This document shows, piece by piece, positions 1 through 64,000 of a stretch of DNA of 64,000 bases. The notes below the pieces were generated by a model, which was given only the letters and a program-made list of their open reading frames with translations, ran no database searches and was not told the DNA's origin. The position numbers and the translations under genes are program-made. This DNA comes from an uncultured cyanobacterium. Lineage in GTDB: Bacteria; Cyanobacteriota; Cyanobacteriia; CAKZMO01. The stretch spans positions 296,144 through 360,143 of the forward strand of contig CAVRCJ010000003.1 of assembly GCA_963719515.1 (NCBI GenBank), in the 5' to 3' direction. Positions within the stretch are counted from its first letter, which is position 1, and each line of letters opens with the position of its first letter.

Positions 1-32
1 GCCTACCGGAGCGCCTCAGCAAAACCCGCTTC

Positions 33-1418
33 ATGCAGCCAGATTTCCCCTTCTCGCCCCGCCGGGTGCCCTTGTTTTACGGCTGGGTGATTTTAGGGGC
101 AACTATTCTCGGTATCCTCATGAGCATTCCAGGGCAGACCGCTGGCGTCAGCGTCTTTACCGACGATCTGATTGCCGCCACGGGGCTGTCTCGGCTCACC
201 CTCAGCAATGCCTATTTGATTGGCACCCTCACCAGCGGGCTGCTGCTGCCATTCGGCGGGACGTTCATTGATCGATTTGGGGCACGGCTGGTGGTGGTCG
301 GGGCATCGGTATGGCTGGCGCTGACCTTGGGGTATCTCAGCGTTAGCGATCGCCTAGCCCAATGGATTACGGCACTTTTAGGGCTAGACAGCGCCCTGCC
401 CCTCACCTTTGTGCTGCTGTGCTTCGGCTTTGCCAATCTGCGCTTTAGTGGCCAGGGCATGCTGACCTTAGTGAGCCGCACAACTCTAGGTAAATGGTTC
501 GACCGGCAGCGGGGGCTAGCGTCAGGCATCGCGGGACTGTTTATCTCCTTTGGGTTTTCGGCGGCCCCGCTGCTGCTGAGCTTTTTTATTGACGGGTTTG
601 GCTGGCGCGGCGCATGGCTGAGTTTGGCGGTGCTGGTGGGCATGGGCATGGGGCTATTGGGCTGGCTTTTGTACCGAGACAACCCAGAGGAGTGCGGACT
701 GGCGATGGATGGGATAGCGGCTGTGCCTTTAGCTGACTCGGCATCAGACGGCCTGGCCTCGACCCACCTCTCCCCAGCGGTAGCTCCAGACGCCCCCGCT
801 GATATTCTCTCAATCGCCTCGCCCCGCCCCACCCGCGACTTCACCCGAGCCGCAGCGCTGCGGACTTTGGCTTTCTGGGCCGTCACCTTCGCCCTAGCCT
901 CCCAGGCTCTGACGGTAACCGGAATTACCTTCCACATCGTAGATATTGGGGCCGCTGCCGGACTGCCGGAGAAGCAAACCGTGGCCCTTTTCCTCCCCAT
1001 TGCCGGATTCTCAACGGTGACGGGCTATCTCGTTGGTATGGCGTCCGACCGGACTCAGCTGAGACTGCTGTTCATCGCCATGATGGTATTTGAAGCCATC
1101 GGCATTGTGGGGATGGCCCACCTCGACAGTCTGCCCCTGCGTATTGTGGCCATTGTCGGGCTGGGCCTGAGCGGTGGGTGCTTTGGCACGCTATCAACGG
1201 TAACGATGCCCCGATACTTTGGGCGGCAGAACCTAGGGGCGATCTCGGGTGTCGAGATGATGACGCTGGTCATTGCTAGCGCCATCGGTCCCTCACTGCT
1301 AGCGCTGTTCAACGTGGTGTTTGGCAGCTACCGCTTGGGGCTGTATGTCTGCGCCGCCCTCCCCCTAGCGCTGATTGTGCTGCTAATTCCGTCGAGGAAT
1401 CCCCAAGATGAGGGCTGA
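33..1418 (+). CDS. MFS-type transporter (12-TM major facilitator family)
   Basis: 461-aa ORF with hydrophobic segments throughout, a G-rich N-terminal helix and a DRxGxR-like motif (IDRFGAR) typical of the MFS loop 2-3. Confidence 0.6.
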   Translation: MQPDFPFSPRRVPLFYGWVILGATILGILMSIPGQTAGVSVFTDDLIAATGLSRLTLSNAYLIGTLTSGLLLPFGGTFIDRFGARLVVVGASVWLALTLGYLSVSDRLAQWITALLGLDSALPLTFVLLCFGFANLRFSGQGMLTLVSRTTLGKWFDRQRGLASGIAGLFISFGFSAAPLLLSFFIDGFGWRGAWLSLAVLVGMGMGLLGWLLYRDNPEECGLAMDGIAAVPLADSASDGLASTHLSPAVAPDAPADILSIASPRPTRDFTRAAALRTLAFWAVTFALASQALTVTGITFHIVDIGAAAGLPEKQTVALFLPIAGFSTVTGYLVGMASDRTQLRLLFIAMMVFEAIGIVGMAHLDSLPLRIVAIVGLGLSGGCFGTLSTVTMPRYFGRQNLGAISGVEMMTLVIASAIGPSLLALFNVVFGSYRLGLYVCAALPLALIVLLIPSRNPQDEG

Positions 1419-1488
1419 GCGGCCACAGCCGCAGGACGGGCTGTCCTCATCAGAGCTAACGTCTCTCAAAGACAGCTCGTCGCCCCCG

Positions 1489-2250
1489 CTAAACGACCCC
1501 TGCCGTCAGCACCGCATCGCTGACCTCAAAATTGGCGGTCACCGTCTGCACATCGTCTAGATCTTCTAGGGCATCCAGCAGCTTGATCAGCGCCTGGGCT
1601 TGGTCCACATCGTCTACTTGAATCGTATTCTCAAACACCCAGCGTAGCTCTGCTGAAGCAACTGTAAAATCAGCCTTAAGTGCTGCCACGAGCGCTTCTA
1701 GCTGGCTGACTTCTGTAAACACCTCCGCCCCGTCGGCGTCATCCACCTCTACCAGGTTATAGCTCTCCGCCCCCGCCTCCAGGGCCGCTAGCAGCAGCGC
1801 CTCCTCATTGAGGGGACCCGCAACGTTGGCCACTCCCTTTTGTTCAAACATCCAGCTGACGCAGCCGGTTTCTCCTAAGTTGCCGCCGTTTTTGCTAAAG
1901 GCCGATCGTAGGTCCGCAGCGGTGCGGTTGCGGTTATCGGTGAGCGCTTCAATGAGCACCGCTACTCCCCCCGGCCCATAGCCTTCGTAGCGGATATCTT
2001 CGAGCTCAGAATCTCCCTCAAAGGTGCCGGCCCCTTTGGCGATCGCCCGCTCAATGTTGTCGCTGGGGATGCCGGCGGCTTTGGCCTTTTCAATGGCGGT
2101 GCGCAGCTGAAAGTTGCCGTCAGGGTCGGGAACACCGCTGCGGGCCGCCACAATAATTTGACGGGAAATTTTGGCAAATGTTTTGCCTTTGACGGCGTCG
2201 ACGCGGGCTTTCTGACGCTTAATGTTGGCCCACTTACTATGGCCTGCCAT
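1489..2250 (-). CDS. yebC: YebC/PmpR family probable transcriptional regulator (DUF28)
   Basis: N-terminus [15 protein letters not shown]... is the hallmark start of the YebC family; ~250 aa. Confidence 0.9.
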
Positions 2251-2409
2251 AACTCAAAATCGTAAGCAAAGACATTGGGGTTCCAATTATAGCCGAGCGC
2301 AGGAGCCCTTAGTCGCTAAGGGCGGGAGCTTCGCTGTGCGGCCTGAGTGAGCAGCAAGGCTTGTTTCGAGCGCCGCCTGCCCGGTACCTTTCCTAAGAGC
2401 TCCTGACGC

Positions 2410-3792
2410 TCAGCAGGCCATGACAACCGTGTCGTCAAAGCTCAGCCACGCTAGCTTGTCAGGATTTTCCAGCAGTTCGTAGGTGGCCAAGAAGCCCGCA
2501 ATAGTCCACGTTTGGGACAGCCGCGCCTCTTTGCCAATCAGCCGCCCGTGACGACCGTCGTAGTACTCAGGCCACTGATCTTGTTCTAGCCGTTCGGCAG
2601 CGATCGCCAGCGCCCGGTGGGCCACGTCAGTGCGGTTAAGCTTGATAGCAGCGGCCGCCAGCCAGATCAGCAGGAACGGCCAGCTGCCGCCGTTGTGATA
2701 AGACCAGGGGGTGTTTTTGGGGTCACAGCCCGTCACCAGCTCCCAGTCTCGTCCCTCAAGGGCGGGAAAGCAAACTTTGATCGGCATCGCGTTGACTAAA
2801 TCCAGCCAGCGGGCCTCAATCTGGTTCAAAATCGCGTGGGCCTGCCCTTCGTCCGCTAGGGCCACCATGACACTGAGCAAATTTCCTTGGGTAAACCAGC
2901 GAAAATCCATGCGCCCTGGCCCGACATTGCCCACAAAGTATCCTCCCTCGTCGCCAACCCAGCCCTCTAACCAGTCAGGGATGGCATCTGCGTAAATATT
3001 GAATTCGTTGACCGCCGTCAGCCCAAACTCTTCTGAGCGATAGCGGTAGATCTGGCGCAGCTGCGGCAGATCGAGCCAGTAGTATTGGCGAACGTGATAG
3101 GCCAGGTGAGACAGGCGCTTGTCAATGGCCGTGAGGTAAGTCTTATTGACAGAATTGGGACAGAGCAGCTCTTGGGCGGAGCGAAGAGCGGCAAAAAAGA
3201 TGGCCTGAATATCAAGCGGGTAGCCATAGACCCCCATGCGACGGTCCACCATGAAGGAGCCATCGGGCACCAAGAGGGTAGGAAACATATTGAAGTGGGG
3301 CGTAAGGCACAGATCGAGGATGAACCGCATCCCCCGCTGAACGTCGTCCCGCTGGGCAAACGCCAAGTCTTGAGTGGCTTTAGTGTAGGCCCGCAGAATT
3401 ATCAGCCACCAAAACACTGCGTCAATAGGGGCAACCTTAGCGATCGCCTGCTCCCCAAAGTCGGCATCGAGGTGCTCCCCCTCGTCGGTTTTGACCACCT
3501 TAAAGCTAGCGGGCATAACGCCCGAACCGGGCTTAAAGCAGCTCATCCGCTTCTCCCGGCTTTGGAGCGTCAGCGTTGTTTCGAGAAAGTGGCGCACCAC
3601 GTCAGTTTCGCCCTTCAGCAAAAAGGCGATCGCTGAAATCGCGAAATCCCGCGTAAAGCACTGATCGTAGTTGAGGGCGTCAACCGTGTCGTCACAGGCT
3701 GCAACCGTGCCCACTGGCTTGCCCTGGTAGGACATTAGCGATCGCCGCAGTGCCTCCCAACCGGCGGTCAAACTCTGCGTCGAAACTCCCAT
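2410..3792 (-). CDS. Alkaline/neutral invertase (GH100)
   Basis: 460 aa; motifs such as YHNGGSWP, FxRDF and LVPDGSFM match the cyanobacterial/plant A/N-invertase family. Confidence 0.85.
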   Translation of the reverse strand: MGVSTQSLTAGWEALRRSLMSYQGKPVGTVAACDDTVDALNYDQCFTRDFAISAIAFLLKGETDVVRHFLETTLTLQSREKRMSCFKPGSGVMPASFKVVKTDEGEHLDADFGEQAIAKVAPIDAVFWWLIILRAYTKATQDLAFAQRDDVQRGMRFILDLCLTPHFNMFPTLLVPDGSFMVDRRMGVYGYPLDIQAIFFAALRSAQELLCPNSVNKTYLTAIDKRLSHLAYHVRQYYWLDLPQLRQIYRYRSEEFGLTAVNEFNIYADAIPDWLEGWVGDEGGYFVGNVGPGRMDFRWFTQGNLLSVMVALADEGQAHAILNQIEARWLDLVNAMPIKVCFPALEGRDWELVTGCDPKNTPWSYHNGGSWPFLLIWLAAAAIKLNRTDVAHRALAIAAERLEQDQWPEYYDGRHGRLIGKEARLSQTWTIAGFLATYELLENPDKLAWLSFDDTVVMAC

Positions 3793-4051
3793 AAAGCCGT
3801 CCTAGTACGTTAAAAGCTATACGTAGTGTAGACGACAATCTTGACATTCTCCTTACGCTGAAGAGAGCAGCATTTCCTGGAGGTCTCGACGAGGCTAAAG
3901 ATAAGGCCTCGGTACCGCAAGTAAGCCCTACGCCAGCGCCTGCTCCTCCTAGCTGCTACCCTGTCAAAATACCGGGGGAGGGCCGATACAGTGCCAAAGC
4001 CTCAACCCGCGCTTTAAGCCCCCATACTGACATTGCTGTGAGGAGTCACCC

Positions 4052-4972
4052 ATGGACCCGATCGCCTCCCCTTCCGCAAACGAGCCCCAAAACGCAGGCT
4101 CAAAGAGTAAGAAGAGTAAAAAGAAGCTCAAAAAACAGAAAACTGGCCCTGGACATAGAGCCCCTCATCACCTCGCCGAGGCCGAAGGCAGCTCTAAGCT
4201 CTCCCGAAAAGTCTATGAAAAAGAGCTGGGTCGCCTGCAGTTAGAGCTGGTCAAAATGCAGTACTGGGTCAAGCACACCGGCTGCCGCATCATCATTATT
4301 TTTGAAGGGCGAGACGCTGCCGGTAAGGGCGGCACCATCAAGCGAATCACTGAACCCCTCAACCCCCGGGGCTGCCGTATCGTTGCCCTTGGCACCCCGA
4401 GCGATCGCGAAAAGACCGAGTGGTACTTCCAGCGCTACGTGGTCCACCTTCCCGCCGCCGGAGAAATCGTTTGCTTCGACCGCAGCTGGTACAACCGCGC
4501 CGGGGTGGAACGCGTCATGGGATTCTGCACTGAGGCGCAGTACCAAGAATTTATGCAGACCTGTCCCCAGTTTGAGAAAATGCTGGTGCGCTCCGGCGTT
4601 ATCTTGCTGAAATACTGGTTTTCCGTCAGCGATGAAGAGCAGGAGCGCCGCTTCCAGTCTCGGATCACTGACCCGGCCCGCCGCTGGAAGATTAGCCCCA
4701 TGGACCTCGAGTCGCGCGATCGCTGGGTGGACTATTCCCGCGCCAAGGACGCCATGTTTGCCCACACCAACATTCCAGAAGCGCCCTGGTTTACGGTGGA
4801 GGCCGACGACAAGAAGCGGGCACGGCTCAACTGCATCAGCCACATCTTGAGCAAGATTCCCTATGTCGACATGACCCCTGAGGAAATTGAGCTGCCGCCC
4901 CGCAGGCCTGAGCCCGAAGACTACGTCCGTCCTCCAATCAACGAGCAGTTCTTTGTGCCTCAGCGGTATTAG
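4052..4972 (+). CDS. Polyphosphate kinase 2 family protein (PPK2)
   Basis: Walker A-like GRDAAGKGG, FDRSWYNRAGVE and a lid region typical of PPK2; basic Lys-rich N-terminal extension. Confidence 0.85.
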   Translation: MDPIASPSANEPQNAGSKSKKSKKKLKKQKTGPGHRAPHHLAEAEGSSKLSRKVYEKELGRLQLELVKMQYWVKHTGCRIIIIFEGRDAAGKGGTIKRITEPLNPRGCRIVALGTPSDREKTEWYFQRYVVHLPAAGEIVCFDRSWYNRAGVERVMGFCTEAQYQEFMQTCPQFEKMLVRSGVILLKYWFSVSDEEQERRFQSRITDPARRWKISPMDLESRDRWVDYSRAKDAMFAHTNIPEAPWFTVEADDKKRARLNCISHILSKIPYVDMTPEEIELPPRRPEPEDYVRPPINEQFFVPQRY

Positions 4973-5670
4973 CGCTCCGGGCCTACGTGCTGGTCAATTA
5001 GCGTTTCAATGTCTGCCTTACCCACGCGGCTGTAGCGGGCCTTGCCCGGCATCACCACCAGATTTGGCCCCGACTTGCAGCGGTCCATACAGCCCGTTTT
5101 CTTGATGGTGACGGCGTCGCTCAAGCCGCGATCGCTCAGCCGCTTCTCTAACCGCTCATGGACTGCTTGCCCGCCTCGCTTTTTCCAGCAGCTTCCCTTC
5201 TGGCAAATCAAGATTTTGGTCTGGGCGTTCTTCATAGGCTTTACGCCGTTGGGGGAATCGACGACGGGCACATCTGGCTCCAGCGCCCCCAACACCACCG
5301 GGTCCAGCGCCGTCTGGGCCTTAGCGCCATCCCCGGCGCTGTCGTTATCGACATCTATGAGGTCCAAAAACGGAGCGACTGAAGCCCCGTTCAGCATCTG
5401 TAGGTCTTCTGCCTTCAGCTTCAGCCCGCCGCTTTTCTTCTGCTTCACCGCTCCGGAAACCTGCACCGAACCGCCTTTCTCTAGCTCCGGCGGCAGCGAC
5501 TTCCGGAGCGGCTTCGCTAGCTTGATGCGATACTTGATGCCGTCCACCTTGACTTTGATGCCCTTCAGCTTGCGGCCAGCTTTGACGAAGCCAACCAGCT
5601 TGCCGCTGAGGATGAAAGATTTTGCATCGGTGTGTGGGGGTTTCAAGCCGCTAGTCCTAATTCTTAACAA
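4969..5670 (-). CDS. Hypothetical protein with C-terminal thioredoxin-like [2Fe-2S] ferredoxin domain
   Basis: C-terminus has the C-x4-C...C-x3-C spacing (ICQKGSCW...GCMDRCKSGP) of NuoE/HoxE-like 2Fe-2S ferredoxins; the N-terminal half is Lys-rich and low-complexity. Confidence 0.5.
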   Translation of the reverse strand: MLRIRTSGLKPPHTDAKSFILSGKLVGFVKAGRKLKGIKVKVDGIKYRIKLAKPLRKSLPPELEKGGSVQVSGAVKQKKSGGLKLKAEDLQMLNGASVAPFLDLIDVDNDSAGDGAKAQTALDPVVLGALEPDVPVVDSPNGVKPMKNAQTKILICQKGSCWKKRGGQAVHERLEKRLSDRGLSDAVTIKKTGCMDRCKSGPNLVVMPGKARYSRVGKADIETLIDQHVGPER

Positions 5671-5747
5671 TCTTTTCTAGTTTATACCGTCGGCTTTATA
5701 CCGTCGGCCCTCGGTGAGAATTCCCCCGCCTCAACTCGCCCTCAATC

Positions 5748-7106
5748 TCACGTGCCGCGCCGCAGCCGCGCTACAAAAAAGCCATCCATCTGCTCGCGGT
5801 GGGGCCAAAGTTTCAGCCAGCCCTCGGGCGATCGCCATTGAGACTGCAGGTCATCCTCCACGCCCTGAAGCTCGATCGGATCGAGGGCCCAATCTTCTTG
5901 GCGCTCTAAAAACTGCTGCACCACCTGCTCATTTTCCATCGGGTGCAGGGTGCAGGTGGCGTAGACCATCACCCCGCCCGGTTTGACCCAAGCGGCGGCG
6001 CGGGACAGCAGCGCCTGCTGCAGCTGAGCGAGCCCTGCCACCGTCTCCGGCGTTTGCCGCCAGCGGGCGTCGGCGTGGCGGTGCAGCGTCCCTAGCCCTG
6101 AGCAGGGAGCGTCAATCAACACCCGGTCCACCGCCTCAAAGCTCAGCTCCCGCGCGTCCGCCACCTTGATCTGTAGTGACGTTAACCCCAAACGAGCCTG
6201 ATTGTCCTGCAGGCGCTCTAGCCGCTTGGCGCTGCGATCGCAGGCCCACACCACACCCGGACGGCCAGACGGACCTGAAGCTCCATCGCCCATCAGCTCT
6301 GCCGCGTGGGTGGCCTTACCGCCAGGGGCGGCGCAGGCATCGACGATGGTTTCTCCCGGCTGCGGGGCGAGGCAGTGGCCCACGAGCTGGGCGCTGCTGT
6401 CCTGAACGCTCCACCCCCCCGCCTCGAAGCCCGGCAGCGCGGGGACCCGCTGGGATGAGGTCAGGCGAATCGCCTGGGGCAAGGGCAAGAGCCTGTGGTC
6501 AACGCCAGCCGCTGATAGGGCCGCTGAGACGTCAGGACGGGTGGCTTTGAGGGAATTAATCCTTAAGTCGAGCGCTGGGGGTTGGTTGAACCAGGCGCAC
6601 AGCTGCGCCGTCTCTTCTAGGCCAACGGCGTCAGCCCACAGCGCCACGATCCAGTCGGGATAGCTGTGCTGCACCGCCAGTTTTGCCACGGGGTCGTCAG
6701 GCAGCACCAGCGGGTCGCCTTGGGCCTCTAGCCGCCCGTACTGCCGCAGCACCCCATTCACCAACCCCGACAGCCCGCGCAGACCGTTGCGCTTGGCCAA
6801 ATCAACGCTGGTGTTCACCGCCGCCGAGGCCGGGACGTGATTCAGGTATCGCAGCTGGTAGAGCCCCAGCCGCAGAATGAGCTGCAGCTTCACGGGGTGG
6901 CGCGATCGCTTGCGAGAGAGCTGGTCGATGAGGGCGTCGAGGGTGCGGCGACGGCGGGTGACCCCGTAGACGAGTTCGGTGACAAACCGGCGATCGCGCC
7001 CATCAAGGGATGTTTGGCCGAGGGTAGAGTCTAGCGCTGCGTCCGAGAATACGTCCCGCTCAATCTGCGCTAGGGCGTCTAAGGCGAGCTGTCGTGCGTT
7101 TGGCAT
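5748..7106 (-). CDS. rsmB: 16S rRNA (cytosine967-C5)-methyltransferase RsmB/Sun
   Basis: N-terminal NusB-like region plus SAM-MTase motifs DACAAPGGK, DAPCSGLG and a catalytic ATCT...P region. Confidence 0.85.
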   Translation of the reverse strand: MPNARQLALDALAQIERDVFSDAALDSTLGQTSLDGRDRRFVTELVYGVTRRRRTLDALIDQLSRKRSRHPVKLQLILRLGLYQLRYLNHVPASAAVNTSVDLAKRNGLRGLSGLVNGVLRQYGRLEAQGDPLVLPDDPVAKLAVQHSYPDWIVALWADAVGLEETAQLCAWFNQPPALDLRINSLKATRPDVSAALSAAGVDHRLLPLPQAIRLTSSQRVPALPGFEAGGWSVQDSSAQLVGHCLAPQPGETIVDACAAPGGKATHAAELMGDGASGPSGRPGVVWACDRSAKRLERLQDNQARLGLTSLQIKVADARELSFEAVDRVLIDAPCSGLGTLHRHADARWRQTPETVAGLAQLQQALLSRAAAWVKPGGVMVYATCTLHPMENEQVVQQFLERQEDWALDPIELQGVEDDLQSQWRSPEGWLKLWPHREQMDGFFVARLRRGT

Positions 7107-7226
7107 TCCACTCCGTCGATGACAGGCTGCAGGATTTGCCTAGACGATCTGCGCCACGAGGGCTACTCCCCATAGGTACAGCTTTATCGCTATGCTAGAG
7201 AAGATCCGTGCAAAATATGCAGCCGT

Positions 7227-7811
7227 ATGATAGTAACAGAGCGCCAGCGAATCATGGCTTGGCTCACTGAAAACTTACCCAAACCTCGATTATCCCACGT
7301 GATGCGGGTGGAGCAGATGTCGGTAGAGCTTGCCGACTGCCATGGCCTCAACGTGGACAAAGCCGCCGCTGCGGGGCTGCTGCACGACACCGCCAAGTAC
7401 TTTAAATCTGACCGGCTGCTGGCGATGGCGCGGGCCGAAGGGCTCAAGCTAGACGACACATTTTGTGATAATCCCCGGCTGCTGCACGCCGACGTGGGGG
7501 CGATTGTGGCGCGAGACGAGTTTGGCGTTACCGACACCGACATCCTGCAGGCGATCGCCAACCATACTCTGGGTCAGCCCAACATGGACGGCCTCAGCTG
7601 CGTTGTGTTTCTAGCCGACGGCCTCGAACCCGGTCGGGGCCACAGCTCAGAGCTCAACCAAATGCGTCAGGTGAGCTACCAAGACCTCCACACCGCCGTC
7701 TGGATGAGCTGTGACTACACCATCCGTCAGCTGCTTGAGGCCAAGAAGCCCATTCACCCGCGAGCGATCGCCACTCGTAACTGGTTTTTAAAAAGCGCTA
7801 AGACAAGCTAA
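7227..7811 (+). CDS. yqeK: HD-domain hydrolase, YqeK family (bis(5'-nucleosyl)-tetraphosphatase-like)
   Basis: HD motif (LLHD), ~190 aa, and it sits immediately upstream of rsfS as in the conserved nadD-yqeK-rsfS arrangement. Confidence 0.8.
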   Translation: MIVTERQRIMAWLTENLPKPRLSHVMRVEQMSVELADCHGLNVDKAAAAGLLHDTAKYFKSDRLLAMARAEGLKLDDTFCDNPRLLHADVGAIVARDEFGVTDTDILQAIANHTLGQPNMDGLSCVVFLADGLEPGRGHSSELNQMRQVSYQDLHTAVWMSCDYTIRQLLEAKKPIHPRAIATRNWFLKSAKTS

Positions 7812-7910
7812 GACAAAAGGCGGCTTCCGTTAACCCTCGGTACAATGCAATTAAGCCAAAACTGCTCGCTGTATAATCCCATTCGCCCGAACAGGAGAAT
7901 CAAGTTCTGA

Positions 7911-8330
7911 ATGATTAATCGCTCTAACGCTAACCGAACCTTTGATGACGCGTCCTCAATCGGCGACCCCACAAGCGCAGATGAGACTCTCCAGGTTGCC
8001 CTCGATATTGTCAACGCCGCCGACGATCGCAAAGCCGTCGACATTTCGGTTCTAGACGTGTCGGATGTGTCCTACCTCGCTGACTACTTCATCGTCATGA
8101 CGGGACTCTCCAACGTTCAGGTTAGGGCGATCGCCCGTTCCGTTCAACAGGCCACCGAGGAGCACTGGGGGCGATCGCCCCAGCGGGTGGAGGGCGTTAC
8201 CGACGGCAACTGGATTTTGCTCGACTACGGCGATATCATCGTCCATGTCTTTATGCCCCACGAGCGCGAATACTACAACCTAGAGGCATTTTGGGGCCAC
8301 GCCCGCCGCGTCGATCGCGCTGCCTCTTAG
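7911..8330 (+). CDS. rsfS: Ribosome silencing factor RsfS (Iojap)
   Basis: Conserved Iojap core (DISVLDVSDVSYLADYFIVMTG...WILLDYGDIIVHVF). Confidence 0.9.
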   Translation: MINRSNANRTFDDASSIGDPTSADETLQVALDIVNAADDRKAVDISVLDVSDVSYLADYFIVMTGLSNVQVRAIARSVQQATEEHWGRSPQRVEGVTDGNWILLDYGDIIVHVFMPHEREYYNLEAFWGHARRVDRAAS

Positions 8331-8383
8331 GGTATTGCCACAACTGCCGCTGTTCTGGTGGTCTACAGCCTTTTAGTTTCTCT

Positions 8384-8881
8384 ATGAAGTTTTCTTCCGT
8401 TTGTCCCGTTCCATCAGAGCAGCTGCCGATTAACGAATATGGCGAGCTCAAGGACTCTTGGTTTTTTCGGTGGGCAACCCTCAGCCACTTGCCCTACCAC
8501 CGCCCTACCCTGTTGCTGTGGCTGCTGAGTTGGAGCGTTGCGGGGCCTGTGGCTGCTGTGAGTTTTGCGCCTGATAGGCAGCCGCTGCCGTTTGTGCTGA
8601 GCGCCGCTGCCGGGGCCGCCGTTGTTCCAGTTTTGACGCTGATTCAGCTCTATTCGGGCTGGATATATGTCTATAATCGGCTCGACAGCGACGCCATTCC
8701 CTATGAGGAATCGGGGTGGTATGACGGTCAAGTCTGGCGAAAGCCCGATGAGGTCCTCCAGCGAGACCGGCTGATTGTGGCGTATGAACTGAAACCCTTA
8801 CTGAAAAAGCTGCGAAGAACGCTTTTGCTCATTGGCCTGCTTTTGGGCGGAGACCTCGCACTACTGTTTTTAACGATTTAA
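8384..8881 (+). CDS. Conserved cyanobacterial/plastid membrane protein, probable DUF1230 (CGLD27-like)
   Basis: 165 aa from the internal ATG at 8384; two TM segments; WFFRWATL and EESGWYDGQVW motifs recalled for the DUF1230 family; the upstream part of the ORF overlaps rsfS and is unlikely to be coding. Confidence 0.45.
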   Translation: MKFSSVCPVPSEQLPINEYGELKDSWFFRWATLSHLPYHRPTLLLWLLSWSVAGPVAAVSFAPDRQPLPFVLSAAAGAAVVPVLTLIQLYSGWIYVYNRLDSDAIPYEESGWYDGQVWRKPDEVLQRDRLIVAYELKPLLKKLRRTLLLIGLLLGGDLALLFLTI

Positions 8882-8888
8882 CTGCCTT

Positions 8889-9836
8889 ATGGGAAAACGT
8901 ACGCAAACCGCCGAACTTGAGGTTCGGCTTCTGAGGGAAGGTATTGTTGAATCGGTCCACCACGTGCAGGCAGCGGTCTGCGACGACAAAGGTCGGACGC
9001 TGTCGGTGGCGGGACGTTCTGAGGCAGCGGTCTTCGTTCGCTCAGCCCTGAAGCCGTTTCAGGCGCTGGCCGTCACGTCTAGCGGCACCATGGAGACCTA
9101 CCGCCTCACCGACAAAGACCTCGCGATTATCTGCAGTTCCCACAAGGGCACCATCAAACAAGCGCGTCAGGCCTTCAACATTTTGTGGCGGGCCAATATT
9201 GACCCGGCGGCGCTGCAGTGCCCGACCCCGCGTAAGACACAGAGCCCTCTGCAGCACAACTGCTCGGGTAAACACGCCGGCATGCTTGCGGTCTGTCAGC
9301 AGCGCAGCTGGCCTCTAAAGAACTACCTGCAGCGAGATCACCCTGTTCAGACGCTGATCTTCGGCAAAGTCGCGGAGCTGCTGCACATGCCGGCAGAGGA
9401 ATTTATCAGCGTCCACGATGACTGCGGGGCGCCGACCTATCTCATGCAAATCAACCAGCTCGCGACCCTCTACGCACATTTAGCCTCCGGCGGTAACCTC
9501 AGCCTAGAGCGCGTTATTCGCGCCATGACGCACCACCCGGCCTTAGTTTCAGGAGAAGGTGAGTTTGACACCCGCGTCATGGAAATCAGCGAGGGTGAGC
9601 TGGTGAGTAAATCTGGCGCGGAAGGTGTGCAGTGCATTGCCCGAGTCGGCAGCGGGTTGGGCATGGCTATCAAAGTCAGCGACGGCGCAAAGCGGGCCAA
9701 GCATGCGGCGGCGATTCACCTGATGAAGCAGCTTGGCTGGATTAGCCCAACGGCGGCGGAGAGCTTGGCAGACTCGTTTATGACTCTAGGCGACTATAAA
9801 CGTCTCGACGTCGTGGGCGAATTGACCATGATTTAG
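8889..9836 (+). CDS. Asparaginase II family protein (PF06089)
   Basis: NCSGKHAGML and surrounding conserved blocks typical of the L-asparaginase II family; 315 aa. Confidence 0.8.
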   Translation: MGKRTQTAELEVRLLREGIVESVHHVQAAVCDDKGRTLSVAGRSEAAVFVRSALKPFQALAVTSSGTMETYRLTDKDLAIICSSHKGTIKQARQAFNILWRANIDPAALQCPTPRKTQSPLQHNCSGKHAGMLAVCQQRSWPLKNYLQRDHPVQTLIFGKVAELLHMPAEEFISVHDDCGAPTYLMQINQLATLYAHLASGGNLSLERVIRAMTHHPALVSGEGEFDTRVMEISEGELVSKSGAEGVQCIARVGSGLGMAIKVSDGAKRAKHAAAIHLMKQLGWISPTAAESLADSFMTLGDYKRLDVVGELTMI

Positions 9837-9894
9837 CCAATTTCAAAAAAGAGTCACACATCGGTAAATCGGGCTGCTATACTAGTTGAAGCGA

Positions 9895-9968
<74 letters not shown>

Positions 9969-9976
9969 CTTTACTA

Positions 9977-10024
9977 AAGACAAGAGCAAGAGAGACCTCA
10001 CTAGGTGAGGTCTCTCTTGCTTTA
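9977..10024 (+). terminator. Rho-independent terminator after tRNA-fMet
   Basis: Perfect stem AGAGAGACCTCAC/GTGAGGTCTCTCT with a 4-nt loop, followed by CTTTAT. Confidence 0.6.
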
Positions 10025-10061
10025 TGGCGCTTCTAGATTACGAAACGAGTTTAGCTACTAG

Positions 10062-10443
10062 ACAGGAAGCCCCGCGCTCTACCCGTCAGGGTGAGCGTCG
10101 GGATGAGAGTCGCGCTAGCCGAAGTGCGCCCGCAAAATGATGCACAGCGGATAGTGCGCTCAGCGCTGAGGCTAGCAGTTGGTATGATAGAGATAGCAAG
10201 GTGATACACCCCGCAAAGAGTGTGACGGGCCCGTAGGCGAAAGCTGCAAGTCACCCGTTCCTCAGTTTGCAAATGTATCTGCGACACATAGTGCGTATCC
10301 TCCCTCGCGGAGATGAAAATTCAAAACTCTGCCGTGGGGCATCAGGCGGAGTATAAACCTATCTCAGGATATGTCTCGGCAATAGCTGGGAGTCACTGAG
10401 GAAGCCCGCGCTGTACAGCTTGCTGTCAGCGTCGGGAGGATGT
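10062..10443. repeat. Pair of ~45-nt imperfect direct repeats, each hairpin-capable, flanking a ~290-bp non-coding spacer
   Basis: GGAAGCCCCGCGCTCTAC..GTCAG..AGCGTCGGGATGA at 10062-10105 and GGAAGCCCGCGCTGTACAGC..GTCAGCGTCGGGAGGATG at 10400-10443; each contains CCCGCGCT.../...AGCGTCGGG inverted arms. Confidence 0.3.
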
Positions 10444-13226
10444 CACGCTTTTGACTCGGCGTCGGCCTTAGTCTCTGTCGCGATCGCCTTCGACGTCGCG
10501 GAGGCCTTTTTCGCAGAGGCTTTACCGGCAGTGGTCTTACTGCCGGAGGCTTTGGCCGCTGTGGATTTCTTAGCGGTAGATTTAGTGGTTTTGGCGGTAG
10601 TTTTCTTCGTTGTAGACTTGGTAGCTTTCTTCGTCGTAGACTTCGTCTTGGTCTTGCCCTTAGTTTCCGCCTTGGCCGCCAGCAGCTCCACCGCCTTTTC
10701 TAAAGTAATCGACTCAACCGTCTCCCCCTCCGGCAGCGATGCGTTGGTCTTACCGTGCTTCACGTAAAGCCCGTAGGGACCGTCATAAACGCCAATCATC
10801 TCCCCGCCATCGGGGTGGTTGCCCACCTCTCGCAGCGGCGTCGCCGACTTGCGTCCCCGTCCGCGCTTGGGCTGGGCCAATAGCTCTAGCGCCCGTTCGA
10901 GGCCCACCGCCAGGACATCGTCCTCTTTTTTTAGGGAGCGGTAATCTTTGCCGTCTTTTCCCTGGTCATGCACCACATAGGGGCCAAAGCGCCCTAGGCC
11001 GGCTTTCACCTTAGCGCCGGTATCGGGATGCTCTCCTAATAAGCGGGGCAGGGACAGCAGTCCCACCGCTTTCTCCAACGTGACGTCGTTGAGGGTCATG
11101 CCCTTAGGCAGCGAGGCCCGCTTGGGTTTTTTAGCCTTTTTGCCGTCCTCGGTTTCCTCTTCCTTGACCTCCTCGCCCATCTGCACATAAGGGCCGTAGG
11201 GGCCAATCAGAACGTAGATGGGTTCGTCGGTTTCAGGATGAATTCCGAGCTGCTGCGGGCCTTCAGTTTTTTGCTTTAGCAGCAGCTGAATCTGGTCATC
11301 AGTCAGGTCAGAGGGCGTCAGGTCGTAAGGAATAGAGGCCTTGACGGGGCCTTCCTCTCCGTCCGCCTCAATGTAGGCTCCGTAGCGACCAATGCGGACC
11401 TTGACGTCGAGACCCTCAAGGTTGACGGTGCGGGCTTCTCCGGGATCAATTTGATCCTCTCGCTGCTTGACCAGCGTATCTAGCCCGCTTTGCCCTGAAT
11501 AGAACTCCTTTAGATAGGGCAGCCAGCTGGTCTCTCCCGTAGAGATGTCGTCCAGGGTCTGCTCCATGCGGGCGGTGAAGCTGGGGTCGACGAGGTCAGG
11601 AAAATGCTGCTCTAGCAGGGCAGTGACGGCAAAGGCGGTAAACGAGGGCACCAGGGCGTTCTTAATCATCTGGGCATAGCCCCGGTCGATGATGGTGCCG
11701 ATGATGGTGGCGTAGGTGCTAGGGCGTCCAATGCCCTCGCTCTCTAGCGTTTTCACCAGAGAGGCCTCAGTGTAGCGGGCGGGGGGCTGGGTTTCGTGGC
11801 CCACTGCCTCCAGGGTGCGGCAGTCTGGGGCATCCCCCTCCCGCAGCGCTGGCAGCACCACCTCCTGGTTTTCGATGGCCGCGTTGGGGTCATCAGAGCC
11901 CTCGACGTAGGCGCGGAAGAAGCCCGGAAAGTCGATGCGCTTGCCGGAGGCGCGGAACAGGGCATTGTCTACCTGCAGCTGGACGGTGATGTGGGTCTGG
12001 CGGGCCTCAGCCATCTGAGTGGCTACGGTGCGCTTCCAGATTAGGTCGTAGAGCTGTAGGTCGCGCCCTGACAGGGCGGTTTGCTTAGGGGTGCGGAAGG
12101 TGCCGCCCGCCGGACGAATCGCCTCGTGGGCCTCCTGCGCACCCTTAGATTTGGTTGAATACTGACGCGGCGACGGGCTGAGGTAATCCTCACCGTACAT
12201 ATTCTGCACGCAGCTGCGTGCGGCGGCAATCGCCTGCTGAGACAGGTGCACCGAGTCGGTCCGCATGTAGGTGATGAAGCCCCGCTCGTAGAGGCCCTGG
12301 GCGGTGCGCATAGTGTCGCGGGCCGAGAGGCTGAGCTTGCGGTTGGCCTCCTGCTGCAGCGTGGAGGTAGTAAAGGGAGGGGAGGGCTTGCGGGTCGCCG
12401 ATCGCTCCTCTAGGCCAGCGACGGTCCAGGTCTGGGTGCGCAGCCGCTCCTGGAGCGATCGCGCCTGCTCCTCATTGAGCAGCAGCACGTTGCGGCCTTC
12501 GATAACCTGGCCGGTGGATTCGTCGAAGTCGCTGCCCGTGGCCAGCCGCGTCCCGTCTAGGGACACTAGCTTGGCGTCGAAGGGCGTTTCGTCTTTGGTC
12601 AGCTCAGCTTTTAGATCCCAGTAAGCGCCCTGGCGGAATGCGCGGCGCTCCCGCTCCCGTCTGACCAGCAATCGCACCGCCACCGACTGCACCCGGCCTG
12701 CCGACAGGCCCCAGGCGATCTTCTTCCACAGCAGCGGCGAGAGCCGGTAGCCCACCAGCCGGTCCAAGATGCGGCGAGTCTCCTGGGCATGGACCAGCTG
12801 CTCATCCACATCGCGGCAGTTTTCTAGCGCCGCCTGAATGGCGCTTTCGGTAATCTCGTGAAACACCATGCGCTTGATGGGCACGTTGGGCTTCAAAATC
12901 TGCAGCAGATGCCAGCTAATGCTTTCCCCTTCACGGTCTTCGTCCGTCGCTAGCACCAGCTCGTCAGCGTTCTTGAGGGCCTGCTTCAGCTCTTTGACAA
13001 CCTTTTTCTTGTCCTTTGGCACCACGTAAAGGGGCTGAAAATCAGACTCCACATTGACCCCCAGCTTCGCCCACTCCTCTGACTTGACCGAAGCCGGTAT
13101 CTCAGTGGCCGACTGGGGCAAATCGCGCACATGCCCCATGGACGCTTCCACCTGGTAGCCCGCTGGTAAGTAGTTTCGAATTGTCTTTGCCTTTGTCGGA
13201 GATTCAACAATAACGAGTGTTGACAT
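10443..13226 (-). CDS. topA: DNA topoisomerase I
   Basis: 927 aa; TOPRIM start [16 protein letters not shown], catalytic-domain motifs, several C-terminal Zn-ribbon-less Topo_C repeats (GxxGPY) and a Lys/Thr/Ala-rich basic tail. Confidence 0.95.
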
Positions 13227-13670
13227 GGGCTTTTAATTAAAACGTATCTAATGGTGTGAGTATCTTTGAGGCTTAGTCTAGCGCCACAAACCTTAGAGCT
13301 GCCGGTGGTCCGTGCGGCGGTGGGTCAGAGGATTGCGTGTCTACGAGCTTACCGATAAACGGGTGTGTCCCTATCTACAGGCTATAGTCACATTAGCGGT
13401 ATCGCTGGCATACCCATCCTGATTCTGTTATATATCTTTGTTGAGATTGCGCCAACAGACCTTCACGCCGTGTCTAATGTTTTACTTATAGCCAATACCA
13501 GCAGAAAACAAGGTGAAGTTATCCCTACCCGTGCCAAAATCCAGAGAGGTCACGCGGTATGATTCTCTGTAACGGATCATTACGGCTCTGATCGCAGACT
13601 CTGGGATAGCCAAGCCCAACTCGCTTTCTCCGTCAATCGTTAATGAATAGACCTACAGCGCCAATTTAGT

Positions 13671-15224
13671 ATGGATATTGCTAATTTATCGAGTCAGCTC
13701 AACGCAGGGGCAGTTTTGCCAGAGGGTATTGTCCTGTTGTCCTTGCTCACCGTTTTGGTGGGCGATTTGGTCACGGGCCGAACCTCCTCAGCCCGGTGGT
13801 CTCCCTACGTCGCCGTTGCCGGTCTGTTGGCAGCCCTGATTCCGCTCTATTGGCGGTGGAATATCGGAGAGACGTCCGCCTTCCTGGGGGCCTTCGATTC
13901 AGATCCCCTGAGCGTTGTCTTCCGGGGCATTATTGTCCTTTCAACCGCTATTACTATCCTGATTTCGGTGCGGTACGTTCAGCAGTCCGGGACTCCCCTG
14001 GCTGAATTTATCGTCATCTTGCTGACGGCTACCCTAGGCGGCATGTTCCTCTCTGGCGCAACAGAGCTGGTGATGATCTTCGTTGCGCTAGAGACCCTAA
14101 GTATTTCTTCTTATCTGCTGACGGGCTATATGAAGCGCGACCCGCGCTCTAACGAGGCGGCCCTCAAGTATCTCCTGATTGGCGCGGCCAGTTCCGCCAT
14201 TTTCCTATACGGCTCGTCCCTGCTCTACGGCCTCTCTGGCGGAGAAACCCAGCTGACGGCGATCGCGGCCCAGCTCACGGACAGCAACGATCTGGGTCTG
14301 CTTATTGCCCTGGTCTTCGTGATTGCGGGCATTGCCTTTAAGATTGCTGCTGTTCCTTTCCATCAGTGGACCCCCGACGTCTATGAAGGGTCGCCAACGC
14401 CGATTGTGGCCTTTTTATCCGTAGGCTCGAAGACCGCTGGCTTTGCCCTCGCCGTACGGATGTTGGTGACGACTTTCCCCCTGATCTCCGATCAGTGGCA
14501 GTTTGTGCTCACGGCTCTAGCAGCCCTGAGCATGGTTCTGGGTAACGTGGTGGCCTTGGCCCAAACCAGTATGAAGCGGCTGCTGGCCTATTCCTCTATC
14601 GGCCAGGCGGGCTTTGTGATGATTGGTCTGGTGGTGGGGACTGAGACCGGCTACGCCAGCATGGTGTTCTATCTCTTGGTCTATCTACTGATGAACCTAG
14701 GGGGCTTTGCCTGCATCATTCTATTCACCCTGCGCACTGGGACTGATGAGATCACCGAGTACAGTGGCCTATACCAAAAGGATCCGCTGCTGACGCTGGC
14801 GCTGAGCATCTGTTTGCTATCTCTAGGCGGAATTCCACCATTAGCCGGGTTCTTCGGCAAAATCTACCTGTTCTGGGCAGGCTGGCAGGCCGGAGCCTAC
14901 GGCTTGGTCTTGTTGGGACTGGTCACCAGCGTCGTCTCCATCTACTACTACATTCGCGTCGTGAAGATGATGGTGGTCAAAGAGCCCCACGAGATGTCTG
15001 ACGCCGTCAAGAACTACCCTGAAGTGCGCTGGGATTTGCCGGGAATGCGCCCGATTCAAGTAGCGATTGTGATCACGCTGGTGGGCACCTCTCTAGCAGG
15101 CATCCTTTCCAACCCGCTGTTTGCGATCGCCAACGGTTCGATAGCCCGTACGCCTCTGTTCCAGCCCAGCCTCACGACTTCGGCGGCAGCGCTCTCGCCA
15201 GTGGAAAGCGCAGAGACGCTTTAG
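13671..15224 (+). CDS. ndhB: NAD(P)H-quinone oxidoreductase subunit 2 (NDH-1 subunit B)
   Basis: 517-aa polytopic membrane protein; N-terminus [21 protein letters not shown] and the internal proton-pumping-subunit pattern match cyanobacterial NdhB. Confidence 0.95.
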
Positions 15225-15232
15225 GATCAGCG

Positions 15233-17746
15233 TCACCGCTCGCGGTCTGGGAGGCGCGAGGCGCGATCTGACCGGCTAGATAGCCGCAGCTCCGCCTCGG
15301 CGATCGCCTCCCAGGCTGTTGCTGCCGCCTCTGCTGGAACAGAGATGGCGCCAATGCCCCACTCTACAAGTGACGCAATCGTCTGGGGGTGCTGGCTCGG
15401 CAAATCGCCGCAGATGGCGCTGGCGATACCGAGCTGTGCCGCCTGCTCGACGAGCTGTTTGATGGCCCGCAGCAGCGCTGGATGGGTGTGAAAGCGACTG
15501 CTGATGTCAGGCTGACTACGGTCGGCGGCAAACAGCAGCTGGGCTAGGTCATTGCTGCCCACCGCGATGCCCTGAACCCCTGCCTGCACGTACTCCGGCA
15601 GCAGCAGCAGCACTGACGGCACCTCCGCCATAATCCACAGCTGAAAACTCCCTACCTGGTTTAGCTGAGCCCGGACGATCATTTCCTGGGCGTAGGTGAC
15701 CTCTTTCACAGACCGCACAAACGGCAGCACCAGCCGCAAGTTTGAGTATCCGGCCTGCTGGACCTGACGCAGGGCCGCTAGCTCAGTCTCGAACAGCTCG
15801 GGGTAAAGGCTGTAGCTATAGGTGCCGTGCTGACCTAGAGCCGGATTCCGCTCGTGAGGCTGCGGGGCTCCTTCGAGGTAGGAATACTCATCCGTGCAGA
15901 GATCGAGAGAGCGATAGAACACGGGGTCTGGAAACACTGCCGCCGCTATTTGGCTGATGCGGGCGGCGATGCGGGCAACGAGTGAAGCTCGATTTCCAGT
16001 GGAGAGCCAGTGGAGGGGATGCCGCTGCTCTAATAGCGGCAGGAGCAGTAGCTCCGAGCGCAGTAGACCAATGCCGTCGATGGGAATGTTGGTGACGCTA
16101 TAGAGCTGGTCGATGTGGCTGAGGGTGAGCATCAGCTTGGTGCGCGAAGTCTTTTGGGACGGCGATAGGCTGCAGAAACTCCCTATGGGGCGAATCCGAT
16201 ACTCTAATGTGTTGGCGGCCTTGGGCTTGAAAGGGGTTCTCCGAGCTAGGTGCAGTAGTGCGTGACGGTGCTTTGAGGTATTTTCGGCGGAGGAAATAGC
16301 GCTAGGGGAACCACTAGGGGGGAACTGAACGACGCTGCCGCGATCGCCATCTAGTACAACGATGTCTCCGTCCTGCAGAAGCTGGGTAGCGTTAGTGACC
16401 CCGACCACAGCCGGAATGCCCAATCCCCGGGTCAAGATCGCCGCATGGCTCGTCATCCCTCCCTGCTCCGTTACCACGCCAGCAGACTGCTGGAGCAGCG
16501 GCATCCAGTCTATGGTGACGTCCACAGCAAGCAAAATAGCGTTGGGGGGAATCCAATCTCGGGGGGAGTGGACCCGATAAATCCGCCCCCTCACCTGTCC
16601 TGGGGATGCTCCTAGGCCCGTTAGGCTGGCTGGGGGTGCTGCCAGCCGCTGGTTCACCGGTAGGGCCGCCTTGTGCTCTATAGACGGGCAGGGGGGACCA
16701 GATGGTTCGGTCTGCTCGACGGTAGCCGGTTGCGCTGGGGCCGTAAGCTGGGTGAGATAGACAGAGCTGTCTTGGTGGGGGCGATCGCAGATTATCCAGT
16801 CCAGCTTAATTTGAGTCGCGGCAGTTGGCTTGTGGGACCAATGCTCCGCAACAGAGCGGCCCAGCGTGACGAGCTGCTGCCGCTGGGTTGGGCTGAGAAT
16901 AGAGGGCTGGAGGCATTGCCGGTACTGCAGGGTTGGGGGGACGCCGATAAGCAGGCCAGGAGCCTCTGCTTTGGGACTGTCACTAGATCCAAGCCAGTAA
17001 GCATGGGTCTGCTGGGCAGCGCTGTCTTGCGTTTGAGCCGCTTGGCCGGTTTGAGCAGACTGCTTAAAATCTACATGGTGACATTCGGGCAATGCTTCCC
17101 CTAGGGCGAGGGCATGGCCCAGTCCTTGGACGCTTCGCAGGGTCAGCCGACTATCTTTAATTTCTAAGTCCCCCGACGCGACGGCGGGCAGCAGCGGTTG
17201 AATCACGAGGGCTAGCTTCACCTGGGTCAGACAAACCCCAATTTTTCGCCAATAAAATAGACTGCTGGCCGCAAACAGCTGCGCCCAAGCCGCCTTCATG
17301 CCGCCAACAGCCGCCTCTAGGTTCGCTAAAGTAAGCTGCGATCGCAGCAGCCCTTTCGGGGGTGGCATTGCCATTCCCTCTACCGTAAGAGAGGGGCGAA
17401 AGACGAGGGTAGAGGCCTGCAGCTCGGCAAGATACTGCTCTAGGGGCGATCGCCAGCGCTGTGGTAACGGCTGAGCGTGGATAGTCCCCTGCAGCTGCTG
17501 GGCCACAGACTGGAGCTGATAGGAGTCATTGACGTTAACCTGTAGCGCTGACGCTGGCAGGCCGTCCGTTAGAGGCTCTCCCCAGTCAATTTGAGCTAAA
17601 AACTGAGGCCACATTGGTGCTGTAGCGACGAGCCCAGGCACACTTTGAAATCCCCGCTGCAGCAGCGAAGCAAGATGAGCAGCTTTACTGCCTACGACGA
17701 GCGGATCTTCAGCTCGGGGATCGCTAAGAGAATAAAAGGAGACCAT
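15233..17746 (-). CDS. PEP-utilizing enzyme family protein (phosphoenolpyruvate synthase / pyruvate,water dikinase-like)
   Basis: N-terminal PEP/pyruvate-binding region (GSKAAHLASL), central phosphohistidine mobile domain (GGMTSHAAILTRGLGIPAVVG) and C-terminal PEP-utilizing TIM-barrel; start chosen at ATG 17746 (MVSFYSL...) by alignment with PpsA N-termini. Confidence 0.7.
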   Translation of the reverse strand: MVSFYSLSDPRAEDPLVVGSKAAHLASLLQRGFQSVPGLVATAPMWPQFLAQIDWGEPLTDGLPASALQVNVNDSYQLQSVAQQLQGTIHAQPLPQRWRSPLEQYLAELQASTLVFRPSLTVEGMAMPPPKGLLRSQLTLANLEAAVGGMKAAWAQLFAASSLFYWRKIGVCLTQVKLALVIQPLLPAVASGDLEIKDSRLTLRSVQGLGHALALGEALPECHHVDFKQSAQTGQAAQTQDSAAQQTHAYWLGSSDSPKAEAPGLLIGVPPTLQYRQCLQPSILSPTQRQQLVTLGRSVAEHWSHKPTAATQIKLDWIICDRPHQDSSVYLTQLTAPAQPATVEQTEPSGPPCPSIEHKAALPVNQRLAAPPASLTGLGASPGQVRGRIYRVHSPRDWIPPNAILLAVDVTIDWMPLLQQSAGVVTEQGGMTSHAAILTRGLGIPAVVGVTNATQLLQDGDIVVLDGDRGSVVQFPPSGSPSAISSAENTSKHRHALLHLARRTPFKPKAANTLEYRIRPIGSFCSLSPSQKTSRTKLMLTLSHIDQLYSVTNIPIDGIGLLRSELLLLPLLEQRHPLHWLSTGNRASLVARIAARISQIAAAVFPDPVFYRSLDLCTDEYSYLEGAPQPHERNPALGQHGTYSYSLYPELFETELAALRQVQQAGYSNLRLVLPFVRSVKEVTYAQEMIVRAQLNQVGSFQLWIMAEVPSVLLLLPEYVQAGVQGIAVGSNDLAQLLFAADRSQPDISSRFHTHPALLRAIKQLVEQAAQLGIASAICGDLPSQHPQTIASLVEWGIGAISVPAEAAATAWEAIAEAELRLSSRSDRASRLPDRER

Positions 17747-17952
17747 ATGCGCTGGAGGCGTTCCTTGAAGGGGGCGCTGCAAACCGAAGCGTAACGCATT
17801 TAGCGCCAGGATAACTGTCCATTGAGTGAGCAAAGCTCCTCAGACCTAATCGATAGGTGACCTTGTGTCAATGGAGAACAGCCACATCTTGACACAAGAT
17901 CTGCCTCAAATACCATTTTCGCGAAGCAGCGAATTCGTAAAGCAGCCCAGTT

Positions 17953-19074
17953 GTGAAGTGGTACATTGAAGGACCGGCACGGCGTCTACTGCCATGCCCT
18001 TACCACCCTTACCGACCCCTACCCACGATGGTTCAGGCGAGCGATTCAGTCGCAGTACCGCAGGACGAGCAAAGTCCATCAGTCGATTCTCTTTCCCCTC
18101 CGTTCCAGCTTCCCGACCCTGAGGACGATGGCGTCTCAGATGTGGAGTTTCAGCAGCAGGTGACCGTTGCCTGGCAAATTTGCCATCGATTTGACCTACA
18201 GACCGATATTTGGCGGGGTCGCATCCTCACCGTGGTGCGCGATCGCGAAAGCCGCCGAGGGGAGGGGCGAGGCACTGGCTTTTTAAACTGGCTCAAGGAC
18301 CACGAAATCAGTAAATCCCAGGCCTACCGGCTCATTGAGCTGGCGGACAGCGCCGACGCCGTGTTTGAAGAAGGCTGGCTACAGCCCCAGGACGTCAACC
18401 AGTTCAGTAAGCAGGCTTTTTTAGAGACGGCACAGGCAGCACCCGAGGTGCGCCAGTTGGTGAGCGAAGCGGCTCAGCGGGGCGATCGGATCACGCGGCA
18501 AAACGTGCGGCAGCTCTCGGACGACTGGAGCGCCATGACCTCAGAGCTAGTGCCCGACCAAGTGCGGCAAAAGGTGGCCAACGACGTCATCCCTACCCGC
18601 TACGTGGGACCGCTGGTGAAGGAGCTAGAAAAGCTACCCCCCTCCCACCAGTCTTCCCTACAGGAGGAGCTGGTGGAGAACCCTGACCTCGATACCCTGA
18701 AGCAGGTGACCGCAGACGCTCGCTCATTGGCAAAGTACTTGGCCGCCGCCGAGCAGGTGCAGGCCATCCGCGAGACTTTAGATATGGAGGCCGCTCTTGA
18801 TGAGGCGCTGCGGGTGGGCTGCTTAACGGCGGTGGCGGATATGGTGCAGCAGGCGGGCCAGCTGGAGCAGGCGATCGCCCGGGTGTATACCACCTGGAAG
18901 CGGGTGGTGCAGCTTTCGGAGCGGGTCTATGTGGATAGCGGAGCCAGCACGCCACATTTGCGATCGCTATTGGCCCATTTAGAGCCGCTGAGCGGGGAGA
19001 CCGTCGAGATTCAGATGGGGGAGCCGGACAGCGGGTTTTTCCGGCAAATTCGCCTGACTATAGAAGACACCTAG
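17953..19074 (+). CDS. Hypothetical protein (acidic, helical)
   Basis: Long ORF with coding-like composition; no recognised motif; alternative ATG start at 18028. Confidence 0.4.
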   Translation: MKWYIEGPARRLLPCPYHPYRPLPTMVQASDSVAVPQDEQSPSVDSLSPPFQLPDPEDDGVSDVEFQQQVTVAWQICHRFDLQTDIWRGRILTVVRDRESRRGEGRGTGFLNWLKDHEISKSQAYRLIELADSADAVFEEGWLQPQDVNQFSKQAFLETAQAAPEVRQLVSEAAQRGDRITRQNVRQLSDDWSAMTSELVPDQVRQKVANDVIPTRYVGPLVKELEKLPPSHQSSLQEELVENPDLDTLKQVTADARSLAKYLAAAEQVQAIRETLDMEAALDEALRVGCLTAVADMVQQAGQLEQAIARVYTTWKRVVQLSERVYVDSGASTPHLRSLLAHLEPLSGETVEIQMGEPDSGFFRQIRLTIEDT

Positions 19075-19215
19075 ACTTAGCTGCTCCTGTTTACCCTACT
19101 CGTCGCTGGATACTGAGGCAGGCTCGCCTCTGGGTACTAAGGCGGGCTCGCCTCAGCGCGGTCGGTAATCCTAAGTAAGGTGGTGTACAGAGTTCTCAGC
19201 TGCAGATGCGATTGC

Positions 19216-20358
19216 CTAAACACGCTGAGCCCAAACCGCATTTACGTCCGCTTCCAGACGCGCCACAAGCTGATCACGCTGTTTGTACAGCCGCTTCAAC
19301 GGTCGAGGCGCACAGTGCTTGAGGACATAGGCTGCCAAAATAGGCAGGGCGATGGTGCTGTCGGTGTAGCACACCACGCTGCTGGGCAGCTCGTTGGGGT
19401 CGAGCTTGCCCCAGCTTACGGCCTCGCTTGGCGTTGCCCCCGACAGCCCTCCGGTATCGGGCCGCGCGTCGGTAACCTGCATGAAGTAATCGTGTCCCCG
19501 CTCCTCCAAGCCGAGCACCTCGTGTAGGTGGGGCTGGGTTTGAAGCAAAAAGTTTTTGGGGCTACCTCCCCCCAGAATCAAAGCGGCGCTCTTGCCGCGA
19601 TTGTCCGGGTCTCTGGCCCCGTAGGCGATCGCCGCCGTCTCGTTGACGTCAAGGGAGGGGTCTAGCACCAGCTGGTTGCCCCTCAAGGCTAGGGCCGCGA
19701 CGTTCATGCCGATAGAGCTGTCGCCCGGAGACGAGGTATAGATAGGAACGTCACATTGGTAAGCCGTCGACAGCAAACAGGTATGCTCTGCCCCCCGGTG
19801 GGCCTCTACCTGGGCGATCGCTTCCCCAAGCCGATAGTGCAGCTCGGCGGTGCTCATGCGCCTTTGAAAGCAGGCGGACTGCAGTACAGCACGGATGAAG
19901 GCGTCGGTTTCCAACAGGACGCTGTAGTCAAACACGATGTCATAGATACGGATGCTGCCCTGGGCTCTGAGCTGAGCGTCATCCATCTGAGGCTGCCCTT
20001 TGCTTAGACAGTGGCCCAAGCCATAGTGCAAATCGTGGTAGAGGTTGGCCCCTGTGCTGATGATGTAGTCAATCGCCCCCGCCCGAATTAGGGGAGCTAG
20101 CACCGAGGTGCCAAACCCGGCTGGCGTCAGCGCCCCAGACAGGCTGAGGCCAACGGTAACGTCAGGCTTGACCACCTGTCGATGGAGCAGCTGGCACAGC
20201 TCCCTCAATCGGGCAGAGTTGTAGGCCGTGAAGTACGAATTAACAATTTCTTCGAAAGGCGTCTCTGCCGTCAGGGGGGTCGGAGAAATTTTTTGGCGAT
20301 TCGCCTTGGTCATGGTGTTTAGGAGTTCCTTCGGAATTAATGTCGATGTGCCGCGCAA
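19216..20358 (-). CDS. Deoxyhypusine synthase-like protein
   Basis: Conserved DHS blocks (GLSLSGALTPAGFG, IDYIISTGANLYHDLH, NAD-binding region); the true start may be the internal ATG at 20313. Confidence 0.85.
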   Translation of the reverse strand: MRGTSTLIPKELLNTMTKANRQKISPTPLTAETPFEEIVNSYFTAYNSARLRELCQLLHRQVVKPDVTVGLSLSGALTPAGFGTSVLAPLIRAGAIDYIISTGANLYHDLHYGLGHCLSKGQPQMDDAQLRAQGSIRIYDIVFDYSVLLETDAFIRAVLQSACFQRRMSTAELHYRLGEAIAQVEAHRGAEHTCLLSTAYQCDVPIYTSSPGDSSIGMNVAALALRGNQLVLDPSLDVNETAAIAYGARDPDNRGKSAALILGGGSPKNFLLQTQPHLHEVLGLEERGHDYFMQVTDARPDTGGLSGATPSEAVSWGKLDPNELPSSVVCYTDSTIALPILAAYVLKHCAPRPLKRLYKQRDQLVARLEADVNAVWAQRV

Positions 20359-20727
20359 ACATGCCGCAGCCTGAGACAGGTCGAAATCTTTCTTGATATC
20401 CTGGTAGAGGTAAGACCCACACGGCAGATGTGCTTATTTCGATGAAACGGTTAGAGATGCCGTAAAACTGAGGCGGCTCTCTTCTCCAGGGTGCAAAGCT
20501 ACAGTGACATGGATTTGCAGGGCAAGCGGCTATATTCCCCGCATTGCAGGATGCAGTTTAGCTATCTTAGCGCTGGCTTCTCTGCAGCTAATCCGCCTTT
20601 CCCCCTATCGCTGACGTGATCCGGACAATGCATTTAGTTTGGTGCATACGTCGTTCGTATCGTACCTAGGGCTGTTGCGTGGGTCCTGTAGCGCGCTCGA
20701 TACGCTTTTAACGCATCACCAATTCCC

Positions 20728-22125
20728 ATGGCCGCACAAGACAAGTGGTTCTCAAGTCTATTCTGCCGTCAGCCCGCTGCGGCGCTTCCTGATTGGATAC
20801 CCCGTCCGCTTTCTCAAGCGTCCCAGTTTTGGCGAGTCTCTAGTCTCTTGGGGGGCATTGTTCTGGCATCGGCAGGCCTGTATGCCATTACGCGCCCCTG
20901 CGTTATCGGCCCTTGTCCGCTCCTGGCCCAACCGGTAGGCCACACGGCTGGTCTACTCGCCCCCACCGCCACCTCGGAAGACGTGGTCGAGGCCTATGAT
21001 TTGGTGCTAGAGGCGATCGCCGCTCTGAGCCATATTCCGGTTTGGTCTTCTCGCCACGCTACTGCCCAGTCCCATTTGCAGCTCTATACTGCTCAGGCTG
21101 ACGAGCTGGCCAAGCTAATGGCGGCGCTGCAGCATGGGCGAGAGGCCGCTATTGCCAGTCAGCATGCCCCCCACTCTCTCGATGTTTGGCGCAGCGTCGA
21201 GCAAGACTGGAAAAGGGCGATCGCCGAGCTAAACCGGGTTCCTGCGGGTACCTCAGGGTTCCACGTTGCCCAGCGAAAACTGCAGGAGTATGAGAACAAT
21301 CAAGCTGCGATCGCCCGCCGTATCGCCTTAGAGCAGCAGGCTCAGACGAGAGTTTCCGAAGCGCGTCAGGCTGCAGCCTTAGCGGAAGCCCGCGCCAGCC
21401 GCGCCAGATCAGCCGAAGATTGGCAATACGTCCAGGTGACTTGGCAGGTGGTTCTCGATCGCCTAGCGGAGGTGGATGGGCAGACCATGGCTCACGCTGA
21501 AGCACAGCAGCTTGAGGCCCTCTACAGCCCTCTCCATCAGCTTGCCGACGAGCAACAGCGCCAAGAGCAGCGCTCCACCGCCGTCTACCAACAGTCTAAG
21601 ACCCTGGCACGGCAGGCTGAGAGCTTTGAAGAGCAGGGGCAGTGGTCCCTGGCAGTAGCTCACTGGCAGCAGGCGCTTCAGCAGGTGCGTCAGGTGCCTG
21701 AAGATACCCTCTACTACGATCGGGCCCAGCCGCTGGTCAGCGCCTACACAAAGTCTCTGGAGCGATCGCTGCAGGGATTTCAGATTTCGTCTACGGTACA
21801 GACGTCTCGGTCAGACGTTGACCAGGCCTGTCAGCGGTCGGAACTCTGTCAGGTGACGGCGGCAAGCCACGCGATTCAAGTTTGGGTCACCGATGTCTAT
21901 CGGCAGGCGGTAGACCAAGCCATCCGCGATCGAAGCTCGGGAGCGCCTGCTACCGTAGAGAAGCCGGTGCAGTACCTCGTGCAGTCGATGGCGGCCCTCG
22001 GGACCGCGGTTCAAGTTCCCATCGAGTTTTATGATGGGGCGGGGCTGCTGATGGGCACCTACCAACCCGATACCGCCAGCTACCGTCTCCCAGCTGAGCC
22101 GGCCTTAGCTTGGGTTGCCCCCTAG
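20728..22125 (+). CDS. Hypothetical protein, N-terminal TM/signal anchor plus Ala/Gln-rich coiled-coil
   Basis: 465-aa ORF; hydrophobic N-terminal helix; long AQ-rich helical segments; no catalytic motifs. Confidence 0.4.
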   Translation: MAAQDKWFSSLFCRQPAAALPDWIPRPLSQASQFWRVSSLLGGIVLASAGLYAITRPCVIGPCPLLAQPVGHTAGLLAPTATSEDVVEAYDLVLEAIAALSHIPVWSSRHATAQSHLQLYTAQADELAKLMAALQHGREAAIASQHAPHSLDVWRSVEQDWKRAIAELNRVPAGTSGFHVAQRKLQEYENNQAAIARRIALEQQAQTRVSEARQAAALAEARASRARSAEDWQYVQVTWQVVLDRLAEVDGQTMAHAEAQQLEALYSPLHQLADEQQRQEQRSTAVYQQSKTLARQAESFEEQGQWSLAVAHWQQALQQVRQVPEDTLYYDRAQPLVSAYTKSLERSLQGFQISSTVQTSRSDVDQACQRSELCQVTAASHAIQVWVTDVYRQAVDQAIRDRSSGAPATVEKPVQYLVQSMAALGTAVQVPIEFYDGAGLLMGTYQPDTASYRLPAEPALAWVAP

Positions 22126-23381
22126 CCGAGCCTATACAGTACAGTGCGGTCTGTGGTAGGACAGTAGAGCATTTTCCCAACTTGGCAGTAAGACGAGTGC
22201 AGTCAATCCCCCCCCTCGATTTAACCCAGCAATACCAGCACATCAGCCAGGATATTAATCGGGCTGTGCTAGAAGTATTGTCCTCCGGACAATACATTAA
22301 AGGTCCACCCGTTAAGCAGTTTGAAATCGAGTTTGCCCACTACATCGGCACTTCAGACTGCGTTGCCTGTAATTCGGGCACCGATGCCCTCTACCTGGCT
22401 CTTAGAGCGTTTGATATCGGCCCCGGTGACGAGGTGATCACCACTCCCTTCACCTTCATTGCCACGGCAGAAACCATCAGCGCGGTGGGGGCCACGCCGG
22501 TTTTTGTCGATGTCGATGCCCAGACGTTTAACCTCGACCTCGAGCAGGTGGCGGCGGCAATCGGCGATCGCACGCGGGCCATCATTCCCGTACATCTGTT
22601 TGGGCAGCCCACCAATATGTCAAAGCTGATGGCGATCGCTAAATCGCGAGACCTAGTGGTCATCGAGGACTGCGCTCAGGCCGTGGGGGCGCAGTGGAAC
22701 GGTGAGACAGTGGGTAGTATTGGCGATGTGGGCTGCTTTAGCTTTTACCCCACCAAAAATCTTGGCGCTTACGGCGACGGGGGGGCGGTGACCACGAGCG
22801 ACAGCGCCGTTGCGGCCAAAATGCGAATTCTCAGCGACCACGGGCGCACCGGCACTTACTACCATGAAGCGGTAGGGGTCAACAGTCGGCTAGATAGCAT
22901 TCAGGCCGCTATCTTGCTCGTCAAGCTGCGGCACCTAAACCGGTGGAATGTTCAGCGCCGCGCCGTTGCTGAACGCTATTCTCAGGGGCTACAGGCAGCG
23001 CCTAACCTAGTCGTGCCGCTGCCGATCGCTGGAGGCTATAGCGTTTGGCATCAATACACGGTGCGGGTGCCAGAACCCCAGAGACCAGAATCCCAAAAGC
23101 CAGAATCCCAAAAGCCAAGACCACCGCAAGACCACTCCCTTCGCGATCGCCTCAAGGACGCGCTGCAGCAGCAGGGCATCAAGACGATGGTCTACTACCC
23201 GGTTCCCCTCAACCAGCAGCCGGTCTATGCCCAGACCGCTATGGCGTCATCCACCCCAACAGCGCGTCGCCTCGCCCAAGAGGTCCTGTCGCTGCCGATG
23301 TTTCCAGAGCTGACCTCAGAGCAACAGCTGCGAGTGATCCACGGTATCAAAGACGTCATGAAGATAATCAGTCCGGGGTGA
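22110..23381 (+). CDS. DegT/DnrJ/EryC1/StrS family PLP-dependent aminotransferase
   Basis: Family blocks (CNSGTDAL, ITTPFTFIATA, PTKNLGAYGDGG, SDHGR); true start probably the GTG near 22197 (VQSIPPLDL); contains a low-complexity PESQKPESQKP insert. Confidence 0.85.
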   Translation: MGCPLAEPIQYSAVCGRTVEHFPNLAVRRVQSIPPLDLTQQYQHISQDINRAVLEVLSSGQYIKGPPVKQFEIEFAHYIGTSDCVACNSGTDALYLALRAFDIGPGDEVITTPFTFIATAETISAVGATPVFVDVDAQTFNLDLEQVAAAIGDRTRAIIPVHLFGQPTNMSKLMAIAKSRDLVVIEDCAQAVGAQWNGETVGSIGDVGCFSFYPTKNLGAYGDGGAVTTSDSAVAAKMRILSDHGRTGTYYHEAVGVNSRLDSIQAAILLVKLRHLNRWNVQRRAVAERYSQGLQAAPNLVVPLPIAGGYSVWHQYTVRVPEPQRPESQKPESQKPRPPQDHSLRDRLKDALQQQGIKTMVYYPVPLNQQPVYAQTAMASSTPTARRLAQEVLSLPMFPELTSEQQLRVIHGIKDVMKIISPG

Positions 23382-23993
23382 TATTTTTCCTGAACCGTTG
23401 CCACGGGATTGTAATAAGTGTTACGTTTTAGGGACAAGAATTAGAGTTTGGCCCCTGTTTGCGGTGAGCTGCTTTACGCCGTGGTGATTTTGAGCTACAC
23501 CGCCGGTTAGAGCCCAATCTGAGAGCGCATCTATCTTTAGGAATTTCTTCAACTGATAAAGATCTTCCGGGCGCTGTGCGGATCAGATTGAAATGGGTCA
23601 ACCTAGAGTAGCGCCCAAAGATTCATGGTAAATTAAGCAATGGTTCATCCGGAACTTTTTTAGTTCCTGTGCTGCTGCGCTTGCGCAGTAAGCGCCTTCC
23701 ACGTTGGCTGGTTTACACTTCCTCAAACGGTAATTACGCGGACAAAGATGGGGCGGCGTACGGCAAGGCTTTCAGTTAAAAGAATTTGCAGATTAAAGAC
23801 TTGGTACTCCTTGAAGTTTATACCCCACGCTTTACTGCGCCTACTGTCTCTACCAACGTGTTGCTGGCGAGCCACTATTCAGCTCTTTTGTGGAAGTTCC
23901 TGCGTCAATCTGTCTCAATCTAGTCAGCTAGTCCGCCCAGCGTTAGCTTGTCTTTATTAGCTTAGCTTTTTAAACCCCGGAGGTCTCTCAAGC

Positions 23994-24431
23994 ATGTCTG
24001 TACGTCTATATGTGGGCAACCTACCCAAAGATCTAGAGCGTCAAGAACTAGAAACCGTTTTCGCAGAATATGGAGATTCAGCCTCTACCAAGCTGATCAC
24101 CGACCGCAAGACCGGTAAGTGCCGTGGCTTTGCCTTCGTCACCGTTCAAGATGACGACCAAGCCAATCAAATTATCGAAAAGTTCAACGGCTACGACTTC
24201 AACGGGAGCGAGCTCAAAATCGAGAAGGCTCAGCCCCGCGCCAAGGAAAAAGAGGAAGGCGGTACAACTGAAACCCCCAACACCGCGAAGCGCAAGGGCG
24301 TCAAGGGAGGTCGGAAAAGCAGCGGCAGCGGCGGCACAACAGCCACCGAAGCCACGCAGCCGGATCCTCGCTGGGCTCAGGAGCTAGAGAAGCTTAAAGA
24401 GCTACTTGCGGCCCAAGCGACTAATTCCTAG
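23994..24431 (+). CDS. rbp: RRM-type RNA-binding protein (cyanobacterial Rbp)
   Basis: RNP2 LYVGNL and RNP1 RGFAFV motifs; Gly-rich basic C-terminus; ~600-bp upstream non-coding leader. Confidence 0.9.
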   Translation: MSVRLYVGNLPKDLERQELETVFAEYGDSASTKLITDRKTGKCRGFAFVTVQDDDQANQIIEKFNGYDFNGSELKIEKAQPRAKEKEEGGTTETPNTAKRKGVKGGRKSSGSGGTTATEATQPDPRWAQELEKLKELLAAQATNS

Positions 24432-24437
24432 GCTGTA

Positions 24438-26717
24438 TTATGCCTTGCGCCGGGCCGTATCGAACCGCTGTTCTAGAGCGGTTATGGCCGGGCAGGGCCG
24501 CTGCGGCTCAAGGTGCTCAGGCCGCTTCCAGCTGAAGGGTGCTTCTTGGGCTGCGGATAGCCAAAGCAGTCGCTGAGCCCGGGTCATCGCAACGTAGAGC
24601 AGGCGATACTCCTCTGACACCTTTAGATGGTTAGAGTCTTGCCAGGCTTGGGCAACGTTGGGGATAGCCCTTTGGCCATGAACGACTGCCCGCATCTGAG
24701 TACGGGCAGCATCTGCCAAGTTGATGCGCCCCAAAAAGTGCAGCGGGGCAGGCACCCAAGACTGGCCGGGCAGCGTTCTTTCGTGTAAAAGCGGCAGGAA
24801 CACGATGTCCCAATCTAGCCCCTTAGCGCGATGCATCGTCATGATGGTGAGCTGGCGCGGGCGGCGGTATAAAGCGTCTAAGTCATCCACCTCGACGGGC
24901 TCAAAGCTCTCGGAGTCGACTAGAGTTTCCAACTGTTCTAGCAGGCTAGGGGGTCCGCTTTGGGCGAGGCGCGATGCCAGTTTATCGGCGGTCGCTAGGT
25001 CGGTAGGCGAGTAGCGCAGCGCTAGAGCCAAAAAAGAAATTAGCTGGTAGGTCGGTAGCTCAAGCCTTGCCCTAAGCAAGCTAGTGCAGTAGCGCTGCGC
25101 TTGGGTGATGGCGGCTGTAGGCGACGCCGATAGGGGGTTGGGATAGAGGAACTGCTCTGGAACCGCTGCTAGGGCGTCAAAGGCCTGGGACTGAATGAGT
25201 CGGTGATGGGCCAGCAGGCTCAGCGCCGCCTTGAGATAATCTGACGAGTGAGGCCGCTCCAAAAATCTCAGCAGCGTCAGCATTTCTATCGGCACCACCG
25301 ACTGCCGCTGGCGATCGCCGGCATCAAAGACGGCGATACCTTCGCTGACCAAATCAATGGACAGGCCATAGGTTTGAGGGTCCTGTAGCACCTGAGCCAC
25401 AAAGCTGGCCTGACGATTTTCCCGCACCAGCACCGCCGCCCGCCAGGTCGGGTTTTGAGTAAGCTGCTCTAGGGCGATCGCCGCAATGCGCTCTAAGGAG
25501 TCGTAGATTGTCTTAGGGCGATAAATCTCTAGACCGCCCAGGACCGCAGGTGGATTGGCCTCGGGCTGAGGGTCTCCTTTGGGGACGGGCTGAATGTACT
25601 GGGGGCGAAACGGCAGCTCCTGGGGGCAGTTGCGGTTGGCCCAGTCCACCAAAAAGTTGGCCGCCTGCAAAATGATAGGGGTACTACGCCCCGCTTGAGT
25701 CATTTCCGTCAGCTGCCCGTCGGCTGCGCACTGCTCGCAAAATCGCCGGAAGAAGACGGGGTCTGCGGGAGTAAAGGTGGAGTTGATGGCCTGGTTGGGG
25801 TCTCCTACCCGCACCAGGTTGGGGGCAGTGCTAGATGGTCTCCGAGCGAGGACGTCGAGCAGGGCGGCCTGGAGGGGTGAGGAATCTTGAGCTTCGTCTT
25901 CAAAAATGCCGTAGAGCTGAGACTGCCATAGCTCACGGGCTGACCCGTCTTGGAGCACCTTGAGGGCCGCTAGAATGATGTCGTCGTAGTCAAACAGCTG
26001 ACGGCCAAGCCTCAGCTGCTGATACTGCTCGTACAGCCCTGCCGCAATTTCCAAAAGGCTGTAGGACTCGTCAACGTCAACGCCCTGGGTGGCCACCATG
26101 CGCTGTAGGTCCGACGGTGATAGGCCTGAGCTCTTGGCCTCGTGGACTACCACATAGGTTAGCCGGGGCAGCAAATCGGTTCGCAGCACCGACTGTCGTC
26201 GCAGCCGTTCGGTTTCCTCCCCGTCAAACTGCTGCCCTTCAATCAGCTGGCCATAGCTCACTGGGTTGTCAACAATCCATCGCTCTACCGCGCTACGAAT
26301 CAGGTAGTGATTTTGGTTGGGAGAACTGAGGCGGGTATGGCTAGGGTCGATGCCCGACAGCTCCGGGTGACGCGTGGCGATCGCGTAGGCGAGGCCGTGC
26401 AGGGTATAGACCGCAAAGCCTACGGGCGGCACCGACAACATCTGAAGATAGTGGCGAACCTTTGCCTTGAGGCTGGCCACTGCGGAGCGGGTGAAGGTGA
26501 CAAGTACGAGCTGTCCCTGGCGCTGAGATTGAGCTGCACGAGCCACGGCTAGAGCAGCGGCGATCGCCATCCCTGTAGATTTCCCGGAGCCCGGCACGGC
26601 AGATACCGCTAGCGTCCCCCCCTGCCAGTCGGCCATGGGCAGCTGGCCTGCCCGCAGCTGCGATCGCAGCTGCGCCGCGCCGACGTCTAGAGTTGGGGAA
26701 GGGTCCGCTATAGTCAT
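24438..26717 (-). CDS. UvrD/Rep/PcrA-family superfamily-1 DNA helicase
   Basis: Walker A AVPGSGKST, motif II FEDEAQD, motif V/VI TMHRAKGLDWDIVF and YVAMTRAQ. Confidence 0.8.
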   Translation of the reverse strand: MTIADPSPTLDVGAAQLRSQLRAGQLPMADWQGGTLAVSAVPGSGKSTGMAIAAALAVARAAQSQRQGQLVLVTFTRSAVASLKAKVRHYLQMLSVPPVGFAVYTLHGLAYAIATRHPELSGIDPSHTRLSSPNQNHYLIRSAVERWIVDNPVSYGQLIEGQQFDGEETERLRRQSVLRTDLLPRLTYVVVHEAKSSGLSPSDLQRMVATQGVDVDESYSLLEIAAGLYEQYQQLRLGRQLFDYDDIILAALKVLQDGSARELWQSQLYGIFEDEAQDSSPLQAALLDVLARRPSSTAPNLVRVGDPNQAINSTFTPADPVFFRRFCEQCAADGQLTEMTQAGRSTPIILQAANFLVDWANRNCPQELPFRPQYIQPVPKGDPQPEANPPAVLGGLEIYRPKTIYDSLERIAAIALEQLTQNPTWRAAVLVRENRQASFVAQVLQDPQTYGLSIDLVSEGIAVFDAGDRQRQSVVPIEMLTLLRFLERPHSSDYLKAALSLLAHHRLIQSQAFDALAAVPEQFLYPNPLSASPTAAITQAQRYCTSLLRARLELPTYQLISFLALALRYSPTDLATADKLASRLAQSGPPSLLEQLETLVDSESFEPVEVDDLDALYRRPRQLTIMTMHRAKGLDWDIVFLPLLHERTLPGQSWVPAPLHFLGRINLADAARTQMRAVVHGQRAIPNVAQAWQDSNHLKVSEEYRLLYVAMTRAQRLLWLSAAQEAPFSWKRPEHLEPQRPCPAITALEQRFDTARRKA

Positions 26718-26909
26718 GATGCAATTCCAAAAACGGGACGGGCGTAAGGAACGTAGTCTCTACTATTGTGGCGAATAGTAGCCAATCTCCTGCAATATGA
26801 GGGTAGTGTATTGACATCTCAAATAGGACAGCAGATCCAACAGGATTGCGATCGCCCTGTTGTGGGAACTCAAGCCACCACTTTATCTGTAGGAACAGAA
26901 TTCAGCGCG

Positions 26910-28187
26910 ATGGGAGTTGGACTAAAAACGATAGGCCTCGTTGGCCCTGCTCTAGCTGGCTCTGCTGCAGTCGCTTTATTGGCGATCGCTGACGCAGGTC
27001 CCGCTAGGGCCGCTGCCCTGACAGTCGAGGCAGGCGACGTTAAAGCTGAATATAGCGACACTGAGGGTGACGTCTGCGTCGAATCTCCCAGTTTGACCAT
27101 CACCCGTGGTGAGGCGATCGCCTTTGACGAGGCGATCGCCAGCGAGCTGGGCATCTGTCAGCAGGATCAATTTGAGCTGCGAGATTTAGACCAAGACGGC
27201 GAACCTGAGATACTGATTGATTTTTACAGCGGTGGAGCGCACTGCTGCTGGTTTACTCAGGTGTATCGCTACGACGCTGACCAAGGGCAGTATCGGGCGA
27301 ACGAGCAGTCCTGGGGCAATGGAGGTAGCGCCATCTTGGAGGATTTGGAAGGTGACGGCCAGCCAGAGTTTGTCAGCCGTGACGATCGCTTCGCCTACCA
27401 GTTTTCGTCCTTTGCCGATTCGGCTTTTCCACCCCAGATTTGGCGTTACGGCGACGGCACCTTCATCGACGTAACGCGCCAGTACCCCGATCAGGTCTAC
27501 GACGAGGCCTATGGGCTGTGGCAGCTATATGGGCAAGCGCGGGTGAGCGGGCGGGAGACTAAGGGCGTCCTAGCGGCTTATCTGGCCACCAAGCATTTGC
27601 TTGGCCAAGCCGAGGACGGCTGGCAGCGGGTACAAGCGGCTTATCAAGGCGGCGATCGCCCCCAGTTTTTTGCCGACCTATCCACGTTTTTACAGCAGAC
27701 CGGCTACACTGCTGCTTTTCCCGCTTCCGAATTTTCCGGTACGCCTGCGCTTCCTGCTACAGACGACAGCGGGACCTCACTTTTGCTAGAGCAGCAGGGC
27801 AGCCTCGATCCCGGTGACGGTATTTTGCCCACCGATGGCAGCCTTTACGATGAGCATCTATTCACGGCGGAGGCCGGAGACGTGGTGCTGATTCGCCTGG
27901 AGAGCGATACATTCGACCCCTACCTGTTTTTGGTGGGGCCTCAAGGAGAGCTGATTGCCCAAAATGATGATGCTAGTGAGTCTGACATCAGCGCGGTACT
28001 GGAGGTGAGGTTACCGCAGTCGGGGGCCTACCGGGCGATCGCCAACTCTTACAACAGCACGGGGCGGGGGGGCTATCAGCTCACCGTTCGCCGCCGCCAA
28101 ATCGGCACCTCTTCTGAGGAAAGCGCTGTAGAGGCGGAGCTTGAGGGGCGCGATGAGGCCGGTGAAGAGGAGTTAGGCGACCGCTAG
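26910..28187 (+). CDS. Secreted hypothetical protein with C-terminal PPC (pre-peptidase C-terminal) domain
   Basis: Signal-peptide-like start MGVGLKTIGLVGPALAGSAAVALLA; C-terminal PPC-like block (YLFLVGPQGELIAQNDDASESD...GAYRAIANSYN). Confidence 0.5.
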   Translation: MGVGLKTIGLVGPALAGSAAVALLAIADAGPARAAALTVEAGDVKAEYSDTEGDVCVESPSLTITRGEAIAFDEAIASELGICQQDQFELRDLDQDGEPEILIDFYSGGAHCCWFTQVYRYDADQGQYRANEQSWGNGGSAILEDLEGDGQPEFVSRDDRFAYQFSSFADSAFPPQIWRYGDGTFIDVTRQYPDQVYDEAYGLWQLYGQARVSGRETKGVLAAYLATKHLLGQAEDGWQRVQAAYQGGDRPQFFADLSTFLQQTGYTAAFPASEFSGTPALPATDDSGTSLLLEQQGSLDPGDGILPTDGSLYDEHLFTAEAGDVVLIRLESDTFDPYLFLVGPQGELIAQNDDASESDISAVLEVRLPQSGAYRAIANSYNSTGRGGYQLTVRRRQIGTSSEESAVEAELEGRDEAGEEELGDR

Positions 28188-28260
28188 ATTAATTCGCACA
28201 GCTTGGTTTACTCGGTGGCTTGACGGCAGCAATCTTGATTTCACCAAACCAAGATGTCAC

Positions 28261-28266
28261 TATAAT
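28261..28266 (+). promoter_or_regulatory. Candidate -10 box (TATAAT) for the phosphoribosyltransferase gene
   Basis: Perfect TATAAT 40 bp upstream of the ATG at 28306; TTGACG/TTGATT candidates lie 20-35 bp further upstream. Confidence 0.3.
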
Positions 28267-28305
28267 CAACAAAAATCAACTGCGGAATGTCGCTACAGGG
28301 AGTCT

Positions 28306-28833
28306 ATGTCAGACCTGCATATCTCTTGGCCAGAGTACTACGACAAAGTTGAGCGGCTCGCCGCCAGCGTTCACCAATCGGGGTGGGAGTTCAATCAGAT
28401 CGTCTGTATTGCCAAGGGAGGGTTACGCGTTGGCGATACCCTAGCCCGCCTGTTCGACGTGCCGCTGGCGGTGATGGCCACGAGCTCTTATCGGGGTGTG
28501 GGCAGCCACAGCACTCGAGAGAAAATTGTGTTCTCTCAGCACTTGGCGATGACGACTCAAAACCTGGGGAGCCGCGTGCTGCTGGTAGATGACTTGGCGG
28601 ACTCCGGCGTTACCCTGGAGCGCAGCGTGGCCTGGCTACAGTACCACTACGGGTTCTATATCGAGACGGTGCGCACGGCAGTGCTGTGGTACAAGAGCTG
28701 TTCGGTCGCTAAGCCAGACTATTATGTGGACTACCTGCCAGACGACCCCTGGATTCATCAGCCTTTTGAGCGCTATGAAGCGATGAGTCCAGCGGATCTA
28801 TCGCGATCGCTAGAGGCTGTGCAGAGGTCTTGA
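28306..28833 (+). CDS. Phosphoribosyltransferase family protein (purine PRTase-like)
   Basis: PRPP-binding motif VLLVDDLADSGVTL; ~175 aa. Confidence 0.7.
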   Translation: MSDLHISWPEYYDKVERLAASVHQSGWEFNQIVCIAKGGLRVGDTLARLFDVPLAVMATSSYRGVGSHSTREKIVFSQHLAMTTQNLGSRVLLVDDLADSGVTLERSVAWLQYHYGFYIETVRTAVLWYKSCSVAKPDYYVDYLPDDPWIHQPFERYEAMSPADLSRSLEAVQRS

Positions 28834-28862
28834 GGTAGTGGAGTCATAGCAAGTCCTAAGCA

Positions 28863-29801
28863 TTAGGACATCTGCTGTAAGTGCCCCTTGATGGCAAACC
28901 AACCCTCCCGCAGTTTCCAAAACTTGCTGGTCTTCATCGCCTCCACCTCTCCGGCTAGCTCTCCGGCCCTCGCCTCTAGGGTCTGCACCCGCTGCTCTAG
29001 TGCCTGAATGCGCCGTTCGCGGGCCACCACCGCGCGGTGCCGCTCTTCCAGCCGAGCGTACTTATCGGTAAACTCTTGCTGCAGGACCGTCATCCGCCGC
29101 GACCGCCACTCCGGCTGCTGATAGACCGGCAGCTGGTTTTGAATTTCAAACACTTCCGCAAACAGGGCGCGAATATCGCTGGAGGCGCCGCCTTGGCTGT
29201 AGGAGGCGATCGCTCGGGGTATATGATGCACCATCAGCTCGGGGTGGGCCAGCAGCCGCACAAACCAGTCGTAGTCGGCGGCAATTTTATAGCGCTCGCA
29301 AAATGGCCCCAGCACCTTAAATAGATCAGCGCTGAAGAAGCTGGCGGGCTGAATAAAGCAGTTGCCCAGATACACCAGCTCCGCGAGCGTCTCCTCCGGC
29401 GGGGCCGGTTCATAATGGCGGCCTGCCACATTCCCAAGGTGCCGAGTTTCGTGGTTGCCGTAAATAAAGTCGCAATCGGGGTGAGCCTGACTGTAGGCCA
29501 TTACGTCAGCCACAACCTCATCGTCGAGCAGGTAATCGTCGGCGTTGGCAAAATAAACCCAATCGCCTGTGGCCCGAGCAACGCCCTTATTCATGGCCTG
29601 GTAAATCCCCTCATCCGGTTCTGTAATCAGGGTAGTAATGCGATCGCTGTAGCAACGGAGCAGATCAAGGGTGCCATCCGTAGAAGCGCCATCTACCACG
29701 ATGTACTCTAGCGGAGCGTAGGTTTGGGCCAAAACCTGCTGGATGGTTTTTTCTAAGGTTGCCGCCGCGTTATAGCAGACAGTGATGATTGAAACCTTCA
29801 T
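28863..29801 (-). CDS. Family 2 glycosyltransferase
   Basis: N-terminal GT-A fold (SIITVCYNAA...VVDGASTDGT, DxD ANADD); C-terminal coiled-coil tail. Confidence 0.85.
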   Translation of the reverse strand: MKVSIITVCYNAAATLEKTIQQVLAQTYAPLEYIVVDGASTDGTLDLLRCYSDRITTLITEPDEGIYQAMNKGVARATGDWVYFANADDYLLDDEVVADVMAYSQAHPDCDFIYGNHETRHLGNVAGRHYEPAPPEETLAELVYLGNCFIQPASFFSADLFKVLGPFCERYKIAADYDWFVRLLAHPELMVHHIPRAIASYSQGGASSDIRALFAEVFEIQNQLPVYQQPEWRSRRMTVLQQEFTDKYARLEERHRAVVARERRIQALEQRVQTLEARAGELAGEVEAMKTSKFWKLREGWFAIKGHLQQMS

Positions 29802-29870
29802 GCGCGACCCGCCTGTGATGGTGCTCAGTCTGTTACTTCGATTTGCCGACCTTATCTACCCTGCTGCCGG

Positions 29871-31106
29871 CTACACCTCCCCCTGCATGACTTGCTTCAG
29901 AGTCGTCAACATCCCCAGCGTAATAGGACCGCGATAGTGCCCTCGATCGTTGGACATCCCCAGAAATAGGGGATAGCCCTGAGACGAAATGCGTCTAAAG
30001 CGGGGGGAAGTATTGATATAGACCGTAGCACTGGTGATCGCTGTGGCGAACCGACGACTCTCTGAGTAGGAATCTGTGACTAAGCAGTCAGCATGGCCGC
30101 TGCTGTGGCTATTAATCCACCGAGCGGCCTGCGTTACGTTCTCCACCGTTTTGAGCGTCACGGTGCGGTTCAGGCTCGCCTGGGTCCAGGATTCCTCTTC
30201 AGCAACGGCGAGCTCCGGAAACTTTGCCACCATGACGGCATCGCCCTTGAGCCTAAATCCTTTACTTACCAAATTGTCCAGCAGCTCGCGCGTCTCGCGG
30301 TCGTCGCAGCGCTGGTCGATCAAAACTTTTTCGACCGCGTTGACTGGATCGGGCTCGCTCTTATGGCTGTCTACCACGATGCGATTGACAAGTTCAGCGC
30401 TGCCAGAACTACCCCAATAGAGATAGCAGTTGCCGATGGCGGTTTTCAAAACTGGAACTGTGGCCTGTGCAACGACCTGATTCACTAAACTTCGACGACC
30501 GTAGGGAATGACGAGGTTAACGCCCCGGGTGACGGTCACTAGCTCACGCACTAGGTTGCCCTGGTCTGACGGCAGCAGCTGTACGCTGTGCTCGGCAAGC
30601 CCAGTTTCCTGTAGGGCTTCCTGCAGCACTTTGGCGATGGCGCGGTTTGAATGGCTGGCTTCGCTTCCGCCTTTGAGAATAAGGGCGTTGCCGGTTCTGA
30701 GACTAAATCCCGCCATAATAGCGCTCAGCTCTGGAAATGATTCGTAAATCAGCGCGACGACGCCCAGCGGCATAGATTGACCAACGACTAAGCCTTGGTT
30801 GGCGGCATAGGGGGTTGCGAAAACCTGATTGAGCGGGTCCGGGCATTGAGCGAGCCGCTCTAGAATTTGAACTGTCGTCGTCAGCCGCTCTGGCGTCAGC
30901 TTCAGCCAGTCGAGAATCAAGGCGGGGACGGCCATCTCCCGACTGGCTTCTAGGTCTAGCGTGTTCGCTTCTAAGATGTCGTCTCGATGGGTCTCGAGCA
31001 ACCTGGCCATCAAGGTGATGCAGCGGCTGCGCAGATCTGCTGGTGTCGCTCTCAGTAGCGGGACAACTTGACGGGATGCGTGAATGGCAGAGTCTATTAT
31101 TGTAGT
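29871..31106 (-). CDS. proA: Gamma-glutamyl phosphate reductase (glutamate-5-semialdehyde dehydrogenase)
   Basis: Full-length similarity to ProA (PLGVVALIYESFP, NALILKGGSEA, C-terminal GPITLGMLTTLK); the 513-aa ORF over-extends; the probable start is TTG near 31106 preceded by AAGG; start position uncertain. Confidence 0.8.
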   Translation of the reverse strand, partial: TTIIDSAIHASRQVVPLLRATPADLRSRCITLMARLLETHRDDILEANTLDLEASREMAVPALILDWLKLTPERLTTTVQILERLAQCPDPLNQVFATPYAANQGLVVGQSMPLGVVALIYESFPELSAIMAGFSLRTGNALILKGGSEASHSNRAIAKVLQEALQETGLAEHSVQLLPSDQGNLVRELVTVTRGVNLVIPYGRRSLVNQVVAQATVPVLKTAIGNCYLYWGSSGSAELVNRIVVDSHKSEPDPVNAVEKVLIDQRCDDRETRELLDNLVSKGFRLKGDAVMVAKFPELAVAEEESWTQASLNRTVTLKTVENVTQAARWINSHSSGHADCLVTDSYSESRRFATAITSATVYINTSPRFRRISSQGYPLFLGMSNDRGHYRGPITLGMLTTLKQVMQGEV

Positions 31107-31120
31107 CAAGGCATTAACCT

Positions 31121-31612
31121 TTAGCGCCTGTAGGCAAACCAGAGAACGAATGCCAGCATCGCAAATAATACCGCAACAATCCCGACTCGCAAACCAACTT
31201 CGGCATTGAGCGTAGCAATCAGGAAGACAATCACCAGTCCTAGACAGGCCATCAGCGTCAGGGGCAGAAATTCTTGACCCAGGGTCGAACGCGCAACGCT
31301 CCACTGCTGTCCCGTCCATCGCCAAACTTTCTTTTGCGGATATACGGCGGAGAGCTGCTCGATGGTTTCTCCGCTCTCGTGAACGACAAAAATTTGCTGA
31401 CAGCGATCGCATCCGAAGGCCTCTGTCAGGGTAATCGGAACAAGCCGTCCCTGGCGTCGGCAGGGACAGGGATAGCTATTGTTGAAGCTGATCTTGTTAG
31501 GTCGTTGGATCTGCACAGGCGCTGCTAGAACACGTCGAGTCAACAGGATGGCTAAGGTCTGCTGAGCCCGATGGTAAGTGAGGCCACCGAGTCCCGCTGG
31601 AGAAATCTCCAC
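31121..31612 (-). CDS. Hypothetical small membrane protein with CPC...CxxC zinc-ribbon-like motif
   Basis: 163-aa ORF; Cys pairs CPCRR...CDRC followed by two C-terminal TM helices; lies between tRNA-Gly and proA on the same strand. Confidence 0.4.
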   Translation of the reverse strand: MEISPAGLGGLTYHRAQQTLAILLTRRVLAAPVQIQRPNKISFNNSYPCPCRRQGRLVPITLTEAFGCDRCQQIFVVHESGETIEQLSAVYPQKKVWRWTGQQWSVARSTLGQEFLPLTLMACLGLVIVFLIATLNAEVGLRVGIVAVLFAMLAFVLWFAYRR

Positions 31613-31652
31613 GTGCCATAAGCTATCTTAGCCTATGCCTATTTCTGAGAAA

Positions 31653-31724
31653 AGCGGGTAACGCGATTCGAACGCGCGACATTCACCTTGGCAAGGTGAC
31701 GCTCTACCACTGAGCTATACCCGC
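31653..31724 (-). tRNA. tRNA-Gly (anticodon GCC)
   Basis: Reverse complement GCGGGTATAGCTCAGTGGTAGAGCGTCACCTTGCCAAGGTGAATGTCGCGCGTTCGAATCGCGTTACCCGCT folds as a cloverleaf; anticodon loop TTGCCAA; close to E. coli tRNA-Gly-GCC. Confidence 0.9.
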
Positions 31725-31903
31725 AAAATTAGACTATTTACTATCATGCCGAAGTTTGGGTATTGTGTCAACCCTTTCAAATTACGATCGCGTCTTGGTT
31801 TGTGTCACATCGTTAACTTTCCTTCTTTTTCTTGCAAAAGCCTGACTATATTTGATGTCGGCTGCCCGACCGCCCAACGCTTGGTTCTACGACGTCCTGC
31901 ACA

Positions 31904-34900
31904 ATGACTAACCCCTCTGGCTATTACCGATTCCCGACGATTCACGGCGATCGCGTGGTGTTTGTCTGCGAAGATGACCTCTGGAGCGTGCCGGCCAGTG
32001 GCGGCACCGCCGTGCGGCTCACCGCGAATTTAGGAGAGGTCAGTCATCCGGCCCTGTCTCCCGATGGGCAGCAGCTCGCTTTTGTGGGCCGGGAGGAGGG
32101 GCATCTTGAGGTGTACGTCATGCCCGCAGCCGGCGGCAGCGCCAAACGGCTGACCTTTCTAGGCGCTGCCGTGCAGGTTTCAGGGTGGACCGCCGACGGA
32201 CGAATTGTCTTTGCCAGCAGCACCGGACAGCCCTTTCGCCGATTGATGACGCTGCACAGCGTCAGCCCTGAAGGGGGTCTGCCGCTGCCGCTGCCCTACG
32301 GCATGGCCCATACGGTCTCGTTTGGGCCCAACGGGGGCGTGCTGTTGGGGCGAAATATCGGCGATCCGGCCCGCTGGAAGCGCTATCGCGGCGGGCTAGC
32401 GGGGGTCATGTGGATTGACGCTGACGGCAGCGGCACCTTCGAGCGGCTCGATCTTAAGGGCAATATTGCCGCCCCGATGTGGATTGGCAATCGCCTCTAT
32501 TTCATCTCCGACCACGATGGCATCGGCAACCTCTACTCCTGCACCCCCGCAGGTGAAGACCTGCAGCGCCTGACAAACCATCGGGACTATTACTTGCGCA
32601 ACGCCACCACCGACGGGCAGCACATCGTTTACCACGCGGGGGCGGATCTATATTGCCTTGAGGTTGCCTCCGGTACCCAGCGTTCTATTCCGGTTGAATT
32701 TTACAGTCCTCGGATTCAGCGGCAGCGCAAGTTTGTCGATACGGGCTACTACCTGGAAGACTACGGCCTTCACCCCAAAGGCCAAGCTACCCTGATTACC
32801 AGCCGGGGACAGAGCTTTAGCTTTGGCCATTGGGAGGGGGCGGTTATGCCGCTGAAGCCGCACGAAGCAGAGCGATATCGCCTGACGCAGTGGCTCCACG
32901 ACGGTAGCCGGTTTGTCACGGTGAGCACCGGGGCCAGCGAGGAAGCTACATCAGGCGCGGAAGTGCTGACGGTGTTGGACAGCGATTTTGAGGCTGCCTC
33001 TATGAGCTTGGATGGTCTTGACGTAGGCCGCGTCGTCGCCCTCAAGGCCTCGCCCGCTGCCAATCAGGTGGTGCTCTCTAATCACCGCCACGAGCTGATT
33101 TGGGTTGACCTCGACAGCCGTCAGTTTCGGGTGCTCGACCACAGCCGCTACCAGCGTATCCACGGCTTCAGCTGGTCTGCTGACGGCGAGTGGGTGGTCT
33201 ATGGCTGCAGCGAAACCCAGTACACCTCCTCGATAAAGCTAGGGCGGATTGCAGACGGTGAGCTCTACCAGCTAACGCCTCCGCGCTTTTTTGACTACGA
33301 CCCTAGCTTTGACCCCCAAGGCAAGTTCATCTACTTTCTGTCGGTGCGAGAGTTCAACCCGGTGTACGACAGCGTCTACTTCGACCTCAACTTTCCCCGC
33401 GCGACTCGCCCTTTCCTGATTTCGCTGCAAAAAGACACCCCCTCTCCCTTCGTGCCGGTTCCTAAACCTCTCTGTGAGGATGATGGTGACGAGGAGAAAA
33501 GCGACGATCACAAGAGCGACGAGGGCGCTGCCGAACAGGACGCGGGCAGGACGCCGGACGGCGATCGCTCTGAGCCCCACAAGTCTGGAACTATCGCTAT
33601 CGACTTCGACGGCATCGAGCAGCGGGTCGTGGGCTTCCCGGTGTCTGAAGGGCGCTATGCCCAAATCTGGGGCCTTAAGGAGGGGGTTCTCTTCAGCTCA
33701 GCGCCTGTTCAGGGCAGCTTGGGCGGCGACTGGGGCAGCGAAGCTCCCGCCACCGACGCCAAGATCGAAATTTATGATTTCAAGACCCAGAGCTGTGAGC
33801 TGGTAGCAGAAAACGTCACCGACTTTAAGGTAGGCCCAGACCACAGTACGCTGATCTATCGATCGGGCGATCGCCTGCGGGTCTGTGCCGCTAAAGCCCA
33901 GTCGGAGGGTGAGGATCCTGGCGACGAGGAGCCCGGCCGCAAGACGGGCTGGCTCGACCTAGATCGGGTGCGTATCTCGGTGCTGCCCCAGCAGGAGTGG
34001 CAGCAAATGTTGGCGGAGATTTGGAGCCTGCAGCGGGATCACTTTTGGACTGAAGACCTGTCGGGGGTGGATTGGGAGCAGGTGTATCAGCGGTATTGTC
34101 CCCTGCTTGGCCGGGTCTCGACGCGCTCTGAATTTTCTGACCTCGTGTGGGAAATGCAGGGGGAGCTGGGGACTTCCCACGCTTACGAGATGGGCGGCGA
34201 CTACCGAGAAGAGCCCGACTACGCCCTGGGATTTTTGGGGGCGGACTTTGCCTATAGCGCCGAGACTGAGGTCTACCACATCGCCCATATTGTTCAGGGA
34301 GACTCCTGGAGTAAGCAGGCTGCGCCGCTGCAGGAAATTGGGGTGAATCTGCAAGACGGCGATCGCCTCCTCGCTATCAATGGTCAGCGCCTGACCCGCC
34401 AGTGCTCTCCTCACGAGCTGTTGGTGCATCAGGCGGGCTGTCGGGTGCAGCTGACGGTGACAGACCGCGATGGGCACAATCGCCGGACGGTTACCGTCAA
34501 AGCCCTAGAGGGCGATCGCCCTCTGCGCTATCGGGAGTGGGTGGAGCGCAATTACCAAACCGTGGCCGAGGCTACCGAGGGCCGCGTGGGGTACGTGCAT
34601 ATTCCCAATATGGGTCCAGAGGGATACGCTGAGTTTCACCGCTACTACTTTGCTGAGGTGCATAAGCAGGGGCTGCTGGTGGACGTTCGCTTCAATGGCG
34701 GCGGCCATGTCTCCCAGCTTATTTTAGAAAAGCTCGCTCGCCGGCGCATTGGCTACGACGTCCCTCGCTGGGAGCAGCCCGAGCCCTACCCCTCCGACTC
34801 GATGGCAGGCCCCATCGTTGCCCTGACCAACGAGCAGGCCGGCTCTGACGGCGATATCTTCAGCCACTGCTTCAAATTGATGAACATTGGCCCTTTAATC

Positions 34901-35188
34901 GGAACCCGCACCTGGGGCGGGGTCATCGGCATCTGGCCCCGCCATCAGCTGGCGGACCACAGCATTGTCACTCAGCCCGAGTACTCGTTCTGGTTTAAAG
35001 ACGTAGGCTGGGGAGTAGAAAATTATGGCACCGATCCCACCATCCCCGTAGATATTGCGCCTCAAGACTGGGCCGCAGGGAAAGACCCACAGTTGGAAAA
35101 GGGGATTGAGGTAATTCTCCGGCAGCTAGAGGAGCATCCGGTGCAGCTGCCAGACTTCAGCGATCGCCCCCAGCTGCACCTACCGTAA
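31904..35188 (+). CDS. Tricorn protease homolog (S41-family peptidase with beta-propeller domains)
   Basis: 1094 aa; N-terminal motif YYRFPTIHGDRVVF..DDLW and C-terminal S41 peptidase domain. Confidence 0.9.
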   Translation: MTNPSGYYRFPTIHGDRVVFVCEDDLWSVPASGGTAVRLTANLGEVSHPALSPDGQQLAFVGREEGHLEVYVMPAAGGSAKRLTFLGAAVQVSGWTADGRIVFASSTGQPFRRLMTLHSVSPEGGLPLPLPYGMAHTVSFGPNGGVLLGRNIGDPARWKRYRGGLAGVMWIDADGSGTFERLDLKGNIAAPMWIGNRLYFISDHDGIGNLYSCTPAGEDLQRLTNHRDYYLRNATTDGQHIVYHAGADLYCLEVASGTQRSIPVEFYSPRIQRQRKFVDTGYYLEDYGLHPKGQATLITSRGQSFSFGHWEGAVMPLKPHEAERYRLTQWLHDGSRFVTVSTGASEEATSGAEVLTVLDSDFEAASMSLDGLDVGRVVALKASPAANQVVLSNHRHELIWVDLDSRQFRVLDHSRYQRIHGFSWSADGEWVVYGCSETQYTSSIKLGRIADGELYQLTPPRFFDYDPSFDPQGKFIYFLSVREFNPVYDSVYFDLNFPRATRPFLISLQKDTPSPFVPVPKPLCEDDGDEEKSDDHKSDEGAAEQDAGRTPDGDRSEPHKSGTIAIDFDGIEQRVVGFPVSEGRYAQIWGLKEGVLFSSAPVQGSLGGDWGSEAPATDAKIEIYDFKTQSCELVAENVTDFKVGPDHSTLIYRSGDRLRVCAAKAQSEGEDPGDEEPGRKTGWLDLDRVRISVLPQQEWQQMLAEIWSLQRDHFWTEDLSGVDWEQVYQRYCPLLGRVSTRSEFSDLVWEMQGELGTSHAYEMGGDYREEPDYALGFLGADFAYSAETEVYHIAHIVQGDSWSKQAAPLQEIGVNLQDGDRLLAINGQRLTRQCSPHELLVHQAGCRVQLTVTDRDGHNRRTVTVKALEGDRPLRYREWVERNYQTVAEATEGRVGYVHIPNMGPEGYAEFHRYYFAEVHKQGLLVDVRFNGGGHVSQLILEKLARRRIGYDVPRWEQPEPYPSDSMAGPIVALTNEQAGSDGDIFSHCFKLMNIGPLIGTRTWGGVIGIWPRHQLADHSIVTQPEYSFWFKDVGWGVENYGTDPTIPVDIAPQDWAAGKDPQLEKGIEVILRQLEEHPVQLPDFSDRPQLHLP

Positions 35189-35194
35189 GCCTCT

Positions 35195-36130
35195 TCAGGA
35201 AACCGTCGGGCGCCCTCTGTAAAGTCTGGTGGCAATTCTGATCCCTTCAGAGGCCCCCATGTCAAACTGCTGAGCTTGGTCGGCACCGTCCTGAGGGTCA
35301 ACAGCCTGGGTTTTGAGATTCACAGGCTGTCCCCGATATGTCCCCTTCGCTCCGGGGGCGCGATCGCCGCTAGCCGCCGGAGATGAAGGCCTGTCGGTTG
35401 ATGCCGTTTTATTCGCAACGACCTGACCGCGATAGAGCAACTTTCCCCTCTTCGGACTTTGTGGGGATTCTGAATCTGGGCGTATGGGATCTGGGTTGAT
35501 AAAATCTGGCGCGACCGAAGCTTCTTCAAGCTGGAAACGGTCTCGTTCTGCAACAGTCTGCCCGCGTGGAAGAATTGTCTGGTCAAGATAGCAATCATTG
35601 TGCAGCTTGAGCTCGTCGACCAAGCTATCTGTCAATACCGCACGGGCAAACTCAGTTCTCGCAAACTTAGCCTCTGTTAGATCAGCTTCAGTTAGATCTG
35701 ACCCCTGAAAGCGGGTCAAACTCAGCAGCGTTTGTCGCAAATCAGCTTGAACTAGGCGCGCATTGTTGGCAACGGCTTCTGATAAGTTTGCCCCGACTAA
35801 AATAGCGCCCGATAGGTTTGAGCCGGTCAAGTCTGCTCGAATGAAGCGTGCGCCATCGCAGCGCGCTTTGGTCAAGTTGGCATTTGTCAAGCTGGCATAC
35901 TCCAGCTTAGCCATCTTGAGTACCGCACCCGAGAGATTGGCATTGTTTAAATTGGCTTTCTTCAAATTGGCCCTGGAAAAATCAACGCCGCTCAAGTTGG
36001 CATAGTTGAAATTGGCACCTTTTAGCTTAGCGCCCTTAAAGGTAGTTCCTCTAAGATCTTGATGAGAAAAATCTTGACCGGAAAGGTCAAGCCCCGTGAA
36101 GTCTTGTTGTTGATTTTCAGGATTTGCCAT
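35195..36130 (-). CDS. Pentapeptide-repeat protein
   Basis: Tandem A(D/N)Lxx pentapeptides across ~200 aa; Pro/Ser-rich C-terminus. Confidence 0.85.
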   Translation of the reverse strand: MANPENQQQDFTGLDLSGQDFSHQDLRGTTFKGAKLKGANFNYANLSGVDFSRANLKKANLNNANLSGAVLKMAKLEYASLTNANLTKARCDGARFIRADLTGSNLSGAILVGANLSEAVANNARLVQADLRQTLLSLTRFQGSDLTEADLTEAKFARTEFARAVLTDSLVDELKLHNDCYLDQTILPRGQTVAERDRFQLEEASVAPDFINPDPIRPDSESPQSPKRGKLLYRGQVVANKTASTDRPSSPAASGDRAPGAKGTYRGQPVNLKTQAVDPQDGADQAQQFDMGASEGIRIATRLYRGRPTVS

Positions 36131-36910
36131 AGGGTGGGGTAACTCTATCTAGGTGAGGACTCTAGGTCAATTGCCGATTAATCCAATGCTAACCTGCATT
36201 GAAAAGTTTATTATTTTGGAAATATAATATTACACTCATTCCTTTGAAGATTGTGTATATTTCCTAGAAGTGAAGAAACAAAACCGTTAGAGTCAAGCGA
36301 TCTTGGCGGCTGCCGCAGTCCGCAAAGCTACCGCCGATAATGCCCATCGGTATCGGCCATCTACTTAAGTACGTCTGAGAGACGACAAAAGATCACTTAA
36401 TTAATGACTACGCACTGCACAAAATGGGACTTGGGTCACAGGCTATATTGAACGAGCGGGTCATAATAGTGTTGTCCAAGGGGGGAACGAAACGTGCTGC
36501 TTGGACTGAGAGTGATCCCTTAGCTTTTGAGACTGCAGCCTCGGAAATCCGGGGCTGCGAAATTGATGAGCTGGCTCCTGCGCGATCGCCTTGAGGCAAT
36601 TTTTAAAAGTCCTGCTTTCCGAAATTGCAGTTTCACCCGCTGTAGTACTTTGTAGCAAACCGCCCAACAGCAAATCGCTCGGCTCAGCTTACTCAACCTC
36701 CAACTGACACCGCGCTCAGGCGGTTCACATTCTACTCCAGCTGAGAGGTCTCCGGGAAAGAGGCTCTAGGCAAGACGTCTGGCCGTTCCCTCCGTCGCTA
36801 AGGCCCCTGTTCCAATCTGGCTAGCCTTGTCTACAGCATTATGATCTTTGCCCACAGCCCTGTGAGCCTCAATATAGGCCAACCTTTGACGTTGATGGAC
36901 AGCCCCAAAC

Positions 36911-37309
36911 ATGAACGACTTTATTTCGGCGTATGTTCCTACTCGGACCGCCGCTTCCAACGCTAAATCCTTTGCTAAACAACCCCGCACCCTACTGCAA
37001 GAAGTTGTGGAAGGCTTGCCCGGTGGCTTCTTGATCTTGACGAGAGAGGGAGGCGTTATCGGCAGCAACAGCCGTGCGCGCTCAATCTGCCGTCGGTTGA
37101 GCGACCCTTCAGCGCCGGTCAACGACGCTCCTCACCCCATTTGGCAGCTCTGTACGCCCCTGTTTGAGCAATCGCAGATGCTCTCTGGCCATACCATGTC
37201 GGTTGAAGGTACCGTAGGCCTCACAAAGTCCACCATCATTCGGGTCCGGGCCCGCTGGCTGCAGCCGGCTCGATCTGAGCGAATTTTGGTGCTTTTAGAT
37301 GCCGCGTAG
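36911..37309 (+). CDS. Hypothetical protein
   Basis: 132-aa ORF with coding-like codon usage; no motif recognised. Confidence 0.35.
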   Translation: MNDFISAYVPTRTAASNAKSFAKQPRTLLQEVVEGLPGGFLILTREGGVIGSNSRARSICRRLSDPSAPVNDAPHPIWQLCTPLFEQSQMLSGHTMSVEGTVGLTKSTIIRVRARWLQPARSERILVLLDAA

Positions 37310-37354
37310 CAGGAGCTTATATAGACTCCTGGCGATCGCCGGTCTTGTGACGGG

Positions 37355-37678
37355 CTAAAGCCTAACTGCTGTTCCTGTGGCGGTAATCAATAGCAGCACG
37401 CCGGTCTCATCTAGCTTGATGGTGCCGGTATTGATTTCAATGCCGATCACCCCAGTTGCTCCAAGACGGGCCGCTCGCCGCTCAAGCTCCTCAATGACCT
37501 CCTGCTGGCCTTTCTCAAAGACGCGTTCGTACCCAGCCGTTCGACCACCGATAATGTCTCGAATTCCCGCAAAAAAGTCTCTAAGGGCGTTACTGCCGTA
37601 GACCACCTCAGCCGTTACAACCCCAAGATACTCGGCGACCGTAGTCCCCTGAATTACGTCAGTTGTCGACAAAATCAT
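37355..37678 (-). CDS. YbjQ/UPF0145 family protein
   Basis: Starting at internal ATG 37678 (MILSTTD...) the ~107-aa product matches the YbjQ_1 pentameric-domain pattern (GVVTAEVVYGSN...GGRTAGYE...GATGVIGIE). Confidence 0.8.
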   Translation of the reverse strand: MILSTTDVIQGTTVAEYLGVVTAEVVYGSNALRDFFAGIRDIIGGRTAGYERVFEKGQQEVIEELERRAARLGATGVIGIEINTGTIKLDETGVLLLITATGTAVRL

Positions 37679-37842
37679 AGCCTTGCTCCCCTTACGACAA
37701 TGCGGCTTCATTCTGTCATAACAGGGGGGCGATCGCTGTAAGACCTCAGGGAGATTTGTCCCCAATCGTTGGCGAAATAGGGGCAAACCGGCTATGATAA
37801 TCCCCGATTGATGACGCATTGTAACGATGGGCACTTAGGCAC

Positions 37843-38922
37843 GTGATGCAACGAAGTCTTTTGGTGATCGGGCTAGCGGGATTGATGGCCTTGTCGAGCG
37901 GCACGCCGGTCGTTGCGCAAGCGACATCGACCTCAGAAGAGGCCAGCGAGCGCCTCAACGGTCTTCTAGAACAGGCTAGGGAGCAGGTCGATGCCAACAA
38001 CTATCCGCAGGCGATCGCCCTCTACGAAGAGGCCGCCAGGCTAGATTCGGAAAACCCCCGCATCTTTTCAGGCATTGGGTATCTAGAAGCCCAGGGAGGC
38101 AATTTTGAGGCCGCTGTGACGGCGTATCAGCGGGCCGTTGCCCTCGAGGCTGATAACGCCGACTTCCAGTATTCTTTGGGCTATAGCCTCGCTAAACTGC
38201 AGGACTACGCCGGAGCTGCCCAGTCCTACCGCCGTGCCGCTCAGATCGACAGCAACAATGCCGAAGCCTTGCTGGGGTTGGGGGTTGTGCTGACGCGGCT
38301 AGAGGATTACGGCGGAGCGCTCGAGGCCTATCAGCAGGTGGTGGCGCTGCAGCCCAACAACGCCAGCGTTTACGAGTTCATGGGGGCCCTGTTTATCGAA
38401 GATAGCCGTTACGAAGAGGCCATCACCGTTTTACAGCAGGCCGCCGCCGCTGCCCCAGGCCGCAGCAGCGTTTATCACAACCTGGGCGTGGCTTGGGTCA
38501 ACCTCAATAACATAGACGCAGGAATCGACGCCTTTCGGCGGGCCTCCTCTTTGGACCCTGACGACGCCCAAGTTCACCTGCAGATTGGAGACATTTTGAA
38601 GTCTCAAGATCGTATTGATGAAGCGTTTACGGCCTATCGACGGGCATCGCGCATCAACCCAGATTCAGCTGAGGCCCATGCGCTGATCGGCGAAATTTAT
38701 CTTGAGCGGGGCAATTTTCTGCTGGCAATGGTGGAGTACCAGTGGGTGATTGAGCTAGACCCCAGCTCAGCCGCTGCCCACTACCAGCTTGGAAGGGCAT
38801 TTTTAGGTAATCAGCAGCCTCGGCGGGCTAGAGAAGCCCTTGAGCAGGCGCTAGCGCTATATGAGCAGCAGGGCGATGCCGACGGGGTTGCCCAGGTTGA
38901 GGCGACTCTGGCAGATCTATAG
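37843..38922 (+). CDS. TPR-repeat protein with signal peptide
   Basis: Repeated 34-aa TPR units (AxxYxxAxxLDP...); N-terminal signal-like segment. Confidence 0.85.
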   Translation: MMQRSLLVIGLAGLMALSSGTPVVAQATSTSEEASERLNGLLEQAREQVDANNYPQAIALYEEAARLDSENPRIFSGIGYLEAQGGNFEAAVTAYQRAVALEADNADFQYSLGYSLAKLQDYAGAAQSYRRAAQIDSNNAEALLGLGVVLTRLEDYGGALEAYQQVVALQPNNASVYEFMGALFIEDSRYEEAITVLQQAAAAAPGRSSVYHNLGVAWVNLNNIDAGIDAFRRASSLDPDDAQVHLQIGDILKSQDRIDEAFTAYRRASRINPDSAEAHALIGEIYLERGNFLLAMVEYQWVIELDPSSAAAHYQLGRAFLGNQQPRRAREALEQALALYEQQGDADGVAQVEATLADL

Positions 38923-39002
38923 TGGCGGAGCTGCAGGGCCGTATTGATCGGCATTGACCGGCACAGCTCGGTCGGCACAGCACTGCCCTGCCCCAACCCG
39001 CA

Positions 39003-40967
39003 TTACTCGCCCTGACGCAGCTGGTCCAGTACCGAGCGGTCTTCTAAGGTGGAGGTGTCTCCCGCCACCTCTTCACCCGCCGCTAGCGATCGCAGCAGTC
39101 GCCGCATTATTTTGCCGGAGCGGGTTTTGGGCAGGGCATCGCTAAAGCGGATGTCGCCGGGGCGGGCGATGGGGCCGATCTCCTGGGAGACGTGCTGCCG
39201 CAGCGCTTTTTTCAGCTCCTCGCTGGGCTGGGCGCTGCCTTCTAAGGTGATGAAGGCGAAGATGTCTTCGCCCTTGAGGTCGTCGGGGCGTCCGACAACA
39301 GCCGCCTCCGCCACCGCCGGATGGGAGACTAGGGCCGACTCAATTTCCATGGTGCCCAGCCGGTGACCCGAAACGTTGATCACGTCGTCCACCCGGCCCA
39401 TCACCCAAAAGTAGCCATCCTCGTCCTTGCGGGCGCCGTCCCCTGCAAAGTAGAAATGCTGGCCGTCTTTGGGGGGCACCGGCTCCCAGTAGGTGCGCCG
39501 GAAGCGATCGTCGTCGCCGTACACCGTGCGGATCATGCTGGGCCAGGGGTGCTTCACCACTAAGTAACCCCCGTCCCCTTCTACCGGGTTGCCCTCCATA
39601 TCCACCACGTCCGCCAGGATGCCGGGAAAGGGTCGGGTGGCAGAGCCGGGCTTCGTCGGGATAGCGCCGGGCAGCGGCGTGAGCATGATGCCGCCGGTCT
39701 CCGTCTGCCACCAGGTATCGACGATGGGGCAGCGTTCGCCGCCGATTATCCGGTGGTACCACATCCAGGCTTCCGGGTTGATAGGTTCGCCTACGGTGCC
39801 CAGCAGCCGCAAGGAAGACAGGTCGCGGGCGTTAGGGTGCTCATCCCCCATCTTGATAAAGGCCCGAATGGCGGTGGGGGCGGTGTAAAGAATAGTGACC
39901 CCGTACTTCTCAATGATGTCCCAGGTGCAGCCTGGCGCTGAGGGGCGGGGGGCGCCTTCATACATGACTACGGTGGCCCCGTTAGAGAGCGGCCCATAGA
40001 CAATGTAGCTGTGACCCGTAATCCAGCCCACGTCCGCCGCGCACCAGTAAACATCCTCGTCCTTGAGGTCGAAAATCCACTTGCTGGTCACGTGGGTGTA
40101 AAGGTTGTAGCCGCCGGTGGTGTGCACCACGCCCTTAGGCTTGCCGGTGCTGCCGGAGGTGTAGAGGATGAACAGCATGTCTTCGCTGTCCATAGTCTCA
40201 GCGGGGCAGTCGGCGCTCACCTCGGCCTGCAGCTCGTGCCACCAGCGATCGCGCCCTTCCACCATTTCGACATTGCTTTGGGTGCGCTGCACCACCACCA
40301 CATGCTCCACGGTAGGGGCCGCGTTGCCCTCCAGCGCCTTGTCCACCTGTACCTTCAAGGGCACGGCCTTGTCTTTGCGGAAGCCCCCGTCTGCGGTGAC
40401 CACCGCCTTAGCTTTACCGTCGTTGAGCCGGTCCCGCAGGGCCTCCGCGCTAAAGCCGCCGAACACTACCGTATGGGGAGCGCCAATACGGGCGCAGGCC
40501 AGCATCGCGATCGCCGCCTCCGGAATCATGGGCATGTAGATGCCCACCACATCGCCTTTGCCGACGCCGAGCTGCTTGAGGGCATTGGCGAACTGGCACA
40601 CCTCCCGGTGAAGCTGGGCGTAGGTAAAGGTGCGAGAGTCTCCCGGCTCCCCTTCCCAAATTAGCGCCGCTTTATTTTTACGCCAGGTCTTTAGATGGCG
40701 GTCCAGGCAGTTATCGCTGATGTTGAGCTTGCCCCCCACAAACCACTTCGCGTGAGGTGGCTGCCAGTCGAGCACCGTATCCCAAGGCTCAAACCAGTGC
40801 AGCTCTTCTTTGGCAAGCTTGGCCCAAAATGCAGCGGGGTCGGCTTTGGCCTCTTCGTACAGCCGCTCGTAGTCTGCCTGACTTTTGATGTGGGCCTGCT
40901 GGGAGAAGGCGTCGCTGGGGGGAAAGCGCCGCTTTTCTTGAAGAATGGATTCGATCGCTTGTGTCAT
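39003..40967 (-). CDS. acs: Acetyl-CoA synthetase
   Basis: 654 aa; AMP-binding motif [12 protein letters not shown], Acs-specific N-terminus ([16 protein letters not shown]) and C-terminal lid. Confidence 0.95.
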
Positions 40968-41176
40968 CGTGGGATAGCGCTGCAGTAGGTAGGAGATGTA
41001 GCCGAGACTACTGTTGAAAAGGGTACTGCGTTTTCCTCACCGATCTGCCGTTGGTTAGCTTTTCTTAGGGTTCGGGCCCAGCCCACTCCTAGGGGCTGCA
41101 TAGCAACCTGCAAGATGCTGGGTCCATTTGACCACGCCGATCGCGCTATCAGGGCTGGGCACAATTGAGAACGGCG

Positions 41177-41704
41177 CTAAAAGGTCGTTTTGCAGCTAGC
41201 CCTCATGTCGTCTTCAAAGCGAACCAACGCCTCATTATCCTTCTGTACGATTCGGGCTTCTCTATCCTGGGTCGCGTAGGCCTGCTGCGGCAGCTGCCAA
41301 AAAGCCTGCGTTTGATCCCAGGAAGGGCCTGCAACACACACCTGGCTGAGAATATCGGTAACTGAAACAATGCCGAGTAGTCTGTTGCTCTCTATGACCG
41401 GCGCATGAGAAACCTCCGCATCCGCAAGAAATTGCGCAGCCTCTTGTACCGTGGCGCTTAAGGGAATTTGAGCACAGGCTGGCCACATCAAGCTTCCCAC
41501 CCGGACGTGGCGAGGATCGCGCCCAGGGGCAACCACCTTGTGAACAATATCTTTCTCAACGAGGAGGCCGTAGCATCCATCTTCGTGACATTTTTCAACG
41601 ATGAGCGATCGCACTTGATTGGCCTGCATCAATCTAATCGCGTTTTCAATCGTATCTGAGCTGTGAATTACCACAGGTCTGGACATAATATCTCTAACAG
41701 TCAT
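41177..41704 (-). CDS. CBS-domain pair protein
   Basis: Two CBS motifs (VRDIMSRPVVI..., HAPVIESNRLLGIVSVTDIL). Confidence 0.8.
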   Translation of the reverse strand: MTVRDIMSRPVVIHSSDTIENAIRLMQANQVRSLIVEKCHEDGCYGLLVEKDIVHKVVAPGRDPRHVRVGSLMWPACAQIPLSATVQEAAQFLADAEVSHAPVIESNRLLGIVSVTDILSQVCVAGPSWDQTQAFWQLPQQAYATQDREARIVQKDNEALVRFEDDMRASCKTTF

Positions 41705-41805
41705 TACAATAGACCTCCTAAGTCTGCTCTGGTCTAAGACGGGTGCTTTCGTCGTCTAAGCTTTGTTATAGGTCAAAACTCTGAGGAAGTTATGAGGGAG
41801 AGCCA

Positions 41806-42204
41806 CTACTGCCAAGTCAAATATCCTGCAATTTGACTGGCGAGCGTAATGGGATCAAATGGCTTTGTAATCACGCCTTTTGCCCCGAGACTGTAAAACT
41901 TTCGCCTGTCGGCGGCCTGGGCCCTTGCGGTCAGAAAAACAACGGGAATGCTTTGAGTTTCTGGTATCGAGCGAAGTAGCTCTAAAGTCTCAATTCCATT
42001 CCGATGTGGCATTGTCACGTCCAGCAAAATAGCGTCTATCGCCTCGGCCTTAGCGATTTCAATGCCGCGGTCGCTGTCCAACGCTGTCAGCAGCTCCCAG
42101 TCGCACTGTAAACTCAAGCTCACTTGAATAATTTTGTGAATATCGGCTTCATCGTCGATCAATAAGATGCGTTTGCTCATGGGTTTCTGTCCTCCGGTCC
42201 CCAC
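41806..42204 (-). CDS. Single-domain response regulator (CheY-like receiver)
   Basis: DD-D-T-K receiver signature (ILLIDDEADI...LLDVTMP...VVFLTA...KP). Confidence 0.85.
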   Translation of the reverse strand: MGTGGQKPMSKRILLIDDEADIHKIIQVSLSLQCDWELLTALDSDRGIEIAKAEAIDAILLDVTMPHRNGIETLELLRSIPETQSIPVVFLTARAQAADRRKFYSLGAKGVITKPFDPITLASQIAGYLTWQ

Positions 42205-42354
42205 CCAGAATACTGCCAGTTCACACCTTCGTCACCGCAACTCTACACAATACGGTTATAAATCGTCCGGCTGGGTGCTCTAATTTTTTCCTTCATAGGT
42301 TCCTCAGATTTCCACCGTAGGCTTGATGCTAAGCCCCCATAAAAGCCGAGTGTT

Positions 42355-51184: not shown

Positions 51185-51389
51185 AGTGCAGCGTTAGCGC
51201 CACGGCGCTAGCCAACACCATCGAGGACAGGCTATCACAACCCGCGAGCAGCAGGCTCTGGTAGCTGAGCAGGCAAACGGCTAGGGCAACCCCGGCAGGA
51301 AAAGTCAACGACTCGGCCATCGTATCAGCGACGTCGGCCACATACTCTAAAAACTCGAGCAGTCGAAGAAATCTGTGAAGTATTGCCAT
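51162..51389 (-). CDS. Small hypothetical membrane protein
   Basis: 75-aa ORF with one or two hydrophobic helices, co-directional in the heme cluster; weak. Confidence 0.25.
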   Translation of the reverse strand: MAILHRFLRLLEFLEYVADVADTMAESLTFPAGVALAVCLLSYQSLLLAGCDSLSSMVLASAVALTLHCGLNRPI

Positions 51390-51425
51390 AAGATCTAGCC
51401 ATTTGAGAGAAAGGGCAAAGGGTCT

Positions 51426-51926
51426 CTAAAGAAGGTCAGTCATCCGACTCAGCAAGATTTGCTGGGGAACTCGACCCACAAAGCTGTCGGCAACGGTGTG
51501 GTTTGAATCTAGCAGCGTCAGGTGAGGAACGCCGCTCACCTTGAACTGCGCAATCTGCTGCCGCCACTGCGGATCATCGATGTCGAGCATGACAAAGTTG
51601 ACCTGATTTTCCACCTGATGGTGAATATCCTGCAGCGCTGGTGCTATGGCCTGACAGGTGGTGCACCAGTCAGCGTAGAACTCGATTAGGGTCGGTTTTG
51701 GGCTAGCCATGGCCAGCTCGTAGGGCATGGCCGCTGCGGCAGTTTCCCTGAGCGCTATTAGCCCTGACACCGAGGACAGGCTTTGGGCGGAAGTGCCGGG
51801 GCGCGTCAGCAACAGGGTGGCGATCGCAAAGAGGCCTACCAAGGCAGCTGAGATTAGGCCGGCTTTGTTTGTATTAAGTGCCATGGGTTCAATGGACGCC
51901 GTACTTAAAATGGGTCGTTGAGTCAA
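51426..51926 (-). CDS. Membrane-anchored thioredoxin-like protein (TxlA/TlpA-like)
   Basis: N-terminal TM helix; thioredoxin fold with WCTTC active site. Confidence 0.8.
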   Translation of the reverse strand: MTQRPILSTASIEPMALNTNKAGLISAALVGLFAIATLLLTRPGTSAQSLSSVSGLIALRETAAAAMPYELAMASPKPTLIEFYADWCTTCQAIAPALQDIHHQVENQVNFVMLDIDDPQWRQQIAQFKVSGVPHLTLLDSNHTVADSFVGRVPQQILLSRMTDLL

Positions 51927-52416
51927 TCAGCTCGCGAAACGAGGGACTGACCTCTCCGTAGAGATCTAGCCATTCGTAAAAGGTCAGCTCTCCTTTGAGG
52001 TGGGCTTCGGGGTTATGCGCTCCTTCTATCATGATGCTGCTGATTAGCTGGTAGGCCTGCAGCCAGGCCTCCGCCAATTCTGGGGTCCATCCCTCGCCCA
52101 AATAATCCTTTAGCGCCTGCAGCAATGCTTGACCCACCATGGGATAGTGATCCTTTTCGGTTCCTTTAGTGACGTGATGGGCTCCTAGCCCCTGCAGTGC
52201 CTGAGATAGGGCGTGGGTGTTGTGTAGGTTCTCGACGATTAGGGCGAGAGAGGCCACGAGCTTTTTTTGCTGTAGCTCAGGGCTAACATCGGCAAACATC
52301 GGCTTCAGCTCAGGGTTGTTCTCAAACAGATGACCGTAAAAGCTGCCAGAGAAGGCGATCGCGTTGGGTTTAACTTTCTCGAAGCTGTTTTCAATCAGCG
52401 CTAGGGTATCAGGCAT
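51889..52416 (-). CDS. Single-domain globin
   Basis: From ATG 52416 (MPDTLALIENSFEKVK...) the ~175-aa product has a globin fold signature (FYGHLF...P.F, proximal-His region ALQGLGAHHVTKG); the longer ORF extension upstream is non-coding. Confidence 0.8.
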   Translation of the reverse strand: MPDTLALIENSFEKVKPNAIAFSGSFYGHLFENNPELKPMFADVSPELQQKKLVASLALIVENLHNTHALSQALQGLGAHHVTKGTEKDHYPMVGQALLQALKDYLGEGWTPELAEAWLQAYQLISSIMIEGAHNPEAHLKGELTFYEWLDLYGEVSPSFRELIDSTTHFKYGVH

Positions 52417-52556
52417 GGAGGATGATTTAAAGTTTGTTGAGCGACCGCAGTAGGTCCAAGGGTGAATTTTAGAGGAGTCGTAGGGACACCGCATGCGGTG
52501 TCTCCATATCGTATAGATGCCCATCCAAGGATTGGATACAGGCCCCGATGGAAAGA

Positions 52557-53276
52557 TTACTGATAGTAATAAGCCAAAGCAATGTGGAATATCAGCATCA
52601 CGGCGAACATGCAGACGAAAAAAATATGGCTCACCAGCCAAAGCGATCGCAGCCTCCGAATCAGAGGGCCTTTGGTGAGCGGTACCGGGCTCCAGGGCAG
52701 CTTGCCAAAGTAGCTGCGGGTGGACTCTAAAATGCCGGTTTCAGCGACCACCCCTACCAGCGCAGTCAAGGTCACGGCAAAGAACACCCACAGCAGCGCT
52801 GCATTAAAGTTAAGGCCGTTGGAGCCCAGGGTGTGGACCAGCACCATGGCCACCAGCGCTACGCCCAGGAAGATATGGACGCTGCGCCACAGCTGCATTG
52901 ATCCCGGCAGCTTGAGGCGGCCAATCCAGCTGCGGCTGCGCTTGCGGATGCTGAGCATGACCTCCAGCAGCACAAAGCCCAGCGCTGCGTAGCCGGTGCT
53001 CTGCTTGTATAGCTCTCCGCGAACAAACTGGTGCAAATCTACGGACTTTTCCCGTAGCCAGTCGAGGTAGAGGGTACTAAAGGCGAAGGGCAACAGCAGC
53101 AGCGCCGTCAACAGGGTTAGGCCAATAAGTATCTTGAGGCTGGGCTGAATACCCCTACGGGCTGCTTTTGCCTTTAGCTGTGGATTAATTTCAGCCCCCA
53201 CAGCGCTACCGGGAGCGGACGGTTCTAGCGCCGAGGTCTGGGGATTGAACGGAGAGGGGGAGTGAGGAGTGCTCAT
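52557..53276 (-). CDS. Hypothetical polytopic membrane protein
   Basis: 239 aa; Pro/Ser-rich N-terminus then ~5 TM helices with conserved His in helices (possible heme b ligands; speculative). Confidence 0.4.
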   Translation of the reverse strand: MSTPHSPSPFNPQTSALEPSAPGSAVGAEINPQLKAKAARRGIQPSLKILIGLTLLTALLLLPFAFSTLYLDWLREKSVDLHQFVRGELYKQSTGYAALGFVLLEVMLSIRKRSRSWIGRLKLPGSMQLWRSVHIFLGVALVAMVLVHTLGSNGLNFNAALLWVFFAVTLTALVGVVAETGILESTRSYFGKLPWSPVPLTKGPLIRRLRSLWLVSHIFFVCMFAVMLIFHIALAYYYQ

Positions 53277-53407
53277 GAAAATTAAGAAGGGGTCGGCTGA
53301 ACGCGTAGCCTGCGCGAGAGTTTCTAGCTGAGCTGCCGAGAGGGCGATCGGACATGTTTAGCGGCTTTGGAGAAGAGGCAATATGTCTTGGTCTTACCCC
53401 CCTCAGT

Positions 53408-53456
53408 CCCCCCTTGGTAAGGGGGGAAGCGTAATTCTCCCCCTTACCAAGGGGGA
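53408..53456. repeat. Long perfect hairpin/palindrome (CCCCCTTGGTAAGGGGG ... CCCCCTTACCAAGGGGG)
   Basis: 17-bp perfect complementary arms separated by 13 nt; each arm is also a quasi-palindrome; lies in the 265-bp gap between two minus-strand genes. Confidence 0.5.
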
Positions 53457-53541
53457 GTTAGAGGGGGTCTTCCGAGGTGCTAAGCACATGCGGGCGATCG
53501 CCCTCCCGGCAGGAACTACCGATGGCCTGTGATTTCGGCCA

Positions 53542-54225
53542 TTAAGCGCCCTCTAGGGGAATATTGATCACAACGCCGCCCATCACTTCATCCATCTCGA
53601 ACATCTTGTCGGGGTAGCGCTCTAGGTGGACGGGGTGGGTATTGTGGCAGGTCACGCAGGCCTCAGCGACGGCCTTGTCGGGATACATGGCGGAGAAGTA
53701 GGTCTGGCCGCCGATTTCCTGGTATTCCTTAACGGATTCGCCCGTGTCGATCATCGTTTGGACGGCAGCTTCCTCAAACTCGCCTTTGGGGGCGTGGCTG
53801 TCGTTGAGGTACCAAGGGGAAATCAGGTTGTAGGTGAAGTAGCCCGACTCATTGGCAATCTCAGAGCCGAGGCGGAACATCTGCGCCGGGAGGGGAATGC
53901 CGTCGGCCTGCTGCCAGGTCTCGGTGGACTCAACCTCAAGCACGCCCGCATCTTTGGCCTTGCCCTCTAGGGTCTTAACTCGGTTGACTACGTGCTTAGT
54001 GTAGGCGGTGCGGTCAGCCGCCAAGACGGTGTGGATGTAGTCGGCCACTAGCTCAGGGGCGACGCCAGCGGAGGCCTCAGTGGTAGCGGTGCCGCCGCCG
54101 CCGCCGCTACAGGAGATCGCCGTGACGGCAACGGCCAAGATGATGGCAATGAACGCCACCGTTCGGGTGCGGATAGCACTGATCCAGTTCTCTAGCATTG
54201 TCATGGTTGTGTCCTTAGGGTTCAA
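53542..54225 (-). CDS. Lipoprotein with C-terminal CxxCH heme-c site, probable DUF3365 (Tll0287-like) domain
   Basis: Lipobox AISCSGGGGG; single CVTCHNTHP motif near the C-terminus as in DUF3365 heme-c PAS-like proteins. Confidence 0.5.
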   Translation of the reverse strand: MNPKDTTMTMLENWISAIRTRTVAFIAIILAVAVTAISCSGGGGGTATTEASAGVAPELVADYIHTVLAADRTAYTKHVVNRVKTLEGKAKDAGVLEVESTETWQQADGIPLPAQMFRLGSEIANESGYFTYNLISPWYLNDSHAPKGEFEEAAVQTMIDTGESVKEYQEIGGQTYFSAMYPDKAVAEACVTCHNTHPVHLERYPDKMFEMDEVMGGVVINIPLEGA

Positions 54226-54333
54226 TACGTGCGTTAGATGCGCTGCGAGAGCGTTTAACGAGGCTTCCAGAATACAAAACGGAGAAGCCCCGAGAGCGAA
54301 AAGTTCGTCTGAGCGAACGCGGGATTTGACGGT

Positions 54334-55143
54334 CTAGTCGCTGCTCCCTTCGTCACCTTGTCCGACCCGCCGCTCTTCCAGGGCACGCACTAGGTCAAAG
54401 GTTTCTAGGGAGAGGGTAGGCGGCTCATCGAAGTTGGCCTCCACCAGGTCGTCGTCAAAAATACTGTTGTAGCTATACTCCACGCCGTGGCAGTTCATGC
54501 ACACCTCTCCCACCATGCGATCGCGGGGCAGCAGGGTATAGGTATTGTTGTGGTTCACCAGGGTCACAGTCTCGCCACCTTCCACCTCATGGCGCGGCAG
54601 GTGGCAGGTAGCGCAGCTTACCGCACTGCCGGAGGGACGCGGTAGCGCTAGGTCGGCGGCGAACAGCTGGGCGTGCTGGGAGTTTTCGTAGTTGAGGGAG
54701 TGGGTGTCGTTGTGACAGGTGAGGCAGGAGTCGACGGCGGCCTGAACGGTGTTGACTGAGTGGGCGTCGTGGCAAGTGCTGCAGGTCATCTGCATGTCGT
54801 GGGCGACGGTCTTCATCGGCAGCCGCGCCATGGCGGGCCTTAGGGGCGACTCATCTTCCAGCAAGCGAATGCCGTGCTTCCCCAGCAGGAAGGTATCCAC
54901 CGCCTGCTCGTGGCAGGACTGGCAGCTTTCGTAGGTGGGGTTGGCGACAAACGCCTGGGTTTCTTCGTCTTGGTGGCAGCTAGAGCAGTTGATGTCGTTG
55001 AGGGCGTGGGCGCTGGTTTCCCAGAGCTGGGTGGTTTCCTTGACCAGAGCCTGGTCGACATCGCCCCAGGCTGGCGCGGCCCAGCCAAGCAGCAGCGCCA
55101 GGGCCAGTAGCCAAGACATCACAGACTTCCTATTCAGCGTCAT
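54334..55143 (-). CDS. Periplasmic hexaheme c-type cytochrome
   Basis: Signal peptide; six CxxCH motifs (CSSCH, CQSCH, CSTCH, CLTCH, CATCH, CMNCH) in 269 aa. Confidence 0.8.
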   Translation of the reverse strand: MTLNRKSVMSWLLALALLLGWAAPAWGDVDQALVKETTQLWETSAHALNDINCSSCHQDEETQAFVANPTYESCQSCHEQAVDTFLLGKHGIRLLEDESPLRPAMARLPMKTVAHDMQMTCSTCHDAHSVNTVQAAVDSCLTCHNDTHSLNYENSQHAQLFAADLALPRPSGSAVSCATCHLPRHEVEGGETVTLVNHNNTYTLLPRDRMVGEVCMNCHGVEYSYNSIFDDDLVEANFDEPPTLSLETFDLVRALEERRVGQGDEGSSD

Positions 55144-55817
55144 GACTTACCCCCCAGAAACGCCTTACCCAAGTCCGCTGCTGGGGCCGATTTCAGCTCT
55201 GTCGTCACCACTCGTTCTGGCACGACCTGCACCGGCAGCATGGGGGGCTGGTCGAGGTTTTTCCTCAGGAACCCTGTAGAAATTGTGCGGTGGTCGTGGT
55301 AGTTGTGGCACCCGGCGGTCCAGCAGCCGTCTGGCGTAAACCCGTCGTGGCTTTTGAGGTCGCCCGCGGCGATGCCTTCGTGACAGGCCATGCAGAGGTC
55401 AGGCTGCAGGTGAACGCCGCGACCAAACATATGCACGTGCTCGTTGTGGCAAGTGGTGCAGGTGAGGGCCTCAATCTTGGCCAGCTCCCCTGCCCAGCGC
55501 GGGTCTCGAAACTTTTGAGCCCCGTGAACATCCTCGGCTAGCTCGGCCTCGTGGCAGCGCATGCAGGTGTCGTTGCTGACGGGCTTAAACCCTTCGTGGC
55601 AAGAGGCGCAGGAGCCTTCAATAAGGTAGTGGCCTACGGAGGTCTCCCCGGGCAGAAACGCCTGCTTGTTGTCTAGGGCAAATGCCGCCGAAAACCAGCC
55701 CACCAGAAGAATGCAGGCGATCGCGATCGCCGTCCTCAGGCTGATAAGCCGACTTATACCGCTAGCTTGCGATCGCTGCCGCTTGGGTGGCCTATTAGGT
55801 CTACCTCGAGATGCCAT
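55140..55817 (-). CDS. Membrane-anchored tetraheme c-type cytochrome, NapC/NirT/NrfH-like
   Basis: N-terminal TM helix then CASCH, CMRCH, CTTCH, CMACH plus an atypical CWTAGCH; size and layout match the NapC/NrfH quinol dehydrogenase family; 4-bp overlap with the downstream hexaheme gene. Confidence 0.7.
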   Translation of the reverse strand: MASRGRPNRPPKRQRSQASGISRLISLRTAIAIACILLVGWFSAAFALDNKQAFLPGETSVGHYLIEGSCASCHEGFKPVSNDTCMRCHEAELAEDVHGAQKFRDPRWAGELAKIEALTCTTCHNEHVHMFGRGVHLQPDLCMACHEGIAAGDLKSHDGFTPDGCWTAGCHNYHDHRTISTGFLRKNLDQPPMLPVQVVPERVVTTELKSAPAADLGKAFLGGKS

Positions 55818-55857
55818 GACTCTAGGACGTTCCTCCCAATGAAATTAAAGCGGTGGG

Positions 55858-56486
55858 CTAAAGCAGCAGCAGAATGATGAGTAAAACTGCGCCACCACCA
55901 ATTACCCCCCCCAGCAGCGGACCAGGCTTGAGGCCGTCTTCAGCGGTTGGGGCTGGTGCTTCAGAAGCAACGGGCTGGGCGACGGGCTCCGCCACTGGCT
56001 CCAGCTGCACAGACTCAGGAGAATAGTCAGCGCCCTCTAGCATCACCTCAGTGATCAACCCGTAGGCGTCAACCCAAGCCTGCTTGACCTCCGGCGTCCA
56101 GTCTTCCTTGAGGTATTGCTCAAAGGTTTTGAGGAGGCTGTTGCCCACCAGGGGATAATGATCCGGCAGCGCGCCATACTTGACGTGGCGAGCCCCCAAG
56201 CCTTTGAGGGCACCGGTCAATTCGCCGGGTTGACGCAGGTTCTCGACCACAAGACCAAAGAAGCCAAAAGCATCTCGCTCTGCTTGGCCATGTTGGTATG
56301 CGCAAATAGCGGCTTGGCTGCCGGATAGTCCGTAAACAGATTGTCGTAGAAGCTTGTCGCAAATTCATCGGCGTGGGACTTTACTTTCTCAAAGCTCTGC
56401 TCCAGCATGGCGACTTTTAGGCCGGTCGCCTTATCCACCTCGTTGACATCCACGGCGAGGTCAGATTCTGGCGGCTCAAGCGTCAC
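55858..56486 (-). pseudogene. Globin domain with C-terminal tail-anchor TM helix, interrupted by a 1-bp frameshift (second domain of a tandem di-globin)
   Basis: N-half (56217..56486) and C-half (55858..56250) are in different frames; a single missing A/T in the homopolymer at ~56255 restores ...LLASFGLVVENLRQ...; ends ...GGVIGGGAVLLIILLLL*. Confidence 0.6.
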
Positions 56487-56930
56487 CTCTTCTGCGGCTG
56501 TAGTCGGCCCCTTCTAGCATCATCTCGGTAATTACACCGTAGGCGTCCATCCAGGCCTGCTTTGTCTCAGGGGTCCAATCAGTCCAAGGTATTGGTCAAA
56601 GGTTTTAAGGAGGAGTTACCGACCAAAGGATAGTGGGCTGGTAGCGCGCCGTACTTAACGTGGCGAGCCCCTAGCCCCTCAAGGGCGCCAGTCAGCTCGC
56701 CAGGGTGGCGTAGGTTCTCGACCACAAGACCGAAAGACGCCAAAAGCTTTTTGCTCTGCTTATCACATCGGTTGCGCAAACAGCGGTTGTGCCGCTGGAT
56801 AGTCTGCGAACAAGTTCTCGTAGAAGCTTTCGCAAAGTCATTGGCATGGGGCTTTACTTTTTCGAAGCTTCTCTCCAGCAGCTCGACCTTTAGCGCCGAA
56901 TCTTTGTTAATGATTTCAACGTTATGAAGC
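56487..56930 (-). pseudogene. Degraded upstream globin domain (tandem duplicate, ~85% nt identity to 55990-56486), at least 4 frameshifts and no start codon
   Basis: DNA aligns with the downstream copy; translation fragments ...SFEKVKPHANDF / SFYENLFADYPAAQPLFAQ / DKQSKKLLASFGLVVENLRHPGELTGALEGLGARHVKYGALP / DWTPETKQAWMDAYGVITEMMLEGADYS lie in shifting frames. Confidence 0.55.
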
Positions 56931-57486
56931 CATTGGTATGCCTGTCCTGCAGTAGTGCAAGTTGAATTTTATAGTGAGTGAAGGCGCAAAGGGGCATCTT
57001 CTCGATTCAATACATCGGTTGGCCAATCGCATCAGCTACTCGTAATGATTTCCTGATATCGACGCGCTTGAAGAGACCTTAGGAAATCAGTTAGTCCTCG
57101 ACTGCCAATCTTGACTACCAAATGCCTGGTAAGACGACATCTATGAAGACAGCCAAGCAAGCTCGATCCAGTATTGCTTCAGCGGGGCACTCGAAAGCTT
57201 TTAGCTCGTCGTTACATGGCAGCAAAAGCTGCGCGACGCAAACCTGACGCATAGAGAACCGATAACCTGCACGATTTTGTCAAACAAAGCACATTTCGAG
57301 AATTTAAATTTCCGAATTTTGCATCGCTTTATGCGTTTTTCGCATTGCAAGTCCGCCAGCGCGATCGCGTGAAACTGTTATGCAAATTGCGTACTGAATT
57401 AAAACCACATTTTGCATAAGAATGTGCTTGGCTTTGTATCAAATACTGCAAATATTTCTAAGCGAAAACCCATAAAAGTTGAATAG

Positions 57487-59349
57487 ATGAACTCTGACCA
57501 CTCTGTAGAAATATCCATGCCGTCTAAGGCCGTTCGTTTTTTAGGCTCAATTCGCTTAGCGGTGCCGCTGATTGGCGGCGATCGCACTCATATTAATTGG
57601 AGCCACGTTTTACGAGTCCAGCGTCGGCTCTGCCACCGTTCAGCGCGAAATCTACAAAAGCGCCTGGTTTGGCGGGCTGATGTTTTTGCTGGCGGTCAAC
57701 TTAGGGGTCTCTACCCTCAGCCGCTATCCCTGGCGAGGCGCGCGCAAAGTTGGATTTGCGATCACCCACTGTGGCCTAATCATCATCATTGCCGGGTCTG
57801 CCGCCGTCATTCACCTCAGCACCGAGGGCATGCTGCTGGTGCGTACCGACAGCGGCCCCGGGAACCAAATCCGCGTGGAGGGTGACCTATTGGAGGTGGT
57901 ATCGCCAGACCAAAAGCGCCAGCAAACCGATATTTTTGTCAAGCCGGACGGCTCAGTCTACCCCGCTCAGTTTGCCGGACTCTCGATGCTGGGCTACAGC
58001 GACAGCGCCATCAAAACCGTGAGCTTCGTTGAGGGGGATAGCGATAAAGACCCAGCCGCGAAAATTTGGCGGTCAAGCTGCAGCTGCGCAGCGATCGCAT
58101 GGGTCAGACCCTAGAGCGGTGGCTGGCGACGGCTCCCATGGGCTATGGCCAAATGGACATCGGTCCGGCGCATTTGGAGCTACGGCAGGCGATGGATGAG
58201 GGCGTACTCGCGCAGTTTCTCAGCCCCCCGTCGTCTCAGTCCGCCTACGGAACGCTGACGCTGGGCGATCGCACCGTCGATATCGAAAAAGTGCTGGGCC
58301 GCTCGGTTTCCCTGAAAAAAGGGGTGAGCGCTGAAATCGTCGACGTCTGGCCCGACTTTCGGCTGACGGCGGGCAAACCGACCTCGGCCTCCAAAGCCTT
58401 CCGTAACCCAGCGGTGCAGGTGAATGTGGCCCAAGGTGATATCCAAGAGCGCTGGTTTGTGTTCGCAAAGCCGGGCTTGCCTCCGGTACGCTCCGGAAAT
58501 TCCATCGCCCTAGAGGCCACCTACACCGCGCCGGAGACCACGGCGTCCGATTACTTCCGCGTTGTGGCCGCTCCTGGGGGGCAGCTGTTTTACGCGGCGC
58601 TCTCGTCCAAAGGCTTCAAGTCGGGTGAGCTGCACTCTGGTGAAGCGATCGCTCCTGGCTGGGCCGACTTTCGAATCTCGCTGGCCGAGCGTCTAGATCA
58701 CGCTCAGGTGCAGCGGCAGGTAGTGCCCATGGCCCCAGTTGCCCCCGGCGCAGCCAGTAGCGAGGGATTTCCGGCCCTGCAGGTGGCTGCTGAGGGACGG
58801 AAGGCCTGGCTCCCCTGGGGCGAGCCCATGGCCCTCGATACGCCCGGCGGCGAATACTTCGCGGCCTTTACGCCCAAGCTGCTACAGCTTCCTTTCTACG
58901 TGAAGCTCGATGACTTTATCGTGGAGCGCAACGAAGGTAGCGAATCGGTGGCCATGTGGACCAGCAACATCACCCTGTTTGACCCCACGACCGACACCGC
59001 CGCCCACCGCTCGGTGTGGATGAACCACCCCACCTGGTTTCGCGGCTGGAAGCTGGCCCAGGCATCCTGGAATCCTGGCGACCTGAAGCAGTCTACCCTG
59101 CAGCTGAAGCGGGAGCCCTGGTGGGTAACGGCGCTAACCTGGATCGGGTCGCTGATGGTGGTGACTGGCGTGGGCACCATGTTCTACGGTCCGGCGCTGG
59201 TGAAGCGATCGCGGGGCCGCAAACCCGCACCCCAGCCCGGAACCCCGTCGCCCGAAACACCTTCGCCCGAAACACCTTCGGGACAGGCCACGGAGGACGC
59301 GATCGCCGAACCGGCACCACAATTGGTTGGGGCGCAAACCCATCCGTGA
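57487..59349 (+). pseudogene. ccs1: Cytochrome c biogenesis protein Ccs1/ResB/CcsB, disrupted by two 1-bp indels
   Basis: Three consecutive ORFs in different frames (57487.., 57572..58114, 58066..59349) together reconstruct a ResB-like protein; frameshifts at ~57575 (extra G in GGCGGCG) and ~58085 (missing G in TTTGGCGG). Confidence 0.65.
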
Positions 59350-59384
59350 ACCGCCCCGCCGTAAACGAACAATTTTGGACAACT

Positions 59385-61118
59385 ATGAACGGCTCTAACA
59401 TCATTAAATTCTTGGTCGGTCTGTGTTTGGGCTGCGTCCTCCTACTGCTGCCCCTCAGCCAGTTCCAGCCCGACGGCCTTGAAAGCCTGCGCACCCTGGC
59501 CGTGCAGCTTGACGGGCGCAAAAAGCCCCTCGACACCGTTGCCAAAGAAACGATCGCTAAGATACATGGCTCGACGACCTATCGTCACGCGGACGGTGAA
59601 GCGATCGCCAAAGAGGGCTACCTCACCGCCTACCTCGGCATGTGGTTCAACACCCGCAACTGGAACGAAGAGCCCGTGGTGCTGGTCAGCTATCGACCCC
59701 TCAAAGAGGTGGCTGGCCTAGATTTAGAGCGTAAGCACTTCACCTTCCAGGAGCTGATGACCAACCGGGAGCTAGGAGCGATCGTCGGGCAGGCTCACCA
59801 AAAGGAAGCCGAAGAGATAGACCTCAGCCGCGATGAGCGGGAGGCACTCTCCATCGAAGGTCGCCTGAACCTGCTGTACCAGGCCGTGGGAGATAAAAGC
59901 CTGCCCATTGTCCCGCATCCCAGCGAAATTAAGGGCAAATGGGCCGGTCTCAGCAGCTCGCCGCAGCTCTACGCACCAGAGGCGATCGCCCCGGTGATGG
60001 CCCAGTTTGCCGTGATGCAGCGGACCTTACTGAGCGGTGGCCTCACCCACCTGCCCATGGTGGGGCCGCTGGCGGATAACCTCAAGGAAAGCCTGCAGCA
60101 GCTCAGCCCTGCGATTTATCCCACCGACGTGACGCTGGCGCGAGAGGTGCATTTCAACCACTTTCACCCCTTTGCCAAGACCTGGTGGCTATACGGCCTG
60201 GCATTCATCGCCATGCTCGCCGCCCTATGGATAAAGCCCTGGAATCTCTACTGGAGCGCCATCGGCCTGTTCACGGCGGGCATTGCGGTACAGAGCTACG
60301 GCTTCTTTCTGCGCATGCAGATTGCCGGTCGGCCCCCGGTCACCAACATGTATGAATCTGTAGTGTGGGTGGGCTTTGGCATCGCGGCGATCGCCCTGGC
60401 GTTTGAGCTCACCTCCCGCAGTCGCTACTACCTGCTGGCGGCGGCTCCCCTGGCCATGGTCTGCCTCATCTTGGCCGACAGCCTGCCCGCCGTCCTCGAT
60501 CCCAGCATCTCGCCCCTGGTGCCGGTGCTGCGGGACAATTTTTGGCTCAGCATCCACGTGCCCACCATCGCCCTCAGCTACGCCAGCTTTGCCCTAGCCC
60601 TGGGGTTGGGACATGTCGCCCTGGGCAACTATCTATTTGCCCCGCAAGAGAAAAAGCGCATCAAAACCCTGTCTCAGCTCAACTACCGGGTGCTGCAGGT
60701 GGGGGTGCTGCTGCTGACGGCGGGCATTATCCTAGGCGGCATCTGGGCTCACTTCTCCTGGGGCCGCTTCTGGGGCTGGGATCCGAAGGAGACCTGGGCA
60801 CTGATTGCCCTGCTCTGCTACCTGGCTCCGCTCCACAGCCGGCTGACGGGCTGGATGGGGGACTTTGGCATCAACGTGGCTAGCGTGGTGTCGTTTAACG
60901 CGGTGCTGATGGCTTGGTACGGGGTGAATTTTGTCCTGGGTACGGGATTGCACAGCTACGGCTTTGGCACCGGAGGGTCGGCGCTGGTGATTGCCGGGGT
61001 GGTGGGTCTGGACCTGCTGTTTGTGGCGATCGCGGCGGTGCGGCATTACGGCTGGTTCAAGGGTCTGGGTGAATCCACGTCTGCGGTGCCTCCCGATGGC
61101 ATCATTGTGGGAGATTAG
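59385..61118 (+). CDS. ccsA: Cytochrome c-type biogenesis protein CcsA/ResC with long N-terminal soluble extension
   Basis: C-terminal polytopic domain with the Trp-rich WWD motif (WGRFWGWDPKETWAL) and conserved His residues; start chosen at ATG 59385 (MNGSNIIKFLVGL...). Confidence 0.8.
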   Translation: MNGSNIIKFLVGLCLGCVLLLLPLSQFQPDGLESLRTLAVQLDGRKKPLDTVAKETIAKIHGSTTYRHADGEAIAKEGYLTAYLGMWFNTRNWNEEPVVLVSYRPLKEVAGLDLERKHFTFQELMTNRELGAIVGQAHQKEAEEIDLSRDEREALSIEGRLNLLYQAVGDKSLPIVPHPSEIKGKWAGLSSSPQLYAPEAIAPVMAQFAVMQRTLLSGGLTHLPMVGPLADNLKESLQQLSPAIYPTDVTLAREVHFNHFHPFAKTWWLYGLAFIAMLAALWIKPWNLYWSAIGLFTAGIAVQSYGFFLRMQIAGRPPVTNMYESVVWVGFGIAAIALAFELTSRSRYYLLAAAPLAMVCLILADSLPAVLDPSISPLVPVLRDNFWLSIHVPTIALSYASFALALGLGHVALGNYLFAPQEKKRIKTLSQLNYRVLQVGVLLLTAGIILGGIWAHFSWGRFWGWDPKETWALIALLCYLAPLHSRLTGWMGDFGINVASVVSFNAVLMAWYGVNFVLGTGLHSYGFGTGGSALVIAGVVGLDLLFVAIAAVRHYGWFKGLGESTSAVPPDGIIVGD

Positions 61119-61129
61119 GCTGTATCGGC

Positions 61130-61243
61130 ATACTGTAGGTTGGGTTGAATTTATGAAACCCAACGTCACCATTGATATTGTTGGGTTACGCTAGCGCTTT
61201 TTAGCGAAGCCATGCCCGAAGGGCTATACCCAACCTACGATTT
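61130..61243 (+). repeat. Nested inverted repeats built on GTTGGGTT/AACCCAAC, ending in a T-run
   Basis: Outer arms CGTAGGTTGGGT (61133) and ACCCAACCTACG (61227), inner arms AACCCAAC (61157) and GTTGGGTT (61181), plus GCTAGCGCTTTTTAGCG; followed by ATTTTTGA; lies between ccsA and the Rieske gene. Confidence 0.45.
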
Positions 61244-61732
61244 TTGAGGAATGAACCTATGAAACGACGCGAATTTATGAACTGGGTGGGCTTTGGGGCC
61301 CTGGCCGCCTCCCTCCCCGTGGCGATCGCCGCCTGTCAGCCTGATACCGCCTCGACCGACAGTGCCCCAACCGACAGCGCCCCTGCTGAAGATGAGACTG
61401 CATCCGCAGAACTGGACAGCACCCCTGACGCTGAGGGCTTCTCCGCCATCGGCACGGTTGCCGAGCTAGACGAGGGCAGCATTTCCAGCAAGAACTTCCA
61501 GGGCGAGCAGGTCGCCGTCGTTCGCGCAGCCGAAGGCGTTGTGGCGGTCAATACCCTCTGCACCCACCAAGGCTGTACCGTCAAATGGGACGGTGAAGCG
61601 TTTGCCTGCCCCTGCCACGGCTCCAACTTCTTCCCTGACGGCAGCGTTGCCACCGGCCCAGCATCAGAGCCGCTGCCGACCTATGAGGCTAAGATTGACG
61701 GCGATCGCGTCTTGGTCAAGGTGGCGGCGTAG
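61244..61732 (+). CDS. Tat-exported Rieske [2Fe-2S] protein
   Basis: Twin-arginine signal MKRREFMNWVGFGALAA; Rieske boxes CTHQGC and CPCHGS. Confidence 0.85.
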   Translation: MRNEPMKRREFMNWVGFGALAASLPVAIAACQPDTASTDSAPTDSAPAEDETASAELDSTPDAEGFSAIGTVAELDEGSISSKNFQGEQVAVVRAAEGVVAVNTLCTHQGCTVKWDGEAFACPCHGSNFFPDGSVATGPASEPLPTYEAKIDGDRVLVKVAA

Positions 61733-61753
61733 TCCAAGACTACCCTCAGCTTG

Positions 61754-63484
61754 TTAAATTCCGTGGCTTTTGCCGATCACCCAGTGACGGCGAAAGAATC
61801 GCGACAGCTGCGACTCGGCCAGAGGCAGGTAGATTGGGCGACCGTGGGGGCAGGTCTGGGGCTGGCGGGTCTGCTGCCACTGGGTCACCAGCGACTGCAT
61901 CTCCGGCAGCGCTAGCGGCGTCCCGTTGCGGATGGCGGTGCGGCAAGCGGTGGCGACAATGGCAGCCTCAGCGTCTTCCTGGCTGAGCTCCCGCAGCGCC
62001 TCGACGCAGTCCTCCCGCCCCATCAGCGCCTCCGGCAGCGTCCGTACGGCCCAGACGTTATCTCCAAAGGGCTCAATGTCAACGTCAATCTGCTGCAGTC
62101 GCTCCACCTGAGCCGCGGTTAGGCCCGTCAAAACCAGCGGCGACGCCACGGGCACCGTGCGCCAGCGATCGCACAGCTGCTCATAGATCACCCGCTCGTG
62201 GGCGATGTGCTGCTCAATCAGCCAAACGCCGCTGGGGTGCTCCGCCAGGATGTAGGTGTTGTGGACCTGGGCCAGCACCGTCAGCGACAGCAGCGGCAGC
62301 GCTGGGCTAGCTTGGTCTTCAACAGCCCCGTTGATTTTAGCCTTGTCGTCAGCGTCACCCCCATCGGCGATCGCTCCATTCATCCGTGCGCCATAGGTTC
62401 CCCCCGTCTCCGCCACCGTTAGCAGCGACGACGTCCGGGGGACGGGGCTATCGGACGCCGCGACGAGGCCCTGACGCAGAGCTGTGGCGATCGCCCCCTT
62501 AATCTGCTCTCGCCACAGGTCCATATTCTGCAGGTGAATTTCACTTTTGGCCGGGTGACGGTTCCAGTCAATCTGGGTTGGCGAAACCCTTAAATGCACG
62601 GCGCAAATAGGGTAGCGCCCTCGGGGGAGGCTGCGGTGAAAGACCCCTAAAATCGACTGCGTCAGCGCCGGACATTGAACCACGCGACCGTTGATCGCCA
62701 CCGTGACCCAGTCGGGTCGGTGACGGTGGCGGCGATCGGGCAGCGCCAGCACCAGGCGGCAGGGTGGGGCGTCTTCTTCTGCATCGCACAGATCGCTGGG
62801 CCAAACATGCTCCACCAGGTCCGCAGCAGGCAGCCGCAGAATTTGGGCCATTACCTGCCGCATGGTGTCGGGGTAGAGCTTAAACCAGGGGCGATCGCCC
62901 TGGTTGACCTGCCAGGTGAGGTGGGGATGGCACAGCGCTAGGGCATGGATGACCTGCTGCACCTGACGCAGCTGCTGAGACTTGGCGGGCAGGGCCAGCC
63001 GCCGTAGGGCCAGCCGCTGAAACAGATCCTCGACCGTCACCACAGTGCCGGGGGCGATCGCCATAGGCTCTATCGCTGCTGGCTGGCCCTGTCCGTCGTA
63101 CCGGACGCGCCAGCCCTGATCGGCGCCCCGCTGATAGCTACAGATTTCTAGGGAGGAGAGCTGCGCCAGGCTGTGCAGCGCCTCGCCGCGAAAGCCGAGG
63201 CTGCTAATACTGCGCAGATCTACGGCCTGGGAGATTTTGCTGGTGCTGTTGGCGGTCGCCGCCTGACGCAGATCTTCTGGGGAGAACCCAACGCCGTCAT
63301 CCACCACTTGAGCCGCCCAGCGCTCGACGTCCACCGTCACCGTCAGGCGCTGGGCCCTAGCATCAATGGCGTTCTCCGCCAGCTCTCGCACCACAGCGGC
63401 CATGCAGTCGATCACCTCCCCCGCCGCAATCAGATGGACGACGTCTTGGGGAAGGGACCGAATCAGGGATGGGGGCATAGGCAT
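61754..63484 (-). CDS. mutL: DNA mismatch repair protein MutL
   Basis: GHKL ATPase N-terminus (IRSLPQDVVHLIAAGEVI...ELAENAIDA) and C-terminal dimerization domain; start at ATG 63484 (MPMPPSLIR...). Confidence 0.9.
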   Translation of the reverse strand: MPMPPSLIRSLPQDVVHLIAAGEVIDCMAAVVRELAENAIDARAQRLTVTVDVERWAAQVVDDGVGFSPEDLRQAATANSTSKISQAVDLRSISSLGFRGEALHSLAQLSSLEICSYQRGADQGWRVRYDGQGQPAAIEPMAIAPGTVVTVEDLFQRLALRRLALPAKSQQLRQVQQVIHALALCHPHLTWQVNQGDRPWFKLYPDTMRQVMAQILRLPAADLVEHVWPSDLCDAEEDAPPCRLVLALPDRRHRHRPDWVTVAINGRVVQCPALTQSILGVFHRSLPRGRYPICAVHLRVSPTQIDWNRHPAKSEIHLQNMDLWREQIKGAIATALRQGLVAASDSPVPRTSSLLTVAETGGTYGARMNGAIADGGDADDKAKINGAVEDQASPALPLLSLTVLAQVHNTYILAEHPSGVWLIEQHIAHERVIYEQLCDRWRTVPVASPLVLTGLTAAQVERLQQIDVDIEPFGDNVWAVRTLPEALMGREDCVEALRELSQEDAEAAIVATACRTAIRNGTPLALPEMQSLVTQWQQTRQPQTCPHGRPIYLPLAESQLSRFFRRHWVIGKSHGI

Positions 63485-63583
63485 GGGGGGGGATGCACAG
63501 AAGAGGACTGTCGACCGAGGTGATGCCTTCTGTACTATCCTATCGAGGATGCCGCAGCAATCGAGCCCAGGAGGGCGCAGACG

Positions 63584-63973
63584 ATGTCGAGCTATGACGC
63601 GATCTACCAAATCGTGCGACAGATTCCTCAGGGGAAAGTCGCGACCTATGGTCAAGTGGCTAATCTGGCGGGGCTGCCGGGACGAGCGCGCCTTGTGGGC
63701 TATGCTCTTCACCGCGTCGATACCCCAGATTCAGAAATTCCCTGGCACCGCGTGATCAACGCCAAAGGGGAGATCTCTTACTCGGCACTGCGGCGCGGCG
63801 GCGACTACCTGCAGCGATCGCTGCTAGAAGATGAGGGCATTGAATTTACGTCGGCGGGAAAAGTCAGCTTTGCCCGGTGTCTGTGGCATCCCTCGGATCT
63901 TCTAGAGGAAGCTCACCTCGGTAACCCCGTTCTCGATAGCCCCATGCTTGATGGACCTATACCCGATGGCTAA
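63584..63973 (+). CDS. Alkyltransferase-like protein (MGMT DNA-binding domain, ATL type)
   Basis: MGMT-family helix-turn-helix block with PWHRV in place of the catalytic PCHRV (Trp replaces the acceptor Cys), as in ATL proteins. Confidence 0.7.
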   Translation: MSSYDAIYQIVRQIPQGKVATYGQVANLAGLPGRARLVGYALHRVDTPDSEIPWHRVINAKGEISYSALRRGGDYLQRSLLEDEGIEFTSAGKVSFARCLWHPSDLLEEAHLGNPVLDSPMLDGPIPDG

Positions 63974-64000
63974 CCAAGGGCGCGACAAAGACTTGATTGC

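Follow-up and report, generated by a model that had tools for sequence, protein, structure and literature searches.

Membrane cytochromes of the NapC/NirT type (NapC, NrfH and CymA) consist of a single N-terminal transmembrane (TM) helix and an outward-facing c-type domain with four hemes; in the nrfH-nrfA arrangement, the gene of the anchored cytochrome is coupled to that of a periplasmic multiheme protein, the catalytic partner. The octaheme proteins of the HAO superfamily, among them Kuenenia Kustc0458 (6h5l) and Brocadia HAO (6t5e), have eight hemes in ~500 residues, of which heme 4 is catalytic and five-coordinate; c554 and NrfA are counted with the superfamily. A third type of chain, represented by MsrPQ-Fre and the NOX-type systems, takes electrons from an NAD(P)H flavoprotein across the membrane through two stacked b-hemes, held by four invariant histidines on two helices, to a periplasmic acceptor, which is a molybdoenzyme or a flavinylated protein. 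The combination of a globin with a flavoprotein inside nas operons, as in narK-bjgb-flp-nasC of Bradyrhizobium, is a known NO-detoxification arrangement (PMC4724949). Tll0287 of Thermosynechococcus is a photosystem II-associated c-type cytochrome with Cys/His heme ligation. Model cyanobacteria are regarded as lacking multiheme cytochromes, and a BLAST search of cyanobacterial genomes found no homologs of MtrCAB or OmcS (PMC6503001). The gene cluster described here encodes an 11-heme chain, and no account of this cluster was found in the literature on cyanobacterial multiheme cytochromes, Tll0287, DUF4405, DUF3365 or undecahemes.

The window, which is the whole stretch of 64,000 nucleotides of cyanobacterial DNA that was analysed, contains two overlapping cytochrome genes at the center of this cluster:

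55140..55817, minus strand: gene A, 225 aa, membrane-anchored pentaheme cytochrome c, assigned as the N-terminal half of a split undecaheme
54334..55143, minus strand: gene B, 269 aa, secreted hexaheme cytochrome c, assigned as the C-terminal half of the split undecaheme

Gene A is preceded by a ribosome-binding site (GGGAGGA), and its 3' end (GGT AAG TCA TGA) overlaps the 5' end of gene B (ATG ACG CTG) by 4 bp, the shared ATGA lying at 55143..55140. This layout agrees with an earlier note made from the sequence, which had proposed a translationally coupled pair of a membrane-anchored and a soluble multiheme cytochrome with four and six CxxCH motifs, respectively. Protein A contains a single hydrophobic helix at residues ~20–50 (18–47 in the AF2 model, pLDDT >90), followed directly by a conserved juxtamembrane motif, FLPGETSxGH. 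Its heme motifs are CASCH, CMRCH, CTTCH, CMACH and CWTAGCH, located at C70xxCH, C85xxCH, C120xxCH, C142xxCH and C165x4CH. None of the five varies among 24 orthologs and 120 distant fused relatives, nor do H63, H98, H127, H157 and H174. The earlier note had counted A as a tetraheme with an additional odd motif; because the CX4CH site is invariant, the protein is a pentaheme. Protein B begins with a signal-like segment (residues 7–26, then AWG/D) and carries six CxxCH motifs, at C53, C74, C121, C140, C177 and C215, which are likewise invariant in 24 orthologs and the 120 fused relatives, as are H46, H90, H128, H148, H157 and H198. The chance expectation, estimated from residue frequencies, is ~0.001 CxxCH motifs per protein of this size. 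Against the closest relative (locus L004), dN/dS is 0.067 for A and 0.10 for B, which argues that both are functional genes.

Outside cyanobacteria, the distant relatives of the pair are single proteins of ~430–480 aa with 11 hemes, built of an N-terminal TM helix, the motif FLPGxTSxGH, four CxxCH motifs, a CX4CH (or CxxCH) and six further CxxCH motifs. These fused proteins, found with profile E-values down to 1e-72, belong to a family of at least 1720 clusters that is annotated as “cytochrome c3 family protein” (~450 aa) and has no name of its own. When A and mature B are joined into a chimera, 120 of these proteins align with it in collinear fashion (35–39% identity), and all 11 motifs plus 11 further histidines are invariant in this alignment. 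The AF2 model of the chimera computed on the same alignment reached a pLDDT of 80.6 and a pTM of 0.81, with pLDDT >90 over most of B and lower values (50–85) in the A part; a model of B alone from 24 close orthologs (pLDDT 44.5) was discarded. Since one fused 11-heme protein takes the place of the pair outside cyanobacteria, A and B are, as judged from their sequences, the halves of one undecaheme c-type cytochrome that is split over two genes. The halves are themselves paralogous modules (hhalign probability 97.2%, E 4e-11). It is from the count of invariant histidines that we infer a low-spin, bis-His, six-coordinate state for all 11 hemes. The published undecahemes UetJ, OccP (922 aa) and UndA are set apart, by their descriptions, through other sizes and porin-cytochrome contexts. 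Neither A and B nor ten fused relatives receive a name from the curated NCBIfam models. Both halves exceed the 25-bit gathering threshold of PF14537 (A 29.9 bits, B 43 bits), a generic cytochrome c3-like model that carries no functional information.

The heme core of B resembles that of the HAO superfamily. A profile of B matches the HAO-like octaheme 6h5l (E 3e-7) with five motifs collinear, and the top Foldseek match is HAO 6t5e (E 1.3e-3, probability 1.0, 238 columns). B, and more weakly A, keeps the fold core and has its electron-transfer heme motifs collinear and similarly spaced. The fourth motif of the 6h5l chain (CDMCH), which is the catalytic heme position, falls in a gap of B. Unlike HAO, B has six hemes in ~240 residues, a conserved candidate distal histidine for every heme and no trimerisation or cross-link region. 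Having six motifs instead of eight hemes with a five-coordinate heme 4, B lacks the heme set that defines an HAO/octaheme protein, and a catalytic HAO-like role was rejected since the catalytic heme motif is absent; the likeness is confined to the electron-transfer hemes, and B is read as a wire, not as an enzyme. Neither of the two results that would have contradicted the earlier note was obtained, as the CxxCH motifs do not vary among orthologs and profile searches did not place B in a family with a catalytic function of its own. Membership of the DmsE/MtrA decahemes was also rejected (TIGR03508, 42.7 bits for B and 19 bits for A; cut-off 192 bits).

The cytochrome pair is surrounded by the following genes:

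53542..54225, minus strand: Tll0287-like (DUF3365, sCache_heme) mono-heme c protein, PF11845, E 2.8e-19
52557..53276, minus strand: DUF4405-like integral membrane protein, weak Pfam DUF4405 match
51889..52641, minus strand: second globin, intact, single-domain, Pfam Globin E 6e-15, probable start near 52416
51426..51926, minus strand: membrane-anchored thioredoxin-like protein, Pfam Thioredoxin E 3.7e-18, TM helix 20–43
50261..51184, minus strand: ChaN-like (Cofac_haem_bdg) lipoprotein, PF04187, E 2e-70
55858..56950, minus strand: tandem di-globin with a C-terminal TM tail, pseudogene, directly upstream of gene A
57517..59349, plus strand: ResB/CcsB-like cytochrome c synthesis protein, cluster-specific paralog, Pfam ResB
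59385..61118, plus strand: CcsA-like, heme-handling cytochrome c synthase, cluster-specific paralog, intact, Cytochrom_C_asm E 8e-33
61259..61732, plus strand: exported Rieske [2Fe-2S] lipoprotein, Pfam Rieske, Tat motif RREF and lipobox AIAAC

The cluster is conserved. Among 82 cyanobacterial loci, A is present in 80, the Tll0287-like gene in 80, a globin in 78, DUF4405 in 77, the thioredoxin-like gene in 76, ResB in 62 (59–62, a count limited by contig ends), CcsA in 57 and the Rieske gene in 51. The suggestion of the earlier note that the DUF3365 protein and the globins are partners of the cytochromes is strongly borne out by this co-occurrence. The dN/dS values indicate purifying selection on A, B, the Tll0287-like gene, DUF4405 and CcsA. 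The cluster occurs in ~290 cyanobacterial species, most of them filamentous and marine or benthic, for example Leptolyngbya, Moorena, Halomicronema and Geitlerinema. In the 83 non-cyanobacterial loci, a flavoprotein gene is found directly 5' in 49 of 56 and a globin in 34 of 50, and this NAD(P)H-type module is represented by thousands of sequences from proteobacteria, Methylomirabilota and Entotheonella. Nitrogen-assimilation genes adjoin it in 29/83 loci, with NasT directly 5' in 15. The window retains the core of this arrangement, with a Tll0287-like gene directly 3', a four-His DUF4405 domain, and one intact and one pseudogene globin.

Of the partners of the undecaheme, the Tll0287-like protein is the most conserved, its gene also lying directly 3' in 61 of the 66 informative non-cyanobacterial loci. 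It has a lipoprotein-type signal (probable start 54204) and shares with Tll0287 the family PF11845 and an invariant CxxCH. In contrast to Tll0287, the cluster-associated proteins have no conserved cysteine fit to serve as an axial ligand: conserved cysteines occur only in the CxxCH and the lipobox, and M208 and H190 are invariant. A phmmer search of the PDB with the protein returned nothing, and its profile matched 5b82 only marginally (E 0.47). It also differs from the stand-alone sCache_heme proteins in being always paired with the undecaheme. NO binding or redox roles have been described for sCache_heme relatives; the stand-alone protein of P. putida bound neither NO nor O2 strongly, and sCache_heme with O2 gave superoxide in vitro (bioRxiv 10.64898/2026.02.01.703092).

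The DUF4405 domain is MsrQ-like, has been shown to bind heme b and has relatives among ferric-reductase-type and ferrosome cytochromes (PMC11334425). In the protein encoded in the window, two helices carry H134/H148 and H217/H231, and these four histidines are conserved in 75/75 and 54/54 sequences (129/129). We therefore predict a di-heme-b transmembrane electron carrier, which is likely the membrane electron-entry component of the system. In other phyla, the flavoprotein consists of an N-terminal part of NirB (E 3e-106), a Fer2_BFD domain and a C-terminal TM domain homologous to the DUF4405-like ORF. A homolog of the NirB-type part was found neither in the window nor in any of the 82 cyanobacterial loci.

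Taken together, the A-B pair is probably an eleven-heme wire within a conserved redox module that includes the DUF4405-like protein, the Tll0287-like protein and globins, most likely carrying electrons outwards and, less certainly, serving the handling of NO or other nitrogen oxides. Membrane-tethered A (five hemes) and soluble B (six hemes) would probably join on the outer side of the membrane, in the periplasm or possibly the thylakoid lumen, to form one chain with no catalytic site of its own. Electrons would cross the membrane through the two stacked b-hemes of the DUF4405-like protein and be relayed by A-B toward the Tll0287-like protein, the likely distal end of the chain; the globins would lie on the cytoplasmic side. 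Physical contacts between A, B and these two partners are expected if the chain operates in this order. In other phyla, the module would be driven by the NirB-type NAD(P)H/FAD/[2Fe-2S] reductase fused to DUF4405, and this fusion makes flow from cytoplasm to periplasm the most likely direction. The NO or nitrogen-oxide theme is likewise favored by the frequent setting in NasT-controlled nitrate/nitrite assimilation operons elsewhere, so that the substrate may be sought, by analogy and with uncertainty, among these compounds. As the cyanobacterial clusters have neither the flavoprotein (0/82 loci) nor nitrogen-assimilation neighbors, both direction and theme are extrapolated from the other phyla. 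The cyanobacterial version has lost the flavoprotein and gained an exported Rieske protein and its own heme-attachment set (ResB, CcsA and the thioredoxin-like protein), which targeting or the CX4CH site may require.

The closest parallels to this arrangement each differ in one or more components. The non-cyanobacterial relatives resemble the Bradyrhizobium system in placing a single-domain globin and an NAD(P)H flavoprotein in NasT-controlled nitrate-assimilation operons (PMC4724949), but a membrane domain, the undecaheme and a periplasmic sCache_heme protein are added here, and the cyanobacterial cluster is not located beside nitrogen-assimilation genes. The likeness to MsrPQ-Fre and the NOX-type systems lies in the flavoprotein, the paired b-hemes and the periplasmic acceptor; the acceptor, however, would be an 11-heme c-type chain plus sCache_heme, and in cyanobacteria the flavoprotein is missing from the cluster.

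A second reading, which we regard as unlikely, is that A, alone or with the DUF4405-like protein, oxidises (plasto)quinol like NapC, NrfH or CymA and delivers electrons via B to a periplasmic reductase encoded elsewhere. The earlier note had classified A as NapC/NrfH-like within a standard quinol-oxidising entry module, and the topology of A, with the conserved juxtamembrane motif right after the helix, is indeed that of NapC and NrfH. NrfH also gives a weak local match, over its last two heme motifs, to one fused relative (32 bits; cut-off 134). Some cytochrome-b561/MsrQ-type proteins use quinol, and a quinol donor is plausible in cyanobacteria because the NAD(P)H flavoprotein is absent from their clusters. 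Nevertheless, as judged from its sequence, A does not belong to the NapC/NirT family. PF03264 (Cytochrom_NNT) gave no match to A at E≤0.1 and none to its 24 orthologs at E≤10, TIGR03153 (NrfH) had no significant match to A, NrfH was found neither by a PDB profile search with A nor by Foldseek with the AF2 model (pLDDT 50–85 in its A part), and the hhalign alignment of A with E. coli NapC is limited to one 11-residue heme motif. In addition, A has five hemes (one CX4CH) instead of four and no catalytic partner gene, and it is a paralog of its own downstream partner, with which it forms the split version of a fused protein. The conserved flavoprotein-DUF4405 fusion suggests that the ancestral donor was NAD(P)H and not quinol. 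Across 165 loci, no reductase accompanies the pair. As the earlier note had stated, a classical terminal reductase (NrfA, NapA or HAO) is not encoded in the cluster; the interpretation in that note is supported in part, but for the most part it is not.

Somewhat less probable still is an inward flow, in which the Tll0287-like and/or Rieske protein would oxidise a periplasmic donor, and A-B with the DUF4405-like protein would feed the membrane or a membrane-tethered globin. In favor of it, the cyanobacterial cluster encodes no cytoplasmic reductase but does encode an exported Rieske protein and a tail-anchored di-globin, the heme core of B is HAO/c554-like, and the hosts form benthic mats, where they meet sulfide and anoxia. 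Candidate donors would be Fe(II), reduced sulfur, hydroxylamine and NO. Against this direction, most of the family has the module fused to an NAD(P)H oxidoreductase, as is typical of systems that export electrons, and a known catalytic site for such donors was not found, the 11 hemes appearing six-coordinate.

Moorena/Lyngbya, for which extracellular superoxide has been reported, also carry the cluster. The least likely reading is nonetheless that the chain serves reductive iron uptake, as a ferric reductase in the periplasm or at the cell surface or as an NOX-like generator of superoxide, for although a ChaN-like iron/heme-uptake lipoprotein adjoins in 23/82 cyanobacterial loci, DUF4405 is kin to ferric-reductase-type and ferrosome cytochromes (PMC11334425) and sCache_heme can yield superoxide with O2 in vitro (10.64898/2026.02.01.703092), ChaN is not a core member, iron transporters or a Fur-type context were not seen, and the globins and the nas-operon embedding would be left unexplained.

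Returning to the outward eleven-heme wire, a more specific proposal, which we put forward tentatively, is that the cluster constitutes an unrecognised cyanobacterial electron-export pathway, leading from DUF4405 through the 11-heme wire to sCache_heme and/or the Rieske protein, with its own maturation machinery. If so, some cyanobacteria would possess a native route for moving electrons out of the cytoplasm, which could account for periplasmic reduction of NO or nitrogen oxides, for superoxide or iron reduction outside the cell, or for the as yet unexplained exoelectrogenic behavior of cyanobacteria, and the NAD(P)H-driven version of heterotrophs would represent a new periplasmic branch of nitrate-assimilation-linked NO defence. 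Through the occurrence of the module in other phyla, three families of unknown annotation (the undecaheme, DUF4405 and stand-alone DUF3365/sCache_heme) acquire a functional setting and hosts open to genetics, and the natural split/fusion pair offers material on how long heme wires arise from HAO-like modules.

The remaining genes of the window are housekeeping (topoisomerase, PEP synthase-like, acetyl-CoA synthetase, tricorn protease, MscS, QueA, MutL and others) and give no functional clue. Within the cluster, the thioredoxin-like protein, with weak ResA/DsbE/TlpA-like matches, is probably the thiol-reducing component for cytochrome c maturation, and the CcsA-like protein scores 165 bits with TIGR03144, under the cut-off of 187.6, at a dN/dS of 0.10. 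The Rieske protein is a divergent PetC-like paralog whose PetC matches are sub-threshold. The ChaN-like gene is a variable accessory, and the second globin, whose best NCBIfam match is the globin domain of NO-inducible flavohemoprotein, is found at the matching position in only a subset of relatives. The di-globin is intact in the closest relative (344 aa) and is broken in the window by ~7 single-base indels within roughly 700 bp, as against none in 6 kb of neighboring genes, a clustering that argues for real decay and not sequencing error. ResB contains two frameshifts with respect to the same relative, at ~57574 and ~58058, which are ambiguous between decay and error. The system may thus be in partial decay in the source genome, or it may work with the second globin and a housekeeping CcsB.

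Two overlapping genes on the minus strand encode a pair of multiheme cytochromes c:

Gene A, 55817..55140, minus strand: 225 aa
Gene B, 55143..54334, minus strand: 269 aa

At their junction (...GGT AAG TCA TGA CGC TGA AT...) an ATGA is common to the stop codon of A and the ATG of B, and a ribosome-binding site, GGGAGGA, is found 5' of gene A. Protein A contains a single hydrophobic helix (about residues 20-50) and the heme motifs CASCH, CMRCH, CTTCH, CMACH and CWTAGCH; protein B begins with a segment resembling a signal peptide and carries six CxxCH motifs. In alignments of 24 orthologs each, the heme motifs are invariant (6/6 of B and 5/5 of A, including CX4CH), as are other histidines of B (H46, H90, H128, H148, H157 and H198) and of A (H63, H98, H127, H129, H157, H174 and H176). 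Compared with the closest relative, an Elainellaceae MAG (locus L004), all indels are in-frame and dN/dS is 0.067 for A and 0.104 for B. The motif invariance, the in-frame indels and the dN/dS values thus confirm, far beyond chance, the two real reading frames with an ATGA overlap described in the earlier note, on the minus strand. The first product, counted there as a tetraheme, is a pentaheme, since its CX4CH is invariant in the 24 orthologs.

The description of A as NapC/NrfH-like did not hold. Pfam and NCBIfam searches yielded generic multiheme matches only (Cytochrom_c3_2, c7, MtrC domain II/IV), without a match to PF03264 or a significant one to TIGR03153, and PF03264 was matched by 0/24 A orthologs, even at E<=10. 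The A profile matched nothing among all PDB sequences, which include NrfH, and the hhalign alignment with E. coli NapC was limited to 11 residues at one heme motif. Instead, A is homologous to B across its first four heme sites (hhalign probability 97.2%, E 4e-11, 128 columns). By these sequence comparisons A is not a member of the NapC/NirT family, to which NrfH belongs.

Among 1.8 billion representatives, searched exhaustively with a profile, 379 relatives were found. Cyanobacterial orthologs aside, most of the full-length ones are proteins of 400-500 aa with the B-like part as the C-terminal half. They begin with an N-terminal transmembrane helix, followed by a juxtamembrane FLPGxTSxGH as in A, four CxxCH, a CX4CH (or fifth CxxCH) and six CxxCH, 11 hemes in all. 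This fused family comprises at least 1720 clusters (search seeded with an alignment of 30 fused proteins) from Burkholderiales, Gammaproteobacteria, Methylomirabilota, Candidatus Entotheonella and many metagenomes; the search results gave no better name than "cytochrome c3 family protein", and curated NCBIfam models do not cover it. A chimera of A and mature B is collinear with 120 fused proteins at 35-39% identity, and in that alignment 11 heme sites and 11 additional histidines are invariant, one candidate distal ligand per heme, so that all hemes read as six-coordinate. These alignments show A and B to be the two parts of a split undecaheme, a relationship that we regard as established. An AF2 model built on the chimera alignment reached pLDDT 80.6 and pTM 0.81 (B part >90, A part 50-90), and one of B from close orthologs only was unusable (pLDDT 44.5). 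Among the relatives (P0270/P0257), an 831-aa protein joins an MFS transporter to the undecaheme, and the N-terminus of another resembles an IS630 transposase; both could be genuine fusions or could stem from errors in gene calling or assembly.

With the B profile, the HAO-like octaheme Kustc0458 (6h5l) was matched at E 3e-7, and five heme motifs line up. Directly ahead of the motif aligned to the third heme of B, 6h5l has an extra CDMCH, where B shows a gap; this is the fourth motif of the 6h5l chain, the place occupied by the catalytic heme in the HAO family. Matches of the B profile to NrfA and octaheme nitrite reductases were weak. A Foldseek search of the PDB with the AF2 model gave Brocadia HAO 6t5e as the sole meaningful match (E 1.3e-3, prob 1.0, 238 columns), NrfH being absent from the results. 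The CDMCH gap and the two matches identify B, and its paralog A, as an electron-transfer heme core of the HAO type that lacks the catalytic heme. The possibility, raised in the earlier note, that the hexaheme belongs to a family with self-contained catalysis was looked at and set aside, as the catalytic motif is missing.

Relatives occur in 294 species (scan of one genome per species), and the best 80 of the 294 are all cyanobacteria, including Leptolyngbya, Halomicronema, Nodosilinea, Phormidesmis, Geitlerinema, Limnothrix, Prochlorothrix, Moorena, Lyngbya confervoides, Coleofasciculus, Xenococcaceae, Adonisia and PCC 7375. The neighbouring genes recur with them.

Occurrence of cluster proteins at 82 loci (tblastn with the window's proteins; contig ends depress the lower counts)
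Gene A: 80/82
Tll0287-like mono-heme c protein: 80/82
Globin: 78/82
DUF4405-like membrane protein: 77/82
Thioredoxin: 76/82
ResB: 62/82
CcsA: 57/82
Rieske: 51/82
ChaN: 23/82

The genes keep a fixed order: one strand carries Rieske, CcsA and ResB, the other globin, A, B, Tll0287-like, DUF4405, (globin), Trx and (ChaN). In the window, which is otherwise housekeeping, the cluster extends over ~50261-61732, flanked by queA and mutL, and includes:

61259-61732, plus strand: Rieske [2Fe-2S] protein with a Tat (twin-arginine) signal and lipobox (MKRREFMNWVGFGALAASLPVAIAAC)
51889-52641, minus strand: second globin, single-domain and intact, flanked by the DUF4405-like gene and the thioredoxin gene and probably starting near 52416
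50261-51184, minus strand: ChaN-like lipoprotein (heme/iron-uptake type), at the cluster end

The Rieske protein is a PetC-like paralog (sub-threshold), conserved with the cluster in cyanobacteria only. The second globin occupies the same position in a subset of related loci only (e.g. L014, L017, L018, L023, L037 and L040), and the upstream globin of relatives is a tandem di-globin with a C-terminal transmembrane tail. An iron link through the ChaN-like lipoprotein is possible but weak. CcsA and ResB of the cluster are divergent paralogs; by analogy with Wolinella, which has specialised CcsA isoforms, we speculate that the cluster's own ResB/CcsA/Trx set could be dedicated to the CX4CH site or to one particular membrane.

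At the 83 fused-family loci, with neighbour fractions limited to loci with sufficient flanking DNA, the undecaheme gene is directly preceded by that of a 660-aa flavoprotein (49/56) and directly followed by a Tll0287-like gene (61/66); a globin is found at 34/50 and, with all loci counted, a mono-heme cytochrome c at 23/83. Nitrate/nitrite assimilation genes (NasT, NrtA/NasS-like, NasA, NirB) are present at 29/83, and at 15 loci NasT, an ANTAR regulator, lies immediately upstream of the flavoprotein gene. The flavoprotein matches NirB residues 1-464 (E 3e-106), a stretch that takes in FAD/NAD(P)H, Rubredoxin_C-type and BFD [2Fe-2S] domains; the sirohaem domain is replaced by a membrane domain of five helices at the C-terminus, a homolog of the DUF4405-like ORF in the window. 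This fusion, for which we found no description, occurs at L084 (5996-7993), L085 (5893-7884) and about 70 further non-cyanobacterial loci. Histidines H134/H148 and H217/H231, 14 residues apart on two helices, are conserved throughout (75/75 cyanobacterial, 54/54 fused sequences); experiments have demonstrated heme b binding by DUF4405, whose structure is MsrQ/PepSY-like (PMC11334425). These domains, histidines and neighbours suggest an ancestral chain that would run from NAD(P)H through FAD, [2Fe-2S], two transmembrane b-hemes and eleven c-hemes to the Tll0287-like heme c. The flavoprotein was found at 0/82 cyanobacterial loci, where nitrogen-assimilation genes are almost absent, and the window holds no homolog.

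The Tll0287-like neighbour is a clear PF11845 member, its match to 5b82 being marginal. A 2026 preprint, in which gene context is not a topic, reclassifies the family as "sCache_heme", with NO-sensor properties in receptor-fused members and Cys/His ligation and redox-type behaviour in stand-alone ones (10.64898/2026.02.01.703092). Whereas Tll0287 has a cysteine that can be an axial ligand, an alignment of the window's protein (53542-54204) with its undecaheme-associated relatives contains no conserved cysteine beyond CxxCH and the lipobox, so axial ligation must differ. M208 ("VMGG" motif) and H190 ("CHNxH") are invariant and are candidate distal ligands; H58 is nearly invariant.

Co-occurrence of the undecaheme with DUF4405, sCache_heme and globin is tight across phyla. 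A and B would assemble into one wire, fed across the membrane by the DUF4405-like protein and with the Tll0287-like protein as its distal end. By comparison with the forms fused to the NAD(P)H flavoprotein and with MsrQ/NOX-type systems, electrons would flow outward; ferredoxin, plastoquinol and the tethered globin are candidate cyanobacterial donors. The nas-operon embedding, the globins (best model match, the Hmp globin domain), NO binding in sCache_heme relatives and the known Bjgb-Flp precedent (PMC4724949) suggest NO or nitrogen oxides as the likeliest, though uncertain, theme. Full-text literature searches returned no description of the cluster, and none of native cyanobacterial multiheme cytochromes; MtrCAB/OmcS homologs were not found in cyanobacteria according to a review (PMC6503001). 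Multiheme wires, MsrQ-like cytochromes b and globins are known kinds of component; what seems not to have been described before is their combination, the splitting of the undecaheme and its distribution among cyanobacteria.

In this genome, A, B, the Tll0287-like protein, DUF4405 and CcsA have remained intact, and purifying selection acts on all five. The upstream di-globin (55858-56950, minus strand; 344 aa in L004) is a pseudogene, as it carries about seven single-base indels, of a kind not seen in the neighbouring genes. The ResB-like gene (57517-59349, plus strand) is split into three reading-frame pieces by two indels relative to L004 (+1 near 57574, -1 near 58058), for which real decay, sequencing error and an alternative start are candidate readings. 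Rather than having been lost, the system may have undergone remodelling in this genome. The spacer that separates the Tll0287-like gene from the DUF4405-like gene also carries a 143-bp insertion (~53350-53491) that L004 lacks; it contains a long imperfect palindrome (CCCCCTTGGTAAGGGGGAG ... CCCCCCTTACCAAGGGGGG) with GCGATCGCCC repeats on its flanks and resembles a small mobile or repeat element.
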